DNA of 64,000 nt, from assembly GCA_964423225.1 (NCBI GenBank), contig CAYREE010000001.1:17419-81418 (forward strand), read 5' to 3'. Each line of letters opens with the position of its first letter. Positions within the stretch are counted from its first letter, which is position 1. This DNA comes from an uncultured archaeon (lineage in GTDB: Archaea; Altiarchaeota; Altiarchaeia; IMC4; SCGC-AAA252-I15). Shown piece by piece: positions 1 to 64,000 of this stretch. The notes beneath the pieces are model-generated. The model saw nothing but the letters and a program-made list of their open reading frames with translations, searched no databases and was not told where the DNA came from. Made by a program: the position numbers and the translations under genes.

Positions 1-500
1 ATGCCAACTAGAAGGATACTGGACTTTGACTTATTAATCTTATTTATCAGAACCGGTAAGTCATCTTCTTTAAAGAATCCGTTGTGAAATCCTGTGATAT
101 TTGCACTGTATTTTTCAGATAATTTATCCGCTGCCTTTGAGATGACATCATCACTTGCACCAAGCAAAAAAATTCCTGATTCCCCTAACTTCGATACAAG
201 GAGGGGTAGTGTATATGTCCCGGAAATCCGATGCTCCTTCAGCCTCCTTCCATGCAATAAGGCGGCAATATACACTCCGACTCCACCATTGTATACTAAG
301 TCAGCTTTTGAAAACACAGCCTTGTATTCATTGTCTTCGAAGAAAATATTGATTTTGTGCGCGTCAAGATAAAAAACCAGGCGACCATTTTTCTTGCCGA
401 GATATGATTTTATCTGCTTTATAAAATCCTCGCGTGTATTATCATCAATAAAAAGATCCGGGGTTATATACACCCTATTTGACGTTGTCTTTGCATTCAT
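1..500 (-). CDS. WecG/TagA/CpsF-family (GT26) glycosyltransferase, N-terminal part; the gene runs off the left edge
   Basis: Absent from the ORF track because no stop lies in the window. The reverse complement from the ATG at 500..498 reads MNAKTTSNRVYITPDLF...DLVYNGGVGVYIAALLHGRRLKEHRISGTYTLPLLVSKLGESGIFLLGASDDVISKAADKLSEKYSANITGFHNGFFKEDDLPVLINKINKSKSSILLVG. This matches the GT26 pattern (G-G...R.sG.dl...LLG...yp...i.G.h.G.f...in.s..dil.VG). Confidence 0.6.
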   Translation of the reverse strand, partial: MNAKTTSNRVYITPDLFIDDNTREDFIKQIKSYLGKKNGRLVFYLDAHKINIFFEDNEYKAVFSKADLVYNGGVGVYIAALLHGRRLKEHRISGTYTLPLLVSKLGESGIFLLGASDDVISKAADKLSEKYSANITGFHNGFFKEDDLPVLINKINKSKSSILLVG

Positions 501-539
501 GACTGGATGATTAATATATGCATATAATCATTTTATATC

Positions 540-2414
540 ATGCTCTACTCCATTTTAAGTGCCATATTATTTTTCTTCTTATCAGGATTCCTCTTTGAAC
601 GAGTTTTTTTCAGGCACAAGAACATATGGGATATTGTATGGTTTTCAATCTCATCAAGCATCGTGTATTCAACATTCATATCCATCATCCTATCACTCAT
701 CCTAATGTTAAACGCATTGAATATCCAGATAATACTTTCTCTCACATCATTAATCCTCTACTACTACGGGAGAACGAGTCAGGGAGGGAAACTTTTTAGT
801 ACTAAGAAATGGAATACTGGAAAGGATTTTATTAAACCTGCAACCGTCCTACTTGTGCTCGTCTGCATATTCTACCTCATCTTTAAAGTACACTACTCTT
901 ACACAGGATTAATCCTCAACCCGCATTCAACCAAACCATATTACCAGGTAACAAACCAGTACTATCCATATCCATTACATAGTGACGAGTGGTCCCATCT
1001 AGCACAAGCCATCTTTTTCATGGAAAAGAACGGGTTCACTGCTGTGAATCCATATTATGCCTGGGCTAAAAACGATTTAGTTGAGGGTGGATTCCTACAG
1101 TTTGGACATCACGCATTCCTTGCAGCAGTCTATCTGATGACGGGGATAGAACCAATATTCTCATACAGATATCTGGCAGCAAGCTCAGCATGCCTTATAG
1201 CACTCGCATTGTATTTTCTGCTTAAGGAACTCGGATACAAGCATTATACAAGGATATTCGCAATGATCTTTTTCACAAGCATAAGAAGCAATGTTAACGT
1301 GCTTGGATTCTGGTTCTACATACCCTCTACCGCAAGTTTCTTCTATATACTCACTGCAATCTATTTCCTATTAAAATCCTTCAAAGACAAAAGAATGGCA
1401 GTCCTATCACTGATAGCATTCTCTTGTAGCCTCACCATCCACGCATCCACAACACTACTCGGATTATCCTGTGCAATAATCATCTTATACAACCGTTCCA
1501 AACCAATTAGTGGATTGAAGTCAAAGCATATTGCATATAGCCTTCTTCTCATACTGCCATTCATCATATTCCTCTATATAGCATACTCGAACCTTGGAGG
1601 TATAGAAAAAGCCATTGACTATGGGATAAAACGAATCATCTTCGTGAACGAGGGGGGAATCAAAGACTACTATTGGAACATAATCTCCTTTTACGGTAAT
1701 TTAGCTTCAATGCTTGCGATAGTTGGAGGCATATATGCCATTAGGAAAAAAGAGGGTAGATTCTTCATATACTGGTCTATCATAGGTTTGATACCAATCA
1801 TAATATATGGGTTATTCGGATTCTCGATCCTAATACGACAGCAAAGAGCGTTCATATTTACTTTGATAGGCATATCAGTCTTGTCTGCAAGGGGACTTAC
1901 AATAGTATTGGATTATGCCTGGATTCTCTCGTCAAAAATTATCAGAAATGATCAGGGGGGAAGGATACGATCTTTTCTAAATGTTCTGTTAGTTATGATA
2001 ATCATTAGCTCTATATTCAATGGGTATTATACGGTCGAGAAGAAGAATTATGTATTGTATCATATATTGGAGGACCGGCATTACGATGCGATAAAACATG
2101 TTGGAGAGACTTATGGTGGAGGCAATATTGTTTTCACCGATGCATTAGCATCTCTTGGATTATATCCAATCTCTAAGAATTACGCTGTTGACATCGTCAG
2201 CTCTAACCTCTATTCGAGGATGAAATCATTTGGGGGAAAATGGTTGAAGAATGACTGCACGTATAAGAGATGGGCTATGAAACAATATAATGTAACTTTA
2301 ACTATAGTGGATTTTAAAGTAGATTGTAGATTCTTGAAACCAGTCTATGAAAAGGAGGGTCTAATCATATACGAGGCGAATTTCACTATTAAAGAACCGA
2401 GGACTAATGGGTAG
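540..2414 (+). CDS. Polytopic membrane protein, putative GT-C-type glycosyltransferase or glycan polymerase
   Basis: 624-aa ORF with many hydrophobic helices followed by a soluble C-terminal domain of about 130 aa. It lies in a glycan-assembly cluster. No diagnostic motif was recognised. Confidence 0.4.
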   Translation: MLYSILSAILFFFLSGFLFERVFFRHKNIWDIVWFSISSSIVYSTFISIILSLILMLNALNIQIILSLTSLILYYYGRTSQGGKLFSTKKWNTGKDFIKPATVLLVLVCIFYLIFKVHYSYTGLILNPHSTKPYYQVTNQYYPYPLHSDEWSHLAQAIFFMEKNGFTAVNPYYAWAKNDLVEGGFLQFGHHAFLAAVYLMTGIEPIFSYRYLAASSACLIALALYFLLKELGYKHYTRIFAMIFFTSIRSNVNVLGFWFYIPSTASFFYILTAIYFLLKSFKDKRMAVLSLIAFSCSLTIHASTTLLGLSCAIIILYNRSKPISGLKSKHIAYSLLLILPFIIFLYIAYSNLGGIEKAIDYGIKRIIFVNEGGIKDYYWNIISFYGNLASMLAIVGGIYAIRKKEGRFFIYWSIIGLIPIIIYGLFGFSILIRQQRAFIFTLIGISVLSARGLTIVLDYAWILSSKIIRNDQGGRIRSFLNVLLVMIIISSIFNGYYTVEKKNYVLYHILEDRHYDAIKHVGETYGGGNIVFTDALASLGLYPISKNYAVDIVSSNLYSRMKSFGGKWLKNDCTYKRWAMKQYNVTLTIVDFKVDCRFLKPVYEKEGLIIYEANFTIKEPRTNG

Positions 2415-2419
2415 AAAGC

Positions 2420-3889
2420 ATGATGAAAGAAGAGGGTAAAATCTTTGAAAGCGGTACAATCTTATTCTCTGGATTTATTTTCGCTAAAGTATTGAGCTAT
2501 CTTTCACTGATAATAATATCCAGTCTTGGTGTAGTAAACTATGGAATCTATTCATTAACACTATCAATAACCTTGTTTTTAATTTCATTTGGAGTGCTTG
2601 GATTAGGACAAACATTAATAGTTTTTCTGCCGAAATTTACCACATTAAACAGGTTAGATGATGCGAAAGGAATGATCACTGATTCAATAACCATATCATT
2701 AATAACAGGGATAATTCTCTCAATCAGCCTTTTCATAACCTCTCCGATCATATCTCAGATTTTCACTGGAAGCCAGGTCCTTACACCATATCTTAGAATA
2801 GCAGCCCTCATAATCCCTGTAGATATTTTATCAAGAGTCCTTGGAGGTGCGTTTCTAGGACTAGAAAATCCAAAAGATGTGTTCAAGTATCAACAGATAA
2901 TAAATGGTATAGGAAAGTTATCAGCCTACATATTGGTCGTGACTATTGGCTATGGTGTCGGAGGTATCCTCTTCTCTTATTTCATTATTGGATTCATAAT
3001 CCTGATTTTTTATTTCAAGAGGCTGAAAAAATGTTTTAACGTTTTGCAAGACCATAGTGTAAAATCATCCCATGATATCAGGAGACTATTAACCTTTTCC
3101 CTAACACTAATCCCTTTTCTCATGATATACCAATTAATTGATGTTACAAACAACTCCATGGTAACAGTCTACTTGAGTCTGCATGATGTTGGACTGTTTA
3201 ACCTTGGTCATTCCATAGCATTCATCCTAGTATCATTTTCCTTCAGCTTCTCCTGGGGTCTTTTACCAAGAATATCAAATAAGCTGGCGTTAAGAAAGGA
3301 TCCTTCCACCATCATCCAGAACACCAACAATATTGTGCTATTATTTTCAGCCATAATACTATTAGCACTCGTCTTATTCCCAATGGAGATAATCTCCATA
3401 CCCTTTGGCGCCTCATTTTTAGGAACCTGGGTGATTCTCCCGACAATCGGATTAGCTTATGTGTTTGGCTCATTATTCAACATTCATAGCACGATTCTTC
3501 AAGCATATAATAAGACAAAAAACCTGATGGCATACTCAATCCTTGCAGTAGTCTTTAACGCATTATTAAATTATTATCTGACCCCGGCCCTAGGGATTAG
3601 AGGGGCTGCATTAAGTACTATGATAGCATTATTTAGTGCATTCATTATCTCATTTATCCACTCATGCATCCTTATCGATAAAAAAACATTTAATAGAAAT
3701 TCAATCAATATACTTGGCCTTACACTCCTTTTCCTTTTTTCTGGATTTGTATTAAAGAGTGCTGTCCCTGCTTGGATGGTTTATTTCTTGATGATCCTCA
3801 TCCCCGCAACTTTTGCGATAATCACTGTCCCACAGACATCGATAAAAGAAAGTATGAGTTCATTGATCTTCTTTAGGTCTAACAAATAA
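2420..3889 (+). CDS. Wzx-like polysaccharide flippase (MOP/polysaccharide biosynthesis protein family)
   Basis: 489-aa ORF, about 12-14 TM helices, with the typical size and architecture. It starts 6 nt after the previous gene. Confidence 0.6.
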   Translation: MMKEEGKIFESGTILFSGFIFAKVLSYLSLIIISSLGVVNYGIYSLTLSITLFLISFGVLGLGQTLIVFLPKFTTLNRLDDAKGMITDSITISLITGIILSISLFITSPIISQIFTGSQVLTPYLRIAALIIPVDILSRVLGGAFLGLENPKDVFKYQQIINGIGKLSAYILVVTIGYGVGGILFSYFIIGFIILIFYFKRLKKCFNVLQDHSVKSSHDIRRLLTFSLTLIPFLMIYQLIDVTNNSMVTVYLSLHDVGLFNLGHSIAFILVSFSFSFSWGLLPRISNKLALRKDPSTIIQNTNNIVLLFSAIILLALVLFPMEIISIPFGASFLGTWVILPTIGLAYVFGSLFNIHSTILQAYNKTKNLMAYSILAVVFNALLNYYLTPALGIRGAALSTMIALFSAFIISFIHSCILIDKKTFNRNSINILGLTLLFLFSGFVLKSAVPAWMVYFLMILIPATFAIITVPQTSIKESMSSLIFFRSNK

Positions 3890-5260
3890 CAATCCTGCGA
3901 AAGCCCAGTAGATTATCTGCACTGTTGGTTTGAATGTTATGTTAGTCGTCATACTGCTGATCAAAAGTCCGATAGTCAGGGCAATAAATGATGCGGCGTA
4001 AAACCTGTATTCGTTACCAACAAGATATAATAAAAACGCTTTTTTCAGTAGATAGTAGTTTAGGATAAGGTATAATGAAAGACCTATGAAGCCAGTATAT
4101 GAGATCAATGCAAAGTAGATGTTGTGTGGTTCAGAATGTCGGTGGAATCTCTTCTCAGTCTCCACCTCAAAACTCTTCGTTCCCCATCCAAAAAATGGTT
4201 TTCCGAAGAGCATGTCAGACATATATTCCCAACGATTCATGCGAAACTGTAGTGTGGATGCCGCACCTTTCTTCGCAAAGATGTCTACAAACATCAAATG
4301 CACGTCAATTAGAACAGCAAATAATATCATAAAGAGGATTAGATATAACACCATCCTCTTTTTTTCTAAAAAAGCATATACCAATGAGGCGACTGCAAAC
4401 GAGATCAGAGACACTCTAGTCTTCGTAAGATAAAGGCTTAAAATATATAATGCTAGGACTGGTAGGAGAACATGCTTTTTCTCTCTTAGTATGTATGCTG
4501 ACACAATGAATGATAGTATCATTAAGTAACTAGCATAATTGGCGGGACTTGTAAAGGTTCCAAGGATCCTGTTTTTCCTATACTCATCGTCAAATGATTG
4601 TTGGACTGGAAGAACATTCTCAGAATATATCCTCCGAGCATCATATAGACCGACAACACCAGTATACTGTAAGAATCCATACATTAAGGGTATCATCGAG
4701 GTTATAACAAGCATTAGGACAAATACATGCAACCAGTTTCTCCCAAGCATTTCACGTGAAAGCAAGAATACTGCGAGAAGACTCGACATCCTAAGGACTT
4801 CCTTCAATCCAAGCAGGAGATTCGTGGACTGGATTAGGCCCGCGGCCACGACGAGTATGAGCAGTGCAAAAGATATTGAGATCCCATCGGAGAAGGGATT
4901 GATCCTCTTAGAATAGAAGTGCAAGATCATTAGAAGCCCTATGAACAAGGAGAAAAAGAAGTTGATATTCAGGTTTATAGAGCCTATGACACCCATACTT
5001 CCATAGAAGTACCTGTCAACAACTGGTCTGAATGCAATAAGGAGGAGGATGCCAAAGTATGGTTTGACTATAATGGATAGTAGTATTAGGGAAAAGATGA
5101 ATACTGTAAAAAGCATCGCGCTAACACTAAACCACATAAGGGATGCTACTATCAAGGAGAATACGCTTGTTAAAAGTATCTTAGAGTTGATTCCCAAGTA
5201 GTTCCTATCAATAAAATCCTTCAAAAAACTGTATATCGCAGATTCAGGCATCAAGTCCAC
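3860..5260 (-). CDS. O-antigen ligase/polymerase-like (Wzy_C-type) membrane protein
   Basis: 466-aa polytopic ORF. It has a large loop with RHSEPHNIYFALISYTGFIGL, resembling the HN..l..l.e.G..G motif of O-antigen ligase/polymerase domains. Confidence 0.55.
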   Translation of the reverse strand: MDLMPESAIYSFLKDFIDRNYLGINSKILLTSVFSLIVASLMWFSVSAMLFTVFIFSLILLSIIVKPYFGILLLIAFRPVVDRYFYGSMGVIGSINLNINFFFSLFIGLLMILHFYSKRINPFSDGISISFALLILVVAAGLIQSTNLLLGLKEVLRMSSLLAVFLLSREMLGRNWLHVFVLMLVITSMIPLMYGFLQYTGVVGLYDARRIYSENVLPVQQSFDDEYRKNRILGTFTSPANYASYLMILSFIVSAYILREKKHVLLPVLALYILSLYLTKTRVSLISFAVASLVYAFLEKKRMVLYLILFMILFAVLIDVHLMFVDIFAKKGAASTLQFRMNRWEYMSDMLFGKPFFGWGTKSFEVETEKRFHRHSEPHNIYFALISYTGFIGLSLYLILNYYLLKKAFLLYLVGNEYRFYAASFIALTIGLLISSMTTNITFKPTVQIIYWAFAGLLFVRPKEDQ

Positions 5261-6449
5261 CGAGGGAGACTATTTGACCGGCAACATCGAGCTTTTTTGT
5301 ACGTAATGCAATAGTCCCTCCGATCCTAAGGGGATATTCAATATAGTAGTATTGCCCCCCGATCTCCCTAGCCCTTACAGTAGCATCTACCACTATATCC
5401 TTCAAAAATGGATGCTCGAAATTGAGCTTGCCTTCAGATGGAATGACAAGACCTATCTTCTCTAGGGGTATGTCTGAAGGCTTAGAAGATTTTCCGATGA
5501 TTTTCAACTGTGGTCTTCCCACAGGATCAATAAATGTATCGCCAACAATTATGCCATTTACTATCTCAGGTTCAACACCCTTGACTAACACAGATAAGTT
5601 GATTTCCTCCTGTTTATAATCGATTGAATCAGGCAGTATCTCGATAACTATACCATATACATTCATTCCAGGTAATTTTGTGGTGAACATGTCTCCAGCC
5701 TTAATCGGCTCGTGCTTATAGTAGGTCATTCCTTTCCTTGAATTTGTCCTAACATCGAATTGACTGATTATGTTAACCTTGCTGGATGAAGGCTCGAGAA
5801 AATAGTCTGACAGACTTGTTACTGTCCCATGGACGTCTAGTTCAGCGTCTCCAAGATTCAATGAGTTAATGAACCAGTAGGGTACCTTCCCACAATCTTC
5901 AAGATTAGAAGTAATAGATTTGGAGATGGTGCACATCTTAACCAGCATCTTCACATTCTCACTTGAACGAACATAATCCTCATACTCATCTACAGTCATA
6001 ACCTCTTGGACTACTCCGATAATATTCATCGCTGTTAGCTCAGCAACATATTTCTTTCCTGCCTCAAGAAGCTCATTGTCAAAATATATGCGGTCCTCGT
6101 CTTCAACCACCATAGTCTTTAATACAACCTTAACATCTGAAGAACCACCATACTCTCTGATTGAATAATCAACCAACTCGATATCAGTGTTTCCAATCCA
6201 ATCAACCCGCTTGTCACCTATCTTCAATGAATTGGCGATAAATCGAGGAACCTGCCCGCATTTAACAGGATCAAGCATATTCGGCCTCGTATCATCCTGG
6301 CAAAGCTGGACTATCACATAATATGATTTTTCAGGACCTGACTTGACAAAAGTCTTGAATAGAAGTATACTTGCGATAAGAGAGAAAACCACTATCAGGA
6401 TGATAGCCACCTTGTCTATGCGAGTGAGTTTTTCCATATAACCAACCAC
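5244..6449 (-). CDS. Membrane-anchored protein with three internal ~110-aa repeats (DUF4330-like)
   Basis: N-terminal TM helix (VAIILIVVFSLIASILLF). Repeated units each carry C..CG.VP.(F/W)(I/F).NSL..GD and end in G(V/I)V.E(V/I). The ORF overlaps the upstream Wzy-like gene by 17 nt. Confidence 0.45.
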   Translation of the reverse strand: MVGYMEKLTRIDKVAIILIVVFSLIASILLFKTFVKSGPEKSYYVIVQLCQDDTRPNMLDPVKCGQVPRFIANSLKIGDKRVDWIGNTDIELVDYSIREYGGSSDVKVVLKTMVVEDEDRIYFDNELLEAGKKYVAELTAMNIIGVVQEVMTVDEYEDYVRSSENVKMLVKMCTISKSITSNLEDCGKVPYWFINSLNLGDAELDVHGTVTSLSDYFLEPSSSKVNIISQFDVRTNSRKGMTYYKHEPIKAGDMFTTKLPGMNVYGIVIEILPDSIDYKQEEINLSVLVKGVEPEIVNGIIVGDTFIDPVGRPQLKIIGKSSKPSDIPLEKIGLVIPSEGKLNFEHPFLKDIVVDATVRAREIGGQYYYIEYPLRIGGTIALRTKKLDVAGQIVSLGGLDA

Positions 6450-6490
6450 CGAGTAATTAATAATGTTTTTAATAATTAAGTACTGTAATT

Positions 6491-6540
6491 CACACCAGAG
6501 TACTAGATATCACACTAGAGTACTAGGTATCATACCAGAT
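6491..6540. repeat. Tandem direct repeat, 20-nt unit, about 2.5 copies
   Basis: CACACCAGAGTACTAGATAT / CACACTAGAGTACTAGGTAT / CATACCAGAT. It lies in the gap between the sulfatase-family stop (6530) and the start of the downstream gene (6449). Confidence 0.7.
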
Positions 6541-7939
6541 AACCAAGTCTCCTAAGCTCTTGCATAGTATCCTCGTCTATAGATACTTCATCAGTTTCTG
6601 TAACATTCTTCATCTTGGAAAACATTAGGTCCAATAATGATTCGTCAAGCTTTTTGTCCTGTCCAAACATATTGTTTTTTTCTAGGGGATCGTTCTTTAA
6701 ATCGTATACTTCAAATGAATCCCGGATTTTATTGTATATCAGCTTATGGTCTTTGAACACTACTACATACTCTTTTGTACCCTGTAAAAGTTCGCTATAT
6801 GCAGGATAATCTTTTTCTGAACCTATTTTTTCGAATAAAGATATTCCATCAAGTCCAGAGGGTATTGGAATATCCAGAAGATCAAGGACAGTCGGCATAA
6901 TGTCAGTAGACTCGCATGTTTTATCAACAAAAACCTGTTTATCTAATCCAGGATAAGATAGTATCAAGGGTATTCTGAGCACCTCATTAAACGACTGGGC
7001 ATGACCTATATTATATCTCCAGGAATGCGGCCGGTCGGCGAAAGACTCTCCATGATCAGAGATTACTATTATAATGGTCTTATCCATAAGTCCGCTTTCC
7101 GAAAGCTGTTTGATAAGCCTTGAGAAATCATTATCTAACGTCAGTATTTCCCCATCATACTTGCCTATCACATAATCTATATCAGTTTTATTGATTAGAC
7201 CCTCCTTGAGCAAAGTGTTGTAATACTGGCCGGTTTTCCCAAGGCATTTATTCTGTATAATACCCGTGTAATTTGCGCATAGGGTTTCATTCTCGTCTTT
7301 GTAGACGTCCACTATCCCATCATATCCTTCATCTGTGAAGACATCATACTGTTTTCTCGGAATGTATGGAGCATGAACGCGGAATGTATGCCAGAAGAGG
7401 AAGAATTTCCTGTCTGAATTCCCCTTTATCCAATCTATCATCGACTTGAAATTCTTGCTGAAAGTACCTCCGGTATCGTCAAAGACATCGAAAGAATGAT
7501 AGTTGAATAACGTTTTCACATATCCACTGTCAGTAAATGCTGCAGTCGTATACCCATTATCCTTCAGAACCTCTGCTAGTGTGAGCGTCGAGTTCTTCAA
7601 CCGTAATGTATCGTTGTAGACACCATGATTACTAGAATAAAGTCCAGTCAAGATAGACATGTGAGAGGGTAGTGTCCATGGAGAATTTGCATAACAATCC
7701 TTGAATACAAAAGCCTTTTCACTGAACCTGTCGATATTAGGCGAAGTATTTCTAGAGTATCCATAGACTCCAAGATGGTCTGCCCGCAAGGTGTCAAAAC
7801 TAATTAGGACTACATTATACTCTTGCGGCTCGACAGTTGTGAACATCGCTTTTTCAATGTGAGGAATTGAAAGGAAAAATAGTATAGATGCCAGGAAAAA
7901 AGCGATTAAAGCAAAATATATTTTCCGTGTTGAATTCAT
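6530..7939 (-). CDS. Sulfatase-family (alkaline-phosphatase superfamily) exported enzyme with Thr at the nucleophile position
   Basis: N-terminal signal/TM. It has the metal-site motif ISFDTLRADHLG, the nucleophile region NSPWTLPSHMSILTG (canonical sulfatases have C/S-x-P-x-R here), and VISDHGE. Confidence 0.7.
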   Translation of the reverse strand: MNSTRKIYFALIAFFLASILFFLSIPHIEKAMFTTVEPQEYNVVLISFDTLRADHLGVYGYSRNTSPNIDRFSEKAFVFKDCYANSPWTLPSHMSILTGLYSSNHGVYNDTLRLKNSTLTLAEVLKDNGYTTAAFTDSGYVKTLFNYHSFDVFDDTGGTFSKNFKSMIDWIKGNSDRKFFLFWHTFRVHAPYIPRKQYDVFTDEGYDGIVDVYKDENETLCANYTGIIQNKCLGKTGQYYNTLLKEGLINKTDIDYVIGKYDGEILTLDNDFSRLIKQLSESGLMDKTIIIVISDHGESFADRPHSWRYNIGHAQSFNEVLRIPLILSYPGLDKQVFVDKTCESTDIMPTVLDLLDIPIPSGLDGISLFEKIGSEKDYPAYSELLQGTKEYVVVFKDHKLIYNKIRDSFEVYDLKNDPLEKNNMFGQDKKLDESLLDLMFSKMKNVTETDEVSIDEDTMQELRRLGYLV

Positions 7940-7997
7940 GCTACAATATTGTGAATTCCAACGTTTTTATATGTTAGTACATAATACATTCATCACT

Positions 7998-8531
7998 ATG
8001 AAGGAAGTCAGGTTTCATGGAAGGGGTGGGCAAGGAGCAGTAACTGCCGCCATGGTTCTTTCTGTCGGAGCATTCGAAGACGGGAAATACACTCAAGCAT
8101 TCCCAAAATTCGGTGTCGAACGAAGAGGCGCTCCAGTACAAGCATTCACAAGGATCTCAGATTCATTTATCAGAAGGAAAAGTCAGGTCTACGAACCAGA
8201 CTATCTAGTAGTCTTAGACAGCACACTTTTTGGAGCTGTGAATATCACTGAAGGATTCAACAAGGACGGTATGATAATCGTCAATACGAACATGAGTGCT
8301 GAAGAGCTTGGAATCGGCGACTTGAATGTTAAAACCCTCGACGTATCCCATCTTGCAATGGAAGTACTTGGAAGAGACATCGTAAACACAGCCATGCTCG
8401 GAGCATTCGCAGGATTCACAGGCGAAGTGAGCCTCGAAGGACTGATAAAAGGTGTTGAAGGACACTTTTCAGGAAGCATCTTAGAAAAGAACAAGAAACT
8501 CGTAGAAGAAGTTTACAATCAATCAAAGTAA
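7998..8531 (+). CDS. porG: Pyruvate/2-oxoacid:ferredoxin oxidoreductase, gamma subunit
   Basis: MKEVRFHGRGGQGAVTAA... is a typical gamma-subunit N-terminus. The ATG at 7998 is preferred over the track start at 7938, which abuts the divergent gene. Confidence 0.85.
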   Translation: MKEVRFHGRGGQGAVTAAMVLSVGAFEDGKYTQAFPKFGVERRGAPVQAFTRISDSFIRRKSQVYEPDYLVVLDSTLFGAVNITEGFNKDGMIIVNTNMSAEELGIGDLNVKTLDVSHLAMEVLGRDIVNTAMLGAFAGFTGEVSLEGLIKGVEGHFSGSILEKNKKLVEEVYNQSK

Positions 8532-8534
8532 AAA

Positions 8535-8834
8535 ATGAGTGTCGATTTAGGTAAGAAGAAGTTGGGTACGGCAGAGATCACGACAGGCTGCGTGCTACCA
8601 AGCGACGGATCAACAAAGATGAACAAGACCGGCGGCTGGAGGGCTATGAGACCTGTCACAGACCATGAGAAATGCACTTCATGCGGTATCTGCTGGGTAT
8701 ACTGTCCAGACGCATCCAGGGTGAAGATGGATGATGGAAAATACGATTTTGACATAGACTACTGTAAAGGATGTGGAATATGCGCAGACGTCTGCCCAGT
8801 CAAATGCATTGAGATGAAGGTGGAGGAAAAATGA
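8535..8834 (+). CDS. porD: Pyruvate/2-oxoacid:ferredoxin oxidoreductase, delta subunit (2x[4Fe-4S])
   Basis: CTSCGICWVYCP and CKGCGICADVCP cluster motifs. The size of about 99 aa and the position between the gamma and alpha subunits both fit. Confidence 0.85.
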   Translation: MSVDLGKKKLGTAEITTGCVLPSDGSTKMNKTGGWRAMRPVTDHEKCTSCGICWVYCPDASRVKMDDGKYDFDIDYCKGCGICADVCPVKCIEMKVEEK

Positions 8835-10003
8835 AGAGTGTAGAAGAAGCATCCCATGCAGTATCAGACGCAGTAAAAGCTATCGAACCCGACGTAATAG
8901 CAGCTTATCCCATAACACCACAAACACACATAGTTGAAAGAATATCAGAATTCGTTGCAAACGGAGAAATATCATCAGAATACATACGCGTAGAATCAGA
9001 GTTCAGCGCCATATCAGCCTGTCTTGGAGCATCTGCGGCAGGAACACGAGCATACACTTCAACATCATCACAGGGACTGGCACTAATGCACGAGATACTA
9101 TTCATCGTCTCAGGAATGAGACTCCCAGTCTGCATGTCTGTTGTAAACAGGGCATTGTCAGCACCAATCAATATCTGGAACGACCACTCCGACTCAATGG
9201 CAGAAAGAGACACCGGATGGATTCAATACTATGTCGAGACAGCACAAGAAGCATATGATATGACTATAATGCAACATAAGATAAGCGAGGACAAGAGAAT
9301 CCTCCTACCATCAATGGTCTGCATGGACGGATTCACACTATCACACGTATACGAGCCATGTGATATCCATTCCAAAGAAGAAGTAAAATCATTCTTACCC
9401 GATTACCAACCGGTTCACGCAATACTAGACCCAAAAGAACCACTGACGCAAGGACCAATTGGATTCCCCACACATTATATGGAATTCAAAAGAGATACAG
9501 AAGACGCTATGAAAGCCGCTCTTAATGTAACAGAAGAAGTCATGAAGGAATACAACAACAAGTTCCCATGCACGATCGAAAACTCAAGACCCCAAGCATA
9601 CAACCATGTCGAAGAATACAAGACCGAGGACGCTGACGTAACACTTGTTGCGATGGGATCGGTATGCGGTACGATAAAAGAGTCCATAGACCAGTTAAGA
9701 GAAAAGGGAATCAAGGCAGGATTATTAAAGATGATAACATACAGGCCATTTCCACACGAGCTCCTAGTAGAGAAGCTTAAGGGTGCTGGAAAAGTGGCAG
9801 TAGTTGAAAAAGCAATGTCGTTAGGATTCGGAGGACCATTATACAGCGAAATTGCATCTGCATTATATGACTCAAGCGAACGCCCCGAACTAAGGAACTA
9901 TATTGTCGGACTCGGCGGACGCGACGTTAAACTAGACCATGTAGAATCAATAGTAAACAAGACACTCAGCTCAGAAGGAAGTAAAGAGGAGTGGATGTAC
10001 TAA
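8831..10003 (+). CDS. porA: Pyruvate/2-oxoacid:ferredoxin oxidoreductase, alpha subunit
   Basis: AAYPITPQTHIVE motif, 390 aa, and a 4-nt overlap with porD. Confidence 0.9.
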   Translation: MKSVEEASHAVSDAVKAIEPDVIAAYPITPQTHIVERISEFVANGEISSEYIRVESEFSAISACLGASAAGTRAYTSTSSQGLALMHEILFIVSGMRLPVCMSVVNRALSAPINIWNDHSDSMAERDTGWIQYYVETAQEAYDMTIMQHKISEDKRILLPSMVCMDGFTLSHVYEPCDIHSKEEVKSFLPDYQPVHAILDPKEPLTQGPIGFPTHYMEFKRDTEDAMKAALNVTEEVMKEYNNKFPCTIENSRPQAYNHVEEYKTEDADVTLVAMGSVCGTIKESIDQLREKGIKAGLLKMITYRPFPHELLVEKLKGAGKVAVVEKAMSLGFGGPLYSEIASALYDSSERPELRNYIVGLGGRDVKLDHVESIVNKTLSSEGSKEEWMY

Positions 10004-10004
10004 G

Positions 10005-10919
10005 ATGGCAATACTAGGATTAGACGAGAAGGAATATTTCGCAAAAGGCCATAGGGCATGCGCAGGATGCGGTGAAGCCCTGGCAATTAGACTCATCATG
10101 AAGGCGGCCGGAGAAAACACTGTAGTAGTACAGTGTACCGGTTGTATGGAGGTTGTTTCCACACCATATCCAGAAACAGCATGGGAGGTTCCCTGGATAC
10201 ATGGCGCATTCGAAAACAATGCGTCAATAGCATCGGGGGTGGAGAGGGCCTTAAAGAGACTTGGAAAGGAAGATACTCACGTACTCGTCTTAGGCGGGGA
10301 CGGTGGAACCTATGACATAGGATTCCGGGGCCTCTCTGGTGCTTTCGAACGGGGACATAATATCACGTATGTCTGTACAGACAATGAGGCATACATGAAT
10401 ACAGGAATCCAAAGAAGTGGTGCAACAGCCTATGGCGCTTCTACTACAACATCTCCTGCCGGAAAAGTATCGATAGGGAAAGAAGAGTGGAAGAAGGATC
10501 TTCCCGCAATAATAGCATCCCATGGATCACCATATGTAGCAACTGCATCAGTTGGATATCATGCAGACTTAATGCGAAAGATCAAGATAGCGTTGGAGAC
10601 AAAAGGCCCTACGTTTGTTAATGTTTATAGTCCATGTACTCCAGGATGGCGGATTGATCCATCAATAACTATAAAGGTTGCAAAGCTTGGAGTCGAGACA
10701 GGGGCAACCCCGTTATACGAGATAATCGACGGGAAACACAAGGTCAATATGCCGGCAAACGTCGACAACCTCAAGCCAGTTGAAGAATACTTAAAGCTCC
10801 AAGGCAGGTTCAGACACCTCTTCAAACCAGAGAAGAATGAAGAGACCATAGCCTTCATTGAAAACACACTAAAAGAAAAACTATCACGGATAAAACAGCT
10901 AGAAGAAAAAGGCCTTTAA
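10005..10919 (+). CDS. porB: Pyruvate/2-oxoacid:ferredoxin oxidoreductase, beta subunit (TPP-binding)
   Basis: ACAGCGE cysteine motif and the GGDGGTYDIG TPP-binding motif; 304 aa. Confidence 0.9.
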   Translation: MAILGLDEKEYFAKGHRACAGCGEALAIRLIMKAAGENTVVVQCTGCMEVVSTPYPETAWEVPWIHGAFENNASIASGVERALKRLGKEDTHVLVLGGDGGTYDIGFRGLSGAFERGHNITYVCTDNEAYMNTGIQRSGATAYGASTTTSPAGKVSIGKEEWKKDLPAIIASHGSPYVATASVGYHADLMRKIKIALETKGPTFVNVYSPCTPGWRIDPSITIKVAKLGVETGATPLYEIIDGKHKVNMPANVDNLKPVEEYLKLQGRFRHLFKPEKNEETIAFIENTLKEKLSRIKQLEEKGL

Positions 10920-10988
10920 AAAAAGGTTATATTTATTTTGTCTGCCCGTTTTTAAACGCTAATACTTGAAAGAATATTACTTATGATA

Positions 10989-11052
10989 GATGATAATCTC
11001 GCATTATCATCATGACTTAACAATGTAAACAAAAGACAATTTTGTAAGTCAT
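10989..11052. promoter_or_regulatory. Two adjacent inverted repeats about 110 nt upstream of ftsZ
   Basis: GATGATAAT-ctcgc-ATTATCATC (perfect 9-bp arms, 10989-11011) and ATGACTTA(A)CAA-n18-TTGTAAGTCAT (11012-11052). Confidence 0.3.
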
Positions 11053-11159
11053 GTAAATATGGGGGTTTTTTAAGGCAAATGAACCAAATTATATACAAAG
11101 TTAATTATACACTTTCATCCATGAATTAATTTCTAAGGTGAAATGTGGGGTGAAGTTTG

Positions 11160-12284
11160 ATGGATTCAATTGTTCAAAACGCGATTAGTAAGGCAACGTC
11201 AGGCAGCGAAAAGCCATCTGACAATAGGATTTCAGACTCAGATGATGAGTTAAAGAGGATTGTTGAAGGAATAAAAACCTCTATAAAGGTTGTGGGATGT
11301 GGTGGAGCAGGATCAAACACTATTGATAGGCTCATAGACATGGATGTTGATGGTGGAGAAGTAATAGCTATTAACACCGATGCACTACACCTACTATACA
11401 GCAAGGCACCGAAAAAAGTCTTGATAGGAACAAGCATAACCGGTGGAGTTGGCGCAGGAAACGACCCGGATATAGGAGAACAATGCGCTGAAAGCGATGT
11501 GGATAAGATATCAACTAGCCTACAAGGCTCTGACCTCGTCTTTATAACATGTGGATTAGGTGGAGGAACCGGAACCGGAAGCGCGCCAGTAGTCGCCGAA
11601 GTGGCAGGAGACCTACAGGCACTAACAATAGCTATAGTAACATTACCTTTCAATGTTGAAGGAAGAGTACGTGCAACAAACTCATTGAAGGGACTAAAGA
11701 AACTGAGAAAATATACAGATACTGTAATCGTAATACCAAACGACAGACTACTTGATATTGCACCAAACCTTCCGCTTAACGCAGCATTCAAGGTTGCAGA
11801 CGAACTGCTTGCAAACGGAGTAAAAGGAATAACCGAGATGGTGACAAAGCCCGGACTCGTAAACCTAGACTTCGCAGACGTAAGAGCAATCATGAAAGAT
11901 GGCGGCACAGCAATGATAGGTATGGGAGCATCATCAAAAGACACTTCAATGGATGCTCGCTCAAGAGAATCCGTAGAAAAAGCACTGACGTCTCCATTAC
12001 TAGACACAGAGATAAGCAATGCTACCGGAGCCCTCATCAACATTACAGGAAGCAGGGACATGACGCTAGAAGAAGCTGAAGAGATAGTACGGATTGTATC
12101 AGAAAGGATTAGCCATGACGCAGAGATAATCTGGGGTGCTCAAATAGACGAGTCTCTAGACAGAAATGTGATAAAGACCCTACTGATCCTATCAGGCGTT
12201 AGCGTGCCCGGATACGAGGAAGAACTGGAAGAAAAAGTTGAAAGAGGAGACGATCACTCAGACATCGGCCTTAAAAGCCTTTAA
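11160..12284 (+). CDS. ftsZ: Cell division GTPase FtsZ
   Basis: Contains VVGCGGAGSNTI, the tubulin signature GLGGGTGTGSAPVVAE, and NLDFADV. The ATG at 11160 follows the TTG at 11157. Confidence 0.92.
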   Translation: MDSIVQNAISKATSGSEKPSDNRISDSDDELKRIVEGIKTSIKVVGCGGAGSNTIDRLIDMDVDGGEVIAINTDALHLLYSKAPKKVLIGTSITGGVGAGNDPDIGEQCAESDVDKISTSLQGSDLVFITCGLGGGTGTGSAPVVAEVAGDLQALTIAIVTLPFNVEGRVRATNSLKGLKKLRKYTDTVIVIPNDRLLDIAPNLPLNAAFKVADELLANGVKGITEMVTKPGLVNLDFADVRAIMKDGGTAMIGMGASSKDTSMDARSRESVEKALTSPLLDTEISNATGALINITGSRDMTLEEAEEIVRIVSERISHDAEIIWGAQIDESLDRNVIKTLLILSGVSVPGYEEELEEKVERGDDHSDIGLKSL

Positions 12285-12372
12285 AACGGTTTTTCAGGCC
12301 ATAAATATTTTTTTTTACAATACCTCTAAACCATACTATTTTTAAATGTTGAATCAGAAATGGTAAGCCACA

Positions 12373-12534
12373 ATGCGTTTAATCAATGCTCTTAGAGACT
12401 CTAGGAGGATTTTAAGGTTGACTCGGAAGCCAAAGAAGTCCGAGTTCATGGAGACAGCGAGGGTCACGGCCATAGGAATAATCGTGATCGGGCTTATTGG
12501 AACAATAATATTTATTACATCAAGGATAGTTTGA
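12373..12534 (+). CDS. secE: Protein translocase subunit SecE / Sec61-gamma
   Basis: 53-aa ORF, below the track cutoff: MRLINALRDSRRILRLTRKPKKSEFMETARVTAIGIIVIGLIGTIIFITSRIV. It has a basic N-terminus plus a single C-terminal TM helix and sits in the canonical position directly upstream of spt5/nusG. Confidence 0.7.
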   Translation: MRLINALRDSRRILRLTRKPKKSEFMETARVTAIGIIVIGLIGTIIFITSRIV

Positions 12535-12539
12535 TTGAA

Positions 12540-13058
12540 ATGACGATATATGCTGTAAAAGCGACTGCAGGACAGGAAAGAGTAGTAGCAGAACTGATAT
12601 ACAGGGAAGCCATCAACAAAAAGGCGGAAATAACAAGAGAGGGTGGAGAAGTCTACAGTATCCTCTATACTACTGGATTAAAAGGCTATGTATTAGTCGA
12701 AGCCAATAATCCTGGATTAGTAGAGGATCTTGCAAGAAACGTTCCGAAAACCCGAGGACTACTACTAAAAGAAAAGGGAACTCTAGATTCTGCAGGAATA
12801 ATTCCAATCGCAGACCTTGAAAACACGTTAAAGCCAAGGCCCATAGTATCCGAGGTAGGGAGAGGAGACTTGATAGAGTTGATTGCCGGACCATTCAAGG
12901 GTGAGAAGGCACGTGTTGCAAGGATCGACGAGGATAAAAACGAGATTACTGTCGAATTAATTGAGGCTGCAGTACCAATCCCAGTAATCGTTTCAGGAGA
13001 TGACATCAAGATACTAAGAAGAGAAACAGAGGATGAGGAAGATGGAGGAAAAGATTGA
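12540..13058 (+). CDS. spt5: Transcription elongation factor Spt5 (archaeal NusG)
   Basis: NGN start MTIYAVKATAGQERVV and KOW motif GDLIELIAGPFKGEKARV. The ATG at 12540 is preferred over the TTG at 12531. Confidence 0.85.
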   Translation: MTIYAVKATAGQERVVAELIYREAINKKAEITREGGEVYSILYTTGLKGYVLVEANNPGLVEDLARNVPKTRGLLLKEKGTLDSAGIIPIADLENTLKPRPIVSEVGRGDLIELIAGPFKGEKARVARIDEDKNEITVELIEAAVPIPVIVSGDDIKILRRETEDEEDGGKD

Positions 13059-13722
13059 ATTACTAGTTGAAGGCGGATCTGCAACAGCAGGACCACCATT
13101 AGGACCTGCATTAGGTCCACTAGGAGTGAATGCACAGGAAGTTGTTGCCGAGATAAACAAACTGACAGAAGATTACAAGAATATGAAGATACCAGTCGAA
13201 GTAATCGTCGACGCATCAACAAAACAATTCACAGTAAAAGTCGGATCGCCTCCGACATCAGCATTAATCCTAAAGGCCCTGGGACTTGAAAAAGGCGGTG
13301 GGAAAGACATTGTAGGAGACATCGGATTCCTCGTAATAATGGATATCGCCAAGAAAAAAAAGGATGCTATGCTAGCGAAAACCTTTACAGCAGGGATAAA
13401 AGAAGTGGCTGGAGCATGCACAAGCCTAAGGATCACGATTGAGGGTAGATCATCAAAAGAATTGATTAGAGAAGTTGATGAAGGACTCTTTGACAAAGTC
13501 ATAGCCGGAAAGACCGAGGAAATACCCGATGCCGTAGTAAGAAAGCAGAAGAAGGTAAAACTCGTTGGAATAAAGGAAGAGAAGCCTAAAGAAGAAGAGA
13601 AGCCTGAGGAAGAAGAAGCCAAGGAAGGAGAGGCTAAGGAAGGCGAATCAAAGGAAGGCGAGAAAAAGGATTCCAAAGACGAGAAACCAGGTGACGACAA
13701 GGCTAAAGAAGAGAAGAAGTGA
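13033..13722 (+). CDS. rpl11: 50S ribosomal protein uL11 with a long Lys/Glu-rich C-terminal extension
   Basis: GGSATAGPPLGPALGPLGVN is the hallmark uL11 N-terminal motif. The start could be 13033 or the ATG at 13042. The last ~65 aa are KE-rich low complexity. Confidence 0.85.
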   Translation: MRKMEEKIELLVEGGSATAGPPLGPALGPLGVNAQEVVAEINKLTEDYKNMKIPVEVIVDASTKQFTVKVGSPPTSALILKALGLEKGGGKDIVGDIGFLVIMDIAKKKKDAMLAKTFTAGIKEVAGACTSLRITIEGRSSKELIREVDEGLFDKVIAGKTEEIPDAVVRKQKKVKLVGIKEEKPKEEEKPEEEEAKEGEAKEGESKEGEKKDSKDEKPGDDKAKEEKK

Positions 13723-13728
13723 TGACTC

Positions 13729-14793
13729 TTATTTAATCTGAGTTATTCCTTCTCTCCCAACCTTTATATTATACGGTATAAGTTTCTCAGGAGTTGCATC
13801 ATAATGGGATGCTACACCATCAGCCAAGTATTTTTCAGGTGTTTTAACATAATCATCTTTACGAAATGGTTGCAAAAGATCCACTCCAATCTTTGAGCCA
13901 GCAGCCTCCAACATCAAGAGAGATCTTCTATTGGCATCAAGCTCGGTAAGCCATTTCGGAAGCCGGCCAATACCTGCTATGAACTCATCTTCTTCAAGTT
14001 CTCTGGATCTCCTATGTAATTCATCATTTTCTTTATTCCAAGCTTTATCTGCAGCATCCATTTCCACTAAAGAATTTCTTGCATTCCATATTCTAAATCC
14101 TGCGCCGATAGGATTAAATGAGAATAGATTGCGCAATCTAGCATCTCTTTGATGTCTCTTGTATTTTCCCCAATCAGTAGCCTCGTTCATAACCATATCA
14201 TAATCCCTCTGCTGCAGACTGTAATACTCCCTACATGCCTCGTTAGCATCAATGCTTTCGCAGACATAAGGCATCCTATTTCTAAATCTGTCGATCAATG
14301 GTTTTGTAGGCTTTGAAGAGCCAAGTCTTGAGCCGGTCTCACGATCCCTTGACAACCATCGGATCACATCATCCTCCCACTGTTTTCCATGGCCGAGCTC
14401 ATGTAGAATTACTGCTACTCCAAAAATAGTATCTGGCAGATTGATTGTGACTAACGAGCACCTCTCCCTATCCTTATGCTTACCTTCAAAGCCAAGCTTC
14501 TCATCATAGACCTGTATTTCATGCGGTTTTTCAAGATCTGCCAAGCCTACTAAATCTACTCTCCTACCGTCAGGACCAACAAGTTCAATCGACTGGAGAT
14601 TTCGATAATTCTTTCCCTCAAGTGAAGTATGCCTCTCTTGCTCTAGTACCGCATGCAACCGGCATATCTCACGTTCTTGAGCATCTCTTAAAACCCTCTC
14701 CTCAGATACCGTTGCCACCCTAGTCTTTGGTAATCTAGGGCCTTGGACAACATCTCTTCTGGGTGATTGACTATTATCTTCAACATTCATCAT
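13729..14793 (-). CDS. Hypothetical Arg-rich protein with an HExxH zincin motif
   Basis: 354-aa ORF. FGVAVILHELGHGKQWEDD (H131-E-L-G-H135) is preceded by a predicted beta segment. No other family signature was recognised. Confidence 0.5.
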   Translation of the reverse strand: MMNVEDNSQSPRRDVVQGPRLPKTRVATVSEERVLRDAQEREICRLHAVLEQERHTSLEGKNYRNLQSIELVGPDGRRVDLVGLADLEKPHEIQVYDEKLGFEGKHKDRERCSLVTINLPDTIFGVAVILHELGHGKQWEDDVIRWLSRDRETGSRLGSSKPTKPLIDRFRNRMPYVCESIDANEACREYYSLQQRDYDMVMNEATDWGKYKRHQRDARLRNLFSFNPIGAGFRIWNARNSLVEMDAADKAWNKENDELHRRSRELEEDEFIAGIGRLPKWLTELDANRRSLLMLEAAGSKIGVDLLQPFRKDDYVKTPEKYLADGVASHYDATPEKLIPYNIKVGREGITQIK

Positions 14794-14877
14794 CTATCTG
14801 TTAAAAAAATGGGAGGATAGTCCATAAAACTGTAAAAAAGCTTTTTTTTATTTTATCATAACCCCTAATCTCTTTTT

Positions 14878-15627
14878 ATGGGACATTATGACAGCCTAGT
14901 AAATGAGATGACAAGTGGACTACGAACCCAACTAGGATCATTAGGCCCTGATAGGTTTGTCGAACACTTGAATAAGAGTGTGAGTGATGAGGCCGTATCC
15001 AACCATCTTACTGCAGCATCAGGAGGTAGACCAGTTCTTATCGGAAATAACATAGATTTCAGACTTCTTCACGTCCATGAGAAAGTCGAGATACTCGCAA
15101 TACGACGTGGACTGCCAAGAGAAGAAGCTCACAGGGTTGCCAGCGAGATAGAGGATATGTTTAGAAGGATAAGGGGGCCAATAGCAGCTGATGAAAAACA
15201 ATTGCCTACTAGCCTTGAGATAAACGGGATTGAAGAACAGGGAATATGTCCTATACGATACGAGAAGGGAAGTGAAGGAGAAGCCCAGGTGATGATCGGA
15301 ATCGGCCAGCAATGGATTCCATATACAGAAATCTTTTCCTCATTGAATAATCATGTCAGCGAAATTGACTCCCTGGATTTTAACAGGCAAATAAGCGGAC
15401 CATCAAACCAGGAAGCTCTCTCATCCCTATGCCAATTCGATTATCGTGGAAGGACTCAGAAACTCGTTGAAGATCTTAAAAGCTGGCAAGACCTTGCGTC
15501 AAACGCTATTAACATCCATTCTAAACAAGAGGCTCAAAGACTTAGCGAACAACAATTTCACGACCTTCATTATCGACAAGAATTAAAACCACCAGACAGA
15601 AGGCTTAATCCTCCAGGCAGAGGCTGA
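14878..15627 (+). CDS. Hypothetical protein, divergent partner of the HExxH gene
   Basis: 249-aa ORF with no recognisable motifs. It shares an 84-nt A/T-rich divergent intergenic region with 13729..14793. Confidence 0.4.
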   Translation: MGHYDSLVNEMTSGLRTQLGSLGPDRFVEHLNKSVSDEAVSNHLTAASGGRPVLIGNNIDFRLLHVHEKVEILAIRRGLPREEAHRVASEIEDMFRRIRGPIAADEKQLPTSLEINGIEEQGICPIRYEKGSEGEAQVMIGIGQQWIPYTEIFSSLNNHVSEIDSLDFNRQISGPSNQEALSSLCQFDYRGRTQKLVEDLKSWQDLASNAINIHSKQEAQRLSEQQFHDLHYRQELKPPDRRLNPPGRG

Positions 15628-15710
15628 AAACCTTTTATTTTTAAAGGATTGTTGCATAATGTATTAGACCCGTTTCACTATCCTACTACTGGGATAGGAG
15701 GGATTACAAG

Positions 15711-16340
15711 ATGAAGAAAGAAGAAATCATACCAAAGATCGCTGAGGCTATCGAAAAAGCCCCTAAGAGGAAGTTCAACCAGACAATGGAATTAACATTG
15801 AACTTCAAAGACGTTTCGATCGAGGGAGAACACAAATTAAACGTCAATGTATTACTTCCTAAAGGAAGGGGTAAAGACGTTGAGATAGGAGTATTTGCTG
15901 ACGGCGACATGAATGTAAAGGCTCAAAGCCATTCAAAACACGTTCTTTCAAAAGCCGAGTTCGAATCAATGTCATCTGACAAAAGAAAGATGCGTAAATA
16001 CGCTAGTGAATGCTATTCATTCATCTCAGCACCTGATCTGATATCTGTTGTAGGAAAAACATGGGGTGTCGTCTTAGGAGTTAGAGGAAAGATGCCGCAA
16101 CCCGTTCCACCCAACGCAGATGTAGGACAGGCAATCAATAAATTCAAGAATACTATCCGGATAAAATCACGTAAAAACCCGATTATCCACGCACCAGTAG
16201 GCACTGAAAAATTATCAGCAGAAGATATTGCAGAAAATATTGAAGCAGTATATACGTCTATTGAAAGGGTTATCCCAGACGACAAAATGCATTCCGCATT
16301 CATAAAGGCCACTATGGGCCCGGCGGTGAGGCTATGGTAG
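15711..16340 (+). CDS. rpl1: 50S ribosomal protein uL1
   Basis: 209 aa. The N-terminus (AIEKAPKRKFNQTMELTLNFKD) and synteny directly upstream of P0 both fit. A GGAGG lies 8 nt upstream of the ATG. Confidence 0.88.
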   Translation: MKKEEIIPKIAEAIEKAPKRKFNQTMELTLNFKDVSIEGEHKLNVNVLLPKGRGKDVEIGVFADGDMNVKAQSHSKHVLSKAEFESMSSDKRKMRKYASECYSFISAPDLISVVGKTWGVVLGVRGKMPQPVPPNADVGQAINKFKNTIRIKSRKNPIIHAPVGTEKLSAEDIAENIEAVYTSIERVIPDDKMHSAFIKATMGPAVRLW

Positions 16341-17407
16341 CGATCTGGAAGAAAGACCAGGTTAAGAGCTTAAAAAAGAAGTTTAAGAACTCGGGTACAA
16401 TAGGGATTGTGAGGATTGAGGGGATACCATCAAAACAATTCCAACAGATTAGAAAAACCCTTAGAGGAGACGTTGACATATTAATCGCTAAAAGAAGGGT
16501 TGTTGAACATTCATTAAAAAAGTCGGGGCATGAAGGATTAGTCGAATACCTTGACGGATCAATAGGCATAATCACGAGTGATCTGGATCCATTCCAGCTT
16601 GAAAAGAAACTAGATGGATGTAGGAGTAATGCACCAGCAAAAGCAGGATCACTCGCCCCATTTGACATAATAGTCCCCGCTGGCGACACTGGTCTTCCAG
16701 CAGGACCGGTAATAGGAGACTTACAGGGTGCTGGATTAAAAGCTAAGATCCAGGGTGGAAAAATCCTTCTCCAAGAAGAATCAACGATTGTTAAAGAAGG
16801 AGAAATTATAGACGAGAAGAAAGCCGCAGCCCTCATGAGATTGAAGATCGAGCCCATGGAAATTGGAATGGACTTAAAGGCGGTATGGGAGAACGGTATG
16901 GTCTACCCATATGAGATACTCCATATCGACGCTCAGGAAACGTTGGACAAGCTCGCAAGCGCACATCAGAAGGCATTCAACCTAGCATATAACGCTCAAT
17001 ATTTCACTAAAGACACAGTACTCCTACTCATGCAGGAAGCATTCAATAATGCAAGGAACCTAGCATTTAATTCAGAAGTCATCAACAAGGAGACAGTCGA
17101 ATACTTCATATCAAAAGCAGGCGCGCAAGCAGCAGCACTCAAATCATGCCTTCCAGAAGACTTGAAGGTCGAGGAAAAACCGAATAAAGAAGACAAGCCA
17201 GAAGCAGATACACCAGACAGTGACGACAAGGGACCAGATAAAGAAGACAAAAAAGAAGAAGCTGGAAAGAAGGAAGAAGAAAAATTAGAAGAGAAGAAGG
17301 AAAAAGAGAAAAAACCTGAAGAAAAACCAGCAGAAGAAAAGAAAGAAAAGGCAACAGAAGAGAAAACTGAAGAAAAGCCTGCTGAAACCAAAGAGAAAAA
17401 AGATTAA
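16334..17407 (+). CDS. rplP0: 50S ribosomal protein uL10 / acidic stalk protein P0
   Basis: 357 aa with a uL10 N-domain (IGIVRIEGIPSKQFQQIRKTLRG). It overlaps rpl1 by 7 nt. The C-terminus is a KE-rich tail ending ...PAETKEKKD. Confidence 0.85.
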   Translation: MVAIWKKDQVKSLKKKFKNSGTIGIVRIEGIPSKQFQQIRKTLRGDVDILIAKRRVVEHSLKKSGHEGLVEYLDGSIGIITSDLDPFQLEKKLDGCRSNAPAKAGSLAPFDIIVPAGDTGLPAGPVIGDLQGAGLKAKIQGGKILLQEESTIVKEGEIIDEKKAAALMRLKIEPMEIGMDLKAVWENGMVYPYEILHIDAQETLDKLASAHQKAFNLAYNAQYFTKDTVLLLMQEAFNNARNLAFNSEVINKETVEYFISKAGAQAAALKSCLPEDLKVEEKPNKEDKPEADTPDSDDKGPDKEDKKEEAGKKEEEKLEEKKEKEKKPEEKPAEEKKEKATEEKTEEKPAETKEKKD

Positions 17408-17473
17408 AAAAAACCTGCTAATCCACTATTTATTAAGTTTTTATCCTTATCCTACGGTTTAATTATTTAGACT

Positions 17474-17635
17474 ATGACTAGGGGACAAGCCGCTAAACTA
17501 ATGGAAGGAAAAGAACCGCTGATAGCTCAAAGGACAAGATCTGGAAGAACATCTAAGACATATGTCACAGACAGTATGCTTAAAGACATGGACAAGCTTG
17601 TAAAAAGCCTGCAAATAGAGGCAAGATACAGATAA
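17474..17635 (+). CDS. Small basic ORF (53 aa), unknown function, at the position where P1/L12 is normally found
   Basis: MTRGQAAKLMEGKEPLIAQRTRSGRTSKTYVTDSMLKDMDKLVKSLQIEARYR. It shows no similarity to P1 by eye. The only support is that it is an intact ORF in an otherwise empty 230-nt gap. Confidence 0.25.
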   Translation: MTRGQAAKLMEGKEPLIAQRTRSGRTSKTYVTDSMLKDMDKLVKSLQIEARYR

Positions 17636-17637
17636 CA

Positions 17638-17913
17638 TTAGTAAACTCGTATCTCAGTCTGCATTCCAGGTTCTCTAGGACGCATCTTCTCAATCTCATT
17701 AGCCTTCCTAGCAAGATGAATGGCATCAAAAATAGATATGAAGGTTATGCAAAACGTAGCGAAGAATGCAAGGATGATATTCGATTCAAGAAGAGAGAAA
17801 GCAAATATAGACAATAAGATGAAAAAAACACCACGTAAAACCCTTCCAACATATATTTGTCCCAATCCAACCATGATGAAAGACAATAATCCTGCAAGCC
17901 AAGGCTTCTTCAT
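17638..17913 (-). CDS. Small membrane protein (TM2-like, 2-3 helices)
   Basis: The 91-aa sequence WLAGLLSFIMVGLGQIYVGRVLRG resembles TM2-domain or related small membrane proteins. Confidence 0.45.
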   Translation of the reverse strand: MKKPWLAGLLSFIMVGLGQIYVGRVLRGVFFILLSIFAFSLLESNIILAFFATFCITFISIFDAIHLARKANEIEKMRPREPGMQTEIRVY

Positions 17914-17950
17914 GGAGATTAATTAAGGCTATATCATTATATAAACAACA

Positions 17951-18775
17951 ATGGAAATCAAGATAGACTTGAGAAAAAGCATACCAGAAAACGCAAAGAC
18001 ATATTATGAACGGTCAAAGAAGGCAAAGAAGAAGATACCAGGCCTAAAAAAAGCTATAGAATCAACGAGGGAAAAACTGGATGCTGTGAAAGAAAAGGAA
18101 GAGATCCCAGAGGAACCAAAGATAAAGAAGAAACAGAAGAAGAAATGGTATGAGGGATACAGATGGTTCACTTCAAGCGATGGATTTCTTGTATTAGGCG
18201 GTAAAGACGCTTCAACCAATGAGACACTCGTAAAAAAGCATCTTGAACCAAACGACCTAGTATTCCATGCAGAGATACAAGGGGCTCCATTCTTCATCGT
18301 TAAAAACCCTGAGGCCAAAGAAATCCCAGATACAACAATAAATGAAGCTTCCCAGGCCGCAGCATCATATAGCAAAGCATGGAGCATGGGTATGGGATCG
18401 GCAAACGTATACTATATAAAACCTGACCAGGTTTCTAAAACACCACCATCTGGAGAATACCTTCCAAAAGGAGCCTTCATGATATATGGAAAGAAAAACT
18501 GGGTTAGAGACGTTGAATTAAAACTAGCGATAGGATTCATATTTAACGAAGAGGTTGAAGTCACTGGAGGGCCGATTACTTCAGTATCTTCAAAAACCAG
18601 TTATTACTCGGTTTTTGGAGTAGGTGACGTAAAATCAAAGAGGCTTTCAGAAGAGATAAAAAAAGAGGTTGCAAGAAAAACAACTGCAGAGGATGGACGA
18701 CTGCTAAAAAAAACAGGGATAGATGATATTCAAAGATGGATCCCCTCAGGAAAAGGTAGGTTAATTAAGGGATAA
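17951..18775 (+). CDS. NFACT-R (DUF814) domain RNA-binding protein, short stand-alone form
   Basis: Lys-rich coiled-coil N-terminus, then YRWFTSSDGFLVLGGKDASTNETLVKKHLEPNDLVFHAEIQGAPFFIVK, the DUF814/NFACT-R pattern. Confidence 0.65.
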   Translation: MEIKIDLRKSIPENAKTYYERSKKAKKKIPGLKKAIESTREKLDAVKEKEEIPEEPKIKKKQKKKWYEGYRWFTSSDGFLVLGGKDASTNETLVKKHLEPNDLVFHAEIQGAPFFIVKNPEAKEIPDTTINEASQAAASYSKAWSMGMGSANVYYIKPDQVSKTPPSGEYLPKGAFMIYGKKNWVRDVELKLAIGFIFNEEVEVTGGPITSVSSKTSYYSVFGVGDVKSKRLSEEIKKEVARKTTAEDGRLLKKTGIDDIQRWIPSGKGRLIKG

Positions 18776-18793
18776 GACAATAATAGTAATGGG

Positions 18794-19000
18794 GTGGAGC
18801 TATTGCTTCGGGGTAGTGGAAAAAAAGAAGAAAAACTGTTAAAAAAACGAGTAGTTGTAGAAGATAACCTCATCAAATATAGCTTTGACTTGACATATGA
18901 GGATAGTAGTAACCTGAGAGAATATATTTATCAGATAGCAAAGACCATATCAGACAAGGGACAAGTTATAAAAGAGATAAACTGCACACCGGTTGAATAA
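18794..19000 (+). CDS. Hypothetical small protein
   Basis: 68-aa ORF with a non-ATG start and no motifs. Confidence 0.3.
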   Translation: MELLLRGSGKKEEKLLKKRVVVEDNLIKYSFDLTYEDSSNLREYIYQIAKTISDKGQVIKEINCTPVE

Positions 19001-19003
19001 ACA

Positions 19004-19939
19004 TCAGGACTTCCTTCTGGTAGAACGTTTCTTATCCTGTAACAATTCTCCGAAAGAAGAGAAGATGAATGCTATAGGAAAAAGCAGTATAAGAAGAGTA
19101 CTTGAAGCAAGAAGGATCGTCACGACAAACCTGAAGAATCCCTGAATACCCTCTGCAATATACCATTCCAACCCCCCAATCAACAACTGTTCTTCAGACA
19201 AAAAGAGCATAAGCCACAGGAATAAGAGGGTGAAAAGCGTACTCAACGGATTCTTATAAATCATCTCAAAAGACCCCTTGAAATCATAGCTTGATGGTGC
19301 AGCACCAAGTGCGAAACACATCTGCAAATAAAGTAGGATATAAGAGAAAAAATCAGTATAATCCATGCTTAAAAGAGATGATATGAGACTTGACGCAGTC
19401 ATTATGAAAGCGTCGATAAACTGGTCTGGAACATCAAAACCAATAGAATCCACTACATATGCAAGATCCCCGCCAAGGATATAATTGATTAAAACCATCA
19501 ATGTCCCACACCCAAAAAACGGGGCGAAAGCAATAGCATACTCACGTAAAACAGACCACTTATCCATAGGAGTCCTATAGCTCACACATCCAAGCATACC
19601 AGTCCTCGGATTAGGCTTAAACAATGATAATCCAGTGATATAACAGCCAGAGAAAAAAGCGACAATGAAATGGGAGAGCTCATGGAGGATAGTACCAGGA
19701 GCAATGAATAATGTGAACCATTCAGAGCCAAAAGTCATACGCTTAATGATATAAAACTCAATCATGTCGGAAAGAAACACTTGTAAAGCAAATAACAAGG
19801 GTATGAAAGATGCATATGGTCGGATAGTATAATCTTCAAGATAAATCCAGAGTAGATAAGATAATATCACCAACAATAATACTGTCGTAGTCCTATTTGA
19901 CAAACCAAAAGCCATTTTTGTTTTAGTATAGTCTAACAT
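19004..19939 (-). CDS. Polytopic membrane protein with an intramembrane HExxH (M50/DUF3267-like metalloprotease)
   Basis: 311 aa with multiple TM helices. PGTILHELSHFIVAFFSG sits within a hydrophobic segment. Confidence 0.5.
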   Translation of the reverse strand: MLDYTKTKMAFGLSNRTTTVLLLVILSYLLWIYLEDYTIRPYASFIPLLFALQVFLSDMIEFYIIKRMTFGSEWFTLFIAPGTILHELSHFIVAFFSGCYITGLSLFKPNPRTGMLGCVSYRTPMDKWSVLREYAIAFAPFFGCGTLMVLINYILGGDLAYVVDSIGFDVPDQFIDAFIMTASSLISSLLSMDYTDFFSYILLYLQMCFALGAAPSSYDFKGSFEMIYKNPLSTLFTLLFLWLMLFLSEEQLLIGGLEWYIAEGIQGFFRFVVTILLASSTLLILLFPIAFIFSSFGELLQDKKRSTRRKS

Positions 19940-19978
19940 TAATGATTAAACTCAAAAAAAGAAAAATCAAATGAGAAT

Positions 19979-20695
19979 ATGGATATCAACGAGAGGATAA
20001 AGGAGATCGAGGACGAGATCGAGAAAACACCCTATAACAAGGCTAGCCAACAGCATATTGGAAAACTCAAAGCCAAACTCTCCCACCTCAGGGAAAAGCT
20101 GATCAAAGCATCCTCTAAAAAGGGTTCTGGCGTAGGATTCGGTGTGAAAAAGACAGGGCATGCAACAGCCATACTCATTGGACTGCCTTCAGTCGGAAAA
20201 TCCACACTCCTTAATAGGATCACAAACGCCCAGTCAGAGGTTGGAAGCTATGATTTCACAACCCTTGACGTCGTCCCAGGAATGTTACAGCATAAAGACT
20301 TGAATGTGCAGATACTTGATCTTCCCGGGATCATTGTAGGCGCATCAAGGGGAAAGGGCAGGGGTAGGGAGGTCCTATCAATGGTCAGAAACACCGACCT
20401 CATAATCATAATGTTGGATATTTTCAGAACCGACGTACTAGAAGCCATCAAAAAGGAATTATACGGTGTTGGAGTAAGACTAGATCAAAAACCACCCAAT
20501 GTAAGCATTAAAAAGATGCTAAAAGGGGGGGTAACACTCACGACAACCATAAAGAATCCAAAGCTCGATATTGAAGAGGCAAGAGCAGTCCTAAATGAAT
20601 ACGGTATTCATAATGCAGATGTGACACTAAGACAAAACATTGATGTGGATCAATTCATCGATGCAGGCCTGGGTAACAGGGAATACAAACACTAA
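19979..20695 (+). CDS. DRG-family (Obg-like) GTPase, N-terminal fragment with G1-G3, ending at an in-frame TAA
   Basis: Contains MDINERIKEIEDEIEKTPYNKASQQHIGKLKAKL, G1 GLPSVGKST, G2 FTTL and G3 DLPGII. The ORF stops right after GNREYKH, where NKxD should follow. Confidence 0.75.
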   Translation: MDINERIKEIEDEIEKTPYNKASQQHIGKLKAKLSHLREKLIKASSKKGSGVGFGVKKTGHATAILIGLPSVGKSTLLNRITNAQSEVGSYDFTTLDVVPGMLQHKDLNVQILDLPGIIVGASRGKGRGREVLSMVRNTDLIIIMLDIFRTDVLEAIKKELYGVGVRLDQKPPNVSIKKMLKGGVTLTTTIKNPKLDIEEARAVLNEYGIHNADVTLRQNIDVDQFIDAGLGNREYKH

Positions 20696-20788
20696 ATACA
20701 ACTATAAAATAAAAACCAAATCCAAAATAAACGAAACAAAAACAACAAAAAAAAGAAGAAAAAAGACTTCCCATTCAAACACATACCC

Positions 20789-21088
20789 ATGTCTGCTGAT
20801 AAGGACCCTGACCTTGAACACATAAAGGATGAGATAGTGAAGAAGATCGATGTAATGAGGATATTCCTAAAGCCACAAGGTGAAAAACCAGACCTGGACG
20901 AACCGCTCATAATAAAGACTGGATCAACTGTAAAAGACTTATGCAAATCACTTCATCATGATTTCCTAAAGGATTTCAGATACGCACTCCTATGGGGCGA
21001 TTATGCAAAACATGAAGGACAACACATAGGATTAAAACACAAACTCCACGACGGAGACATCGTCTCAATAATAAAAAAAATAGGATAA
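20789..21088 (+). CDS. DRG-family GTPase, C-terminal fragment (G5 plus TGS domain), in the same frame as 19979..20695
   Basis: MSADKDPDLEHIKDEIVKKIDVMRIFLKPQGEKPDLDEPLIIKTGSTVKDLCKSLHHDFLKDFRYALLWG... is the typical DRG C-terminus with its TGS domain. Confidence 0.7.
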   Translation: MSADKDPDLEHIKDEIVKKIDVMRIFLKPQGEKPDLDEPLIIKTGSTVKDLCKSLHHDFLKDFRYALLWGDYAKHEGQHIGLKHKLHDGDIVSIIKKIG

Positions 21089-21132
21089 ACAAGACATATA
21101 TAATAAAAAAACGCATAGTTTAGTGAATAGTT

Positions 21133-21783
21133 ATGAGAATATATCCCGCACTACTATTGATAACAGCGATAATACTTGTCTCAGGTTGCCTATGCTGTAC
21201 AGGCGGTAGTGACGATAAGGAACCAGTTGGCGGGAACGAGGCTAGGTGTCAGGTCCCGTACATGGAGTTTGCAGATGCTTGTTGTCTTGATGCGAATGCG
21301 AACAGGATCTGTGATACTGATGAGGCAACAACCACGTTGAAGGCGGCTACGACCACGCTAGCGGCGGTAACGACCACACAGCAGCCCGTCCCGGAGACGA
21401 CGATAACTATCATGGAGTCGACTACGACTCTAGCTCCTACAACAACGTTAAAGGCTATTAGAGGTTGTGTTGAGAAGGCGGGTTATGATCCTGACCAGGT
21501 GATCTTCGTCTATGCGAATACTTGCGGTAGGAAGTATTTGGGGGATGTTTCGAATTATGAGTCGCGTAAGGGAGTGAAGATCACGCGATTGGACATATCT
21601 CCACCACAAAAACCAGGGGAAACAGAGGTGTTAGAGTGCTTTTATGGTAAAGCCCATAAAGGCAATACGCATATAATATATAGTTGTCCTAAGTTCCTCT
21701 GCCCGATAACAGGAGATATGTACGAGTATAGGGCGGGAATGTTCTCTTCGAAACTGGCTGGATTCGTGAAGAAATGTGTATAA
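21133..21783 (+). CDS. Cys/Thr-rich putative lipoprotein (paralog 1)
   Basis: Signal peptide plus lipobox-like LVSGC. It has a CC..DAN.N.ICD.DE motif, a Thr-rich linker, and a C-terminal Cys-containing domain ending GFVKKCV. Confidence 0.55.
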   Translation: MRIYPALLLITAIILVSGCLCCTGGSDDKEPVGGNEARCQVPYMEFADACCLDANANRICDTDEATTTLKAATTTLAAVTTTQQPVPETTITIMESTTTLAPTTTLKAIRGCVEKAGYDPDQVIFVYANTCGRKYLGDVSNYESRKGVKITRLDISPPQKPGETEVLECFYGKAHKGNTHIIYSCPKFLCPITGDMYEYRAGMFSSKLAGFVKKCV

Positions 21784-21879
21784 GACCAAGGATTAGAGGG
21801 AGAATTAGTTATTTGGTTGTTATTTTCCCAGTACTCTCACTATGTACGGCTTTTTAAACACGGTTTCGAATTATCTATC

Positions 21880-22311
21880 ATGGTAGAGCGCGTTGATGTT
21901 GGCTTAGACAAGTCTAGGCTTTATCCTCTTATTCTAGTTGATGTCGCTGGGGAGATAACGGGTACTACAAGACTGCACAAGCTAATGTTCATCCTACAAC
22001 AGGAGTACCAAGTTCCCATACTCCAGAAATTCATCAAGTACCATTATGGGCCGTTCTCATCAGAGTTGAGGGAGGATATGAATTTTTTCATTGAAAACGG
22101 CTTAATCGAGCAGTATTCCGAGGATCTGGGCGAGGATATGGATGGATTCCCTGTTAACAGGACGAATTATAGGATATCTAATAAGGGGAAAGAGATTGTC
22201 GTGAAGTCTTTCTCAAATGAGGAACGGAAGCCTTTTATGAAAGTGGTTGATGAATGGGGATCTAAGCCATTAAAGGAATTGATAAAACACGCTAAGTCCT
22301 TAATCAGCTAG
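21880..22311 (+). CDS. YwgA / Panacea (DUF4065)-like winged-helix protein
   Basis: TGTTRLHKLMFILQQEY...KYHYGPFSSELREDMNFFIENGLIEQ matches the (T)-LhKL.f....Y.YGP.S.EL..d...l...Gli pattern. The ATG at 21880 is preferred over the TTG at 21817; a TTTTTAAA box lies about 25 nt upstream. Confidence 0.5.
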   Translation: MVERVDVGLDKSRLYPLILVDVAGEITGTTRLHKLMFILQQEYQVPILQKFIKYHYGPFSSELREDMNFFIENGLIEQYSEDLGEDMDGFPVNRTNYRISNKGKEIVVKSFSNEERKPFMKVVDEWGSKPLKELIKHAKSLIS

Positions 22312-22319
22312 GTTTAAAA

Positions 22320-23375
22320 TTGAATCCAAAACTTCTTGAAGAACAGTTACATCATTTTTCTGGAAAAATTGAGGAACTTGACATTGGCGATAAAAAACTG
22401 TATTTTATCGCCGATGATGTCGGGGATGAGAGGGCTGAGTATCTGAGATTGATAGGTAAGGATCGATTAAATGCAATAACCGACTCCATGATCAGGGACA
22501 ACAGGTTTAGGGATTTTATGCTCGTGAACCTGCAGAACATATTTCGATATCTTAGAAAGTCGAATATTGGACCCAGGAATTTTAAGTATTCCTGTATTAT
22601 TGACAAACAGGAGGGTGAGGGAATATATGAGGTGACAACGCCAGATTATATTGGATTTATCGATGGTGATGTAGAGGAGTCTGTGCTCGAATGGTCTAAT
22701 CCCCAGATGATAGATTTTATCAGAGATTTTGGAATTCAATTCCAGAGGGATATAAGTATCCTTAGATATGGTAACCAATACCAGACTGACAGGATCAGCA
22801 TAAAGAAGGACATAATAGACCAAGTGGAGAAATTAACTGGAGTATGTGGTTTTTCATCTGACAAAATATTCCTATCAGATAGGGTCGCTCTTATCAGAGA
22901 TTCTTTTCAAAATGAAAAATCGAGGACATTCCTCTCAGCATGGCAGTTGAATATATTCTTCGAGCAGTTTATTGCAAAATTTATCGAAACGAACACTACT
23001 GCAAAATGCATTACAAACAAGAATATCTGCATACTTCCAACCAAAAAAACAGTGAAAGACGAGGAATATACCAATGGTTATCTGGAATTAGATGTCATAG
23101 GCTATGACGAAAAAGAAAGTGAACTATTCGTAATAGAATGCAAAAACGGGAATATAGGCGAATCCGAGGTCTCAAAATTCCTCGGTAGAACCAGATTAAT
23201 AGAGTCCACATATGATATAGTTATAGATAAGAAGATAATCATTGGAACCCGATATCTAGATCGGTTTTTCACCCCAATCAAACCAGGTATATCAATACTC
23301 GACATCCACTGGTTCGACCAAAAAGATTACAACACGAAATGTTATAAAGAATTCAAGAATTACTTAAAAAACTAA
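22320..23375 (+). CDS. Hypothetical protein with a C-terminal PD-(D/E)xK (restriction-endonuclease/DUF234-like) domain
   Basis: 351 aa with a TTG start 9 nt after the previous stop. YLELDVIGYDEKESELFVIECKNGNIGESEVSKFLGR gives D258...E273-x-K275. No motif was recognised in the N-terminal ~250 aa. Confidence 0.5.
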   Translation: MNPKLLEEQLHHFSGKIEELDIGDKKLYFIADDVGDERAEYLRLIGKDRLNAITDSMIRDNRFRDFMLVNLQNIFRYLRKSNIGPRNFKYSCIIDKQEGEGIYEVTTPDYIGFIDGDVEESVLEWSNPQMIDFIRDFGIQFQRDISILRYGNQYQTDRISIKKDIIDQVEKLTGVCGFSSDKIFLSDRVALIRDSFQNEKSRTFLSAWQLNIFFEQFIAKFIETNTTAKCITNKNICILPTKKTVKDEEYTNGYLELDVIGYDEKESELFVIECKNGNIGESEVSKFLGRTRLIESTYDIVIDKKIIIGTRYLDRFFTPIKPGISILDIHWFDQKDYNTKCYKEFKNYLKN

Positions 23376-23398
23376 TGATTAATATAAAAACGCGCCTT

Positions 23399-23488
23399 CT
23401 ATGCCCGACAACCGGAAAGGTAGAGGAAGTCGATGGTAGAAGGCCTGTAGCATCCCAGATGGGTGGATTCGTGAACAAATGCGTATAG
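23399..23488 (+). pseudogene. 3' relic of a third lipoprotein paralog
   Basis: Reads LCPTTGKVEEVDGRRPVASQMGGFVNKCV*. Compare the C-terminus of paralog 1, LCPITGDMYEYRAGMFSSKLAGFVKKCV*. No matching upstream coding sequence is present. Confidence 0.55.
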
Positions 23489-23583
23489 GATGCTGACAGA
23501 CTTATTATGAACTTAATCCTCGAAACTAGCCTGGCTTAACTTAAATTGTTTAGAAGCCATACTATATAGCGGAGTGGTAGAAG

Positions 23584-24183
23584 ATGTACAAACAAATCGC
23601 GATTATATTTGTTATAGGATTGTTTTCAGGCTGTATTTGCTGTAGTAGCCTTGGGATCGGGGTGGATGATGTAAGCTGTCCTGAAGGAACGGTCTTAGTA
23701 GGGGAGATATGTTGTATTGACGCTGATGAAAATAGTATCTGTGATGAAACAGAGCAGACAACGACCACAACAACTGTTTCGACAACGACGTCCACTTCAA
23801 CGACAACTACTACAACTGGCACGACCACAACAACACAATCCACTTCCACGACGCTTTACGTGACTAGATGTGTAAGGCAATTCCAGGTGAGGGCGGGTGA
23901 AGTCGTATTCCTATATGATTTCAGGTCACATGCATCTCTTGTCAACACAGTCAACCATATTGGATTAAGATTCGAGAAACTAGACTTGTCCTTCAAATCA
24001 GCAAGAGAAAAAAGCATTTTAAAATGCTTCAATATCGAGCCTTATTCAGAAATACCCCTCGCAATGTTCCTATGCGCTGAGAACAATGAGAGAATGATAA
24101 TCGAAAAAGGCAAGTTCCAGGGAGCAAGCGAAAAGATCAGAGAATTCTATTTTGGATGTCAGAACGCACTAGATGAAAGATGA
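23584..24183 (+). CDS. Cys/Thr-rich putative lipoprotein (paralog 2)
   Basis: Has the lipobox-like LFSGC, the motif CPEGTVLVGEICCIDADENSICDETE, a poly-Thr/Ser linker, and a C-terminal domain alignable to paralog 1. Its stop overlaps the traB-like start (ATGA). Confidence 0.55.
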   Translation: MYKQIAIIFVIGLFSGCICCSSLGIGVDDVSCPEGTVLVGEICCIDADENSICDETEQTTTTTTVSTTTSTSTTTTTTGTTTTTQSTSTTLYVTRCVRQFQVRAGEVVFLYDFRSHASLVNTVNHIGLRFEKLDLSFKSAREKSILKCFNIEPYSEIPLAMFLCAENNERMIIEKGKFQGASEKIREFYFGCQNALDER

Positions 24184-25355
24184 GTGATGTAGTAGAAATC
24201 GATTTGGATGGTAAGAAAGTATATATCGTGGGTACAGCACACGTATCCGATGAGAGCGTTAAACAAGTAGAAGAAACCATTAAGAAGGTTAAACCAGAAG
24301 CAGTTGCAGTAGAATTATGCGAACACAGGTACAAGGCTCTCAAAGAAGAGAAGAAATGGGATGAGACAGAGATAACCGAGGTCATAAAATCCGGGAAAAC
24401 CTATCTCTTCCTCATCCAGATACTTATGGCAAATTTCCAGCGGCAGATAGGAGACAAAGTCGGGATCAAACCCGGCTCAGAAATGTTAAAAGCCATCCAG
24501 ATAAGCGAAGAAAACAATGCAAAAGTCGAATTAGTCGACAGAGACATCTCAGTCACATTAAAGCGTGCAATAAGCCAGATAACCGCGAAAGAAAAGTTAA
24601 AACTCTTATACGGATTCCTAAATGACATATTCGATAAAGAAGAGATCGATGAAGAACTAATTGAAAAACTCAAGGAAAAAGACATGCTCAGCGAACTAAT
24701 GGAAGAGCTTTCAATAGAGACTCCATCGTTAAAGAGAGTATTAGTTGATGAACGCGACGAGTATATGGCATTACGAATCGCATCCATTGAAGCTGAAAAA
24801 ATCGTTGTCGTAGTTGGTGCAGGCCACGTAGATGGTTTAACAAATAATCTTGAGGCATTAAAGGATGTTGTTATAGTCAAATACGCTAATGGAGTGGATG
24901 AGCTGATGCATATAGAGAAAAAAAAGAGTATGATCAGCTATCTAGGATATGCAATCCCACTGCTTTTTCTTGTGATAATAGGCTGGGGATTCACCAACCA
25001 CGGGACCGACGTAACCTACACGATGCTCAAACAATGGTTCCTGATAAACGGGACCTTATCCGCGCTTGGAACAGCACTCGCCCTAGGGCATCCACTAACA
25101 ATCCTCACCGCATTCATCGCAGCACCATTCACATCATTGAATCCCACGATTGCGGCAGGATGGGTTGCAAGCATAGTGGAATTCAAGATGCGGAAACCAC
25201 GTGTAAAAGACTTCAAAGACCTGCTTAAACTAAATAGGGTTGGAGACTACTGGAAAAACCGTGTCACAAGAATACTCTTAGTAATAGTATTTGCAAATAT
25301 CGGCTCAAGCCTAGGAACATTCATAGCACTACCATACCTAATAAGCCTGATATAG
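24180..25355 (+). CDS. TraB/PrgY (GumN-like) family protein with a C-terminal membrane domain
   Basis: KKVYIVGTAHVSDESVKQVEETIKKVKPEAVAVELCEHR is the TraB-family N-terminal signature. VVVGAGHVDGL is also present, and the C-terminus has 4-5 TM helices. Confidence 0.7.
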   Translation: MSDVVEIDLDGKKVYIVGTAHVSDESVKQVEETIKKVKPEAVAVELCEHRYKALKEEKKWDETEITEVIKSGKTYLFLIQILMANFQRQIGDKVGIKPGSEMLKAIQISEENNAKVELVDRDISVTLKRAISQITAKEKLKLLYGFLNDIFDKEEIDEELIEKLKEKDMLSELMEELSIETPSLKRVLVDERDEYMALRIASIEAEKIVVVVGAGHVDGLTNNLEALKDVVIVKYANGVDELMHIEKKKSMISYLGYAIPLLFLVIIGWGFTNHGTDVTYTMLKQWFLINGTLSALGTALALGHPLTILTAFIAAPFTSLNPTIAAGWVASIVEFKMRKPRVKDFKDLLKLNRVGDYWKNRVTRILLVIVFANIGSSLGTFIALPYLISLI

Positions 25356-25387
25356 TTTATAATAAAAACGCATTCAATATACTAATA

Positions 25388-26221
25388 ATGAGGTTATTCA
25401 GCGTCATAGGCCATCCGATCAGTCATAGCATGTCGCCGGTTATGCATAATGCTGCATTCAAGCATCTTAACTTGAATTTCAGGTATGAGACAGTTGACGT
25501 GCTGCCTGAAACACTGCGAGAATTCATGACTACTGTAAGATACACTTATGCAGGACTGAATGTAACCATCCCCCACAAGGTTTCCGTTATCGACCATCTT
25601 GACGAGCTGAGTAAGGAGGCTGAATTAATAGGTGCAGTCAACACTGTAAAATGCGGTGAGAAACTAGTCGGATATAATACTGATGGAGTAGGCTGTGTTA
25701 GAGCATTAGCCGAGGCAGGAGTTAATGTAAAGGATAAGAATATCCTGATAATAGGTACTGGTGGTGCAGGACGTGCCATCGCATTCCAACTTTCGCTAGA
25801 AGGTGCTAACCTCAGTTTGTCTGACTTGAGGAAGGAAAGTGCTGAACACTTATCAAAGGATATCAGATCCAAGGTTGGATGCGACGTGGATGTAGTGGAA
25901 TCTAACGCTAATAAGTTGGCTGAAGCACTTAAGGAAGCGGACGTATTCATCAATTCAACACCAGTCGGAATGTCTCCGAATGTGTCAGAATCCATTATCG
26001 AAGCCGCACTACTACCAAACGATATCGCAGTCATGGACCTTGTATACAATCCACTAGAGACAAAATTGCTAAGATTAGCCAGTGAACGAGGTTGCAAGAC
26101 TATAGGAGGCCTTGGAATGCTCGTACACCAGGGTGCAGAATCATTGAGGATATGGCTTGATATAGAGCCTCCAGTAGACATTATGAGGAAGGCTGCATTA
26201 GAAAAACTTAGGAATCCATAG
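25388..26221 (+). CDS. aroE: Shikimate dehydrogenase
   Basis: Contains VIGHPISHSMSPVMHNAAF, the GAVNT...GYNTDG motif, and the Rossmann motif GTGGAGRA. A TTTATAATA box lies about 25-30 nt upstream of the ATG. Confidence 0.88.
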   Translation: MRLFSVIGHPISHSMSPVMHNAAFKHLNLNFRYETVDVLPETLREFMTTVRYTYAGLNVTIPHKVSVIDHLDELSKEAELIGAVNTVKCGEKLVGYNTDGVGCVRALAEAGVNVKDKNILIIGTGGAGRAIAFQLSLEGANLSLSDLRKESAEHLSKDIRSKVGCDVDVVESNANKLAEALKEADVFINSTPVGMSPNVSESIIEAALLPNDIAVMDLVYNPLETKLLRLASERGCKTIGGLGMLVHQGAESLRIWLDIEPPVDIMRKAALEKLRNP

Positions 26222-26229
26222 TATTTGCT

Positions 26230-27105
26230 TTAAACAATCTTTTTTAAAAGTCTGGCTAGATTCTGTTTTAATAATTCTAGGATATTCAATTGAATAGATG
26301 AAAGTTCGTCAAGATCAGCTTGTAGAATATCCTTGCCATCAACATGTTTTTTAACAATAGCCTTGAGCTTTGATTCATATGACATATCAAGATCCAATAC
26401 TTCTACAGTGAATACTTCGTTAAGCCTATCAGAAAGTTCGTTAATAATAGATAATGGCATCGTTCCGAGATCTTCCCTATCCACTAATCCTAGATAAGAA
26501 AGTATATTCACAGTATTTCCAGTCTTACACAGATACATTCTACATATCTTTGGCTGTAACCCAGCTTTAAAGAGTATGCAATCACCATCATCAAGAAAAA
26601 TACATGCAGTCGAATCCTTACTAGTCCAAAGCTTCTCCCCAGCCTTTGGGATTGGAATGTCATCACACATTGCATAAGGTAAGAACTGTCCAGGATCTAC
26701 AGTTGTACAATAGACGAAACTCCCCTCATCGTCCTCAAGGAAAAAATCATCGTTTTCATTAAGTTTTTCAAAAAGCGTGCTATCAATAGAGTCGGCCCTC
26801 ACTTTCCTCAAAGGATTATTCAATCCATTCGATGATGCAAATTCAAAAACTTTATCAACAAGACGAGTCTCGATAGGCACGCCTACCGCAGAAACAGGAT
26901 TAAAATAACAGCAAGACTTACAAGACTCTATATGACAGGTTGGATAGTATACTATGTCCCGTACAAGCGAATCCATCATCAATCGCTTGTTAAGTATTAG
27001 ATCAGATACACTCTTCTCCTTAAATCCCCTGCCATTTGGATCAATCTTGCCTTGGCTGACCAACCAGTCTAGAAGATCTATCTTCTGTTTTATGAAGAGC
27101 CTCAC
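26230..27105 (-). CDS. YkgJ/UPF0153-type Cys-cluster (CxxCxxCC-like) protein
   Basis: 291 aa, with HIESCKSCCYFNP and later ACIFLDDGDCILF...ICRMYLC. Confidence 0.45.
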   Translation of the reverse strand: MRLFIKQKIDLLDWLVSQGKIDPNGRGFKEKSVSDLILNKRLMMDSLVRDIVYYPTCHIESCKSCCYFNPVSAVGVPIETRLVDKVFEFASSNGLNNPLRKVRADSIDSTLFEKLNENDDFFLEDDEGSFVYCTTVDPGQFLPYAMCDDIPIPKAGEKLWTSKDSTACIFLDDGDCILFKAGLQPKICRMYLCKTGNTVNILSYLGLVDREDLGTMPLSIINELSDRLNEVFTVEVLDLDMSYESKLKAIVKKHVDGKDILQADLDELSSIQLNILELLKQNLARLLKKIV

Positions 27106-27107
27106 AT

Positions 27108-28190
27108 TTATTTCTTTTTCTTCCGAAATCCTGCCTTAGCCCTAACGATATTATCAACCTCTTTGAATGATTTACCATGTTTTAAAGCAATCCTATGCAA
27201 GTCGTCGAACTCTGGCTTGAATCCAGTGTCTGAATATTTGACCGCAGCCTCCTCGATGACACCATTAATATCAACTTTAAGAACTCCTATCTCTCTTACA
27301 GATTCTATCCTATCTAATACCGGTTGGACTCGAACTCCTAGAGAACCAGTCTCACCCATAATGATCTTGGCATGCGCTTCCGGATCTTCTGTGAGGACAC
27401 GAACAAGGAATCCAAACCTGCCCTTCTTCATCATGCAGGGTATGATATGAACATCTAATGCACCCATTTTCATGAGCCTTTCAGACATAAAGGAAAGACA
27501 TTCAGGAGTAACATCATCAACATTTGTCTCAAGAATGCATTTATCACTCACCATGTGAGCAGATAAGACATTAGGATACTCAAGATCCATAGTACCAGCA
27601 CCATGCGAAACAGTGCCATCAGGTATGCTTCCCACACAGTTTCTACCTACCACAGACAATATTGCTACTCCAGTAGGCGTAGTAATCTCCCTGTCTGATA
27701 CTATTCTGATAGGAAGCTTAGATGTCTTTATGATCTCCATTGTCGCAGGAGCGATATCGCCAACAGATATTGGAGTGTAACACAATCCCTCATCTATCAC
27801 ACCAAGAGACTCTAATGCTAGAGAAGTGGCCACAGCATCAACAACTATGTCGACAGCCTCATGAAGATGCACTTTCTTCAAAGGCACTTTATGAGCCTTT
27901 GATTCCGCGATAGCCAACTCCTTAAGGACTGCAAGAGATGTCTTTAGAACTTTCTCTGATAATTTAAGGGACTTCATTGATTTCTGAAGATCTACATAAT
28001 CCCTTGAAGATGGCTTATAATTGACATCGAATCTCAATGCGGAAACACTCTTCTTCTTAACAGGTTTAAAACCTACTTTCGCAATCGGGCGCAGTGTAGA
28101 TATGATCTTATCCTTATCAGCACCTAATCCAGCCAAAGCAGCGACAATCATGTCTCCTGCAACACCACGGTCACAATCAAGATAGATCAT
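27108..28190 (-). CDS. larC: LarC-like nickel-insertion protein (DUF111 family)
   Basis: The MIYLDCDRGVAGDMIVAALAGLGAD N-terminus is typical of LarC/DUF111. 360 aa. Confidence 0.72.
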   Translation of the reverse strand: MIYLDCDRGVAGDMIVAALAGLGADKDKIISTLRPIAKVGFKPVKKKSVSALRFDVNYKPSSRDYVDLQKSMKSLKLSEKVLKTSLAVLKELAIAESKAHKVPLKKVHLHEAVDIVVDAVATSLALESLGVIDEGLCYTPISVGDIAPATMEIIKTSKLPIRIVSDREITTPTGVAILSVVGRNCVGSIPDGTVSHGAGTMDLEYPNVLSAHMVSDKCILETNVDDVTPECLSFMSERLMKMGALDVHIIPCMMKKGRFGFLVRVLTEDPEAHAKIIMGETGSLGVRVQPVLDRIESVREIGVLKVDINGVIEEAAVKYSDTGFKPEFDDLHRIALKHGKSFKEVDNIVRAKAGFRKKKK

Positions 28191-28657
28191 TCTATTGTAT
28201 CAAATAAAGGCTTAGCCTCCAAAAACCTCAAATCATTTGGACACGCTTCTAAAAGCATGTTAAACTCTACTTTTGCCTTATTGAAATCCTCGGTGAAGTA
28301 ATACATCAATGCAAGATTATAACGTGCCTCATGCAGGTTTGGCTTGATCTCAAGTGCCTTCTTATAAGCCCTTATAGCAAGCTCCACATTAGTTAGGTCA
28401 TCTGCCAACACTTCATCCTCAGTATGATGGACTCCAAGATTATAATAAGTATAAGGATTCTCAGGATCCAATAGAAGTGATTGTTGTAGAATGGTTTCTG
28501 CAATATCATAATGTCCTGAACCATATTCCATTTGCCCTGCGAAATGAGTGAGTCTTTCAGCCATAAGCTTTTTATCTACAACTTGCTCTGAAAGCTTCAA
28601 TGCCTCGATCACTTTCCGCTCACCCAATAGCTTCATAACTTCATCTACTTCAGCCAT
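28187..28657 (-). CDS. TPR-repeat protein
   Basis: 156 aa with repeated A..Y..AL...P....A.YNLG patterns. Its 3' end overlaps the larC start by 4 nt. Confidence 0.6.
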   Translation of the reverse strand: MAEVDEVMKLLGERKVIEALKLSEQVVDKKLMAERLTHFAGQMEYGSGHYDIAETILQQSLLLDPENPYTYYNLGVHHTEDEVLADDLTNVELAIRAYKKALEIKPNLHEARYNLALMYYFTEDFNKAKVEFNMLLEACPNDLRFLEAKPLFDTIE

Positions 28658-28660
28658 CTT

Positions 28661-29317
28661 TTATCGTACAATCTGATACGCCAATACTGCAGCACCATAC
28701 CCATTATCAATGTTAACAACTGCAACTGGCGTACATGAGTTAAGCATCGTGTATAATGCTGCTTTACCCCCTTTACCAACCCCATACCCGATTGATGTTG
28801 GAACTCCTATTACCGGCACGTCAACAAGACCAGATACAACTGATGGAAGCGCTCCCTCCATGCCTGCAACAACTATCAATGCTTTAGCATCCTTCATCTC
28901 GTTTAATGCAGGATATAATCGGTGAATGCCTGCAACCCCCACATCATAGCTTTTTATGACCTTACATCCGAGTTGTTCTGCTACAATTCTTGCCTCCTCT
29001 GCAATTATGATGTCTGATGTCCCTGCAGTTATTACACCTATCGTGCCATTCACCCGTATTTTATGGTCTTTCTTACGAGCGATTAATACCCTGCCCTTAT
29101 CATAGTATTCGACCTCCACATCCTCTATCTTCAACTCGTTTTTAAAAAAGGATGCCTTCTTCTCATCTACTTTAGTGGCTATAAACCGTCCTAGTTTCTC
29201 TATGAATTCACCAGCAATCAATAGAAGATCTTCTGTAGACTTGAATTCACCATATACTACTTCAGGTATTCCACACCGTTCCGGTCTTTCAAAATCAGGT
29301 GTGACAATCTTCACCAT
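28661..29317 (-). CDS. larB: LarB-like (PurE/AIR-carboxylase-related) pyridinium-3,5-biscarboxylic acid mononucleotide synthase
   Basis: Contains GVITAGTSDIIIAEEA, DVGVAGIHRL, and VVAGMEGALPSVVSGLVDVPVIGVPTSIGYGVGKGGKAALYTMLNSCTPVAVVNIDNGYGAA. Confidence 0.72.
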   Translation of the reverse strand: MVKIVTPDFERPERCGIPEVVYGEFKSTEDLLLIAGEFIEKLGRFIATKVDEKKASFFKNELKIEDVEVEYYDKGRVLIARKKDHKIRVNGTIGVITAGTSDIIIAEEARIVAEQLGCKVIKSYDVGVAGIHRLYPALNEMKDAKALIVVAGMEGALPSVVSGLVDVPVIGVPTSIGYGVGKGGKAALYTMLNSCTPVAVVNIDNGYGAAVLAYQIVR

Positions 29318-29982
29318 AGTAGGTCACCTATCTGTCTTAACTCATTTACCGTCAACTGTCCTGGAGCAACCTCTTTCCCCTTTTCTGCACAACCAAATGT
29401 GAGATATGCTCCAAGGGAGGGTGCTATTACCCTTGATAAGCTGCCTTTCTCACCCATTGACAATGCGATTATATCAGGCATAATATCTATTTCAGATATT
29501 GCCTGCATCATATGTAATACATCACTTGCATCTACCGCCATATATGATATCTTGACTATGTCTGCTCCAGCCTCTGCCTCCAATTTTAGGATGTCCTTTA
29601 TGTCTTGGATGCTTGGAGTCTTTTCAAAATCATGGTGTGCTATGATAACTCTAACACCAGCTTCCTTAGCTCTTTTGATAAATCCGTCGCGGACTACAGG
29701 CTCAGCCTTCAATTCTATGCTAACGTATTTTGAAAATTCAAGGCAGGATTCAAGAAGCATTATCCTATCTTTCTCGCTTCCCGTGTATTTACCTCCCTCA
29801 TACTCTGGCATACAGGTGATCATCAATGGCTTTTCTATCCCAGATAGTTTTTTTATATCAGAGGTATCTTTCAGAAAGTCTAAGCGGACTTCCACGATAT
29901 CACAGGCTAAATCCTTCCTATTTGCAGTCTCAACTGCCTCATCCAAACTGTCTACTGCGATAGACAGGCATATCAACGCCAT
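29311..29982 (-). CDS. aroD: 3-dehydroquinate dehydratase, type I
   Basis: Contains DIVEVRLDFL, IIAHHDFEKTP, and the VKISYMA catalytic-Lys region. 223 aa, overlapping larB by 7 nt. Confidence 0.85.
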   Translation of the reverse strand: MALICLSIAVDSLDEAVETANRKDLACDIVEVRLDFLKDTSDIKKLSGIEKPLMITCMPEYEGGKYTGSEKDRIMLLESCLEFSKYVSIELKAEPVVRDGFIKRAKEAGVRVIIAHHDFEKTPSIQDIKDILKLEAEAGADIVKISYMAVDASDVLHMMQAISEIDIMPDIIALSMGEKGSLSRVIAPSLGAYLTFGCAEKGKEVAPGQLTVNELRQIGDLLW

Positions 29983-30091
29983 CTTATCAAACCTGGTAAA
30001 GATATGTATTATTAAAATATTAGTACTCGATTAAAACGCATTATATACAGAATATACTCAAGTTTTCATTAAATACATCTAATAAGAGAAT

Positions 30092-30460
30092 GTGCAGATA
30101 ATCAATTTGAAGAAGGGAAAGATGCTAAGCGATGATGCAGGGCTTAGAAGATCCTTCACTGGAAGACTATTAGGTCTTATGTTCCAGGGTAAGAAAGACA
30201 TCGTCTTAGAAGCTATGAAGGAGGGTGTTAAAGAGTCCACGATTCACATGATGTTCATGCGTTATCCTATCGATGTTGTATGGACTGATTCCCATCTGAA
30301 TGTTGTTGACGTTAAGAAGAATGTGCCTGCATTCAATCCTTTCAACCCTAAAACATGGCGGTTACATGGACCAAAAAAACCTGCATTATACATACTAGAG
30401 TTCGGAAAAGGAGATATATTAGATACCGAGATCGGTGATGTAATCGAGTTTATCGACTAG
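30092..30460 (+). CDS. DUF192 family protein
   Basis: RSFTGRLLGLMF...MFMRYPIDVVWTD matches the DUF192 pattern. It has a GTG start. Confidence 0.55.
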   Translation: MQIINLKKGKMLSDDAGLRRSFTGRLLGLMFQGKKDIVLEAMKEGVKESTIHMMFMRYPIDVVWTDSHLNVVDVKKNVPAFNPFNPKTWRLHGPKKPALYILEFGKGDILDTEIGDVIEFID

Positions 30461-31364
30461 CATACAATTTCTTGCCGACAAGATAGACAATACAGGTTAT
30501 CGTTGACAATCCGAACACCAAGACAGCAAGCAGCTGTAATGAAGGGAATGACGATGATGATTCCGCTTCATATACAACATTAGAAACAGAGGGTTTCTTC
30601 GCTGGTGGTTGAAATACTCCAGGTTCAGTATTATCAGTAGGTTCAGTATTATCAGGATTTTCCTCCTTCAATACGTTCTCATCTTCCAAAGTTGTATCAC
30701 TTGAATCCACATCTGCTTTATACGTTTGTCTATTCCGAGTACCATCTGAAGGTGAAAGACCCTTATTAACCGATGGAACATCTCCCTCAGAGTCCGGGAT
30801 GAATCCAAGATTAGATGGAGTATTTCCGATATTCTTTTCATTGGATCCAGGAGTTCGAGAGTTACTACCCTCCTCTTGGACGATGCTTTGGGTTTGCTTA
30901 TCTGCCCCACCTGATGTCGGAACACTATCTGCAACCGGTGTTGTAGAACCATAAAGATCATCTTGTGATAGCATCTCGCTTGCTGGAGCCATCATCTTAG
31001 ACGCAACCATCGGAGAACCAATACTATAAAGGTTCGCTTGAAAACTAATTAAGGATGCGCAAAGCATCAAGACACTAATACCAAGTAAAACCCATACCTT
31101 AGTCTCATAAGGACTAACAATACTCCTACCCTTCTCAGTCAACTTATAATACTTCCACTTCGTACCCCTATCAATATGCTCGATAAGGCCTGCATGCACA
31201 AGCTTGTCAATATGCTCTTTGATTGTTGAAGGACTCATCTCCATTTCTTGCGCAAGATCTGTGAGAGTCTTCTTCCTCTTGTCTAACTTCTTTAGTATCT
31301 CAACCCTAGTGTCTGCTGCAAGCACCTTGAAAGTCTCCCTGTCAAGAGTGATCTGATCTTTCAC
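30450..31364 (-). CDS. Membrane-tethered ArsR-type winged-helix regulator with a Ser/Thr/Pro-rich extracytoplasmic region
   Basis: The N-terminus FKVLAADTRVEILKKLDKRKKTLTDLAQEMEMSPSTIKEHIDKLVHAGLIE is followed by a TM helix, a long low-complexity region, and a second C-terminal TM helix. Confidence 0.6.
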   Translation of the reverse strand: MKDQITLDRETFKVLAADTRVEILKKLDKRKKTLTDLAQEMEMSPSTIKEHIDKLVHAGLIEHIDRGTKWKYYKLTEKGRSIVSPYETKVWVLLGISVLMLCASLISFQANLYSIGSPMVASKMMAPASEMLSQDDLYGSTTPVADSVPTSGGADKQTQSIVQEEGSNSRTPGSNEKNIGNTPSNLGFIPDSEGDVPSVNKGLSPSDGTRNRQTYKADVDSSDTTLEDENVLKEENPDNTEPTDNTEPGVFQPPAKKPSVSNVVYEAESSSSFPSLQLLAVLVFGLSTITCIVYLVGKKLYASR

Positions 31365-31795
31365 ATCAAACCCCCCTGATTATCAATGAGGTCATTATTT
31401 ACCAGATTATCGTCGGAACCTGAATCAAGAATAACTTCCATTTTTACAACAAGACATGAATCATACTCGTCATTACTCTTCCAAACACATTTCCCATCAA
31501 CACAACCACATTCTGTAAGTGATAGACACTCATATTCAGGCCGCATCTCACATGTTGTTACTAGTTCCCGCTCTGGATCCTTGACAGCACACACCTGACT
31601 TGAACAGCCTTGTGGAATACAATTAGAGTCAGAACTACATTCGGGTTTTAATGTTGTTAAAGTCGATCTTACTGTAGAAGGTATAGTAGAGAGTGTTGTG
31701 GATGTTGATGTGGATTCGGAACTGATGCATCCTGAAGAATACATGAAAAAAGACACGGTGGTTAATATGATTATGATGTTGATAAATTCCCTCAT
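31361..31795 (-). CDS. Small exported Cys-rich protein (lipobox-like YSSGC, then 10 Cys)
   Basis: 144 aa with a signal peptide and Ser/Thr linker, then CSSDSNCIPQGCSSQVCA...CEMRPEYECLSLTECGCVDGKCVW. It overlaps the regulator gene by 4 nt. Confidence 0.5.
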   Translation of the reverse strand: MREFINIIIILTTVSFFMYSSGCISSESTSTSTTLSTIPSTVRSTLTTLKPECSSDSNCIPQGCSSQVCAVKDPERELVTTCEMRPEYECLSLTECGCVDGKCVWKSNDEYDSCLVVKMEVILDSGSDDNLVNNDLIDNQGGLM

Positions 31796-31858
31796 AAGTA
31801 ATACTTTGAGGCCATATTTAAAGCAGTTTCTATTTGGTTCGGTCTAGGCCGAAAGATG

Positions 31859-32602
31859 CTATTCCTCTACCATACCCCGTATTTTACCTGATTGCTTCTT
31901 TAAAACATTCACACCATCCATGCTGATAGTATAATCAATTGTTAACCATACATTGTAGAGCGTGTCAGGTATCTTTAATGTGCATTCTGATGCTGTGAGA
32001 CTGATTATTTCACCGGGATTAATCCAGCCAGTATTACTATAGTCTTTACCCAAGCATATTGCAGGATCCAAGGTATCATTTAACACATAATTATTGATCC
32101 TGACAGGATCTTTAAATTTATTTGTGAGAGTGATAGTGAAGTTCCCATCTGACGTTAGCTTCCAGGTATTGCATCCTGGAGACAATCCACCCCACTTTAT
32201 ATGCCAACAATCGCTTTCTGCCTCACGCCTGCATAAACCTATACAATATCTAACATTGGAATGGCAACAATATCCAGCATTCAGTACATACCCCCTACAA
32301 TCACAATAAGTGTATTTATAACCACCCAGATTACCTTCATAGTAGGTAGAAACCTTAGGCAATATTATATAGACCATTAATATGATGATTATCGGCCACT
32401 TCAGCGACCATCCTTCAACAATTAGACAACTTACAATATAGGCAAAAACAAGGTTTAATACAATAGATCCGAGTTCTGAATGTACATTGATGAATGGAAG
32501 GGCCATCAAACTAGTGGTAAGAACCGGATAATACCATAAAAACACTGCCAAAAACAAGTATAATACAAACTTTGTCCTTGTTGGTTTGAAAATCGACGTC
32601 AT
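31859..32602 (-). CDS. Membrane protein with a C-terminal Cys-rich extracytoplasmic domain
   Basis: 247 aa with 3 N-terminal TM helices, then CDCRGYVLNAGYCCHSNVRYCIGLC. Confidence 0.4.
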   Translation of the reverse strand: MTSIFKPTRTKFVLYLFLAVFLWYYPVLTTSLMALPFINVHSELGSIVLNLVFAYIVSCLIVEGWSLKWPIIIILMVYIILPKVSTYYEGNLGGYKYTYCDCRGYVLNAGYCCHSNVRYCIGLCRREAESDCWHIKWGGLSPGCNTWKLTSDGNFTITLTNKFKDPVRINNYVLNDTLDPAICLGKDYSNTGWINPGEIISLTASECTLKIPDTLYNVWLTIDYTISMDGVNVLKKQSGKIRGMVEE

Positions 32603-32649
32603 GAATTTTGCCCCCCACTAAGTGATTATATGATTCTCTTTTGATAAAC

Positions 32650-33963
32650 CTATACTCCCATTCCCATCTTCTTCATCATTCTTTCCATCTTTCTAGTGCC
32701 GCCCATACCCTTCATCATCTTCTTCATCCGTTTATAATAATTTAATAGCTCGCGCACATCCTCAGGGCTTGTGCCACTGCCTTTAGCTATGCGATCAACA
32801 CGCTTGCGTTTAATAATCATGGGATCATCAAGCTCGTCACTTGTCATAGAATCCATTATAACACGATAAATATCCAACTTCTCCTCCTGTAAGTCCATTA
32901 AATCCTTGGGTATCTTCGCCTGAAAGGGAAGCATCTCCATAAGCTTGCTCATAGAACCCATATTGCTCATCTGCTCAAGCTGCTGATAAAGATCCCTCAA
33001 GCTAAACTGGCCCTTCATCATCCTCTTAGCTATCTCTTCGTCTAATTCAACTTCCTTAGCCTTTTCAAGAAGTCCTTCCAAGTCTCCCATCCCAAGAAGC
33101 CGGGATACGAACCGTGTAGGATCGAATATTTCAAGATCATCTATGTGTTCTCCAGTACCGATAAAATTTAGTGGCGAATCAGTTTCTGCGCATGCTGCAA
33201 GAGAACCACCACCTTTTGCACTACCATCAAGCTTTGATACAATTAATCCGTCAATACTACATGCTTCCTGGAATGCTTTAGCCTGATCGCCTGCAACCTG
33301 TCCGATAGTCCCATCCAGTACAAGCAAGACTTTTTCAGGACTGAATTTCTTATAAACCTTGTTAATATCGGCCATCAAGCCCTTATTCAACTTATGACGA
33401 CCCTCAGAATCGATTATAATAACGCCCTCATTCTTGAAATGTTTTAAACCCCTCTGGACAATCTTGATCGTATCCTTCTCCTCATTTTCCCCGTAAAAGG
33501 GTACGTGAATCTCCTCAGACAACTGCTTTAACTGATCATAGGCTGCAGGTCTAAACGTATCTGCACAGATAAGCTTTGTATTCAAACCCTTTTTTTTATA
33601 AAATTTGGCGAGTTTGGCTGCTGTTGTAGTCTTGCCTGATCCCTGGACGCCGACAAGAAGGATCTTATCTCCTTCTGTAACATCCATCTCTCCGCCGACA
33701 CCCAGAAGGTTGACTAGTTCATCATAAGTGATCTTTATCAGGTTTTCAGTCCGGTTAAGCATGCCTGGCGGCGTCTCTAACAAGCCACGCTCCTCTATCC
33801 GTTTAGATAATTCTAGGACTAGTTTAACATTAACATCAGCTGAAAGAAGAGCCTTCTGAATATCCTTAGTATATTCTTTGATAGTCTTCTTGTCTATGAC
33901 AACTGCTTTTCTAAGCGTCTTGACAGCATCGGTCAAACCATCCTTGAGTTTCTCAAAAGCCAT
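32650..33963 (-). CDS. srp54: Signal recognition particle protein SRP54
   Basis: Has an N-domain, the G-domain motifs GVQGSGKTTTAAKLA, DTFRPAA and SKLDG, and a Met-rich M-domain tail. Confidence 0.92.
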   Translation of the reverse strand: MAFEKLKDGLTDAVKTLRKAVVIDKKTIKEYTKDIQKALLSADVNVKLVLELSKRIEERGLLETPPGMLNRTENLIKITYDELVNLLGVGGEMDVTEGDKILLVGVQGSGKTTTAAKLAKFYKKKGLNTKLICADTFRPAAYDQLKQLSEEIHVPFYGENEEKDTIKIVQRGLKHFKNEGVIIIDSEGRHKLNKGLMADINKVYKKFSPEKVLLVLDGTIGQVAGDQAKAFQEACSIDGLIVSKLDGSAKGGGSLAACAETDSPLNFIGTGEHIDDLEIFDPTRFVSRLLGMGDLEGLLEKAKEVELDEEIAKRMMKGQFSLRDLYQQLEQMSNMGSMSKLMEMLPFQAKIPKDLMDLQEEKLDIYRVIMDSMTSDELDDPMIIKRKRVDRIAKGSGTSPEDVRELLNYYKRMKKMMKGMGGTRKMERMMKKMGMGV

Positions 33964-34259
33964 TTTAAGGAGTATGAATATTGGACGTTCTAAATATATA
34001 GATATAATGTGTATTTGAAGGATATCTATAGGTATTACGTCTAAAAGGCGGGATTATCACAGACTTATCCTAGTATTGCCCCCCAGGTTTGGTGGTTGAA
34101 TATCATCTATTTTAAGCCGTTCAGTCTTAGGTATTGGTGGTGTGTATTGAATGATCTAACACAAAATTGCCTAGGGATGCTCCCTTATCATCTTTTAACT
34201 GGATATCGTGATATCCCATGAGAAATAGTAGGATGCATCAGATTAAATGCTATGACAAT

Positions 34260-34937
34260 TTAGCAGATCGACAGGTTCCCAGTACTGCATAATATTCTTG
34301 TGAGAGAATCCCGATCCTGTAGGTTACAATAGGCTTTTTCACCTACAACTATACAGGGAAACTCTGAAACACCATACACCTTCAACAATACATTTACTGA
34401 AGGAAGATCCAAGTCCGCGTCAAAGCTAAACACTGCAATCTCAGAGTCTATCCGCTGATTAAAATAATTCAATACATACGCCTGCTGGTCACAATATTCA
34501 CAATCCTCTCCATTCCTATAGAAAAAGAGTATTTCAGTCTGTTTTAAATCGCATTTCCTCTTCAACTGTTTTAGTATCGAAAGATAAATTACTTCCTGAC
34601 GATTGAACTTCTCCTTCTGAATCTGATAATATGGATCATCCAAGTATTCGCTCGTCAACTCGCGATAAGAATCGATTTTTTCCCCAAGCTTCCAAATCTT
34701 CGTGTCTAAAACTCCCAGCTGAGATTTCAATGCAATACAACTAATATTCTCGCCGTAAACAGTCATCAGCATGTTCAAGGCCTGTATCTCCTCAAATTCC
34801 TCGAGAATATCGGACATGCGCTCATCCAATGCATCTTCGCGAAGAGTATGCAGATATACATTCAATGAATACACGCTGACAAAAATCACCAAGGTTATGA
34901 TAAATGCCTTGATGAATATTGAACCTTCTACCTCCAC
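34260..34937 (-). CDS. Membrane-anchored coiled-coil plus thioredoxin-fold protein (partner A of a GT2 synthase)
   Basis: One TM helix (AFIITLVIFVSVYSL), a helical region, then a Trx-like region: FFYRNGEDCEYCDQQA (CxxC) ... EFPCIVVG (cis-Pro-like). The GTG at 34937 with AAGGAGG 7 nt upstream is preferred over the TTG at 34967. It overlaps the GT2 stop by 10 nt. Confidence 0.5.
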   Translation of the reverse strand: MEVEGSIFIKAFIITLVIFVSVYSLNVYLHTLREDALDERMSDILEEFEEIQALNMLMTVYGENISCIALKSQLGVLDTKIWKLGEKIDSYRELTSEYLDDPYYQIQKEKFNRQEVIYLSILKQLKRKCDLKQTEILFFYRNGEDCEYCDQQAYVLNYFNQRIDSEIAVFSFDADLDLPSVNVLLKVYGVSEFPCIVVGEKAYCNLQDRDSLTRILCSTGNLSIC

Positions 34938-36175
34938 TTGATCTGCCTCCTTCGAAGAACAGTACAAAATGAATTAATCCAGAATATCTGATAAAACACG
35001 ACAAAAAAAACATATCCAATAAAACCGAGGATATTCTCCCTCACCCGCCTTCCAAGAGTATTAAAACTAATTTTAGTAAGGATGATTGTAATCAATATCA
35101 TTGTGAAAGCAAGAGTTGTGAATATATCAAGTAGTAATAAGTCTAGCTCATAGGTAAAACTAATATGAGACAAGTCAAAGTTTACTAACCATAAATAATT
35201 TATATTCTCTACAACCTTTGAAGAAAACAAGTAGACTGAATACATGAATAAAGACATGCCAAGAGTAATCAACGCGTAATTATAAGGTATGTAAAATCCG
35301 AAGAGCCCCATCTTCTTGTTGAAAATCATATTCTTATGCTGCCATACAGTCAACAGCGATCCAGAATACCATCTCTTACGCTGCTTGAATAAGGCCTTAA
35401 AATTTGATGGGACATTCGTTAACACACATGTAGCCAAACAGAATGTGAGTTTGTATCCTGCTTTCTGCATCCTAAATGCTATCTCCAAGTCTTCCACAAT
35501 ATTATCTTCGTCAAAACCGCCAAGCTTCTGAATAACTTCTTTTCGATAGATGCTAAACGGTCCTGGAGTTACATGCATTATCCCAAGAAATGAGAGGATC
35601 TTTAATGCTATTGATAATCCGACAACATATTCGACGTCAATGACTCTTTCAATGATATTAGTGGGTTTTCGGACGACCACGCGGACACTCACCGATCCCA
35701 TCAATTCATCATCAAAATAACCCACAGTCTTAGATAGGATATCTGATCTAACAACACTATCACCGTCCATGCATGCGATCAATTCCCCGGAAGCGATTCT
35801 GATAGCCTCGTTCAAGCTTGCTGCCTTGCCCTTGTTTTCCAATCTATCGATGAATCTAACATGTAAGAATGGATTATCTTCAATAAAGCCTTTGATAAGC
35901 TTTCCTGAATTGTCAGTTGAACCATCATTGACAACTATTATCTCATAACAGTCATGTGGATAATCGATCTTTGAAAGTGATTCTAAAGCTGTGAGAATAC
36001 CTGACTCCTCATTTAATACGGGAAGAATAATGCTTACCATAGGTAGATCGGTTTTTTTAAACCGATAGGAATTCAATTGTCTTCTTTTTTCAAAAAGGAT
36101 AAGTAACATAGAGACTATGAAAAATGTCGACATAAACCAGACAGTCAAAACCATCGTCGAATAGATTATATTCAT
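34928..36175 (-). CDS. Integral-membrane family-2 glycosyltransferase, processive synthase type (D, DxD, ED, QxxRW)
   Basis: Motifs present: VSIILPVLNEE, VVNDGSTDNS, CMDGDSVV, IVEDLEIAFR and FKQRKRWYSGS. TM helices flank the catalytic domain. Confidence 0.75.
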   Translation of the reverse strand: MNIIYSTMVLTVWFMSTFFIVSMLLILFEKRRQLNSYRFKKTDLPMVSIILPVLNEESGILTALESLSKIDYPHDCYEIIVVNDGSTDNSGKLIKGFIEDNPFLHVRFIDRLENKGKAASLNEAIRIASGELIACMDGDSVVRSDILSKTVGYFDDELMGSVSVRVVVRKPTNIIERVIDVEYVVGLSIALKILSFLGIMHVTPGPFSIYRKEVIQKLGGFDEDNIVEDLEIAFRMQKAGYKLTFCLATCVLTNVPSNFKALFKQRKRWYSGSLLTVWQHKNMIFNKKMGLFGFYIPYNYALITLGMSLFMYSVYLFSSKVVENINYLWLVNFDLSHISFTYELDLLLLDIFTTLAFTMILITIILTKISFNTLGRRVRENILGFIGYVFFVVFYQIFWINSFCTVLRRRQIKWR

Positions 36176-36239
36176 CTCAAATACGCCTTATTAGATAAGA
36201 CAATCCAATTTATTAATAGAGTTTGTGTGATAAGCAAAG

Positions 36240-36806
36240 ATGTCTAAAAAATCATTTGAGATAAAGCGTCAATTGATGCATATGACAGGAGGCATCATCA
36301 TAAGCATCCTGGCATTATTCATAAAACCCGTCATCGGAGTTCTTGTCATATTCCCAGTAATTGGTGGGATAATCGTCTTTCTATCAATACCCCGGATGTT
36401 CCCGCAGATAAAAGCACATCATCACCTCCTCTATCACTTCGAAAGAAAAGAGGATTTAGAGAAATTCCCATACAAAGGCGCGATATTTTTCGGAATAGGC
36501 ATCCTGTTCCCACTGATCCTGCTTCCAACAAAGCCGGCAGTAGCAGTGATATTGATACTAAGCGTTGGAGACGCCTTCTCCACGATGATAGGGAAAACCT
36601 CAAGGCTAAAAATCCATCAGGGAAAATCGATTGAAGGACTCGCAGCTTTCATCATATCAAGCATTATTGCTTCTTCAATGATAGTAGACATTAAAACCGC
36701 CCTAGTATTCTCAGTTACAGGCGGTATAATTGAATTATTCGCTAAGATAAACGACAATATAGCAATTCCAGCAGCATTGAGCATATTATATATCCTAATA
36801 GTCTAG
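36240..36806 (+). CDS. Dolichol kinase / CDP-alcohol-related cytidylyltransferase-family membrane protein
   Basis: 188 aa, polytopic. SVGDAFSTMIGK resembles the SEC59/CdsA-family motif. Confidence 0.5.
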   Translation: MSKKSFEIKRQLMHMTGGIIISILALFIKPVIGVLVIFPVIGGIIVFLSIPRMFPQIKAHHHLLYHFERKEDLEKFPYKGAIFFGIGILFPLILLPTKPAVAVILILSVGDAFSTMIGKTSRLKIHQGKSIEGLAAFIISSIIASSMIVDIKTALVFSVTGGIIELFAKINDNIAIPAALSILYILIV

Positions 36807-36836
36807 ATGAATCCAGATAGACTATCTGTTTTTTTC
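36798..36836 (+). terminator. Inverted repeat plus T-run between convergent genes
   Basis: ATAGTCTA-n12-TAGACTAT (perfect 8-bp arms), followed by CTGTTTTTTT. Confidence 0.4.
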
Positions 36837-38096
36837 CCAGATATTCTTATGTCCCTCAAGCCTCTTGAACGGATTAGCCTCGTTGAAAAAAGGCAGTATG
36901 AAAAACAAGAGGGTAATTAGAAAGTAGGGGAAAAAGAAGATTATGGCGAAAAGCACTTTCAGATTAATCCGCCTCATCTTAACAGCAGCAAAAACATGAT
37001 AAAATGTCGTGAGAATCCAGGAGGTTATGAAAATCGGGAATGTTGGCGGCATCTCCCAGATTCCAGTATATACGTTATAGATGAATTCTAATGTCCCAAG
37101 CTGGCTCGACCAACCGATAAAATACTTTACAACATAAATGTTCAGGTATACTCCTTTACTGATAAAATACTCGAAATACCCCCGTAATATCTGATATAAG
37201 GTTAGAGGTATTATCATGAATCCCTGAATGAAAAAATAGATTTGATTCGGCATCCCATACAAGCCAACCAAACCATGCTTTGGATTCAATAACATATCAT
37301 TATGCTTCCTAATAACCTGGATAGTACCCCTACCCCATCTAATCCGCTGTTTTGCAATACCAAATAATGTTTGTGGAACATTCGTATACATCACAGCCTT
37401 AGACATAACGATACGATAACCCTTCTTCCTAATCCCAAGACCAATATCAAAATCCTCAGATAAAGTATCAATAGAAAATCCCCCAACCGCTTCAAGAGCC
37501 CTCCGCCTTACCGCGCAAAAACCAGGAAGCATATAATTAGTACCAATCTTGTCGAAAACATAACGCCACATAGAGCTTAAAGCATACTCAAAATCCTGAT
37601 ACCAGACAAGAGGATTCCTATTAGAGACAACAGAAATGATGCCAGAAACCGCCCCAACCCCCCCATCCTCAAAAGGCTCGGCCATACGCTTTAACGCGTC
37701 TTTATCAAGCTGTGAATCAGCATCCAGAAACAATATGACCTCGCCTGAAGATTCTGCTACACCCCGGTTTACAGCCATTGCCTTACCGACATGATCTGTT
37801 TCAACAAGCCTTAAATCCTTGTGTTTTTTAGCAAGTTTTTTTACGATATTACCAGTATCATCTTTTGATCCGTCATTTACAACCACAACATCTATTTTAC
37901 CCGGATATCCTGAATCATAGACGCTTTCAATAGTCTCACCAATAACACTCGCCTCATCGTGTGCTGGAATAACAATAGAAAGATCAGGATGATATCCTTT
38001 CTTCAACTTTCGATCGGGGGCTAATGCTATCAGATTCCACGGTACGAATGTTATGATTGATATCGTGAAAATTAATCCGAGTACCTCATTTATCAT
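36822..38096 (-). CDS. Integral-membrane family-2 glycosyltransferase, processive synthase type
   Basis: Motifs present: LSIVIPAHDEA, VVNDGSKDDT, LFLDADSQL, LSEDFDIGLG and AKQRIRWGRGT. The C-terminus has several TM helices. Confidence 0.75.
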   Translation of the reverse strand: MINEVLGLIFTISIITFVPWNLIALAPDRKLKKGYHPDLSIVIPAHDEASVIGETIESVYDSGYPGKIDVVVVNDGSKDDTGNIVKKLAKKHKDLRLVETDHVGKAMAVNRGVAESSGEVILFLDADSQLDKDALKRMAEPFEDGGVGAVSGIISVVSNRNPLVWYQDFEYALSSMWRYVFDKIGTNYMLPGFCAVRRRALEAVGGFSIDTLSEDFDIGLGIRKKGYRIVMSKAVMYTNVPQTLFGIAKQRIRWGRGTIQVIRKHNDMLLNPKHGLVGLYGMPNQIYFFIQGFMIIPLTLYQILRGYFEYFISKGVYLNIYVVKYFIGWSSQLGTLEFIYNVYTGIWEMPPTFPIFITSWILTTFYHVFAAVKMRRINLKVLFAIIFFFPYFLITLLFFILPFFNEANPFKRLEGHKNIWEKNR

Positions 38097-38120
38097 CTTT
38101 AAGATTATTTGACAGAATGC

Positions 38121-38855
38121 CTATAGCTTGGTTGAATTAACTATTAAATTATCTTCCTTTGTTTTATTCTCACATATCGAAAGATGAGGTGAATATTCAC
38201 ATAAATTAGTGGTTAATCCTGTTTTATCCATTAAGCCACAATGAGTATTCCCTTCAATAACAAGACACGGTAATTTATCCACATTATATGCATCCATTAA
38301 TGTCTTTACTGCTTGAACATCCCTATCAGCATCGAAGCTGAAGATGGTTAGCTCAGGATCAATCTGCTCGTTGATATATGAAAGGACAAAGCCCTGCTGA
38401 CCACAACGCTTATCCTGCTTACAATTCCCATAGAAATAAAGAATGATCGTCTGATTGTATACACACTGCGCCCTAACCTTTGAGATCATGGAAAACTGTA
38501 TTAGGGCACGCCGATTCAACCTGCGTTTTTCACGAAGATAAAACTCTTCCCCCCCAAAATCCTGGACAACCTCATAATACTCCTTTATCTTATTGTCAAG
38601 CTTCCAAAGACGCTGCTCAAGATAATTCAACTGTTTTATCAATGCATCACAAGAGGCATTATGCTCTTTTAGATGTTCCATCAGATAATACGAGCTCTCA
38701 ATATCTTCAAAATCCTCTAAAACATCATCCATCTTAGATACCACGACTTCCTCCCTGTTCTCATCCATGATATTATTGGTATATTTCAATACCGAAAAAA
38801 GAAGGATGGTTAATATCCCAGCCGTCAAAAAAATCTTTACATTCCCGCTCTCCAT
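38121..38855 (-). CDS. Membrane-anchored coiled-coil plus thioredoxin-fold protein (partner C, paralog of 34260..34937)
   Basis: One TM helix, a helical region, then LYFYGNCKQDKRCGQQG ... KLPCLVIEG, alignable along its length with partner A. The ATG at 38855 is preferred over 38900. It overlaps the GT2 stop. Confidence 0.5.
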   Translation of the reverse strand: MESGNVKIFLTAGILTILLFSVLKYTNNIMDENREEVVVSKMDDVLEDFEDIESSYYLMEHLKEHNASCDALIKQLNYLEQRLWKLDNKIKEYYEVVQDFGGEEFYLREKRRLNRRALIQFSMISKVRAQCVYNQTIILYFYGNCKQDKRCGQQGFVLSYINEQIDPELTIFSFDADRDVQAVKTLMDAYNVDKLPCLVIEGNTHCGLMDKTGLTTNLCEYSPHLSICENKTKEDNLIVNSTKL

Positions 38856-40105
38856 TTTACCTCTTTTCCAAAAGCTACAAAATACATGCTCAAAACCCAC
38901 ATTATTTGATATGGGATGAAAAACAACATGAAACCGATAAAACCAGTGATATTATCACGTATCCTATGGCCAATACTCTTTAACGCAATATAGGATACTA
39001 TTGCATTCAATGCCATTGGAGTCAAACCCAATAGATGATACATGCTAAGATAATTGAAATCCCATTCGAAATGCTTCTGCGCAAAAAGTACTTGTGAGAC
39101 TATATCGAAGTCTATTAGATTCATATTAGACAATGCAATATTCGTATTAGACATGATAATCACCAGAAACGAGAATGAAAGCAGGCATGCAAGAATGGTT
39201 CCGCCATAATTGACTGGAATGAAATACATGCCAAAAGTACCAAGTCTAGGATTTAAAATAACGTCCCGATGCTTTAATATCGTCTGCATTGTACCAGTAT
39301 ACCATCTCTTACGCTGATAATAAAAATCCTTGAGAGTGGAGGGTACAACAGTGTAAGCAGTTGCTTGAGTGCATACTGCAATATTCATACCCTTCTTATT
39401 CATCCTGTATGCAAGCTCCATATCCTCGACAAGATTATCCTTGTCAAAGCCGCCTATCTCCAAGACGCGATCTTTAATATATATGCTGAACTGGCCGGGT
39501 GTCACAAACATACAGTTTAGGAAAGTCCAGATCTTATTGTAAAAAGCATTTGCAAGCGCATATTCGATGGCGATAACTTTTTGGATGATGTTTTTAGCAT
39601 CCTTAACATAGATCGAGGCTGTTACAGCCGCAACATCCCTTCCTTGAAAATAAGGGAGTGTCCTATGTATGATATCAGGCTCGATGACAGTGTCTGCATC
39701 AATACAGGCAACATATTTCGTCTTAGCATGCTTGATACCCAGGTTCAATGCCTCAGCCTTTCCCTGGTTCGGATTGTTTTCAAGATATATGATCTTTCCC
39801 TCATCTGAAAACTCCTTGCATATCTCTCCAGTACGATCTTTCGACCCATCATTAACAACTATTATATCAAGCTTATCACTGGGATAATCCAGTTTTAAAG
39901 TGGATTCTATGGTATTAGCGATATTATCCTCCTCGTTATATGCGGGGATAATCACTGATACCGCTACGATATCCCCTGTTTTTCGAGGTAGTTGTTCATG
40001 AAACTCTCGTTTATTACGTATGAAAGTGACTAAAGACAACATAAAGAAGAATGTGAGTATGAACCATACAACATACAACAAGGTTAGATGTATTATAGAC
40101 GTCAT
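38837..40105 (-). CDS. Integral-membrane family-2 glycosyltransferase, processive synthase type (closest paralog of 34928..36175)
   Basis: Motifs present: VSVIIPAYNEE, VVNDGSKDRT, CIDADTVI, LVEDMELAYR and YYQRKRWYTGT. Confidence 0.75.
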   Translation of the reverse strand: MTSIIHLTLLYVVWFILTFFFMLSLVTFIRNKREFHEQLPRKTGDIVAVSVIIPAYNEEDNIANTIESTLKLDYPSDKLDIIVVNDGSKDRTGEICKEFSDEGKIIYLENNPNQGKAEALNLGIKHAKTKYVACIDADTVIEPDIIHRTLPYFQGRDVAAVTASIYVKDAKNIIQKVIAIEYALANAFYNKIWTFLNCMFVTPGQFSIYIKDRVLEIGGFDKDNLVEDMELAYRMNKKGMNIAVCTQATAYTVVPSTLKDFYYQRKRWYTGTMQTILKHRDVILNPRLGTFGMYFIPVNYGGTILACLLSFSFLVIIMSNTNIALSNMNLIDFDIVSQVLFAQKHFEWDFNYLSMYHLLGLTPMALNAIVSYIALKSIGHRIRDNITGFIGFMLFFIPYQIMWVLSMYFVAFGKEVKWRAGM

Positions 40106-40211
40106 TTTAATTCAATAAGATCAATAATTGCCCTTATTGATAGGTACACCTCCTTTAATAATAATATGGTAGGATGATAAAAACGCGATATTTAAAAGCC
40201 CTATGGAAAAA

Positions 40212-41345
40212 TCAGTCCTTGCCAATTGAGTCCTCAATAGCTTTTCTAATAATCTCAGAGCCTGAAATATTTTCACTCATCATACGATATTCCAATGCTT
40301 TTTCCCTAAAAGAATCATCATCCAGTAGAAGACGTATCTTATCGACTAGTTCATCAGCCTTAACTGAATAACTCATTTTAAAACCAAGCCCCCGATCCTG
40401 TACTACAGAGGCATTATTCTCCTGTTCATTATGTGAGATATCAGGAAATGATAATAATGGCACCCCAAGAGATAAACATTCCATAATAGTTGAATGTCCG
40501 CCACTTGTTATCACACAATCAGAAGCTTTGATGAAAGGCAGTGGATCATCAAGATATTGTTTTACAATAATATTATCAGGAAGGCATTGAAGCTCCTTCT
40601 CAGAAATACTGGGACCAAGAATAAACGTGTAATTAATCGATGGATCTATTTCTGCTGCCTCAACAACCTTTTCAAACGCTTTTTTCCTATATCCAAAACC
40701 ACCCATCATCGACAATACATGGGGTCTGCCAAGGTTAATATCCTTTATCTCAGAATATTTATTACGTACTAGAGGACCAGTAAAAATACTCTTATCCCTA
40801 AGCCTTTGATGTGGATTCAAATTCCTACAACATATCGTATGTGGATCAGGATAGTCAGGTATGAATATGCCATCAGTCCTATTGAAGATATTCACATAGA
40901 ATTTCTCTGCCATACCACCTAATACTCGGATTATCATACCATTATTTTGAAAGAATTGTCTCATATCAGTCTGATTAGAAGTTGCATAGACCGGGATTTT
41001 CTTCAGGATAGAGGCGATTATCCCAGTGTAATAAAGATCAGATATTACAATATCAGGATTGAATTCCTTAAGTATGCCTAATGTCCGGGGTGTTGATAGG
41101 ATTTTCACATTTGTCACTGTAGACCTTATTGAACGCCCCATATCCAATCTACCAGCATCTCCTAAAAGCACGATTTCAGGCGATAAGACAGGTACTTTCC
41201 CACCTTCAGCTTCTAGAATATCCTTGGAATAACCATAACCAGCATAAATAACTTCATGTCCCTGGGCAACAAGATGTCGACCGATTGTAATGCACCGAGT
41301 CGTATGACCCAAACCTTCACCGCAGACAAATATCAATACACGCAC
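40212..41345 (-). CDS. GT-B fold glycosyltransferase (GT1/GT28, MGT/MurG-like)
   Basis: Contains MRVLIFVCGEGLGHTTRCITIGRHLVAQGHEV and the C-terminal SGGHSTIMECLSLGVPLLSFP. Confidence 0.65.
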   Translation of the reverse strand: MRVLIFVCGEGLGHTTRCITIGRHLVAQGHEVIYAGYGYSKDILEAEGGKVPVLSPEIVLLGDAGRLDMGRSIRSTVTNVKILSTPRTLGILKEFNPDIVISDLYYTGIIASILKKIPVYATSNQTDMRQFFQNNGMIIRVLGGMAEKFYVNIFNRTDGIFIPDYPDPHTICCRNLNPHQRLRDKSIFTGPLVRNKYSEIKDINLGRPHVLSMMGGFGYRKKAFEKVVEAAEIDPSINYTFILGPSISEKELQCLPDNIIVKQYLDDPLPFIKASDCVITSGGHSTIMECLSLGVPLLSFPDISHNEQENNASVVQDRGLGFKMSYSVKADELVDKIRLLLDDDSFREKALEYRMMSENISGSEIIRKAIEDSIGKD

Positions 41346-41382
41346 GTAAGTTATATCATTTAACGAGAAAAAAAAGAGTGGT

Positions 41383-41994
41383 CTAATCCTTGATCATTAC
41401 ATTCCGTCTGTTTATCTCAAGTCTTCCCTCGACAAACAACTTGACAGCTTCAGAATAAATCTTATGTTCCTCTTCAAGTATGCGTAATGAAATAGTCGCC
41501 TCATCATCATCACCCAATATTTCAACTGCTTTTTGGATGATTATCGGACCATGATCAACTTTATCATCAACAAAGTGTACTGTGCATCCTGTGACCTTCA
41601 CCCCATAATCCATTGCCTGTCTTTGAGCATGTAATCCTGGAAATGAGGGAAGTAATGCCGGATGTATATTCATCATCCTATCCTTGAATTCATTTACGAA
41701 ATAGGGTGTCACAATCCTCATGTATCCTGCAAGAAGAACAAGATCCACGTCACATGATTTCAGTTCATCCACCATCTTCTTATCTGATTCTTCCCTAGAT
41801 GAATAATCTTTTGGATTAACATATACTGACTCTATCCCATGATTCTTCGCCCTTTCAAGCGCGTAAGCCTTACTATTATCCACGATCAATAAAACGATTT
41901 TAGAATCCGGTATGTATCCTGACTCGACATTTTCTATTAACGCCTGGAAATTACTACCACCCCCAGATGCCAGAACACCTATCCGTGTAACCAT
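41383..41994 (-). CDS. purN: Phosphoribosylglycinamide formyltransferase (folate-dependent)
   Basis: Contains IGVLASGGGSNFQALI, NIHPALLPSFPG and GCTVHFVDDKVDHGPII. The ATG at 41994 is preferred over the longer track start. Confidence 0.85.
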   Translation of the reverse strand: MVTRIGVLASGGGSNFQALIENVESGYIPDSKIVLLIVDNSKAYALERAKNHGIESVYVNPKDYSSREESDKKMVDELKSCDVDLVLLAGYMRIVTPYFVNEFKDRMMNIHPALLPSFPGLHAQRQAMDYGVKVTGCTVHFVDDKVDHGPIIIQKAVEILGDDDEATISLRILEEEHKIYSEAVKLFVEGRLEINRRNVMIKD

Positions 41995-42066
41995 AGGATT
42001 TAATACAGGGAAACCCCGATTAAAAAACATTGATATGTTCCTTATTGGATTTGTTACGCATAGTAG

Positions 42067-42693
42067 TCAATCATCCTTTATACAAGTGTATTGAATATAG
42101 GGGTGTGTGTGATACTTGGACTTATATCCGGATCTAGTGATTTTATGAATCTTGAATCCTGGATTCAATAATAAGGGCCTTACTTCTTCTTCCGTATAGT
42201 AAGCATAGAATTTTTCCCTATCGTATCTCTTGTCGAGCTCGAAACCTTCACCCTTCCCTTCCTTGAATGAAATATTCATTACCCCATTTTTTTTCAATAT
42301 TCGATATACATTTTCGATGATTCTACCTGCATGACTTTTCTCAACACAGAATATACTTGCTCCAAACCAGGCCCCGTCAAACAATTCATCAGGAAATGAT
42401 AATTTTCGAAAATCCATGACTTGGAAGTCTGCTTTAGGGGCTATTAATCTAGCTTTTACAATGGTTTTCTTAGATAAATCAATTCCTGTGACTCTCAGAC
42501 CATGACCTGTGAAAAACAATGCATCCCTTCCGGGACCGCATCCTATATCGATTATCCAGGCTTTTTTAGGAAGCATGTTGATGAATTCTTCTCTTTTTTT
42601 AATCTGAGCAGGTTCAAGATCCTTTGTTAATTCATGATACTTTTCAACAGTCTCATCATAAGCTTTAATATTCTTTCTAGAAAGCTTGTCCAT
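42067..42693 (-). CDS. Class I SAM-dependent methyltransferase
   Basis: Motif I IIDIGCGPGRDALFF; 208 aa. Confidence 0.7.
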   Translation of the reverse strand: MDKLSRKNIKAYDETVEKYHELTKDLEPAQIKKREEFINMLPKKAWIIDIGCGPGRDALFFTGHGLRVTGIDLSKKTIVKARLIAPKADFQVMDFRKLSFPDELFDGAWFGASIFCVEKSHAGRIIENVYRILKKNGVMNISFKEGKGEGFELDKRYDREKFYAYYTEEEVRPLLLNPGFKIHKITRSGYKSKYHTHPYIQYTCIKDD

Positions 42694-42738
42694 GAAGATA
42701 ATTTGGCTGTAAAAAGTATAATAAACAAGTCGAAAAAG

Positions 42739-44169
42739 TCAGATATCCTTAATACGTTTAGATGTAATCTTTTGAGATAAAACTGTTAGCATGAGACCGA
42801 GGAATACAAGGTAAAATGCGTCTATATTAAATCTTAATCTCTGGGGTGTTGGTACAAGCATGCCTGCTATTCCTAGAAGAATAATTGATAAAAGCATGTA
42901 TGCTAGGGTTGTGGAAAATGCATTAGGATTCTTGTATATCTTCTCCTGTATAAGAACATGGATTGTATAGACAAGGAGGAATGGCACGCCAATAATCAAT
43001 AGCCAGGAAATCCTTGAATAACCAAGCTGCCAGAAAAACAATAGATTATACAACCTATCCACAGTACTTATCTTTTTATAATTCACATCTTCACTTGAAT
43101 CGAATGGATATACCCAGTTCGAAGAAGGTAAGAAATAACGATAATAATTCTTGAAGATGACCATCAAGGTATCAACAGGTTTTTTTCCCATGAATATTAG
43201 AGCATCATCTAGATAACGATTTGAATATGTGAGATATTTGATGTGATTATGGTTCGAGTAGCCGTTAGACTTATATTCTTCGTCTAGGATAGCGACACCA
43301 TACATTTCAGGAAAGCCTGTATCCTTAATTCTGGTTAAATCAGGGGGATAAGGATCATTGAATAAGAGCATGCCAGGATAGCCGTGTTCCAGGATATAAT
43401 CTGTGCGAAAAGTCTCGGTACTATACCTTTGTATCATATCAGCTATATTAGATCCAAAAATATGTGAGGAGAAACTCAATAATCCAAAAAGCATGAAATG
43501 TTTGATGTAGATAAGAGTAAGGACTATGAAGGGTATTGAACATGCAATAAGGGTTTGCCTAGCTAGTCTGCGATTAGATGCAAATAGAAAAATGATGATG
43601 AATATAAACCAAAATAGATGAAAATATGCTCTTGTCAGACTGAGAATTCCTAGAGTCAAAAAGAATAATACACCAAAACCCATTTTTTCTTCAGTTAAAA
43701 ACTTATGTAGAAATAATGCAGATAATGTCAGGAATACAGCGACGATATAGCCATATGATAACCAGTTCTCATAGAGAACAACAGACGGGCTTGACATGAA
43801 TAATATGACAAGTATAGAAGATATCCACTGGTTTACCCCAAGTCGAATCATCAATAAAAAGAGGGCTACTGTCCAGATCAACCCCAAAACCAGATAGATG
43901 AGGAAAAAGGCCGAGGGATAATGAAATGGAAAGGCTTTTAATACTAATCCTAGAAACAGGTTATAGCCTGGCGGCTGACTCTGCAAATAAAACAGGCTCT
44001 CCAGAAGATTAGTCTGTAAAAGGATTGGATCGATATACTGCCAGTAATAGTGTATCGTCTCATAATCAAAAGAGATGCCAAAAAAATAATAATAGAATAA
44101 ACGAGAGAGTAAGACTGCGGCCAAGGATATATACAAGGCTCGACTATTGTCTCTGTAAAACATTGCCAT
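42739..44169 (-). CDS. Polytopic membrane protein, possibly GT-C (ArnT/PMT-like)
   Basis: 476 aa with more than 10 TM helices and no diagnostic motif. Its start directly abuts the folP stop. Confidence 0.35.
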   Translation of the reverse strand: MAMFYRDNSRALYISLAAVLLSRLFYYYFFGISFDYETIHYYWQYIDPILLQTNLLESLFYLQSQPPGYNLFLGLVLKAFPFHYPSAFFLIYLVLGLIWTVALFLLMIRLGVNQWISSILVILFMSSPSVVLYENWLSYGYIVAVFLTLSALFLHKFLTEEKMGFGVLFFLTLGILSLTRAYFHLFWFIFIIIFLFASNRRLARQTLIACSIPFIVLTLIYIKHFMLFGLLSFSSHIFGSNIADMIQRYSTETFRTDYILEHGYPGMLLFNDPYPPDLTRIKDTGFPEMYGVAILDEEYKSNGYSNHNHIKYLTYSNRYLDDALIFMGKKPVDTLMVIFKNYYRYFLPSSNWVYPFDSSEDVNYKKISTVDRLYNLLFFWQLGYSRISWLLIIGVPFLLVYTIHVLIQEKIYKNPNAFSTTLAYMLLSIILLGIAGMLVPTPQRLRFNIDAFYLVFLGLMLTVLSQKITSKRIKDI

Positions 44170-44994
44170 CTATACTCCCCGTATCGCATCAATAACATCC
44201 ACAACCCGCTTATTCTCAGCTACATCATGCACACGGATTAGGTCAATACCCTTCAAGACAAGATATGATGTAATTGCTAATGTTCCAGAAAGTCTTTTTT
44301 CAACAGGCTCATCCAGTATTTGACCTATAAAAGATTTTCTAGAGTGTCCAATTAGAAGTGGATATCCTAATTCCTTGAATTCGTCTATTCTTTGAATTAT
44401 CTCAAGATTATTCTCTAACGTTTTGCCAAATCCGATCCCAGGATCCAGTATTATCTTCGATTCATCTATACCCTTGGAAATCGCATATTCAACTTGTCTT
44501 TCCAGGAAATATTTGATGTCATCCACAACATCAATATAGTCTGGATTATCCTGCATATCTTTTGGATTGCCCTGCATATGCATGATGCATACAGATACAT
44601 CATAGTCTGCTATGAGTTCTGCCATGCCAGGACTTCGTAGGCCATTCACATCATTAACCATTGATGCGCCAGCATCAAGTGACTGACGCACAATTTCTGT
44701 CTTATAGGAGTCGACTGAGACGGGTATGTCCAATTGTTTAGTGATTTTTTTTATAACCGGTACGATCCTCGCCGCCTCATCAACAACAGAGAGCCTATCT
44801 GCGCCAGGACGTGTGCTTTCACCACCCACATCGATTATGCCAGCCCCAGCCACAACCATCATATTAGCATGTTCCACTGCCTTATCTAGTGTATTGTGTT
44901 GGCCGCCATCACTAAATGAATCTGGAGTAACATTTAGTATTCCCATTAATGTCGTTTTGTTCTTGTTTAAAATCATTTTTTTTACAAACTGCAT
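44170..44994 (-). CDS. folP: Dihydropteroate synthase
   Basis: Contains MGILNVTPDSFSDGG, DVGGESTRPG and GHSRKSF. Confidence 0.88.
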   Translation of the reverse strand: MQFVKKMILNKNKTTLMGILNVTPDSFSDGGQHNTLDKAVEHANMMVVAGAGIIDVGGESTRPGADRLSVVDEAARIVPVIKKITKQLDIPVSVDSYKTEIVRQSLDAGASMVNDVNGLRSPGMAELIADYDVSVCIMHMQGNPKDMQDNPDYIDVVDDIKYFLERQVEYAISKGIDESKIILDPGIGFGKTLENNLEIIQRIDEFKELGYPLLIGHSRKSFIGQILDEPVEKRLSGTLAITSYLVLKGIDLIRVHDVAENKRVVDVIDAIRGV

Positions 44995-46256
44995 TCATTA
45001 AACCATTTTTTCCTGGCTTCCCCAACAACGAAGAGGCTGCCAGTGATCAGGACAAGATCTTTTTCACATGCATCATCCAATGCTTTCATAATGCCTTCAT
45101 CCACACTCTGGCAGGCTATTGCCTTAGAGTACTTGCCTGCATCACTCATAATTATTTTTTCATCCAACGCCTTTATATCACTTGATTTAACCGCATATAC
45201 ACCCGCTGATTTTTCAGATATCATCCGGGTTAGATCAGAATGGGGTTTGTCATCGGATAATCCGAAGACTGTTATCAACCGATCATAAGCAATCAGATCA
45301 ATGGTTTGCAAGAGATTCTCGAATGCAGGCATATTATGGGCTCCATCCAGGATGACCAATGGATTCTCCTGGACAATCTCCATCCTACCAGGCCAGAAGG
45401 CTTTATTCAATCCCTCCATAATCGTGTCGGTTGATATCTCCCTGTCTAGGGCTTCAAGTACTGCTATCGCTGTTGCTGCATTTACAGCTTGATGAGGCCC
45501 GATTAATCCGAGAGATAAGTGGTATTCATTCCTTGCCTTAACATCTACTTGTTGTTGATAATCATGTATGCCTTTGTCAGTATAGGTTATGTCAACTCCC
45601 ACTTGGATAAGATTCGAATTCTTTTCACTGCATGTTTTCTTTAGGACTATTAATGGCTCTTTCTTGGTTTCCGCAGTAACAACATTGGATCCCTCAGAGA
45701 TTATGCCTGCTTTCTCACCCGCAATCTTTGAAAGAGTATCGCCAAGATATTCGGTATGCTCGAGCTCAACATTAGTTATAACCGATACATTCGAATCAAT
45801 GACATTCGTCGAATCCCATCTGCCACCAAGACCCACCTCCAATACCAATGCATCAATATCTGATTCCATAAGATATTTCAGACAAATGCATGTTGTCGCC
45901 TCAAAGAATGATGGTGGTCCGATAGTGGATTCAAGCTCGTCTATGTAGTGCCTAACTTCTGTTGTTTGTCTTGCAAACTCTTCAGGCCTGATTGGAATTC
46001 CATTCACAAAAACCCGGTCATTAAAATCCATGAGTTGGGGAGACACATATAAACCAGTCTTTAATCCATGCTCCCTCAATACACGTTCAGTCATACAGCA
46101 GACACTGCCCTTACCATTGGTGCCGCCAACATGTATGACAGGACAATCAAACTTTAATCCGATCTTGTCTGCTAACACCCGGGTATGCTCTATACGCGGT
46201 TGAATACCAAGATATTTCAATGAATAAAGATAATCAACAGACTCCTGATAATCCAT
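44982..46256 (-). CDS. folC: Folylpolyglutamate synthase / dihydrofolate synthase
   Basis: P-loop HVGGTNGKGS, with VLEVGLGGRWDSTN and the ITNVELEHTEYLG Mur-ligase motifs. The ATG at 46256 (MDYQESVDYLYSL) is preferred. Confidence 0.82.
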   Translation of the reverse strand: MDYQESVDYLYSLKYLGIQPRIEHTRVLADKIGLKFDCPVIHVGGTNGKGSVCCMTERVLREHGLKTGLYVSPQLMDFNDRVFVNGIPIRPEEFARQTTEVRHYIDELESTIGPPSFFEATTCICLKYLMESDIDALVLEVGLGGRWDSTNVIDSNVSVITNVELEHTEYLGDTLSKIAGEKAGIISEGSNVVTAETKKEPLIVLKKTCSEKNSNLIQVGVDITYTDKGIHDYQQQVDVKARNEYHLSLGLIGPHQAVNAATAIAVLEALDREISTDTIMEGLNKAFWPGRMEIVQENPLVILDGAHNMPAFENLLQTIDLIAYDRLITVFGLSDDKPHSDLTRMISEKSAGVYAVKSSDIKALDEKIIMSDAGKYSKAIACQSVDEGIMKALDDACEKDLVLITGSLFVVGEARKKWFNECSL

Positions 46257-46266
46257 GATAATAATA

Positions 46267-46791
46267 CTAAGCAACCATACTTTTATCTTCAACCTTATGC
46301 TTCAGACGGTTCAATGCTTCCAGATATCTCGTGAAAGCAAGCCCAGGGGGAACCTGATCCACATGTTCGCTAGCATCAACAGGAAGGGCCTTGAATGTCT
46401 TGGTCTCAGTATCTGGACGATATTTTAATTCTACTTTATTAGCTTCTTCTGGAGAGGGTTGTTGGTTTGGTTTGACCAACATGCATAGAGTATATGGTTT
46501 TCCTTCAGGATGCTTTCCCAACTCGACTATGAGTGGTGCATCCCAGCCTATTAAAGATGGCTGATCATCTAATGGAGGTAATGAACTTAAAGCATTATTG
46601 AGCCTCTGATTCCTCCGGATATATGCCATCACATCCTTTGTAGACAATTCAACTCCTTGCTTAGGAGCTTCTTCAGGAGGTAATTCCTTTGGCTTAATAT
46701 CCCTTACACCAATAGCTATAGAGATGCTGCCTTCAAGCTGTCTTACCATAGCGTCGGAGGCATGAGTAATCATTGAATAGGATAATGTCAT
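46267..46791 (-). CDS. Hypothetical protein embedded in the fhs-folC-folP gene string
   Basis: 174-aa ORF with no recognisable motif, on the same strand and tightly spaced with folC. Confidence 0.4.
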   Translation of the reverse strand: MTLSYSMITHASDAMVRQLEGSISIAIGVRDIKPKELPPEEAPKQGVELSTKDVMAYIRRNQRLNNALSSLPPLDDQPSLIGWDAPLIVELGKHPEGKPYTLCMLVKPNQQPSPEEANKVELKYRPDTETKTFKALPVDASEHVDQVPPGLAFTRYLEALNRLKHKVEDKSMVA

Positions 46792-46871
46792 ATTTATTTA
46801 CCTATTAAAATTTGGGAAGTCTAGGTTAAAATAACCTCCGATTATCCTTAAAAACACGATATTTTTAAATA

Positions 46872-48530
46872 TTAGAATAATCCGGTTATTCGTCCTTCAT
46901 CAGTGATACTGATCTCTTCTGCCGCCGGTTTTCTTGGTAATCCAGGCATTGCAATCAACTTACCAACCATGGCAACGAGAAATCCTGCTCCAGCAGAAAC
47001 CCTGACTTTACGCATGGTTATATTAAAACCACTTGGCCTTCCCAATAGGCTTGTATCATCGCTTAATGATTTCTCGGTCTTGCTCATGCAGATCGGAAGA
47101 TTGCCGAATCCCTGTTCTTCAAGAAGACGTATATCATTCTCAGCAGACTTTGTATAGTCTACTCCACTAGCACCATAAACTTTACTGCAAATCAATCCGA
47201 TCTTCTCCTTGATCGGAATGTCTAATTCATAGTTGAATTTGAAGTCCTTTGGATCATCAATGATGTCTAATAAAGCTGTTGCAAGCTCTACACCTCCTTT
47301 CCCACCATTAGCATGCACATCAGATATTGCAACAGGGACCTTCATTTTCTCACACTCCTTCCTGACTAATTCTATCTCCTCTTTGGAATCGGTTGAGAAC
47401 TTGTTTATTGCAACCACCATCGGCAAACCATAGAGTTTAACATTCTCTATCTGCTTTTCAAGGTTCACCAAACCGATTTCAACAGCCTTCGGGTTGGGAG
47501 TATCATAATCAGTTACACCACCATGATGCTTCAAGGCCCTAATGGTTGCAACAAGAACTACGGCATCAGGTTTTAAACCAGACTGCCTGCATTTTATATC
47601 GAAGAATTTCTCAGCCCCGAGATCTGCGCCGAATCCTGCCTCGGTTACGACGATATCTGCAAGCTTTAAAGCCATCTTCGTCGCCACAACACTATTACAA
47701 CCATGAGCAATATTTGCAAACGGTCCTCCATGGATGAATGCGGGACCGCCTTCAATAGTCTGCACGAGGTTAGGATTGAATGCGTCACGTAAGAGTGCTG
47801 CCATCGCACCTTCTACACCAAGTTCCTTGACTGTCACAGGCTCTCCGAAGAATGTTATCGCAGCAACAATCCTGCCTAGCCTCTGCTTCAAGTCTTTATA
47901 GCTTTCAGCAAGGCATAATACAGCCATGACCTCGCTTGCAGCAGTGATATTATATCCATCCTCCCTGGCAATACCTGTTGAATCGCCTAGCCCGATGAAT
48001 ATCCTCCTTAAGGAACGATCATTCATATCGGTTACTCGCTTCCAGACAACAGCATTAGGATTAATATTCATTTTATTGCCCTGGAAGATATGATTGTCAA
48101 TTACAGCAGAAAGTAGATTGTTTGCCGCAGTTACTGCAGGAATGTCTCCAGTAAAGAAGAGGTTGATGTCTTCCATAGGTAATACTTGAGAGTATCCGCC
48201 ACCCGCAGCCCCGCCCTTTATACCCATGACAGGTCCAAGAGACGGTTCCCTGATGCAAAGAACCGCATTCATCCCCTTCTTCCTTAATCCTTGCGTCAAT
48301 CCTACAGTTGTAGTCGTCTTGCCTTCTCCAGCACGAGTTGGAGTCATAGAAGTTACAAGAACAAGTTTACCGTCTTTTTTAGACTTGAATTCCTCAAGCA
48401 TTCGTACTGGAACCTTCGCCTTATAACTACCATAGAACATTAATTCATCTTCAGACAAGTCCAGCATAGATGCTATCTCACTAATGGGTTTTAACGTTAC
48501 TTCCTGTGCTATCTCAATATCTGACTTCAT
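46872..48530 (-). CDS. fhs: Formate-tetrahydrofolate ligase
   Basis: Contains PTRAGEGKTTTTVGL and EPSLGPVMGIKGGAAGGGYSQV; 552 aa. Confidence 0.92.
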   Translation of the reverse strand: MKSDIEIAQEVTLKPISEIASMLDLSEDELMFYGSYKAKVPVRMLEEFKSKKDGKLVLVTSMTPTRAGEGKTTTTVGLTQGLRKKGMNAVLCIREPSLGPVMGIKGGAAGGGYSQVLPMEDINLFFTGDIPAVTAANNLLSAVIDNHIFQGNKMNINPNAVVWKRVTDMNDRSLRRIFIGLGDSTGIAREDGYNITAASEVMAVLCLAESYKDLKQRLGRIVAAITFFGEPVTVKELGVEGAMAALLRDAFNPNLVQTIEGGPAFIHGGPFANIAHGCNSVVATKMALKLADIVVTEAGFGADLGAEKFFDIKCRQSGLKPDAVVLVATIRALKHHGGVTDYDTPNPKAVEIGLVNLEKQIENVKLYGLPMVVAINKFSTDSKEEIELVRKECEKMKVPVAISDVHANGGKGGVELATALLDIIDDPKDFKFNYELDIPIKEKIGLICSKVYGASGVDYTKSAENDIRLLEEQGFGNLPICMSKTEKSLSDDTSLLGRPSGFNITMRKVRVSAGAGFLVAMVGKLIAMPGLPRKPAAEEISITDEGRITGLF

Positions 48531-48583
48531 TTCTCTTCAAAATTTTTTTTTTGGATAAATATTTGTCCAATAATATTATAAGT

Positions 48584-49858
48584 ATGAAAAAAGCAAGAAT
48601 CCAAGAGATTTTACTATTATTAACTGCAATAATGATTGGATTACTGTTTAGTGAACTGGCTGTCCGTTTTTTATTAATAGATTATGCAGATGAATTTGAG
48701 GGGATAACAGTTTTTGAGATCGATAGCCAAGATTATGAAAAACTGATAGAACGGGGCTTTATCGATGAAAAAGACAACATATTCATACCATCAAAAAATC
48801 AGGAGCTAAAATATGTCCTAAATCCATCAAAGACAAAATATGTGAAAAACATCAAGTATCGGGTTAATAAAGACGGTATTAGAGACAGAAACTATAGGAA
48901 GAAAACTCCTCGAAACACTGAGAGAATTGTAGTTGTCGGCGACTCCAATACATATGGAAACAGTTTAAATGCTTCAGATAGATACACAGATATTCTAGAA
49001 AAAATTCTCAATAAGAAAAAGATTGATCCAAACAATAGGAGATATGAGGTCATAAACATTGGGGTCACAGGATATAATTTCAAAGAGTATAACGAACGAC
49101 TCATCCAAAAAGGGATAAAATACAATCCAGACCTTGTCATAGTCCAATACTCGTTAAACGATGCTATAATACCAGGCGGACGCTATGAGGGAAAAAATGA
49201 TGTTAGAAGATATTGCTTTGATGAATTCCAACCACACGAACATATGATACAGGACGGGGAATCCCAGGTGATAATAGAAGGCATCGAAAGGACAATGATG
49301 AGATCGAGATTACTATCATTGATCAGATCATATATCCCAAAAACAACAGATGTTAAAAATGACATGAACTATCTCTTAACAACATATTATCATTCGCGAG
49401 TCGACACAGGACATTACAAGGAAATTGTCTGCACCCATGCAGATACAGAATTTTATCAGAGAGTGGAAGAACAGTTCGACAGACTTATTCACCTTTCAAA
49501 TATTCACGGATTCCAGATTATACTAGTGATAATACCAAAACCTGAAAAATATGAGGATCCCTTATGGGACCGATATGAATTTACACCTATCCATGACATG
49601 GTGAGAAAAACATCAGAAGATAGAGGCATACCAGTCCACGACCTTCTAAACGACGTGATGACTTTTCCTGCAATAACAGTCTCATCCACTGATCCAACAG
49701 ACTTACTACACTATTCTGAATTCGGACATCGAGTAATCGCAATATCCATATACAATTACATAATAGAAAACAATATGATTAATGACAATAAAAATTATAA
49801 TAAAATGTCATTGACCACATCATTAAACAAGACCAAAATGATGTCAAAGAGAGAATAG
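48584..49858 (+). CDS. Membrane-anchored SGNH/GDSL-type hydrolase (paralog 1)
   Basis: N-terminal TM helix, block I VVVGDSNTYG and block V DLLHYSEFGH. The ATG at 48584 is preferred because the longer track ORF overlaps fhs. Confidence 0.6.
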   Translation: MKKARIQEILLLLTAIMIGLLFSELAVRFLLIDYADEFEGITVFEIDSQDYEKLIERGFIDEKDNIFIPSKNQELKYVLNPSKTKYVKNIKYRVNKDGIRDRNYRKKTPRNTERIVVVGDSNTYGNSLNASDRYTDILEKILNKKKIDPNNRRYEVINIGVTGYNFKEYNERLIQKGIKYNPDLVIVQYSLNDAIIPGGRYEGKNDVRRYCFDEFQPHEHMIQDGESQVIIEGIERTMMRSRLLSLIRSYIPKTTDVKNDMNYLLTTYYHSRVDTGHYKEIVCTHADTEFYQRVEEQFDRLIHLSNIHGFQIILVIIPKPEKYEDPLWDRYEFTPIHDMVRKTSEDRGIPVHDLLNDVMTFPAITVSSTDPTDLLHYSEFGHRVIAISIYNYIIENNMINDNKNYNKMSLTTSLNKTKMMSKRE

Positions 49859-49859
49859 A

Positions 49860-51149
49860 ATGACTAAGAAAAAAAAGAGACATAGGATAAAAAAAAGGAT
49901 TCTAGAAATATTGCTTTTATTCCTAGCCATCATCACAGGCCTCTTATTGAGTGAAATAACCGTTAGGATTTTTTATGATGATGAACCAGCTGAACTAGAG
50001 GGTTTAGCAGTGTTCGACATCAATAGTGAAGACTATGATCGGTTGAAAAAAAGGGGTTTGATAGATGAGAAGAACAACATATACATACCATCAAATAATG
50101 ATGAATTAAAGTATGTGCTTAATCCATCCAAGGAGAAGAAAGTTGGGGATATTGTTTACCGGATAAACAAAGATGGTATGCGGGATCGGAAATATTCAAG
50201 AAAAAAGCCAAAGAATACGGTTAGAGTATTAATGTTGGGGGATTCCAACGTCTTCGGATGGGAAATAAACGCCTCAGATAGGATGAGTGATTGGCTTGAG
50301 ATACTATTGAATAATGAAGTATCACAGGTACAAGGACGTAAAAAATATGAAGTCTTGAATCTAGGTGTGGGCGCATATAATTTTAAACAATATATTGAAA
50401 TCCTCAAGGAAAAAGGCTTGAAATACAATCCTGATCTCGTAATTGTATCATACACCCTAAACGACGCATCAATCCCAAATATAAAACATCCAAGATATCA
50501 AGACGTCCTTAAATACTGCAATGAACAATTCGTGCCATTAGATCATATGGAAAAAGAGGCCGAACAGTATTATAAAACCGGACTATACCAAACACTTGTA
50601 GAAAAATCCAGGTTATTATACCTAATAACATCATATATCCCAGCAAAGGAGAACCAGAATTATATGAACAATATCTTACAAGTATTTAACAATTACCATC
50701 CAGACCAGGGAGCCTATAAAGAAATCGTATGCACCCATTCAGACAATCAATTCTGGAATATTGTGGTAGATAGCCTGAACGAGCTAAAAAACATATCAGA
50801 CAAAGAAGGATTCAAAACCATTCTAGCAATAATGCCAAAACCCGATAGGTTTGAAGACATTTCCTGGGTAAACTATGAATTTCAACCAATACATGATAAG
50901 GTTAGTGGAAAAGCCGGAGAAGTTGGATTGCCAGTATACGATTACCTTAATGATATGAGAAAGTATCCTGCCTCCATCATTTTAGTGAATATACCCTATG
51001 ACACAATCCATTTTTCAGAATTTGGCAATAGATTGATGGCAATTTCAATGTATAACCACTTGATCGAAAATGACGTTCTAATAGGAACAGGTGATTTCAA
51101 GGAAAAACCATCCACATATGCGATAAACAATACCATGATGCTCACATGA
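49860..51149 (+). CDS. Membrane-anchored SGNH/GDSL-type hydrolase (paralog 2)
   Basis: Collinear with paralog 1: MLGDSNVFGW and DTIHFSEFGN. It starts 2 nt after paralog 1 ends. Confidence 0.6.
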   Translation: MTKKKKRHRIKKRILEILLLFLAIITGLLLSEITVRIFYDDEPAELEGLAVFDINSEDYDRLKKRGLIDEKNNIYIPSNNDELKYVLNPSKEKKVGDIVYRINKDGMRDRKYSRKKPKNTVRVLMLGDSNVFGWEINASDRMSDWLEILLNNEVSQVQGRKKYEVLNLGVGAYNFKQYIEILKEKGLKYNPDLVIVSYTLNDASIPNIKHPRYQDVLKYCNEQFVPLDHMEKEAEQYYKTGLYQTLVEKSRLLYLITSYIPAKENQNYMNNILQVFNNYHPDQGAYKEIVCTHSDNQFWNIVVDSLNELKNISDKEGFKTILAIMPKPDRFEDISWVNYEFQPIHDKVSGKAGEVGLPVYDYLNDMRKYPASIILVNIPYDTIHFSEFGNRLMAISMYNHLIENDVLIGTGDFKEKPSTYAINNTMMLT

Positions 51150-51994
51150 AAATAAAGTTGAAGATAGAAAACGAATATGATAGATTAAAAGAAGTGATAA
51201 TAGGACTCCCCAACACATTCAACACATTAGGCAAGTTAAAGCCGATCAATCCTACAGAAGAAAAATATTTTAATACACCAGAAAGCCCTAAGAAAAGCCT
51301 CGTTATAAAAGAGATGCATTCATTCGCAAAAACATTAAGAATGCATGGAGTAAAAGTCCATTATCCAAGACCACTCAAAGGCACAATCGACCAGCTTACA
51401 CCCCGTGACCTGGGATTCGTCATAGACAATACATTCATCATATCGCATATGGCATACAAGATCAGAGAACAAGAGGAGAAGGGGATAACAGGATACCTGG
51501 ATAGGTTTGACGGCAAAATTGTAAAAGCCCCAAAAACCAGTATTGTCGAGGGAGGTGATATAATCATTGATGAAAGAGTGATATACGTCGGGGTTGGAAG
51601 ACGAACAAACGAAAAAGGATTTGAATTCATCAAAAAAACATTTTCAGACAGATACAAGGTCATTAGAGTAAAGCACAAAGCACTACATCTAGACTGCGCA
51701 TTAAACATACTTGGAAAAGGCCATGTCTTAATCCAACAGAACATGCTTGAGCATATCTCAAAGAGTATCAATGACAGATACAAGATCATAAATATCCCAA
51801 AAGAGGAGTATGACATGCTTACAACCAATGTTCTTTCGCTTTCAAAAGACACTATCATAGCCCGTGACGCATGCTCAAAGACAAATAAAATGCTTTCTAA
51901 AAAAGGATATGAGATTATTGAGATTGAATTTAATGAGATTCCTAAGACTGGGGGTTCAGTAAGATGCTGTAGCCTTCCATTAACTAGGATTTGA
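51146..51994 (+). CDS. Guanidino-group-modifying enzyme superfamily protein (amidinotransferase/DDAH/arginine deiminase-like)
   Basis: Contains VEGGDIII and ALHLDCALN, with the C-terminal catalytic-Cys region GGSVRCCSLPLTR. It overlaps the previous gene by 4 nt. Confidence 0.6.
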   Translation: MKIKLKIENEYDRLKEVIIGLPNTFNTLGKLKPINPTEEKYFNTPESPKKSLVIKEMHSFAKTLRMHGVKVHYPRPLKGTIDQLTPRDLGFVIDNTFIISHMAYKIREQEEKGITGYLDRFDGKIVKAPKTSIVEGGDIIIDERVIYVGVGRRTNEKGFEFIKKTFSDRYKVIRVKHKALHLDCALNILGKGHVLIQQNMLEHISKSINDRYKIINIPKEEYDMLTTNVLSLSKDTIIARDACSKTNKMLSKKGYEIIEIEFNEIPKTGGSVRCCSLPLTRI

Positions 51995-53015
51995 CTTCTT
52001 CCAGAGTATAAGTCTTACTTCCTAAACCTATTGACTCAGCATATTCTAGCATATAATAACCATCTACTCCATGCTTTTTCTCAAACGGATCAATTCCCTT
52101 ATTAGCATTCACAATAAGGTCCATGCTCGCCGCATCCACTGCAACAGGATCCATTCCCATAACCAAGCCAAGATTCTTCATAATCGGCTTCTGCTCAAAT
52201 GGTAGACAGTCACAATCATAGGTTATGTCGGTCAGGAAATTAATGTGCCACCAATCCCTATCTTTTGTTGCTGCCAGACAGTATTCTGATATCCTACGCA
52301 TCAATGCCTTGTTGACTGAGTCAGAAAGATCCCAGGGTATGTCCACCGCACCCTTAGGACAAACCACAACACAACGGACACATCCAACACAGGATTCTGA
52401 TTCTATAACCGCTTTTTCAGTCACATTTATTGCTTGTGCAGGGCAATTTTCAGCACATTTTCCACATGCAATACAATCTCCAGATTTTACAATCGGTGAG
52501 GGCAATGCATGCATCGCAAGTTTTCCAGCCCTAGATCCCATACCCATTCCAATATTCTTCATTGACCCGCCAAAACCAGTCGCCATATGACCTTTGAAAT
52601 GTGTGAGTGCAATGAATTTTTCATAATGGTTTATCCCCAAACCAAGTTTTGCAGTAACCGTATCCCCGATATTTAATTCGACAATAGTATAATCATCTCC
52701 CTGTTCCCCATCAAGGATATCTATAGGTAAAAAATTGAATCCATGCTTTTCTGCTACCCTAAGATGATCTGACTTGACTGTCCTACTACCATTATAAAGT
52801 ACATTACATTCCACAAAAGATGCCGTAGGTACATGATCCTTTAATCCAAGTATCCATTCAGGCCGAATATAAGTCGTATTCCCATCCTCTCCAAAATGGA
52901 TTTTAATAGCTGTCTTTGCACCCCTGATATGCTCTCCAATCTGCTTAAAAAACTTGTTAGCACCACCACAAATGTCATTTATGTCAGTATAGTGATACAC
53001 GATTGGATCCGCCAT
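51984..53015 (-). CDS. DUF362 domain protein with an inserted 2x[4Fe-4S] ferredoxin domain
   Basis: Contains CIACGKCAENCP and CVGCVRCVVVCP. The ATG at 53015 (MADPIVYHY) is preferred over the track start at 53078. Confidence 0.6.
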   Translation of the reverse strand: MADPIVYHYTDINDICGGANKFFKQIGEHIRGAKTAIKIHFGEDGNTTYIRPEWILGLKDHVPTASFVECNVLYNGSRTVKSDHLRVAEKHGFNFLPIDILDGEQGDDYTIVELNIGDTVTAKLGLGINHYEKFIALTHFKGHMATGFGGSMKNIGMGMGSRAGKLAMHALPSPIVKSGDCIACGKCAENCPAQAINVTEKAVIESESCVGCVRCVVVCPKGAVDIPWDLSDSVNKALMRRISEYCLAATKDRDWWHINFLTDITYDCDCLPFEQKPIMKNLGLVMGMDPVAVDAASMDLIVNANKGIDPFEKKHGVDGYYMLEYAESIGLGSKTYTLEEVKS

Positions 53016-53087
53016 ATGGAATATATCCACTAAGAGATAAAAAAGCAAAATATTTTTTTTAAAGATTATCACTACCACTATTATTCA

Positions 53088-53606
53088 TTGAATAATAATT
53101 ATTGGAAAATGGATAGATTATTAGCCGATTCATTTGATAGGGTGAATGAAAAATACTTTCAAGAGAGCCTGGATAAAAACAGGTATAAGATTAAGTGGAA
53201 AAAACTTTCTGGAAAATACGGTCATGTCACATATTCTAGGGATAATGCAGTAATCACACTAAATGAACGATTAAAAACTGAACAGGAACTGCTTGACTAT
53301 ACGATGCTCCACGAACTCTTGCATACGATAAAGGGTTTTAGAGGGGTTAGACGCCATAGAGGCAAGTTCAATAATACGTTAAAAGGACTTATCGGAGTCT
53401 TTGAATACAAGCGGTTAGAGGGTAGACTAAAGGAGTTTGACATATCCTTGAGGAAATTCAGGAAAAGATATGTATATGAATGTCCGAATTGCAGGCAACA
53501 GATAACAAGAAAACGCAGTATGAAGGACTGTTCATGCATCAATTGCGATAGAATTTATAATCCAGACTACAAGTTTGTATTAATCGATAAGTATGAGATA
53601 ACCTAG
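53088..53606 (+). CDS. SprT-like zinc metalloprotease with a C-terminal zinc ribbon
   Basis: Contains YTMLHELLHT (HExxH) and CPNCRQQ...CSCINC. The start could be the TTG at 53088 or the ATG at 53109. Confidence 0.6.
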   Translation: MNNNYWKMDRLLADSFDRVNEKYFQESLDKNRYKIKWKKLSGKYGHVTYSRDNAVITLNERLKTEQELLDYTMLHELLHTIKGFRGVRRHRGKFNNTLKGLIGVFEYKRLEGRLKEFDISLRKFRKRYVYECPNCRQQITRKRSMKDCSCINCDRIYNPDYKFVLIDKYEIT

Positions 53607-55157
53607 TTAATGCAGGAAACAACGAACACCAGTATAAACCATTGACATCCCATATTCATCTACAGCATCTAATACTTCCTGATCCCTGATACTGCCTCCA
53701 GGCTGTATAATACTCGTAATCCCTGCCTTAGCCGCCTCATCTATCCCATCTCTAAAAGGGAAGAATGCATCAGATGCCATCGCACTACCTTTTGCATGGT
53801 CACCAGCCTTAAACGAAGCGATTATAACAGCATCAACACGACTCATCTGACCCGCACCAACACCGGTAGTATGATTCTCCTTGGCAAATATTATAGAGTT
53901 AGACTTTGTATGGCAACAAATCTTCCAGGCAAACAGCATAGAATCAATATCAGACTTGCCAGGTTTTTTCTTCGATACAATCTTTAAATCTTTCATAGAA
54001 ATTTCACGCAGATCCATATCCTGCACAAGCATACCCCCAATGACTTTCCTATAATCCAATAATTTAATGGGTTTTTCCATCGAATCCACTTCAAGCACCC
54101 TCATCTTCTTCTTTTTCTTCAATATCTCAAGTGAATCCCCCTCATAACCGGGTGCAACCACTGCCTCCACAAAAGTCTCGATAATATCCTCTGCCAGACC
54201 ACTATCACAAGGCTGGTTTAAAGCGACAATACACCCAAAAGCAGATAATGAATCAGCTTTATGAGCGAGAGAATAAGCCTCACGAATATTATCTGCTTTT
54301 CCCACACCACTAGGATTAAGATGTTTTATGATCGCTGTAGTCGGATCATTAAAAGACTGAGCGATCCTCATCGCAGAGTCTAGGTCAAGTATATTGTTAA
54401 ATGATAATTTCTTACCGCCTGAAAGAAGTTTTGAATTGACGATACATGAACCAGCATATGATGGATCCGCATAGAATGCTGCATCTTGATGTGGATTCTC
54501 TCCATATCTCAAATCATATTGCTTCGAAAGATTCAGGGTTATGTATTCCGGAAATTTCGCTGTTGAAGAGATTATTCCACCAAGATAATTTGAGATAGTA
54601 GAATCGTAGTCAGCAGTATGTTTAAATGCTTTTACTGCAAGCGTTGACAACATGTCTTTAGATAAAGAACCATCATTTTCCCCCAACTCATCTAAGATGG
54701 ATTCATAATCACCAGGATCAATGACTACTGCCACATGCTCATGGTTTTTAGCCGCTGCTCTAACGAGTGTCGGACCACCAATATCAATATTTTCAATAGC
54801 ATCATCGAAGGTAACATCTTTTTTAGAGATCGTCTGTTTGAATGGATAAAGATTCACCACAACCATATCAATAAGACCAATATCATGCTCTTTAAGCTCA
54901 GACATATGATTCTTCTTATCCCTTCTTGCCAGAAGACCCGCATGGATCTTAGGATGTATAGACTTAACCCTTCCATCAAGCATCTCAGGACTATCAGTAT
55001 AATCAGATACATATGTGAAATCAATATTGTTTTCTTTAAGAAGTTTGGCTGTACCACCAGTCGAAAGAATTTTTATCCCCAACTCTGACAATCCCTTTGC
55101 AAAATCAGGCAAACCAGTCTTATCTGATACGCTTACTAGTGCTGTCTTAACCTTCAA
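53607..55157 (-). CDS. purH: Bifunctional AICAR transformylase / IMP cyclohydrolase
   Basis: Has the MGS-like N-terminus ALVSVSDKTG...STGGTAKLL and a C-terminal AICARFT domain; 516 aa with a TTG start. Confidence 0.9.
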   Translation of the reverse strand: MKVKTALVSVSDKTGLPDFAKGLSELGIKILSTGGTAKLLKENNIDFTYVSDYTDSPEMLDGRVKSIHPKIHAGLLARRDKKNHMSELKEHDIGLIDMVVVNLYPFKQTISKKDVTFDDAIENIDIGGPTLVRAAAKNHEHVAVVIDPGDYESILDELGENDGSLSKDMLSTLAVKAFKHTADYDSTISNYLGGIISSTAKFPEYITLNLSKQYDLRYGENPHQDAAFYADPSYAGSCIVNSKLLSGGKKLSFNNILDLDSAMRIAQSFNDPTTAIIKHLNPSGVGKADNIREAYSLAHKADSLSAFGCIVALNQPCDSGLAEDIIETFVEAVVAPGYEGDSLEILKKKKKMRVLEVDSMEKPIKLLDYRKVIGGMLVQDMDLREISMKDLKIVSKKKPGKSDIDSMLFAWKICCHTKSNSIIFAKENHTTGVGAGQMSRVDAVIIASFKAGDHAKGSAMASDAFFPFRDGIDEAAKAGITSIIQPGGSIRDQEVLDAVDEYGMSMVYTGVRCFLH

Positions 55158-55235
55158 ATCAAAACACCAGTAAAAGACTTTGTCTTATTGGATTAATATA
55201 CGCGAATTTTAAAAAGGAGAGACAATAGACTACTA

Positions 55236-55514
55236 ATGGATGAAGACATTTGTAAAAGCAAAGAAGTTGAGACGTATATCGAACCATATATGAACCAGAT
55301 TAGAGTTGGAATGATGAGGATAAATGAAAAAAAGAGTATTATTGAACTAAGGATATATGAGGGAGCATCAAATGATTGGATCCCATACTTCATCAAAACC
55401 CTCCAAGAACACTACACCCGAGTATTCAGCTATAATATCACAAAAGGTGATGCACCAGAAGAAACACAAGAAGAAAAAGCATTCAAGGAAGAATTACTGA
55501 AAGAGATTATTTAG
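55236..55514 (+). CDS. Hypothetical small acidic protein
   Basis: 92-aa ORF with no motifs. It competes with an antisense 67-aa hydrophobic ORF (55193..55396). Confidence 0.3.
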   Translation: MDEDICKSKEVETYIEPYMNQIRVGMMRINEKKSIIELRIYEGASNDWIPYFIKTLQEHYTRVFSYNITKGDAPEETQEEKAFKEELLKEII

Positions 55515-56367
55515 ACATATTACCCTGAATTACCGCCGCCTTTAAAGTATTATCTAAAAGCGATGCAATCGTCATCGGACCAGTCCCCCCAGGAACCGGT
55601 GTAATATACGATACTTTTTCAACTAGATTATCATAATCCAGATCACCAACAAGCTTACCATCTTTCTTCGAAACACCAACATCAACCAATACAGAATCCT
55701 CCTTGACCATATCAGCTTTTATTAGATGAGGTACGCCTGTCGCAGAAACTAAAATATCTGCATTACGAGTATGAGATTCTAGATTACGAGTATTAACATG
55801 ACATACAGTAACAGTAGCCTCCCGATTGAGAAAAAGATTCGCTAAAGGTCTACCAACCACAACACTATGATTTATTATCACAACATTCATACCTTCAAAG
55901 GGAATCTTATATTTTTCAAGAAGCCTAATGATTCCTAGAGGCGTCGCACCAACCAGGAACTCATCATTTGACGCTATCCTGCCTTGATTGGTTGGTGTAA
56001 ACCCATCAACATCTTTTAATGGATTTAGTAGAGAAAGAATTTTCTTGGTTTTAATATGGCGTGGTAGTGGAAGTTGAGGCAATATCCCATGAACATCATC
56101 ATTATTGTTTAATTCATCAACAACACCAATCAATTCTTCCTCAGACGCATTCCCTGATATCTCGCGTCTTTCCGAACTTATCCCGACTTCCTTGCATGCC
56201 TTATGCTTCATTGAAACATACATTTTACTGGCTGCAGCATCACCCATCATTATTGTTGCTAGAAGTGGAGTACAATTAGATTCATCAATGAACGCCTTTA
56301 CTTTTTCTTTCAATGATAATCTGATCTCTTTTGAATACTTTTTACCGTCTAGGATAATTGCAGCCAT
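55507..56367 (-). CDS. folD: Methylenetetrahydrofolate dehydrogenase / methenyl-THF cyclohydrolase
   Basis: Contains MAAIILDGK and GRPLANLFLNREATVTVCH, with TPVPGGTGPMTIA. Confidence 0.9.
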   Translation of the reverse strand: MAAIILDGKKYSKEIRLSLKEKVKAFIDESNCTPLLATIMMGDAAASKMYVSMKHKACKEVGISSERREISGNASEEELIGVVDELNNNDDVHGILPQLPLPRHIKTKKILSLLNPLKDVDGFTPTNQGRIASNDEFLVGATPLGIIRLLEKYKIPFEGMNVVIINHSVVVGRPLANLFLNREATVTVCHVNTRNLESHTRNADILVSATGVPHLIKADMVKEDSVLVDVGVSKKDGKLVGDLDYDNLVEKVSYITPVPGGTGPMTIASLLDNTLKAAVIQGNMSK

Positions 56368-56369
56368 CT

Positions 56370-57629
56370 TTATTTATAAATCGGAAACCTAGAGGATAGT
56401 TCAGCTGCTTTCGCAGATACCTCAATTTTCACTGAATCGTCTGATATATTATCGATTACATTGGTGATCAACTCACCGATATTAACCATCTCCTGCTTCT
56501 TCATCCCCCGGGTAGACACGCAAGGCGTTCCAAGCCTTAATCCAGAGGTGATAAACGGCTTTTCAGGATCGAATGGTATTGTATTCTTATTCACGGTTAT
56601 GCCGGATTCATTCAATGCTGTTTCAGCCAGCTTGCCAGTGATGCCTTTACTCTGCAAGTCAATGAGCATTAGATGATTGTCTGTTCCACCAGACACAATC
56701 CTTAAACCCTTATCAGACAATGTCTTTGCCAGTTGTTTAGAGTTTTCAACTATCTGTTTTTGAAGATTCTTCCTCTCAACACCCATATTCTCTTTGAAAC
56801 ATACTGCTTTTGCAGCGATAACATTCATAAAAGGCCCTCCCTGTATGCCAGGAAAAACCGACCGATCCACGTCTTTAGCATATTCCTCACGACACATCAC
56901 CATTGCACCACGAGGTCCCATAAGAGTCTTATGCGTAGTAGTAGTTATGAAATCAGCGTATTTCACAGGGCTTGGATGAATACCTGCAGCGATTAATCCC
57001 GCAATATGACAGATATCTGCCATAAGATAAGCGCCTACTTCATCTGCAATCTCCCGGAATGCCTTGAAATCCACGGCCCTAGGATAGGCACTATAACCAC
57101 ATACTATCAGTTTTGGCTTTGTCTTCTTTGCTATTGACAAGACTTCTGCAGGATCTATTGTTTCACTCTCCTTGTTGACAGTATAGAATTCACCGTGATA
57201 TATTTTTCCTGAAAAATTTATCTTGTATCCATGACTCAGATGCCCGCCATGAGACAAATCCATTCCCAAGATCGTGTCTCCCGGAGATAATACCGAGAAA
57301 TAAACCGCCATATTTGCCTGTGTTCCAGAATGTGGTTGAACATTAACATGCTCTGCCTTGAAAAGCTTTTTAGCCCGTTCGACTGCAAGATCCTCTGCAA
57401 CATCCACGTATTCACAACCACCATAATATCGCTTATGAGAATATCCTTCAGCATATTTGTTTGTCATGACACAGGACACGGTTTCCCTTACAGCTTGACT
57501 ACAATAACTCTCACTAGCTATTAGATTAATTCCTTCCTGACGGGCCTTCTCAAGTGTAATAGCATCATATATTTCCAAATCTACTTCGGAAAGACCCTTG
57601 TTAAAAGATTCTGTTGTAATTTGAACCAC
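56370..57629 (-). CDS. glyA: Serine hydroxymethyltransferase
   Basis: Contains LIASESY and [15 protein letters not shown], with the PLP-Lys region [13 protein letters not shown]. Confidence 0.92.
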
Positions 57630-57686
57630 CCTAAAGGATAAGTATTTTGTGAAAAAAGATTAAAAAACAGTTTGCCCCCATTTTTT

Positions 57687-58271
57687 TCAAGAGAATGGAT
57701 ATAATGTGAGTTTAACATCCTTGATTATGTTAGGAGTAACTGTATTAATTTCCGTTATCGGGCCAATCTTCGGGATGAACTTGAATTTTATTTTCTTTGA
57801 AGCAAGGACTGCAGAATCTGCATGGAATCTAAGCCTTACAAGATCCCCGCGAGTAACATAGCCCAATGCATAATTCGGGCCCTGATCCACATACTCGACC
57901 CAGAAGCTGATAGAACCTACCGCAGTCGTACCAGATCCGTTGTACTCCATCTCCTGCGACCAGGAGGGGGTTGTAACAACCAGAAGTGAGTCGTTTAAGT
58001 CAATTGAATCAGATCCAGGACCAAGTCTTATAATTACTTCAAAATCCTCTATATCTCCATCAGAACCATCAGTGACTGTAACATCAATAATTGATGCAGT
58101 CTGGCTTACACCCTTCTTTGCCTTAGATTGAGTTTTAATTGATTCTGTTCGAAGATGGCCTGTAGTAAGGATTATGACGGTCGCAGCAGCTGCAGCAACA
58201 AGAATAATAGCGATAAATATAATTAGAGTGCTTATACCCATAAGCCCTTTGCTTTTAGCGGATTTCTTCAT
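57687..58271 (-). CDS. flaB: Archaellin-type (FlaB/ArlB-like) type IV pilin-like protein, copy 1
   Basis: Class III signal peptide MKKSAKSKG|LMGISTLIIFIAIILVAAAAATVII, with a conserved DGSDGDIEDFE block. The ATG at 58271 is preferred. Confidence 0.72.
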   Translation of the reverse strand: MKKSAKSKGLMGISTLIIFIAIILVAAAAATVIILTTGHLRTESIKTQSKAKKGVSQTASIIDVTVTDGSDGDIEDFEVIIRLGPGSDSIDLNDSLLVVTTPSWSQEMEYNGSGTTAVGSISFWVEYVDQGPNYALGYVTRGDLVRLRFHADSAVLASKKIKFKFIPKIGPITEINTVTPNIIKDVKLTLYPFS

Positions 58272-58362
58272 AGTATCCCTTCCGCCAAACCAACCCACAG
58301 ATAAGTATAGAATATTATAGTACTACTATTAATAAATTGTAAAAAAAATGATATAAAAAATA

Positions 58363-58962
58363 TTATACGTTTATCGCTAGAGGATAAAGGTTTACTTTAG
58401 TATCCTTCACCCGGGCAGGAGTAGTGCACTCTGCAATGGCTGGCTGACCATTCTTTATGATGAACTTGATTTTCATCTTCTTTGATTCAGGCAGGCTTGA
58501 TTCCGCACTGAACCTAATTTTAACAAGATCATCCCAGTTTATACCGTGTTCTCGATAATTCACACCCTGTCTAAGATACTCTACAAAAAATACTGATGTT
58601 CCTGACGAAGTCGTACCAGATCCATTATACAGCATGTCCTGGCTCCATGCAGTAGTACTAGCAATCAGTATTGTATCATTAAATGATACGGGATCCTCAC
58701 CACTAGTCATCTTCATAATAATCTCAAATGCCTCTATGTCACCATCAGAACCATCCGAGCCGACAATACTAATTATCTCAATCGAGGATTCTAAAGCGCG
58801 TTCAACATCCATCTTCTTCTTTAAAGCCACAACACGCAAGTCACTTCCTTTGATCATCAAAAGACCAGCAGCAAGAGCAGCAATCAAGATAATAGCAACA
58901 AGAATGATAAGGGCACTGATACCTACCAATCCCTTCTTATCAGATAAACGAATTGTTTTCAT
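58363..58962 (-). CDS. flaB: Archaellin-type protein, copy 2
   Basis: SDKKG|LVGISALIILVAIILIAALAAGLL, collinear with copies 1 and 3. Confidence 0.72.
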   Translation of the reverse strand: MKTIRLSDKKGLVGISALIILVAIILIAALAAGLLMIKGSDLRVVALKKKMDVERALESSIEIISIVGSDGSDGDIEAFEIIMKMTSGEDPVSFNDTILIASTTAWSQDMLYNGSGTTSSGTSVFFVEYLRQGVNYREHGINWDDLVKIRFSAESSLPESKKMKIKFIIKNGQPAIAECTTPARVKDTKVNLYPLAINV

Positions 58963-59032
58963 AAGCCCCCTCTCTAATATTATGATAATAAAGGCATAAA
59001 AAACATAAAAGGTGTCTGATAACCATATTTTT

Positions 59033-59623
59033 TCAGATTGCCAGAGGATAAAGGTTCACTTTCGTCTCCCTAATACTCATTGGAGTTGTGAACTCTATGA
59101 TGCTTATAAAACCATTCTTAGGAGTTATCTTGAGTTTGATCTGCTTACCCGAATTGATAGAAGTATCAGCATGGAATCTGATTTTCACTATATCTCCCCT
59201 GTTAAGATAATCAATCTGATAATCAGGCCCCGTCTTAAGCCATTCAATCCAATACTGGATAGAACCAACAGCAGATGTTCCAGAACTATTATACTCCATT
59301 TCCTGAGCCCAAATGCTCGTTGTCGCATGTAGGATAGTGTAGTTAAAGTGGATGGGATCGGAACCAGGCTGTAGTTTTGCAAGAATAATGAAATCCTCAA
59401 TATCCCCATCAGAACCATCAGTGCCCATGACATGCATAATACTAAATGCTGCACCAACAGAATCCTCGACAAGATCAGCCTTAAAAATAGCCTCCTGTTG
59501 CAAGGCAGAACCAGCACCAATAATCACAGCCGTAGCAACAGCGGCAACAAGTACTATCGCAAGAAAAATTATCAGTCCACTAATGCCCATAGCACCCTTA
59601 TTGGATGCGAGAATATAATCCAC
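59033..59623 (-). CDS. flaB: Archaellin-type protein, copy 3
   Basis: ASNKG|AMGISGLIIFLAIVLVAAVATAVII, with a GTG start. Confidence 0.72.
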   Translation of the reverse strand: MDYILASNKGAMGISGLIIFLAIVLVAAVATAVIIGAGSALQQEAIFKADLVEDSVGAAFSIMHVMGTDGSDGDIEDFIILAKLQPGSDPIHFNYTILHATTSIWAQEMEYNSSGTSAVGSIQYWIEWLKTGPDYQIDYLNRGDIVKIRFHADTSINSGKQIKLKITPKNGFISIIEFTTPMSIRETKVNLYPLAI

Positions 59624-59714
59624 CCCTAATTACCCCCCAATAGATGAATATATGATTAACAATATAAAAGATAATGGGTTTAAATAAAAGAAAACCCCAG
59701 TATATATCCAATTT

Positions 59715-59787
59715 GGGCCTGTAGCCTAGTGGATAGGGCGACAGCCTTCTAAGCTGTAGACCGTGGGTTCGAATCCCACCAGGCCCG
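59715..59787 (+). tRNA. tRNA-Arg (anticodon TCT)
   Basis: Hand-folded cloverleaf. The acceptor stem is GGGCCTG/CAGGCCC, the D arm GCCT-AGTGGATA-GGGC, the anticodon arm ACAGC-CTTCTAA-GCTGT, the variable loop AGACC, and the T arm GTGGG-TTCGAAT-CCCAC. The discriminator is G. No CCA is encoded. Confidence 0.88.
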
Positions 59788-59902
59788 CAACGGCTCGCAA
59801 ACGAGACATTCGTCTCGTTGCGCACGAAGAGGCAAAACTAGACTCTTCGTTGCGCTCCGTTGACACGCGAGACGAATAATGAGGGATTAACAGATCCCTC
59901 AT
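59788..59902 (+). ncRNA. GC-rich structured element (three strong hairpins) immediately 3' of tRNA-Arg; identity unknown
   Basis: Hairpin A is CGCAAACGAGAC-attc-GTCTCGTTGCG (59796-59822). Hairpin B is CGAAGAG-n11-CTCTTCG (59825-59849). Both are enclosed by CAACGG/CCGTTG (59788-93 with 59857-62). Hairpin C is TGAGGGAT-n6-ATCCCTCA (about 59879-59902). Confidence 0.3.
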
Positions 59903-59912
59903 ATGCATCATA

Positions 59913-60122
59913 ATGATATCACCCACTAAACTAAATGAAAAAGATATCTTTATAATAGCTCTCTCAATGTGGATTGGTTGCATTAGCGGTGCAATAGGAG
60001 GTGTAGTAGTCTCTATATGCTCAATAGCGGGTTGTGGAATTGAAACCATAATATTCTTGATTATAATTGGGTTTGGGTGCCTTTTTGTCTTTTTATCACT
60101 ATATCAACACTTCAAAAAATAA
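59913..60122 (+). CDS. Small hydrophobic protein (2 TM helices)
   Basis: 69-aa ORF followed by a GC hairpin (CCGGCCC-gtca-GGGCCGG) and a T-run. Confidence 0.3.
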   Translation: MISPTKLNEKDIFIIALSMWIGCISGAIGGVVVSICSIAGCGIETIIFLIIIGFGCLFVFLSLYQHFKK

Positions 60123-60221
60123 TCAGATATAAGCGAAGCTCCCGGCCCGTCAGGGCCGGTAGGAGGTATCGGAACCTTAGGTTCTGATTTTTAATCTGAA
60201 AACACGTATTATTTGAAAACA

Positions 60222-60395
60222 ATGTCGAAGTTATGGATTTATCCTGAGTTAAGGTTGATTAAAGCCCTTCAGAACAGACATACGATAAATGAACTAAAGA
60301 CGATTATCAACTCCCAGTTTCATGGGGGGATAGAGGTTAGAACTGATAGAGATATAGAGAAGATTATGAAGGGAAGGACTATTTTAAACAAATAA
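60222..60395 (+). CDS. Hypothetical small protein
   Basis: The ATG at 60222 lies within track ORF 60213..60395. No motifs. Confidence 0.2.
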   Translation: MSKLWIYPELRLIKALQNRHTINELKTIINSQFHGGIEVRTDRDIEKIMKGRTILNK

Positions 60396-60437
60396 ACCCG
60401 GATTAATACAGTCTTTAAATATACTTTCTAATTATGA

Positions 60438-62576
60438 GTGATGAAGTATAGTGAAACCCAGAAAGATATGTTGGTAGTATTCACAACATCTATGATCATA
60501 TACCTTGCCACCCTCAGCCCGACGATAACGGCAGGGGATGGTGGAGACCTAATAACAGCTGCATACACTCTTGGAATAGCTCACCCAGCAGGATATCCAC
60601 TATACACTATCCTTGGGCATGTGTTCACATTTATACCCTACGGTTCCATCGCATACAGGATCAATCTATTATCTGCGTTTGCAGCATCATTAACAGCAGT
60701 GCTTTCATGCCTGACAATCAAACTCTTAACCAAGAACAGGTATTCTGCAATAGGTGGTGGATTAATACTAGCTTTCTCACAGAACCTTTGGAATCAGGCA
60801 GTAATCGCTGAAACATATACACTGAACGCATTCTTCATTGCACTTATGGCATACCTCACAGTAAAATGGAGTATTAAAAAAGATGTTAGATACCTATACT
60901 ATCTTGCATTTTCATTCGGCATCGGACTAACAAATCATGTATCACTAATAATGGTGCTTCCAGCATTCATCTATCTAATATACATGCTTTCGAAAAAATC
61001 CAAGAAAAAAATAAAGAATAATACAATAGTAAAATGCATTGGCTATATGCTACTTGGACTGATGTTATACTTGTATCTACCGATACGCGCATCAATGGAT
61101 CCGGTCTACAACTGGGCAGACCCAAGCACAATAGAAAGGTTCATAAGCCATGTGACAGGATCAGTCCACCGTCAACTTTATGCATATCCTCAAGCCGACG
61201 TGGATGTGGCCGAGAGATCTGGAGAGGTTTTAACACTCTTGTTCAATCAGTATTCTATACTATGGCTGCTTGTTATAATCGGTTACAAACAAATCAAGAA
61301 GTCTCGAGAGTTCATGATATTCACCCTAATCTTCTTTGCATCAGATTTTTTATACACTGTTTTTTTGAATACAATCTCCCTTGAGATAACAGCATTTCAG
61401 ATACCGACCACGGTTATCGCAAGCATATGGATCGGTTACGGACTAAAGGGAGTTTTTGATCGGTTCAAGATCAAGAAAAAAAGCGATAAGGTATGGATAA
61501 TACTACTTGTCCTCTTAATCATCCCAATCATCTTGAATTACAGTACAAACAACTATCGGAACAACCTGATAGCATACGACTACGGAGTGAATATACTAAA
61601 TACTCTAGAGGATGATGCAGTCATATTCGCTGAAGGAGACAACAATATCTTGATATTATATTATCTATTGTATGCTGAGGGCATGCGAGAAGACGTCACA
61701 TTAATTGAACAGACAGGTTTCCTAAGCCATGAGATCTATGGGATAGACTACTTATACCTGCCTGAAAGCCAACACCTAGAAAGACAAGATGAGATAGAGG
61801 CAAAATACATTTATTCAGACAGACCAGTCTACTACACAGTCAAACGAGACTTCAGTGCATATCCAGATAAAAAAATAGTGCAAGAAGGATTAGTCTTCAA
61901 GGTTATCGATAAAGAGGTGGAACATACACCCAAATATTATTGGGATTCATACACTTTTAGAGGAGCGGACGACAACTCTATCAGCAAAGACTATATGACA
62001 AACGACGTTATCGCAACATACTTTATCCGAAAAGGAGAATACCATTTCAGTCTAAACGAAATAGAAGATGCGATCAAAGAATTCAAAAAAGCAAGCTCTT
62101 ATGCACAAGATAATCCAGTAGTTGCATACAACCTAGGAAACATCTATCTGAAAGCAAAGATGCCAGAAGAAGCTATAACAGAATACCATAAAGCATTGAA
62201 GGCAAACCTATTTGATTCAAAACTCCATAACAACCTCGGATACGCTTATCTGAGTAATGGAGAGATCACAAAGGCTAAACTAGAATACTTAAATGCCATC
62301 AAAATAGATCCCACAAATCTTAGAGCACGACTTAATATCGCAGGTATATTATACCAAGAAGGTAATTTAAACGATGCAGTAATGGAATACAACCTGATAA
62401 TAAAACAGGATCCGACATATGCTACCGCCTACCGAAACCTGGGTGAAATCCTATATAGGGCAGGATTAAAGCAGAAAGCAGCGAAAGTATTCATTGATTA
62501 CCTCGAACTTAGGCCAAATACCCCTGAAACTGACAGGTTAAAAGCAAGGATTGCAGAAGGAGCTGAAACAACGTAA
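60438..62576 (+). CDS. DUF2723-type (PMT/GT-C-like) membrane glycosyltransferase with C-terminal TPR repeats
   Basis: The ITAGDGGDLITAAYTLGIAHPAGYPLYTILG signature is followed by about 10 TM helices. The C-terminus has 4-5 TPR units (AYNLGNIY..., HNNLGYAY..., YRNLGEIL...). Confidence 0.65.
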   Translation: MMKYSETQKDMLVVFTTSMIIYLATLSPTITAGDGGDLITAAYTLGIAHPAGYPLYTILGHVFTFIPYGSIAYRINLLSAFAASLTAVLSCLTIKLLTKNRYSAIGGGLILAFSQNLWNQAVIAETYTLNAFFIALMAYLTVKWSIKKDVRYLYYLAFSFGIGLTNHVSLIMVLPAFIYLIYMLSKKSKKKIKNNTIVKCIGYMLLGLMLYLYLPIRASMDPVYNWADPSTIERFISHVTGSVHRQLYAYPQADVDVAERSGEVLTLLFNQYSILWLLVIIGYKQIKKSREFMIFTLIFFASDFLYTVFLNTISLEITAFQIPTTVIASIWIGYGLKGVFDRFKIKKKSDKVWIILLVLLIIPIILNYSTNNYRNNLIAYDYGVNILNTLEDDAVIFAEGDNNILILYYLLYAEGMREDVTLIEQTGFLSHEIYGIDYLYLPESQHLERQDEIEAKYIYSDRPVYYTVKRDFSAYPDKKIVQEGLVFKVIDKEVEHTPKYYWDSYTFRGADDNSISKDYMTNDVIATYFIRKGEYHFSLNEIEDAIKEFKKASSYAQDNPVVAYNLGNIYLKAKMPEEAITEYHKALKANLFDSKLHNNLGYAYLSNGEITKAKLEYLNAIKIDPTNLRARLNIAGILYQEGNLNDAVMEYNLIIKQDPTYATAYRNLGEILYRAGLKQKAAKVFIDYLELRPNTPETDRLKARIAEGAETT

Positions 62577-62615
62577 ATCCTATTGATTTTTAGTATTCTC
62601 GGATAATATTTAATA

Positions 62616-63770
62616 ATGGAACGGGGGCTGGTTTGGAAGGTTTTAGAAGAATACGATCTAAGCAAGGCTAAGATAGGAGTCTTAGCCTCACATTCTGCAC
62701 TAGATATTGCTGATGGCGCTATTGAAGAAGGTTTTAAATCTGTATTATACTGCAGGAAAGGAAGAGACAAGACATACAGCAGATATTTTAAAAGCAAACG
62801 TGAAGGAGGTTCTGTAGTAAGAGGTATCGTCGATGAATTCAAAGTCTATGACCAATACGACGAGATTATCACACCAACACAACAGGAAGAGATGAGGAAG
62901 AATAATGTCTTATTCATACCCAACAGGTCTTTCACATCATATGTAAGCCTAGATAAGATAGAAGAAGAATTCAATGTCCCGATGATAGGCTCAAGAAACA
63001 TGCTAAGAACTGAAGAGCGTGGAGAAGAACAGGATTACTACTGGCTACTCGAACAAGCAGGACTACCATTTCCAGAAAAGATAGAAAATCCAGATGACAT
63101 CAACGAACTATCAATAATAAAACTACATCATAAAGAAAAAAAACTCGAGAGAGGATTCTTCACTGCAACAAGCCCAGAAGAATATGAGAAAAAATCACAA
63201 GAACTAATAAAGCAAAACGTGATAACAAAAGAATCCTTAGAACACGCACGAATAGAAAAATATATTATAGGCCCTGTATTCAACCTCGACTTCTTCTACA
63301 ATCCATTAGAAGAAGAATATGAGAAATTAGAGTTGATAGGCGTCGATTGGAGATTCGAATCAAGTCTAGACGGACATGTAAGACTCCCAGCCCCACAACA
63401 AATGGAACTAGTCGGAACAAAACAAGAGATACCAGAGATGACGGTATGCGGGCACAATAGCGCAACTCTAAGGGAATCCCTCCTAGAACGAGCCTTTGAA
63501 TTAGGGGAAAAATTCATTGAAGCTGCAAAGAAACACCATGATCCAGGAGTGATAGGCGCATTCTGCCTACAGACATGTGTAGACAAAGACTTGAACTATT
63601 ACATATATGATGTAGCTCCACGGATCGGTGGCGGGACAAACGTGCACGTTGCAGTCGGACACCCCTATGGAAATGCATTATGGAGAACACCAATGAGTAC
63701 GGGTAGACGAACCGCAAGAATGATAAAAGACGCAATAGAAGAAGATAGAGTAAAGGAGATTGTAACATGA
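62616..63770 (+). CDS. purP: 5-formaminoimidazole-4-carboxamide ribonucleotide (FAICAR) synthetase, ATP/formate-dependent
   Basis: IGVLASHSALDIADGAIEEGFKSV with an ATP-grasp C-terminal half; 384 aa. Confidence 0.82.
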   Translation: MERGLVWKVLEEYDLSKAKIGVLASHSALDIADGAIEEGFKSVLYCRKGRDKTYSRYFKSKREGGSVVRGIVDEFKVYDQYDEIITPTQQEEMRKNNVLFIPNRSFTSYVSLDKIEEEFNVPMIGSRNMLRTEERGEEQDYYWLLEQAGLPFPEKIENPDDINELSIIKLHHKEKKLERGFFTATSPEEYEKKSQELIKQNVITKESLEHARIEKYIIGPVFNLDFFYNPLEEEYEKLELIGVDWRFESSLDGHVRLPAPQQMELVGTKQEIPEMTVCGHNSATLRESLLERAFELGEKFIEAAKKHHDPGVIGAFCLQTCVDKDLNYYIYDVAPRIGGGTNVHVAVGHPYGNALWRTPMSTGRRTARMIKDAIEEDRVKEIVT

Positions 63771-64000
63771 GTAAAGTAATCAATGAAGTAAAAAATATCC
63801 TGGAAGAATATGACTCCAAGAAGATCTCGATAGCAACTATTGGCAGCCATTCAGCATTAAACATATTCAAAGGTGCGAAAGAAGAAGGATTCAAGACAGT
63901 ATGCATCATAATAAAAGGACGGGAAAAAATATACAAATATTTCGACCTAGTAGATGAATTCATCTACATAGACGACTACAATGAGATCCTAACAGATAAA
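63767..64000 (+). CDS. purP: PurP paralog, N-terminal part; the gene runs off the right edge
   Basis: An ATGA overlap with the upstream purP, reading MSKVINEVKNILEEYDSKKISIATIGSHSALNIFKGAKEEGFKTVCII... This is collinear with the upstream copy. Confidence 0.75.
   Translation, partial: MSKVINEVKNILEEYDSKKISIATIGSHSALNIFKGAKEEGFKTVCIIIKGREKIYKYFDLVDEFIYIDDYNEILTDK

What the first reader, a model, noticed from the sequence alone, without database searches (positions are those of the whole stretch)
21784..23488. Two-gene cassette (YwgA/Panacea-like wHTH + PD-(D/E)xK nuclease-fold protein) that displaced a lipoprotein paralog: candidate new toxin-antitoxin or defence module
What the sequence shows:
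- 21880..22311 encodes a 143-aa protein with TRLHKLMFILQ...YHYGPFSSELREDMNFFIENGLI.
- Nine nt downstream, a 351-aa protein ends in LELDVIGYDEKESELFVIECKNG (D258, E273, K275). This is a textbook PD-(D/E)xK core in the DUF234-like arrangement. It sits behind about 250 aa with no recognisable motif.
- The pair lies between two paralogous Cys/Thr-rich lipoprotein genes.
- It is followed directly by a 90-nt relic (23399..23488) matching only the last 29 codons of the upstream paralog: LCPTTGK...GGFVNKCV* versus LCPITGD...AGFVKKCV*.

Established knowledge: Panacea/DUF4065-type domains act as promiscuous antitoxins paired with many unrelated toxins, and PD-(D/E)xK domains are common toxin or defence effectors.

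Inference: the cassette was inserted into, or replaced most of, a third lipoprotein paralog. It is a nuclease-based two-component module whose architecture I do not recognise as described.
Basis: partly seen in the sequence, partly recalled or inferred. Interest (0 to 1): 0.7.

Follow-up and report, generated by a model that had tools for sequence, protein, structure and literature searches.

The report
Conserved archaeal wHTH–nuclease gene pair
A rare two-gene operon found so far only in tiny symbiotic (DPANN) archaea pairs a YwgA/Panacea-like small protein with a previously unclassified nuclease; it looks like a toxin-antitoxin or anti-virus module, but nobody has tested it.

Summary
Window 21880-22311 encodes a 143-aa protein and 22320-23375 a 351-aa protein. 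They sit between two paralogous lipoprotein-like genes, followed by a genuine 29-codon copy of the upstream paralogue's tail.

The small protein folds as a winged helix (pLDDT 83). It belongs to a YwgA-like family that touches Pfam Panacea only below threshold.

The large protein defines an unannotated family: 26 clusters among 1.8 billion representatives, and every named member is archaeal. E215, E256, D258, E273 and K275 are invariant. Members give weak matches to DUF234 and to CARF-fused PD-(D/E)xK nuclease models. The N-terminal ~200 aa match nothing, and AlphaFold failed on this protein.

The two genes are immediate neighbours (0-34 nt apart) in 11 of 12 distinct contexts, down to about 25% identity, and they co-diverge. 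Contexts vary from housekeeping genes to a position inside a restriction-modification operon, beside insertion sequences, or beside a phage-type topoisomerase.

Best reading (about 0.45): a TA-like or abortive-infection module in which the YwgA-like protein restrains the nuclease. Function, toxicity and the "displaced paralogue" history remain inference.

Verdict: a new variant of a known kind, of moderate interest.

The parts
21851..21858 (+). Putative archaeal TATA-like box (TTTTTAAA), 21 nt before ATG 21880, implying a leaderless transcript that belongs to the cassette itself
   Evidence: Read directly from the sequence. This is inference only. The promoter scan tool covers bacterial sigma-70 sites and is not informative for archaea.
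21880..22311 (+). Gene A: 143-aa YwgA/Panacea-like winged-helix protein, the proposed antitoxin or regulatory partner
   Evidence: - ORF confirmed.
- AlphaFold2 model has pLDDT 83 and a winged-helix topology plus three C-terminal helices.
- Foldseek finds weak PadR/RTP matches in the PDB. The best viral match is a Sulfolobus ellipsoid virus 1 protein, E 8.6e-4, TM 0.64.
- Profile hits: Pfam SocA_Panacea E 0.004, below threshold; PADLOC PDC-M19A 5e-9 and DarG C-terminal region 3.5e-6; phrog_14939 1e-12.
- Invariant across 10 homologues: T30, K34, F37, F51, Y54, Y56, G57, P58, S60, G103, W126.
22320..22934 (+). Gene B, N-terminal region (aa 1-205): conserved domain of unknown fold, with motifs FR(N/D)F-x-(L/C)VN-x-Q at aa 63-72 and G112
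   Evidence: - Conserved across 27 family members.
- No Pfam, NCBIfam, PHROG or PDB-sequence match.
- No internal duplication and no similarity to gene A by hhalign.
- One member (P0026) gives an extended weak match, E 2.9e-5, to a PADLOC CARF_PDDEXK model that reaches into this region.
22935..23375 (+). Gene B, C-terminal region (aa 206-351): PD-(D/E)xK nuclease-like domain with candidate catalytic residues E215, E256, D258, E273 and K275
   Evidence: - These five residues are the only invariant columns in the 27-sequence alignment.
- The window protein matches PADLOC CARF_PDDEXK at 6e-5 over aa 212-288 and Pfam DUF234 at 0.0096 over aa 245-285.
- Among family members, 6 match DUF234. Four CARF_PDDEXK-type models are matched by 5, 4, 3 and 2 members respectively (best 1.3e-8). 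Single members match Cas4, NERD, PDDEXK_10 and PD_DExK.
- DUF234 is classed as a PD-(D/E)XK family by Steczkiewicz et al. 2012 (PMC3424549).
23375..23488 (+). Relic of a lipoprotein-paralogue 3' end (homology 23399-23488). It is also a 37-codon open frame whose ATG overlaps the gene B stop codon.
   Evidence: It is absent downstream of the pair in all other loci, so it is not part of the conserved module.
21133..21783 (+). Context: upstream Cys/Thr-rich lipoprotein-like paralogue (216 aa), whose tail is the relic's closest relative
23584..24183 (+). Context: downstream Cys/Thr-rich lipoprotein-like paralogue (199 aa)

Best explanation
The two genes form one operon that behaves as an accessory, occasionally mobile, conflict module of DPANN archaea, of the toxin-antitoxin or abortive-infection type.

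- **Effector (inferred):** gene B is a Mg-dependent PD-(D/E)xK nuclease whose ~200-aa N-terminal domain docks the partner or senses a trigger.
- **Partner (inferred):** gene A is a YwgA/Panacea-like winged-helix protein, made in step with the nuclease from the same transcript. It holds the nuclease inactive by direct binding and may also repress the operon.
- **Trigger (inferred):** loss, titration or modification of the small protein, for example during virus infection, frees the nuclease to cut nucleic acid and stop growth.

Shown here: the gene pair, its strict conservation and co-divergence, the invariant nuclease residues, the winged-helix fold, and the varied genomic contexts. Binding, toxicity, substrate and trigger are all inferred.
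For: **Adjacency**
- The A-then-B order with gaps of 0-34 nt is confirmed in 11 distinct contexts, down to 25-30% identity.
- Pairwise identities of A and B co-vary across loci, r = 0.88.

**Active nuclease**
- The only invariant columns of the B family are E215, E256, D258, E273 and K275.
- Repeated weak matches point to PD-(D/E)xK families that serve as defence effectors: CARF_PDDEXK, Cas4, NERD and DUF234.

**Partner family**
- A is YwgA-like and borders on Panacea and the DarG C-terminal region. Panacea is an experimentally shown, direct-binding antitoxin domain paired with many toxins (PMC8832971).
- Relatives occur in archaeal viruses and conjugative-plasmid genes.
- A more distant relative sits in a BREX/GmrSD island.

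**Accessory and mobile behaviour**
- Only 26 clusters exist in 1.8 billion representatives.
- Contexts all differ. They include a position between a HaeIII-like restriction enzyme and its C5 methylase plus Vsr, with a DDE transposase nearby. Others have an rve integrase 2.5 kb away, an adjacent HNH restriction-like gene, or an adjacent phage-type topoisomerase.
- One orphan A gene lacks B, as is seen for orphan antitoxins.
- In the window, the pair sits where a paralogue has been truncated.

**Precedent**
- TA-type modules in DPANN typically lie in housekeeping contexts (PMC6393860).
Against: - No experiment has been done, and no structure exists for B: AlphaFold gave pLDDT 31.
- A does not reach Pfam's Panacea threshold.
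- B is large for a type II toxin (351 aa) and carries a conserved extra domain.
- Most contexts are housekeeping, and only about 3 of 9 contexts have restriction-modification-type genes within 6 kb.
- No conserved palindromic operator lies upstream of A.
- The cassette's GC and GC3 do not differ from its neighbours, so it is not a recent arrival.
- No copies were found in viral contigs or plasmids.
- Strict co-divergence without partner swapping is unlike the 'hyperpromiscuous' behaviour described for Panacea.
Confidence: 0.45

Rival explanations
1. A DNA-processing enzyme with a DNA-binding subunit. The winged-helix protein acts as transcription regulator or targeting subunit for a nuclease working in restriction without a cognate methylase (type IV-like), repair/recombination, or scavenging of foreign DNA by nucleotide-dependent DPANN cells. 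In this reading it is not a poison-antidote pair.
For: - A has a PadR/RTP-like winged-helix fold.
- Most contexts are housekeeping.
- The pair is ameliorated in composition and co-diverges like a stable two-subunit enzyme.
- It sits inside or beside restriction-modification genes in L017, L024 and L026.
Against: - The most conserved surface of A is the long H2-H3 loop, YxYGPxS, the YwgA/Panacea hallmark, rather than a recognition helix.
- The family is very rare and patchy for a repair function.
- No methylase partner is conserved.
- The orphan A gene in L008/L009 fits an antidote better than an enzyme subunit.
Confidence: 0.27
2. A ligand-activated Can2/Card1-type nuclease. The N-terminal domain of B is a highly diverged CARF-like sensor that binds a small signalling nucleotide and switches on the C-terminal PD-(D/E)xK domain. 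A is an accessory regulator.
For: - The best profile matches of the family are to PADLOC CARF_PDDEXK models of the same overall length (361-364 positions against 330-365 aa).
- P0026 matches one such model over aa 73-328, E 2.9e-5, and another over the nuclease domain at 1.3e-8.
Against: - Only one of 27 members extends beyond the nuclease domain.
- No Pfam or NCBIfam CARF family is hit.
- No type III CRISPR gene, cyclase or CRISPR array is near the pair in any context, nor in the 64-kb window.
- The conserved partner is a YwgA-like protein, which Can2/Card1 loci do not have.
Confidence: 0.12
3. A decaying remnant with no current function: a once-mobile cassette that landed in a lipoprotein gene array and is drifting.
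For: The relic next to it shows the locus has suffered rearrangement. A nearby gene in the window appears broken.
Against: - Both ORFs are intact in all nine full-length loci compared, and every invariant catalytic residue is present in the window copy.
- Four metagenome copies are identical across the cassette except for one substitution, which lies in the upstream lipoprotein gene.
- The nearby 'broken' gene is most likely an assembly error.
Confidence: 0.03

Closest known systems
PanA-PanT toxin-antitoxin pairs (Panacea/DUF4065, Pfam PF13274; Kurata et al. 2022, PMC8832971)
   Same: A small protein with the KLxKLxF ... YGP-type motif family is encoded immediately next to, and co-directional with, an unrelated larger effector gene. 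It occurs in archaea and in viruses. The proposed logic of direct neutralisation is the same.
   Different: - Gene A is below the Pfam threshold (18.5 against 25.7 bits) and groups with YwgA-like or MJ1567-like proteins.
- The main text of that paper mentions nucleases only among accessory third genes, not among the toxins it names; none of the terms PDDEXK, endonuclease or DUF234 occurs in it.
- This pair co-diverges without partner swapping.
Can2/Card1 CARF-nuclease effectors of type III CRISPR (PADLOC CARF_PDDEXK models)
   Same: The nuclease domain gives the best profile similarity. Overall protein length and the C-terminal placement of the D...ExK core are alike.
   Different: No recognisable CARF domain and no CRISPR or cyclase association. 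A conserved YwgA-like partner gene is present instead.
DUF234 (PF03008), the PD-(D/E)xK domain at the C-terminus of archaeal AAA ATPases
   Same: Six of 27 family members match the last ~40 positions of the DUF234 model, which carry the D...ExK core.
   Different: All matches have weak E-values (best 2.4e-4; the window protein scores 16.7 bits against a 22.5-bit cut-off). The N-terminal ATPase that usually precedes DUF234 is replaced by an unrelated ~200-aa domain.
PADLOC candidate system PDC-M19 (component A) and phage family phrog_14939
   Same: Their N-terminal ~110-130 positions match gene A better than any curated family does (5e-9, and 1e-12 to 3e-17).
   Different: Those proteins are about 300 aa with an extra C-terminal domain. 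No PDC-M19 model matches gene B, so the system is not PDC-M19. Both are of unknown function.
DarTG (the C-terminal, DarT-binding part of antitoxin DarG)
   Same: Gene A matches DarG models over their positions ~178-248 (NCBIfam 1.4e-4, PADLOC 3.5e-6).
   Different: There is no macrodomain and no DarT-like ADP-ribosyltransferase. The score is far below the NCBIfam cut-off (21 against 250 bits).

Membership tests
Panacea / SocA-like antitoxin domain (Pfam PF13274) | Score at or above Pfam's gathering threshold (25.7 bits) | tested here: not met
   - The window protein scores 18.5 bits, E 0.004, although the match covers profile positions 3-105 of 113.
- Six of ten family members match, with a best E-value of 0.0012.
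- A few more distant relatives do carry PF13274.
Panacea / SocA-like antitoxin domain (Pfam PF13274) | Conserved adjacency to a putative toxin gene | tested here: met
   Adjacent to the nuclease-family gene in 11 of 12 contexts.
Panacea / SocA-like antitoxin domain (Pfam PF13274) | Neutralises its cognate toxin, by direct binding or as a proteolytic adaptor | not testable with these tools
   Requires co-expression and pull-down experiments.
YwgA-like proteins (name given by JGI to homologues) | Significant profile similarity to proteins annotated YwgA | tested here: met
   A profile of 10 family members retrieves proteins named 'uncharacterized protein YwgA' at E 7e-33 to 1e-12. The names are the source's own and are not curated.
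PD-(D/E)xK nuclease superfamily | Conserved acidic/lysine catalytic core, D ... (D/E)xK, on consecutive strands | tested here: met
   D258, E273 and K275, together with E215 and E256, are the only invariant columns among 27 sequences that are 20-48% identical to the window protein.
PD-(D/E)xK nuclease superfamily | Profile similarity to established member families | tested here: inconclusive
   - Window protein: CARF_PDDEXK 6e-5 and DUF234 0.0096, the latter below the Pfam cut-off.
- Across members: best 1.3e-8 to CARF_PDDEXK, plus Cas4, NERD, PDDEXK_10 and PD_DExK.
- The matches are consistent with each other but individually weak.
- PDB sequence searches found nothing.
PD-(D/E)xK nuclease superfamily | The alpha-beta-beta-beta-alpha-beta restriction-endonuclease-like fold | tested here: inconclusive
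   The AlphaFold2 model from a 2-sequence alignment failed (mean pLDDT 31).
DUF234 (PF03008) | Score above the gathering threshold and the usual N-terminal archaeal AAA ATPase | tested here: not met
   The score is 16.7 bits against a cut-off of 22.5. No ATPase domain is found in any member.
Can2/Card1 CARF-nuclease effectors | N-terminal CARF sensor domain | tested here: inconclusive
   No CARF family is hit in Pfam or NCBIfam. One member extends into the pre-nuclease part of a PADLOC CARF_PDDEXK model, E 2.9e-5. No usable structure is available.
Can2/Card1 CARF-nuclease effectors | Association with type III CRISPR-Cas or a signal-producing cyclase | tested here: not met
   None is present in any of the loci examined. 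No CRISPR array is found in the 64-kb window.
Type II toxin-antitoxin systems | Two adjacent co-directional genes in one operon with patchy distribution and varied contexts | tested here: met
   Gaps are 0-34 nt. There are 26 clusters in 1.8 billion representatives. Contexts differ in every lineage.
Type II toxin-antitoxin systems | Toxin arrests growth, antitoxin neutralises it; autoregulation through an operator | not testable with these tools
   No conserved inverted repeat was found upstream of gene A in five loci. That is weak negative evidence only. Toxicity needs an experiment.
Anti-virus defence systems (defence-island criterion) | Enrichment next to known defence genes | tested here: inconclusive
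   - In L017 the pair lies inside a HaeIII-like restriction-modification/Vsr operon.
- In L026 it lies next to an HNH restriction-like gene, and in L024 a type II methylase lies 5 kb away.
- Six other contexts, including the window, are housekeeping or unknown.
- The sample is too small for statistics.
PADLOC candidate system PDC-M19 | Both components present | tested here: not met
   Only the N-terminal 112 of 294 positions of component A are matched by gene A, at 5e-9. No PDC-M19 model matches gene B.

The most novel reading that the evidence does not exclude
The pair is a previously undescribed two-component immune or addiction system known so far only from DPANN archaea. A YwgA/Panacea-like protein would act as both guard and sensor for a nuclease that carries a new type of N-terminal regulatory domain. 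This would be an archaeal counterpart of sensor-antitoxin systems such as CapRel, and a new effector family related to CRISPR ancillary nucleases but uncoupled from CRISPR.
Probability: 0.35. Interest if true: 0.65.

Novelty: new variant of a known kind. Interest (0 to 1): 0.5.

Why it matters
DPANN archaea have tiny genomes and few recognised defence systems. They are reported to be poor in CRISPR and restriction-modification but enriched in compact systems (PMC12988326).

- A conserved, compact nuclease module restricted to them would add to the archaeal immune or addiction repertoire.
- It would define a new protein family that is absent from Pfam and NCBIfam.
- It would extend the reach of YwgA/Panacea-type partner proteins to PD-(D/E)xK effectors.
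- The unknown N-terminal domain could be a new sensor or regulatory fold.

If the pair instead proves to be a DNA-repair or scavenging enzyme, it still annotates part of DPANN 'dark matter'.

Tried and rejected
- **Structure of the nuclease:** AlphaFold2 on a 2-sequence alignment gave pLDDT 31 and was unusable.
- **PDB sequence searches:** profiles of 2 and 27 sequences and the single member P0026 gave nothing, or spurious T-cell-receptor hits.
- **Gene A against PDB sequences:** nothing.
- **hhalign:** no internal duplication in gene B and no relation of its N-terminal domain to gene A.
- **Locus search with the full 27-sequence alignment:** it was too divergent for the search for related loci. 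A 6-sequence subset found 1 locus among GTDB species-representative genomes, 4 metagenome loci and no viral contig.
- **tblastn of gene B against plasmids:** no match.
- **NCBIfam on all 27 members:** nothing relevant.
- **Operator palindrome upstream of gene A in five loci:** none conserved.
- **Compositional foreignness of the cassette:** none.
- **Second copies of either gene in the window:** none.
- **Synteny with PEP synthase as evidence of vertical inheritance:** rejected, because the two neighbouring PEP-utilizers proteins are not orthologues.
- **Literature:** searches for YwgA and PDC-M19 returned nothing useful.
Full report
**1. Observation**

- A 143-aa ORF runs from ATG 21880 to TAG 22311.
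- After an 8-nt spacer, a 351-aa ORF runs from TTG 22320 to TAA 23375.
- Both starts are supported by the N-termini of homologues.
- A TTTTTAAA element lies 21 nt before the ATG. It suggests a promoter of the cassette's own and a leaderless mRNA; this is inference from the sequence.
- The nuclease motif LELDVIGYDEKESELFVIECKNG lies at aa 254-277, with D258, E273 and K275 as stated. Seventy-four residues follow it, so the protein does not literally end there.

The flanking genes 21133-21783 and 23584-24183 are paralogues (29% identity, E 6e-9). Both have lipobox-like N-termini and Thr-rich linkers.

The 'relic' at 23399-23488 is real.
- It scores 57 against the last 29 residues of the upstream paralogue, compared with 23 +/- 4 for shuffles; none of 2000 shuffles reached it.
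- A 31-nt block is 87% identical and ends in register at the stop codon.
- The conserved codons (LCP-TG, GFV-KCV) carry synonymous differences, while the middle is diverged and has an indel. That pattern is expected from a diverged paralogue rather than a fresh duplication.
- Homology stops at the stop codon.
- The relic is also an open 37-codon frame whose ATG overlaps the nuclease stop codon (TAATG). No other locus has such a frame, so it is not part of the module.

**2. The small protein (gene A)**

AlphaFold2 gives a confident model: pLDDT 83, with H1-beta-H2, a long loop, H3, a beta-hairpin wing, and three C-terminal helices.

Structure matches:
- Foldseek places it among PadR/RTP-type winged helices in the PDB, weakly (E ~0.02).
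- Among viral models the best match is an uncharacterised protein of Sulfolobus ellipsoid virus 1 (E 8.6e-4, TM 0.64).

Curated libraries give only sub-threshold or partial matches:

| Library / model | Result |
|---|---|
| Pfam SocA_Panacea | E 0.004, 18.5 bits against a 25.7-bit cut-off, nearly full profile length |
| NCBIfam DarG, C-terminal part | 1.4e-4 |
| PADLOC DarG, C-terminal part | 3.5e-6 |
| PADLOC PDC-M19A, N-terminal third | 5e-9 |
| phrog_14939, N-terminal 130 of 313 positions | 1e-12 to 3e-17 |

A 10-sequence profile retrieves 244 proteins.
- About 60 close clusters are 140-150 aa long.
- Beyond those are proteins that JGI names 'uncharacterized protein YwgA'.
- A few carry PF13274, PF27231 (MJ1567) or PadR.

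tblastn finds stand-alone homologues in lipothrixviruses (AFV3 ORF155a), in Sulfolobus monocaudavirus SMV2, and in a 'conserved conjugative plasmid protein' of Sulfolobales virus YNP1.

The invariant residues are T30, K34, F37, F51, Y54, Y56, G57, P58, S60, G103 and W126. They concentrate in helix 2 and the long loop before helix 3, not in a classic recognition helix.

The label 'YwgA/Panacea-like wHTH' is therefore fair as a description of resemblance. Formal Panacea membership is not met.

**3. The large protein (gene B)**

The word-indexed search found only the identical protein and one homologue at 48% identity. An exhaustive HMM scan of 1.84 billion representatives found 26 clusters, all 266-374 aa except one 192-aa fragment.
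- None has a precomputed Pfam domain or an informative name.
- The named members come from Micrarchaeota, Aenigmarchaeota or 'archaeon'.

In the 27-sequence alignment the only invariant columns are E215, E256, D258, E273 and K275. G112, Q209, C274, N276, F287, G289 and E295 are nearly invariant.

Weak profile matches all point to PD-(D/E)xK nucleases:
- DUF234: 6 members, best 2.4e-4.
- PADLOC CARF_PDDEXK-type models: four models matched by 5, 4, 3 and 2 members, best 1.3e-8.
- Cas4, NERD, PDDEXK_10 and PD_DExK: one member each.
- DUF234 is a recognised PD-(D/E)XK family (PMC3424549).

The N-terminal ~200 aa carry conserved motifs, FR(N/D)F-x-(L/C)VN-x-Q and a G112 strand. They match nothing in Pfam, NCBIfam, PHROGs or PDB sequences. 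They are not a duplicate of the nuclease domain or of gene A.

One member aligns over aa 73-328 to a CARF_PDDEXK model (E 2.9e-5). This keeps a Can2/Card1-like reading alive but does not establish it.

The AlphaFold model, built on a 2-sequence alignment, failed with pLDDT 31. The nuclease fold is therefore supported by motifs and profiles only.

**4. Conserved pairing**

Gene A lies immediately upstream of gene B in each of these contexts:

| Locus | Lineage or setting | Neighbouring genes |
|---|---|---|
| window | unnamed archaeon | lipoprotein-like paralogues, DRG GTPase, TraB |
| L001-L006, L014, L016 | Micrarchaeota | NYN upstream, PEP-utilizers convergent downstream |
| L007 | – | contig ends within gene B |
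| L015 | – | – |
| L017 | – | HaeIII-like restriction enzyme and C5 methylase/Vsr |
| L018 | – | phage-type topoisomerase upstream |
| L019 | 117-kb contig | housekeeping |
| L020 | – | – |
| L021/22 and L024/25 | Aenigmarchaeota | PEP synthase downstream |
| L023 | – | DUF192 downstream |
| L026/27 | – | HNH restriction-like gene upstream |

- Gaps are 0-34 nt, and the pairwise identities of the two proteins co-vary across loci (r = 0.88).
- The one exception is L008/L009. There a gene A homologue at 54% identity has no gene B reading frame downstream, an orphan.

**5. Context**

In the window the pair sits in core chromosome: pyruvate:ferredoxin oxidoreductase, FtsZ, Spt5, ribosomal proteins L11/L1/L10, NFACT, DRG, TraB and AroE.
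- Its GC and GC3 are ordinary.
- There is no second copy and no CRISPR array.

Elsewhere the contexts differ in every lineage.
- In L017 the pair lies between a HaeIII-like restriction enzyme and its C5 methylase plus Vsr, near an ATPase-like gene and a DDE transposase.
- In L004 an rve integrase lies 2.5 kb away and a NYN gene is upstream.
- In L026 an HNH restriction-like gene is adjacent; in L024 a type II methylase lies 5 kb away.
- In L018 a phage-type topoisomerase is adjacent (phrog_6247, 3e-70).
- Other neighbours are housekeeping or unknown and have no PADLOC hits.

This fits an accessory module that moves occasionally. It does not amount to a demonstrated defence-island enrichment. 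TA-type modules in housekeeping contexts have been noted before in DPANN (PMC6393860).

**6. Mechanism**

The reading I commit to (about 0.45) is a TA-like or abortive-infection module.
- Gene B is the nuclease effector.
- Gene A, co-translated from the same operon, restrains it by direct binding, probably through B's N-terminal domain.
- Loss or titration of A releases the nuclease.

Established knowledge behind this is that Panacea-domain antitoxins bind and neutralise many unrelated toxins (PMC8832971). PD-(D/E)xK domains are common toxin and defence effectors.

Shown here: operon structure, co-divergence, invariant catalytic residues, winged-helix fold, rarity and variable context. Inferred: binding, toxicity, substrate and trigger.

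Rivals:
- A nuclease with a DNA-binding or regulatory subunit, working in restriction, repair or DNA scavenging (0.27).
- A diverged, CRISPR-independent Can2/Card1-like ligand-gated nuclease (0.12).
- A functionless remnant (0.03).

**7. Insertion history**

The relic shows that a gene related to the upstream paralogue once ended at 23488. Everything 5' of its last 29 codons is now occupied by the cassette.

Replacement of most of a middle paralogue is the simplest account. I could not find a cassette-free allele: four metagenome contigs from different samples carry the same arrangement. The borders and mechanism therefore remain unknown. The ordinary base composition argues the event is not recent.

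**8. Comparison and novelty**

The pair works like a PanA-PanT pair, but gene A fails the Pfam threshold.
- Gene B's nuclease domain resembles those of Can2/Card1 and DUF234 but lacks their defining N-terminal domains and associations.
- It is not PDC-M19.
- Gene B's family is absent from Pfam and NCBIfam.
- The literature searches found no description of this pairing.

I rate it a new variant of a known kind, a two-gene conflict module. Interest is moderate (0.5): well supported as a real, conserved and uncharacterised module, but functionally untested and of a familiar general logic.

Noticed in passing
window 19979-21088 (differences at 20667-20746); L010 1-625: The DRG-type GTPase gene looks split in the window, 19979-20695 and 20789-21088. 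A stop codon and an A-rich stretch replace the G4 NKxD region. Metagenome contig L010 is otherwise identical but differs at 21 positions, all within these 80 nt. It reads one intact ORF with GNRVYIP...LNKID followed by a poly-Lys run. The window version is most likely a sequence or assembly error next to a homopolymer-rich stretch, not a real split gene.
   Followed up: yes
L004 4227-5747 (-); L021 2695-4974 (+); L024 8541-10823 (+): A gene with a PEP-utilizers swivel domain lies 12-13 nt downstream of the pair in two distant lineages: convergent in Micrarchaeota and co-directional in Aenigmarchaeota. The two proteins are not orthologues, sharing only the swivel domain (38% over 102 aa). This could be coincidence or a functional link; it is unexplained.
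   Followed up: partly
L017 702-5852: In this metagenome contig the pair is wedged between a HaeIII-like restriction endonuclease and its C5 cytosine methylase, followed by a Vsr fragment. An unclassified 378-aa gene and a DDE transposase follow. This is the clearest defence-island or mobile context seen.
   Followed up: partly
L018 237-1268 (-): The gene two positions upstream of the pair matches a phage 'DNA topoisomerase' family (phrog_6247, E 2.7e-70), with a 208-aa gene of unknown function in between. This 3.9-kb contig may therefore belong to a virus or other mobile element.
   Followed up: no
L008 1074-1724; L009 1012-1548: A gene A homologue (P0006, 54% identical) is followed by sequence with stops in all three forward frames and no gene B, making it an orphan partner gene. 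Both contigs are short, so a rearranged gene B further away cannot be excluded.
   Followed up: partly
L029 2980-3447 (AFV3 ORF155a); L030 2977-3282 (SMV2); L028 6250-7438: YwgA-like relatives of gene A occur alone in crenarchaeal viruses. In an MSBL1 archaeon one overlaps a TrmB regulator gene inside a BREX/GmrSD island. In AFV3 the relative directly follows a small 'transcriptional regulator' gene. This suggests the domain is a widespread partner protein in archaeal mobile elements.
   Followed up: partly
window 23375-23488: The relic is an intact 37-codon frame, MINIKTRLLCPTTGKVEEVDGRRPVASQMGGFVNKCV. Its ATG overlaps the nuclease stop codon (TAATG), so it could be translated by coupling. 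It retains both Cys motifs of the paralogue tail. No such frame exists in other loci.
   Followed up: partly
window 21086-21114 and 23365-23393: A 29-nt A/T-rich stretch just upstream of the first lipoprotein gene resembles (72%) the stretch just upstream of the relic. It may be chance in AT-rich DNA or a trace of a shared promoter-like region.
   Followed up: no

Follow-up and report, generated by a model that had tools for sequence, protein, structure and literature searches.

Two closely comparable systems are the poly-beta-1,6-GlcNAc synthases IcaA-IcaD of staphylococci and PgaC-PgaD of E. coli, in which the gene for a small membrane partner lies directly downstream of the family 2 glycosyltransferase (GT2) gene. 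The icaA and icaD genes share 31 nt, and the deacetylase gene icaB comes next; the deacetylase of the Pga system is pgaB. In bacterial cellulose synthase, BcsA is paired with BcsB, a single-TM-anchored extracytoplasmic subunit with alpha/beta (flavodoxin-like) domains whose TM helix packs on the synthase. In Streptomyces, the GT2 synthase CslA is co-transcribed with GlxA, a membrane-anchored extracytoplasmic redox protein needed for glycan deposition, and in the MatAB system PNAG is made by MatB, in which a deacetylase is fused to a GT2. A thioredoxin-fold subunit can also serve a glycosyltransferase complex, as Ost3/Ost6 do in the eukaryotic oligosaccharyltransferase. The QxxRW motif is present in non-processive lipid glycosyltransferases of the GT21 type as well as in synthases. 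PcManGT, an archaeal membrane GT2 from Pyrobaculum calidifontis (6yv7) with a reduced cellulose-synthase-like fold, reportedly appeared in a 2020 J Mol Biol paper as a mannosyltransferase that depends on dolichol phosphate and has three TM helices and a "minimal cellulose-synthase-like fold". We know of no thioredoxin-fold partner reported for PcManGT.

In the window, the whole 64,000-nucleotide stretch of DNA analyzed here, which comes from an archaeon as the first-pass annotation had supposed, two membrane GT2s are each encoded together with a protein predicted to carry a thioredoxin fold outside the cell. No description of such a pairing was found in the literature searched, and the two proteins probably make up a new kind of two-component machine that builds a cell-surface glycan. 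The genes concerned are the following.

PartA, 34260..34937, minus strand: about 225 aa; predicted signal-anchor TM helix, helical stalk and thioredoxin-fold domain (CEYC, cis-Pro FPC)
GT2_A, 34928..36175, minus strand: 415-aa membrane GT2, synthase type; N-terminal TM helix, GT-A domain, QRKRW, C-terminal TM helices
188-aa polytopic membrane protein, 36240..36806, plus strand: conserved; enzyme-like invariant set (GD...KSxEG, DDN)
GT2_B, 36822..38096, minus strand: 424-aa membrane GT2, synthase type; QRIRW; without a partner gene of its own
PartC, 38121..38855, minus strand: 244 aa; predicted TM helix, three long helices and thioredoxin fold with C-x6-C, cis-Pro LPC
GT2_C, 38837..40105, minus strand: 422-aa membrane GT2, synthase type; QRKRW
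GT-B glycosyltransferase, 40212..41345, minus strand: MJ1255/VC2487-like; N-terminal region with GEGLGH; next gene upstream of GT2_C
476-aa polytopic membrane protein, 42739..44169, minus strand: weak GT-C (PMT_2) resemblance; 2.6 kb upstream; link to the module uncertain

The Glycosyltransferases

The three GT2s and the motifs quoted for them in the first-pass annotation (FKQRKRW, AKQRIRW and YYQRKRW) are all present, and in a family alignment of 40 sequences D86, D136xD138, E227-D228 and Q264-R265-x-R267 are invariant, with W268 conserved in at least 90%. The ED...QRxRW segment aligns with TEDAE...QRGRW of BcsA. Pfam Glyco_tranf_2_3 and Glyco_trans_2_3 match GT2_A, and among NCBIfam models PgaC_IcaA scores highest with each of the three proteins, over nearly its full length, at 160.5 bits for GT2_A (model positions 9-384 of 407), 150.9 for GT2_B and 183.2 for GT2_C, all far short of the 422-bit equivalog cut-off. 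Glyco_transf_21, the ceramide glucosyltransferase family, matches all three (E = 1e-10 to 1e-17) with scores much below those of Glyco_tranf_2_3 or PgaC_IcaA, and it is also among the precomputed domains of relatives. Relatives retrieved by tblastn are annotated as pgaC, icaA or "bifunctional polysaccharide deacetylase/GT2" (25-30% identity, 74-90% of length); GT2_C itself shares 25-29% identity with PgaC and IcaA across 77-90% of length.

Grouping with synthase-type GT2s, and not with polyprenyl-phosphate sugar synthases of the GtrB/ArnC/DPMS type, is supported by these comparisons. Matches to GtrB, ArnC and DPMS are confined to the first half of the GT-A domain, the ArnC model yields only 26-44 bits against 151-183 for PgaC_IcaA, and in the GT2 tree ArnC branches as a very remote outgroup, so the clustering with non-processive dolichyl-phosphate sugar synthases that the first-pass annotation had considered was not seen. 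The AlphaFold2 model of GT2_C (pLDDT 91.4) has PcManGT as its top Foldseek match (E = 2e-17, target-normalised TM 0.71), with hyaluronan synthase (TM up to 0.69), BcsA and the chitin synthase Chs1 among further matches. QxxRW had been taken as the mark of a processive synthase; the motif is there, but it is not proof of processivity, since both it and a cellulose-synthase-like fold also occur in PcManGT. About four TM helices are all that the modeled GT2 has; a channel would need more, or a contribution from the partner or oligomerisation, which counts against a synthase.

The Partner Proteins

PartA and PartC are paralogues, as had been proposed (36% identity, E = 1e-52), and each overlaps its GT2 gene, but the overlaps of 40 and 64 nt first given shrink to 10 and 19 nt at the likely starts. 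PartA likely begins at GTG 34937, with GGAGG 8 nt upstream (the longest ORF begins at TTG 34967), and PartC at ATG 38855, preceded by GAGGT. The overlaps include the stop codons of GT2_A and GT2_C, respectively, and the Shine-Dalgarno-like motifs of both partner genes sit within the 3' ends of the GT2 genes. GT2_B begins 24 nt past PartC.

The proposed plan of one TM helix, a helical region and a thioredoxin-like domain is borne out by modeling. PartC is identical to a 244-aa database protein (P0001), whose AlphaFold2 model (pLDDT 82.4) matches thioredoxins in Foldseek with probability 1.0 and TM 0.6-0.77, confirming the predicted fold. The motifs read CEYC...FPCIVV in PartA and C-x6-C...LPCLVI in PartC; PartA has a weak Pfam TraF match (28.9 bits) along with weak TraF/TrbB matches, and the TraF match is absent from PartC in the same family search. 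An N-in/C-out, outward-facing orientation is indicated by charge bias: the flank N-terminal to the helix has a net charge of +2.8 and the C-terminal flank -0.5, with the N-flank more positive in 50 of 53 proteins. Pointing the same way, C69 and C131 are invariant in all 82 partner sequences, and some members have Pro/Thr/Glu-rich C-terminal tails. Most members retain CxxC and the cis-Pro. The CxxC is displaced to C-x5/6-C in 28 of the 82 and lost in 8, which makes a redox role common to all members unlikely. The partner shows no similarity to PgaD or IcaD.

Distribution and Co-inheritance

Adjacency of a GT2 and a thioredoxin-like gene, which the first-pass annotation had suggested surveying, is conserved: a GT2 gene lies immediately upstream on the same strand in 53/53 partner genes examined, 36 of the pairs overlapping by 4-19 nt and 14 having a gap of 0-60 nt. 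This pairing is far beyond chance. Pairwise identities of partners and GT2s are correlated (rho = 0.81), and partner-associated GT2s, GT2_A among them, form a single clade in the GT2 tree (SH-aLRT 97), which by these sequence measures shows the two genes to be co-inherited. GT2_B falls in a separate clade (SH-aLRT 98) within an unresolved group that includes PgaC/IcaA; the placement of BcsA in this tree is a long-branch artefact. The notion of a duplicated module of synthase and co-subunit fits GT2_A and GT2_C and leaves out GT2_B, which has no partner of its own.

Nearly every relative retains the pairing, as do most archaea of the Woesearchaeota type and some of the ultra-small bacteria. The partner occurs in 45 of 61 Altiarchaeota genomes, including all 13 of high quality, and in 228 of 301 from the Woesearchaeota phylum; on the bacterial contigs that carry it, the pair sits among housekeeping genes without GT-C nearby. 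Near universality in small genomes suggests a core envelope function for the module and not an accessory exopolysaccharide system. Besides the two pairs in the window, the host genome has a third on contig 128, and the three belong to different subtypes. Across Altiarchaeota, GT2_C, the partner, GT2_B and the small polytopic enzyme-like protein make up the conserved unit, and a GT2_B-type gene follows the partner gene in all 11 loci of this type (L004-L014). About six bacterial proteins fuse the partner to a PIG-L deacetylase, and at one Woesearchaeota-type locus (L058) the downstream GT-C is fused to a CE4 deacetylase.

Neighboring Genes

The 188-aa protein had been labeled dolichol-kinase-like, a weak label for a protein with no Pfam or PDB match. 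It has orthologues in 9 Altiarchaeota loci with 34 invariant columns, and one of ten orthologues matches CTP_transf_1 (E = 0.0037); a PF01148 search of the host genome returns another gene, and hhalign gives a probability of 7% against the genome's CarS-like protein. A relationship to polyprenol kinases or CTP-transferases is possible. The GT-B gene (150.9 bits with TIGR00661, whose cut-off is 195.9) is real, but it adjoins the cluster, just outside its range, rather than being interleaved as claimed. No homologue was found in related loci, so it is not a conserved neighbor of the module. A preprint on Agl24 reports a GGxGGH motif, and in it an Altiarchaeales clade stands beside the Agl24 branch. 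The 476-aa protein has a PMT_2 match of E = 1.4 (0.004 at genome scale, below cut-off), and by BLAST it does not resemble the GT-C genes flanking the Woesearchaeota modules.

Proposed Function and Alternatives

In the reading that fits best, which is about as likely as not, GT2 and partner form a synthase of the IcaAD/PgaCD kind that makes a GlcNAc-type surface glycan, the partner being a new class of co-subunit. The GT2, its cytoplasmic GT-A domain (D, DxD, ED, QRxRW) framed by one N-terminal and about three C-terminal TM helices, would use a nucleotide sugar to polymerise a beta-linked sugar, for which GlcNAc or another HexNAc is the likeliest candidate, and would move the product across the membrane. 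Made by coupled translation and then inserted N-in/C-out, the partner would pack its single TM helix on the small synthase in the role of the IcaD, PgaD or BcsB TM helices, and its disulfide-stapled helical stalk would position the thioredoxin-fold head above the exit site. The head could receive or escort the product or recruit modifying enzymes such as deacetylases, and the CxxC may also perform thiol-disulfide chemistry on a surface target. A resemblance of the GT2s to PNAG synthases is shown by the PgaC_IcaA model, the tblastn relatives, the Foldseek matches and the BcsA motif alignment. The gene layout, the evolution of GT2 and partner as a unit, the outward-facing partner, and the bacterial pair that stands alone without GT-C all argue for a synthase, and the deacetylase fusions link the module to outer-face GlcNAc deacetylation. 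Counting against it are PcManGT as top structural match, QxxRW together with Glyco_transf_21, the conserved neighbors, the far sub-cut-off PgaC_IcaA scores, a partner unlike PgaD/IcaD and the displacement or loss of its CxxC in part of the family.

The conserved neighbors, GT-C enzymes and a possible polyprenol-kinase-like protein, would also fit a lipid-linked pathway. In the main alternative, of less than even likelihood, the GT2s would be PcManGT-like non-processive glycosyltransferases dependent on polyprenol (dolichol) phosphate, which load a sugar onto Dol-P or extend a Dol-P(P)-linked glycan by a single residue, the short membrane domain serving as a lipid-binding half-tunnel. The product would be flipped and then used extracellularly by the GT-C enzymes encoded nearby, with the partner in the outer-face machinery, perhaps holding cysteine-containing substrates like Ost3/Ost6. 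GT-C enzymes are indeed near the module in 27/52 loci, a PMT_2/Alg9-like one lying directly downstream of the partner in 22, and 23/52 have on the upstream side two more polytopic genes that resemble GT-C or STT3. Partner paralogues even sit between GT-C-like genes without a GT2 (L041-L043), and 61 PMT_2-type matches in the host genome imply a large-scale need for lipid-linked sugar donors; near core-gene status in small genomes and the Altiarchaeota neighbor fit as well. Yet the GT2s match PgaC/IcaA at full length and GtrB, ArnC and DPMS only in part, bacterial versions lack GT-C neighbors, translational coupling ties the partner to GT2 rather than GT-C, the kinase assignment is weak, and a partner-deacetylase fusion is more easily explained by a GlcNAc-containing product emerging alongside. 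It is improbable that the GT2s instead glycosylate membrane lipids, for instance archaeol or diether lipids, like GT21-type or processive glycolipid synthases, with the partner stabilising or regulating them. Lipid-scavenging DPANN archaea and CPR bacteria could remodel lipids in this way, and the Glyco_transf_21 matches, QxxRW and near universality in reduced genomes agree; but that family scores low, no linked lipid-synthesis genes were found at the module, and an outward disulfide-rich partner with extracytoplasmic deacetylase fusions is unexpected for cytoplasmic-face chemistry. Least probable, and very much so, is a DsbA/TlpA-like general thiol-disulfide oxidoreductase that merely shares an operon with the GT2. 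Its CxxC and cis-Pro, the TraF/TrbB matches of PartA and a DsbA-like gene adjoining the module in one bacterial locus would suit such a role, whereas invariant adjacency with overlapping stop and start codons in two domains of life, co-inheritance, a CxxC displaced or lost in 36/82 beside invariant stalk cysteines, and three host paralogues each with its own GT2 speak against it.

Comparison with Known Systems

Among thioredoxin-superfamily proteins, TlpA/ResA/CcmG, TraF/TrbB of F-type conjugation and Ost3/Ost6 share the fold, the CxxC (in PartA), the cis-Pro, an N-terminal membrane anchor and an outer-face location with the partner, which adds a stalk of three helices and about 100 residues, stapled by the invariant Cys pair, between anchor and fold. 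Ost3/Ost6 associate with a GT-C enzyme, whereas the partner pairs with a GT2. The first-pass statement that synthase partners are not thioredoxin-fold proteins needs a nuance, since in plants TTL proteins, which contain a thioredoxin-like domain, are associated on the cytosolic side with the complexes of cellulose synthase (PMC9668322), a topology not comparable to that of the outward-facing partner. The sequence match to PcManGT, which is nearest in structure, is restricted to the GT-A core (residues 48-242). BcsA has aligned catalytic motifs and a matching fold but differs in its eight TM helices and PilZ domain; BcsB differs from the partner in its C-terminal anchor, much larger size and unrelated fold. 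GlxA, a copper radical oxidase, is neither thioredoxin-fold nor homologous to the partner, and a Kocuria tblastn relative of the GT2s is annotated with the same deacetylase-GT2 fusion as MatB. Neither a PgaA/PgaB or IcaB/IcaC set nor a c-di-GMP module was found in the window, and IcaD/PgaD are not homologous to the partner with its one TM helix and extracytoplasmic stalk and thioredoxin fold of about 200 aa. IcaA and PgaC (407-441 aa) are alike in size and architecture to the GT2s and are their best family-model and annotated BLAST matches; in both settings a small membrane partner gene directly follows the GT2 gene, overlapping or abutting it, and the deacetylases encoded by icaB and pgaB have their counterparts in the PIG-L and CE4 fusions of relatives.

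Conserved Gene Pairs

Two of the three membrane GT2 glycosyltransferases encoded in this region, GT2_A and GT2_C, are each followed by a gene for a partner protein with a predicted thioredoxin fold, PartA and PartC, respectively. The genes of the region are arranged as listed.

Genes of the region, with window positions and strand
34260-34967, minus strand: open reading frame of PartA, the partner of GT2_A (likely start GTG 34937)
34928-36175, minus strand: GT2_A
36240-36806, plus strand: small polytopic protein, 188 aa
36822-38096, minus strand: GT2_B
38121-38900, minus strand: open reading frame of PartC, the partner of GT2_C (likely start ATG 38855)
38837-40105, minus strand: GT2_C
40212-41345, minus strand: GT-B glycosyltransferase

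The partner starts were chosen by homologues and Shine-Dalgarno-like motifs (GGAGG 8 nt before GTG 34937 for PartA and GAGGT before ATG 38855 for PartC). From these starts, PartA overlaps the GT2_A stop codon by 10 nt and PartC overlaps that of GT2_C by 19 nt. The first-pass annotation had described each partner as an overlapping gene and the two as paralogues, and their 36% identity agrees with the latter. An archaeal-TATA-box-like sequence, TTTTAAATAT, at 40188-40197 on the minus strand, 83-92 nt 5′ of the GT2_C start, suggests that GT2_C, PartC, and GT2_B may have a promoter of their own. The source assembly amounts to 2.45 Mb in 245 contigs at 84% completeness, and the window sequence is present in marine DNA metagenome runs only. 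Contig 128 of this genome carries a third GT2-partner pair (L003, 218-2121) of the canonical CxxC subtype (CTNC), the partner of which is without the four extra cysteines found in PartA and PartC. One genome holds three pairs of three subtypes.

The adjacency of GT2 and thioredoxin-like genes, first noticed in this window, is conserved in related genomes. A same-strand GT2 gene lies upstream of the partner gene in 53 of 53 cases, with an overlap of 4-19 nt in 36 pairs and a distance of at most 60 nt in 14. Among 31 loci from species genomes, the GT2 gene comes immediately before the partner wherever upstream sequence exists, and it does so in all 17 of the Woesearchaeota-phylum loci drawn from lower-scoring matches. 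Pairwise identities of the partners track those of the GT2s (rho = 0.81). No GT2-partner fusion occurs among the long open frames found in a search of 301 genomes of the Woesearchaeota phylum; those frames are partner paralogues with an extra C-terminal domain of ~490 aa and no GT2.

Partner proteins are widespread in these lineages. Of 61 Altiarchaeota genomes, 45 contain a match to the partner profile, among them all 13 rated high-quality. The profile also matches 228 of 301 genomes (0.5-1.8 Mb, mostly incomplete) taken as an even sample of the phylum to which a Woesearchaeota genome belongs. Searched against 1.84 billion representative proteins, the profile returns 1052 clusters at E ≤ 0.001, nearly all of 210-245 aa. 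One match, which NCBI lists as a Patescibacteria PIG-L deacetylase, is the partner fused to PIG-L. Partners C-terminally fused to a PIG-L family GlcNAc deacetylase are encoded at two loci (L061:8001-9428 and L064:7001-8416; proteins P0164 and P0192) on bacterial, Patescibacteria-labeled contigs, each with a GT2 gene immediately before it. The contig of the NCBI-listed fusion and two others bear bacterial genes (RecO, NusA, sigma-70, DnaG, MreBC, and RF-1), and on all three the GT2 gene immediately precedes the partner. In the GT2 tree, the bacterial sequences nest within the Woesearchaeota group (SH-aLRT 98), which points to exchange of the module between the two ultra-small kinds, Woesearchaeota-type archaea and CPR bacteria.

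GT2 Proteins

All three GT2s match the Pfam models Glycos_transf_2, Glyco_tranf_2_3, and Glyco_trans_2_3. The D / DxD / (T)ED / QxxRW set initially read from these proteins is confirmed: in an alignment of 40 sequences from relatives, D86, D136, D138, E227, D228, Q264, R265, and R267 never vary and W268 hardly does, and the stretch from ED to QRKRW pairs residue for residue with TEDAE...QRGRW of BcsA. Comparison with synthase families, a check proposed at the outset, favors them. PgaC_IcaA (TIGR03937) is the top NCBIfam model for each protein, at 160.5 bits for GT2_A, 150.9 for GT2_B, and 183.2 for GT2_C, scores that lie far below the equivalog cut-off of 422.3 bits, whereas models of polyprenyl-phosphate sugar transferases score much lower (ArnC 26-44 and AglJ 35-41 bits). 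The PgaC_IcaA match of GT2_A spans model positions 9-384 of 407. Against PDB sequences, matches to GtrB, ArnC, and DPMS are limited to the first half of the GT-A domain, and the match to BcsA runs from TM1 to QxxRW. Plasmid-borne relatives of GT2_C include a pgaC product (25% identity over 89% of the query), an icaA product (29% over 77%), and a Kocuria protein named bifunctional polysaccharide deacetylase/GT2 (30% over 74%).

The AlphaFold2 model of GT2_C (pLDDT 91.4, pTM 0.88) begins with an N-terminal TM helix, followed by the GT-A domain, a helix starting at the ED motif, a helix bearing QRKRW, and approximately three further, C-terminal TM helices, for a total of about four. In a Foldseek search of the PDB, Xenopus and Chlorella-virus hyaluronan synthases, BcsA, and yeast Chs1 are all matched with probability 1.0, at query-normalized TM scores of 0.69 or less. 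The first-ranked match is PcManGT, a Pyrobaculum calidifontis GT2 (6yv7) that fits equally well and that we take to be non-processive. By their motifs and the predicted fold of GT2_C, the three proteins can be assigned to the membrane-integrated synthase type (the BcsA/HAS/CHS/NodC/PgaC superfamily). Partner-associated GT2s form one clade in the tree (SH-aLRT 97), and GT2_B, which has no partner gene of its own, belongs to a separate clade (SH-aLRT 98) that sits with PgaC/IcaA in a group of unresolved branching. A placement of BcsA inside the partner-associated clade was discarded as a long-branch artifact (branch length 4.85).

Partner Proteins

Family models say little about the partners. 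PartA matches Pfam TraF at 28.9 bits (cut-off 23) across 66 residues only and NCBIfam TrbB at 28.7 bits (cut-off 132), a likeness at the level of fold only; PartC has no Pfam or NCBIfam match even at E = 10, and neither partner matches PgaD or IcaD in these scans. Structure prediction upholds the thioredoxin fold first suggested by short cysteine motifs. In the AlphaFold2 model of PartC (pLDDT 82.4), a helix extends from the membrane anchor up to residue 64, two further long helices occupy residues 69-98 and 103-130, and residues 136-221 form a beta-alpha-beta-alpha-beta-beta-alpha core. Foldseek aligns this domain with thioredoxins at probability 1.0 and target-normalized TM scores of 0.6-0.77, and the top 50 of 57 PDB matches at E ≤ 0.001 are thioredoxins or thioredoxin fusions or complexes.

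The cysteines vary more than the fold. PartA carries CEYC and FPC and PartC carries C-x6-C and LPC; among 82 family members, 46 have a canonical CxxC, 28 (including PartC) have C-x5/6-C, and 8 have neither, with the proline of the cis-Pro loop retained across the family. C69, at the start of helix 2, and C131, at the end of helix 3, are invariant in all 82, from which we infer a disulfide that staples the stalk. The mean net charge around the partner TM helix is +2.8 before and -0.5 after it, and 50 of 53 proteins have the more positive flank on the N-terminal side. This bias argues for a signal-anchored, N-in/C-out protein with its thioredoxin fold outside, and the Pro/Thr/Glu-rich tails and terminal Cys pairs of some relatives are compatible with that orientation. 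The extracytoplasmic loops of GT2_C hold no cysteine, so any CxxC chemistry of the partner would be aimed at something besides the synthase.

Neighboring Genes

Four genes form the conserved unit in Altiarchaeota: those for GT2_C, its partner, GT2_B, and the small polytopic protein. SRP54 and folC remain close by, as they do in the window, which marks the cluster as an old genomic region of vertical descent. In Woesearchaeota-type genomes, a GT-C enzyme (PMT_2/Alg9-like) usually comes after the pair (27 of 52 loci), and one or two polytopic proteins with weak PMT_2, DUF2079, or DUF6541 matches come before it (23 of 52). At L058 (3686-6148), the GT-C enzyme encoded just 3′ of the partner carries a fused CE4/DUF2334 polysaccharide deacetylase domain. 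Another such locus, L039 (2237-2880), has STT3/AglB, two small EamA-type proteins that are ArnE/F-like flippase candidates, and an epimerase 5′ of the GT-C-like genes and the pair. One lineage of the Woesearchaeota phylum has two tandem CxxC-less partner paralogues (L041:2388-5122, L042:2501-5247, and L043:2425-5190) that follow two GT-C-like genes, with no GT2 within 3 kb; the second paralogue bears a C-terminal domain of ~490 aa. The 2.45-Mb source genome itself has 61 matches to PMT_2, a GT-C family, of which ~54 score above the curated cut-off (for example at G000:C39:8072-8527, on contigs 51 and 3, and in the window at ~43516-43977 and ~60654-61049). Enzymes of this kind, which draw on lipid-linked sugars and work at the outer face, have thus expanded to an unusual extent here. 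Between folP and purN, and on their strand, window positions 42067-44169 (minus) encode a 476-aa polytopic protein and a SAM methyltransferase. The 476-aa protein, considered as a possible counterpart of the Woesearchaeota GT-C neighbors, has no BLAST similarity to them, and its PMT_2 match is sub-threshold.

Two neighbors lost the roles they had been given in the first-pass annotation. The small polytopic protein, labeled dolichol-kinase-like, has 34 invariant columns including GD...KSxEG, and it matched nothing when scanned together with nine orthologues against Pfam and NCBIfam or in a profile search of PDB sequences; one of 10 orthologues reaches CTP_transf_1 (PF01148) at a marginal E = 0.0037. 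Searching the genome with PF01148 leads to another gene, its only match of this type (L065:685-1206, contig 35), encoding a 173-aa CarS-like protein that is probably a CDP-archaeol synthase. The alignment of the two proteins by hhalign, around the GD motif, has a probability of 7%. With similarity that is marginal and at the level of a motif, the dolichol kinase name was dropped. The GT-B gene was excluded from the module because no related locus has a homologue of it. Its best model is TIGR00661 (MJ1255/VC2487) at 150.9 bits, below the cut-off of 195.9, and GEGLGH occupies residues 9-14. A preprint on Agl24 reports a GGxGGH motif as well as a clade of Altiarchaeales beside the Agl24 branch (10.1101/2021.01.19.427365), and this GT-B may therefore be a Dol-PP-GlcNAc GlcNAc-transferase.

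Readings of Function

GT2 and partner almost certainly function as one membrane unit with the thioredoxin fold outside. The nature of the product is a closer call. We hold with about even confidence that the pair makes a GlcNAc-type glycan as a synthase with its co-subunit, in the manner of IcaAD/PgaCD; the GT2 would be processive, and the partner would stand in for IcaD, PgaD, or BcsB. Similarity to PgaC/IcaA along the full length, a fold and motifs of the synthase type, an ica/pga-like gene layout, the stand-alone bacterial pairs, and two independent fusions to outer-face GlcNAc-deacetylase domains all favor this reading; the fusions, found in relatives, are also the one pointer, an indirect one, to poly-beta-1,6-GlcNAc as the product. 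A real but lesser possibility is that the GT2s are lipid-linked, non-processive, dolichol-phosphate-dependent enzymes. The rank of PcManGT, the few TM helices, the conserved GT-C neighbors, and the abundance of PMT_2-type proteins would all suit such a role, and the low ArnC and AglJ scores speak for the synthase families. That the GT2s are glycolipid synthases appears improbable. Still less credible is a partner that serves as a general oxidoreductase unrelated to the GT2; the constant gene order and correlated identities speak against it. Other explanations take up the small remainder.

Building on the synthase reading, a broader and rather doubtful proposal brings these features together. 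Altiarchaeota, Woesearchaeota-type DPANN archaea, and CPR bacteria would share a new class of obligatory co-subunit, acting with a minimal four-helix GT2 whose translocation path is completed by the partner TM helix. The stalk-mounted head might pass the nascent GlcNAc-type chain to deacetylases and to GT-C or STT3-like transferases, outer-face enzymes that would attach or remodel it, and synthase-dependent export would thereby be joined to lipid- or protein-directed GT-C chemistry in a hybrid pathway. In Altiarchaeota, GT2_C and GT2_B types could share one partner to give a mixed or primed polymer. The product would be the principal glycan in the envelope of these ultra-small cells.

Significance and Comparison with Known Systems

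DPANN archaea and CPR bacteria account for much of microbial diversity, and to our knowledge the chemistry of their envelopes is almost unknown. Altiarchaeota are biofilm formers. Retention of the pair in about three-quarters of the incomplete genomes of the Woesearchaeota phylum and in each of the 13 Altiarchaeota genomes of high quality, together with its exchange with CPR bacteria, makes it likely that the pair builds a central surface component for host attachment or biofilm formation. As a two-protein system of ~650 residues in total, it would provide a directly testable model for product translocation by very small synthases. The pair could also connect GT2s of the synthase type with GT-C glycosylation, a link that has not been described so far.

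The accessory subunits of synthase-dependent polysaccharide systems known to us are BcsB, PgaD/IcaD, and Alg44. Literature searches found no description of the GT2-partner pair, and, by term count, a survey of bacterial synthase-dependent operons never mentions thioredoxin-like partners (PMC7112194). Plant TTL proteins offer only a loose parallel to the partner (PMC9668322). With respect to the PgaC/IcaA systems, the partner resembles PgaD and IcaD in gene position only and shares no homology with them; if the synthase reading is true, the partner would represent a new type of accessory subunit for synthase-dependent polysaccharide systems.
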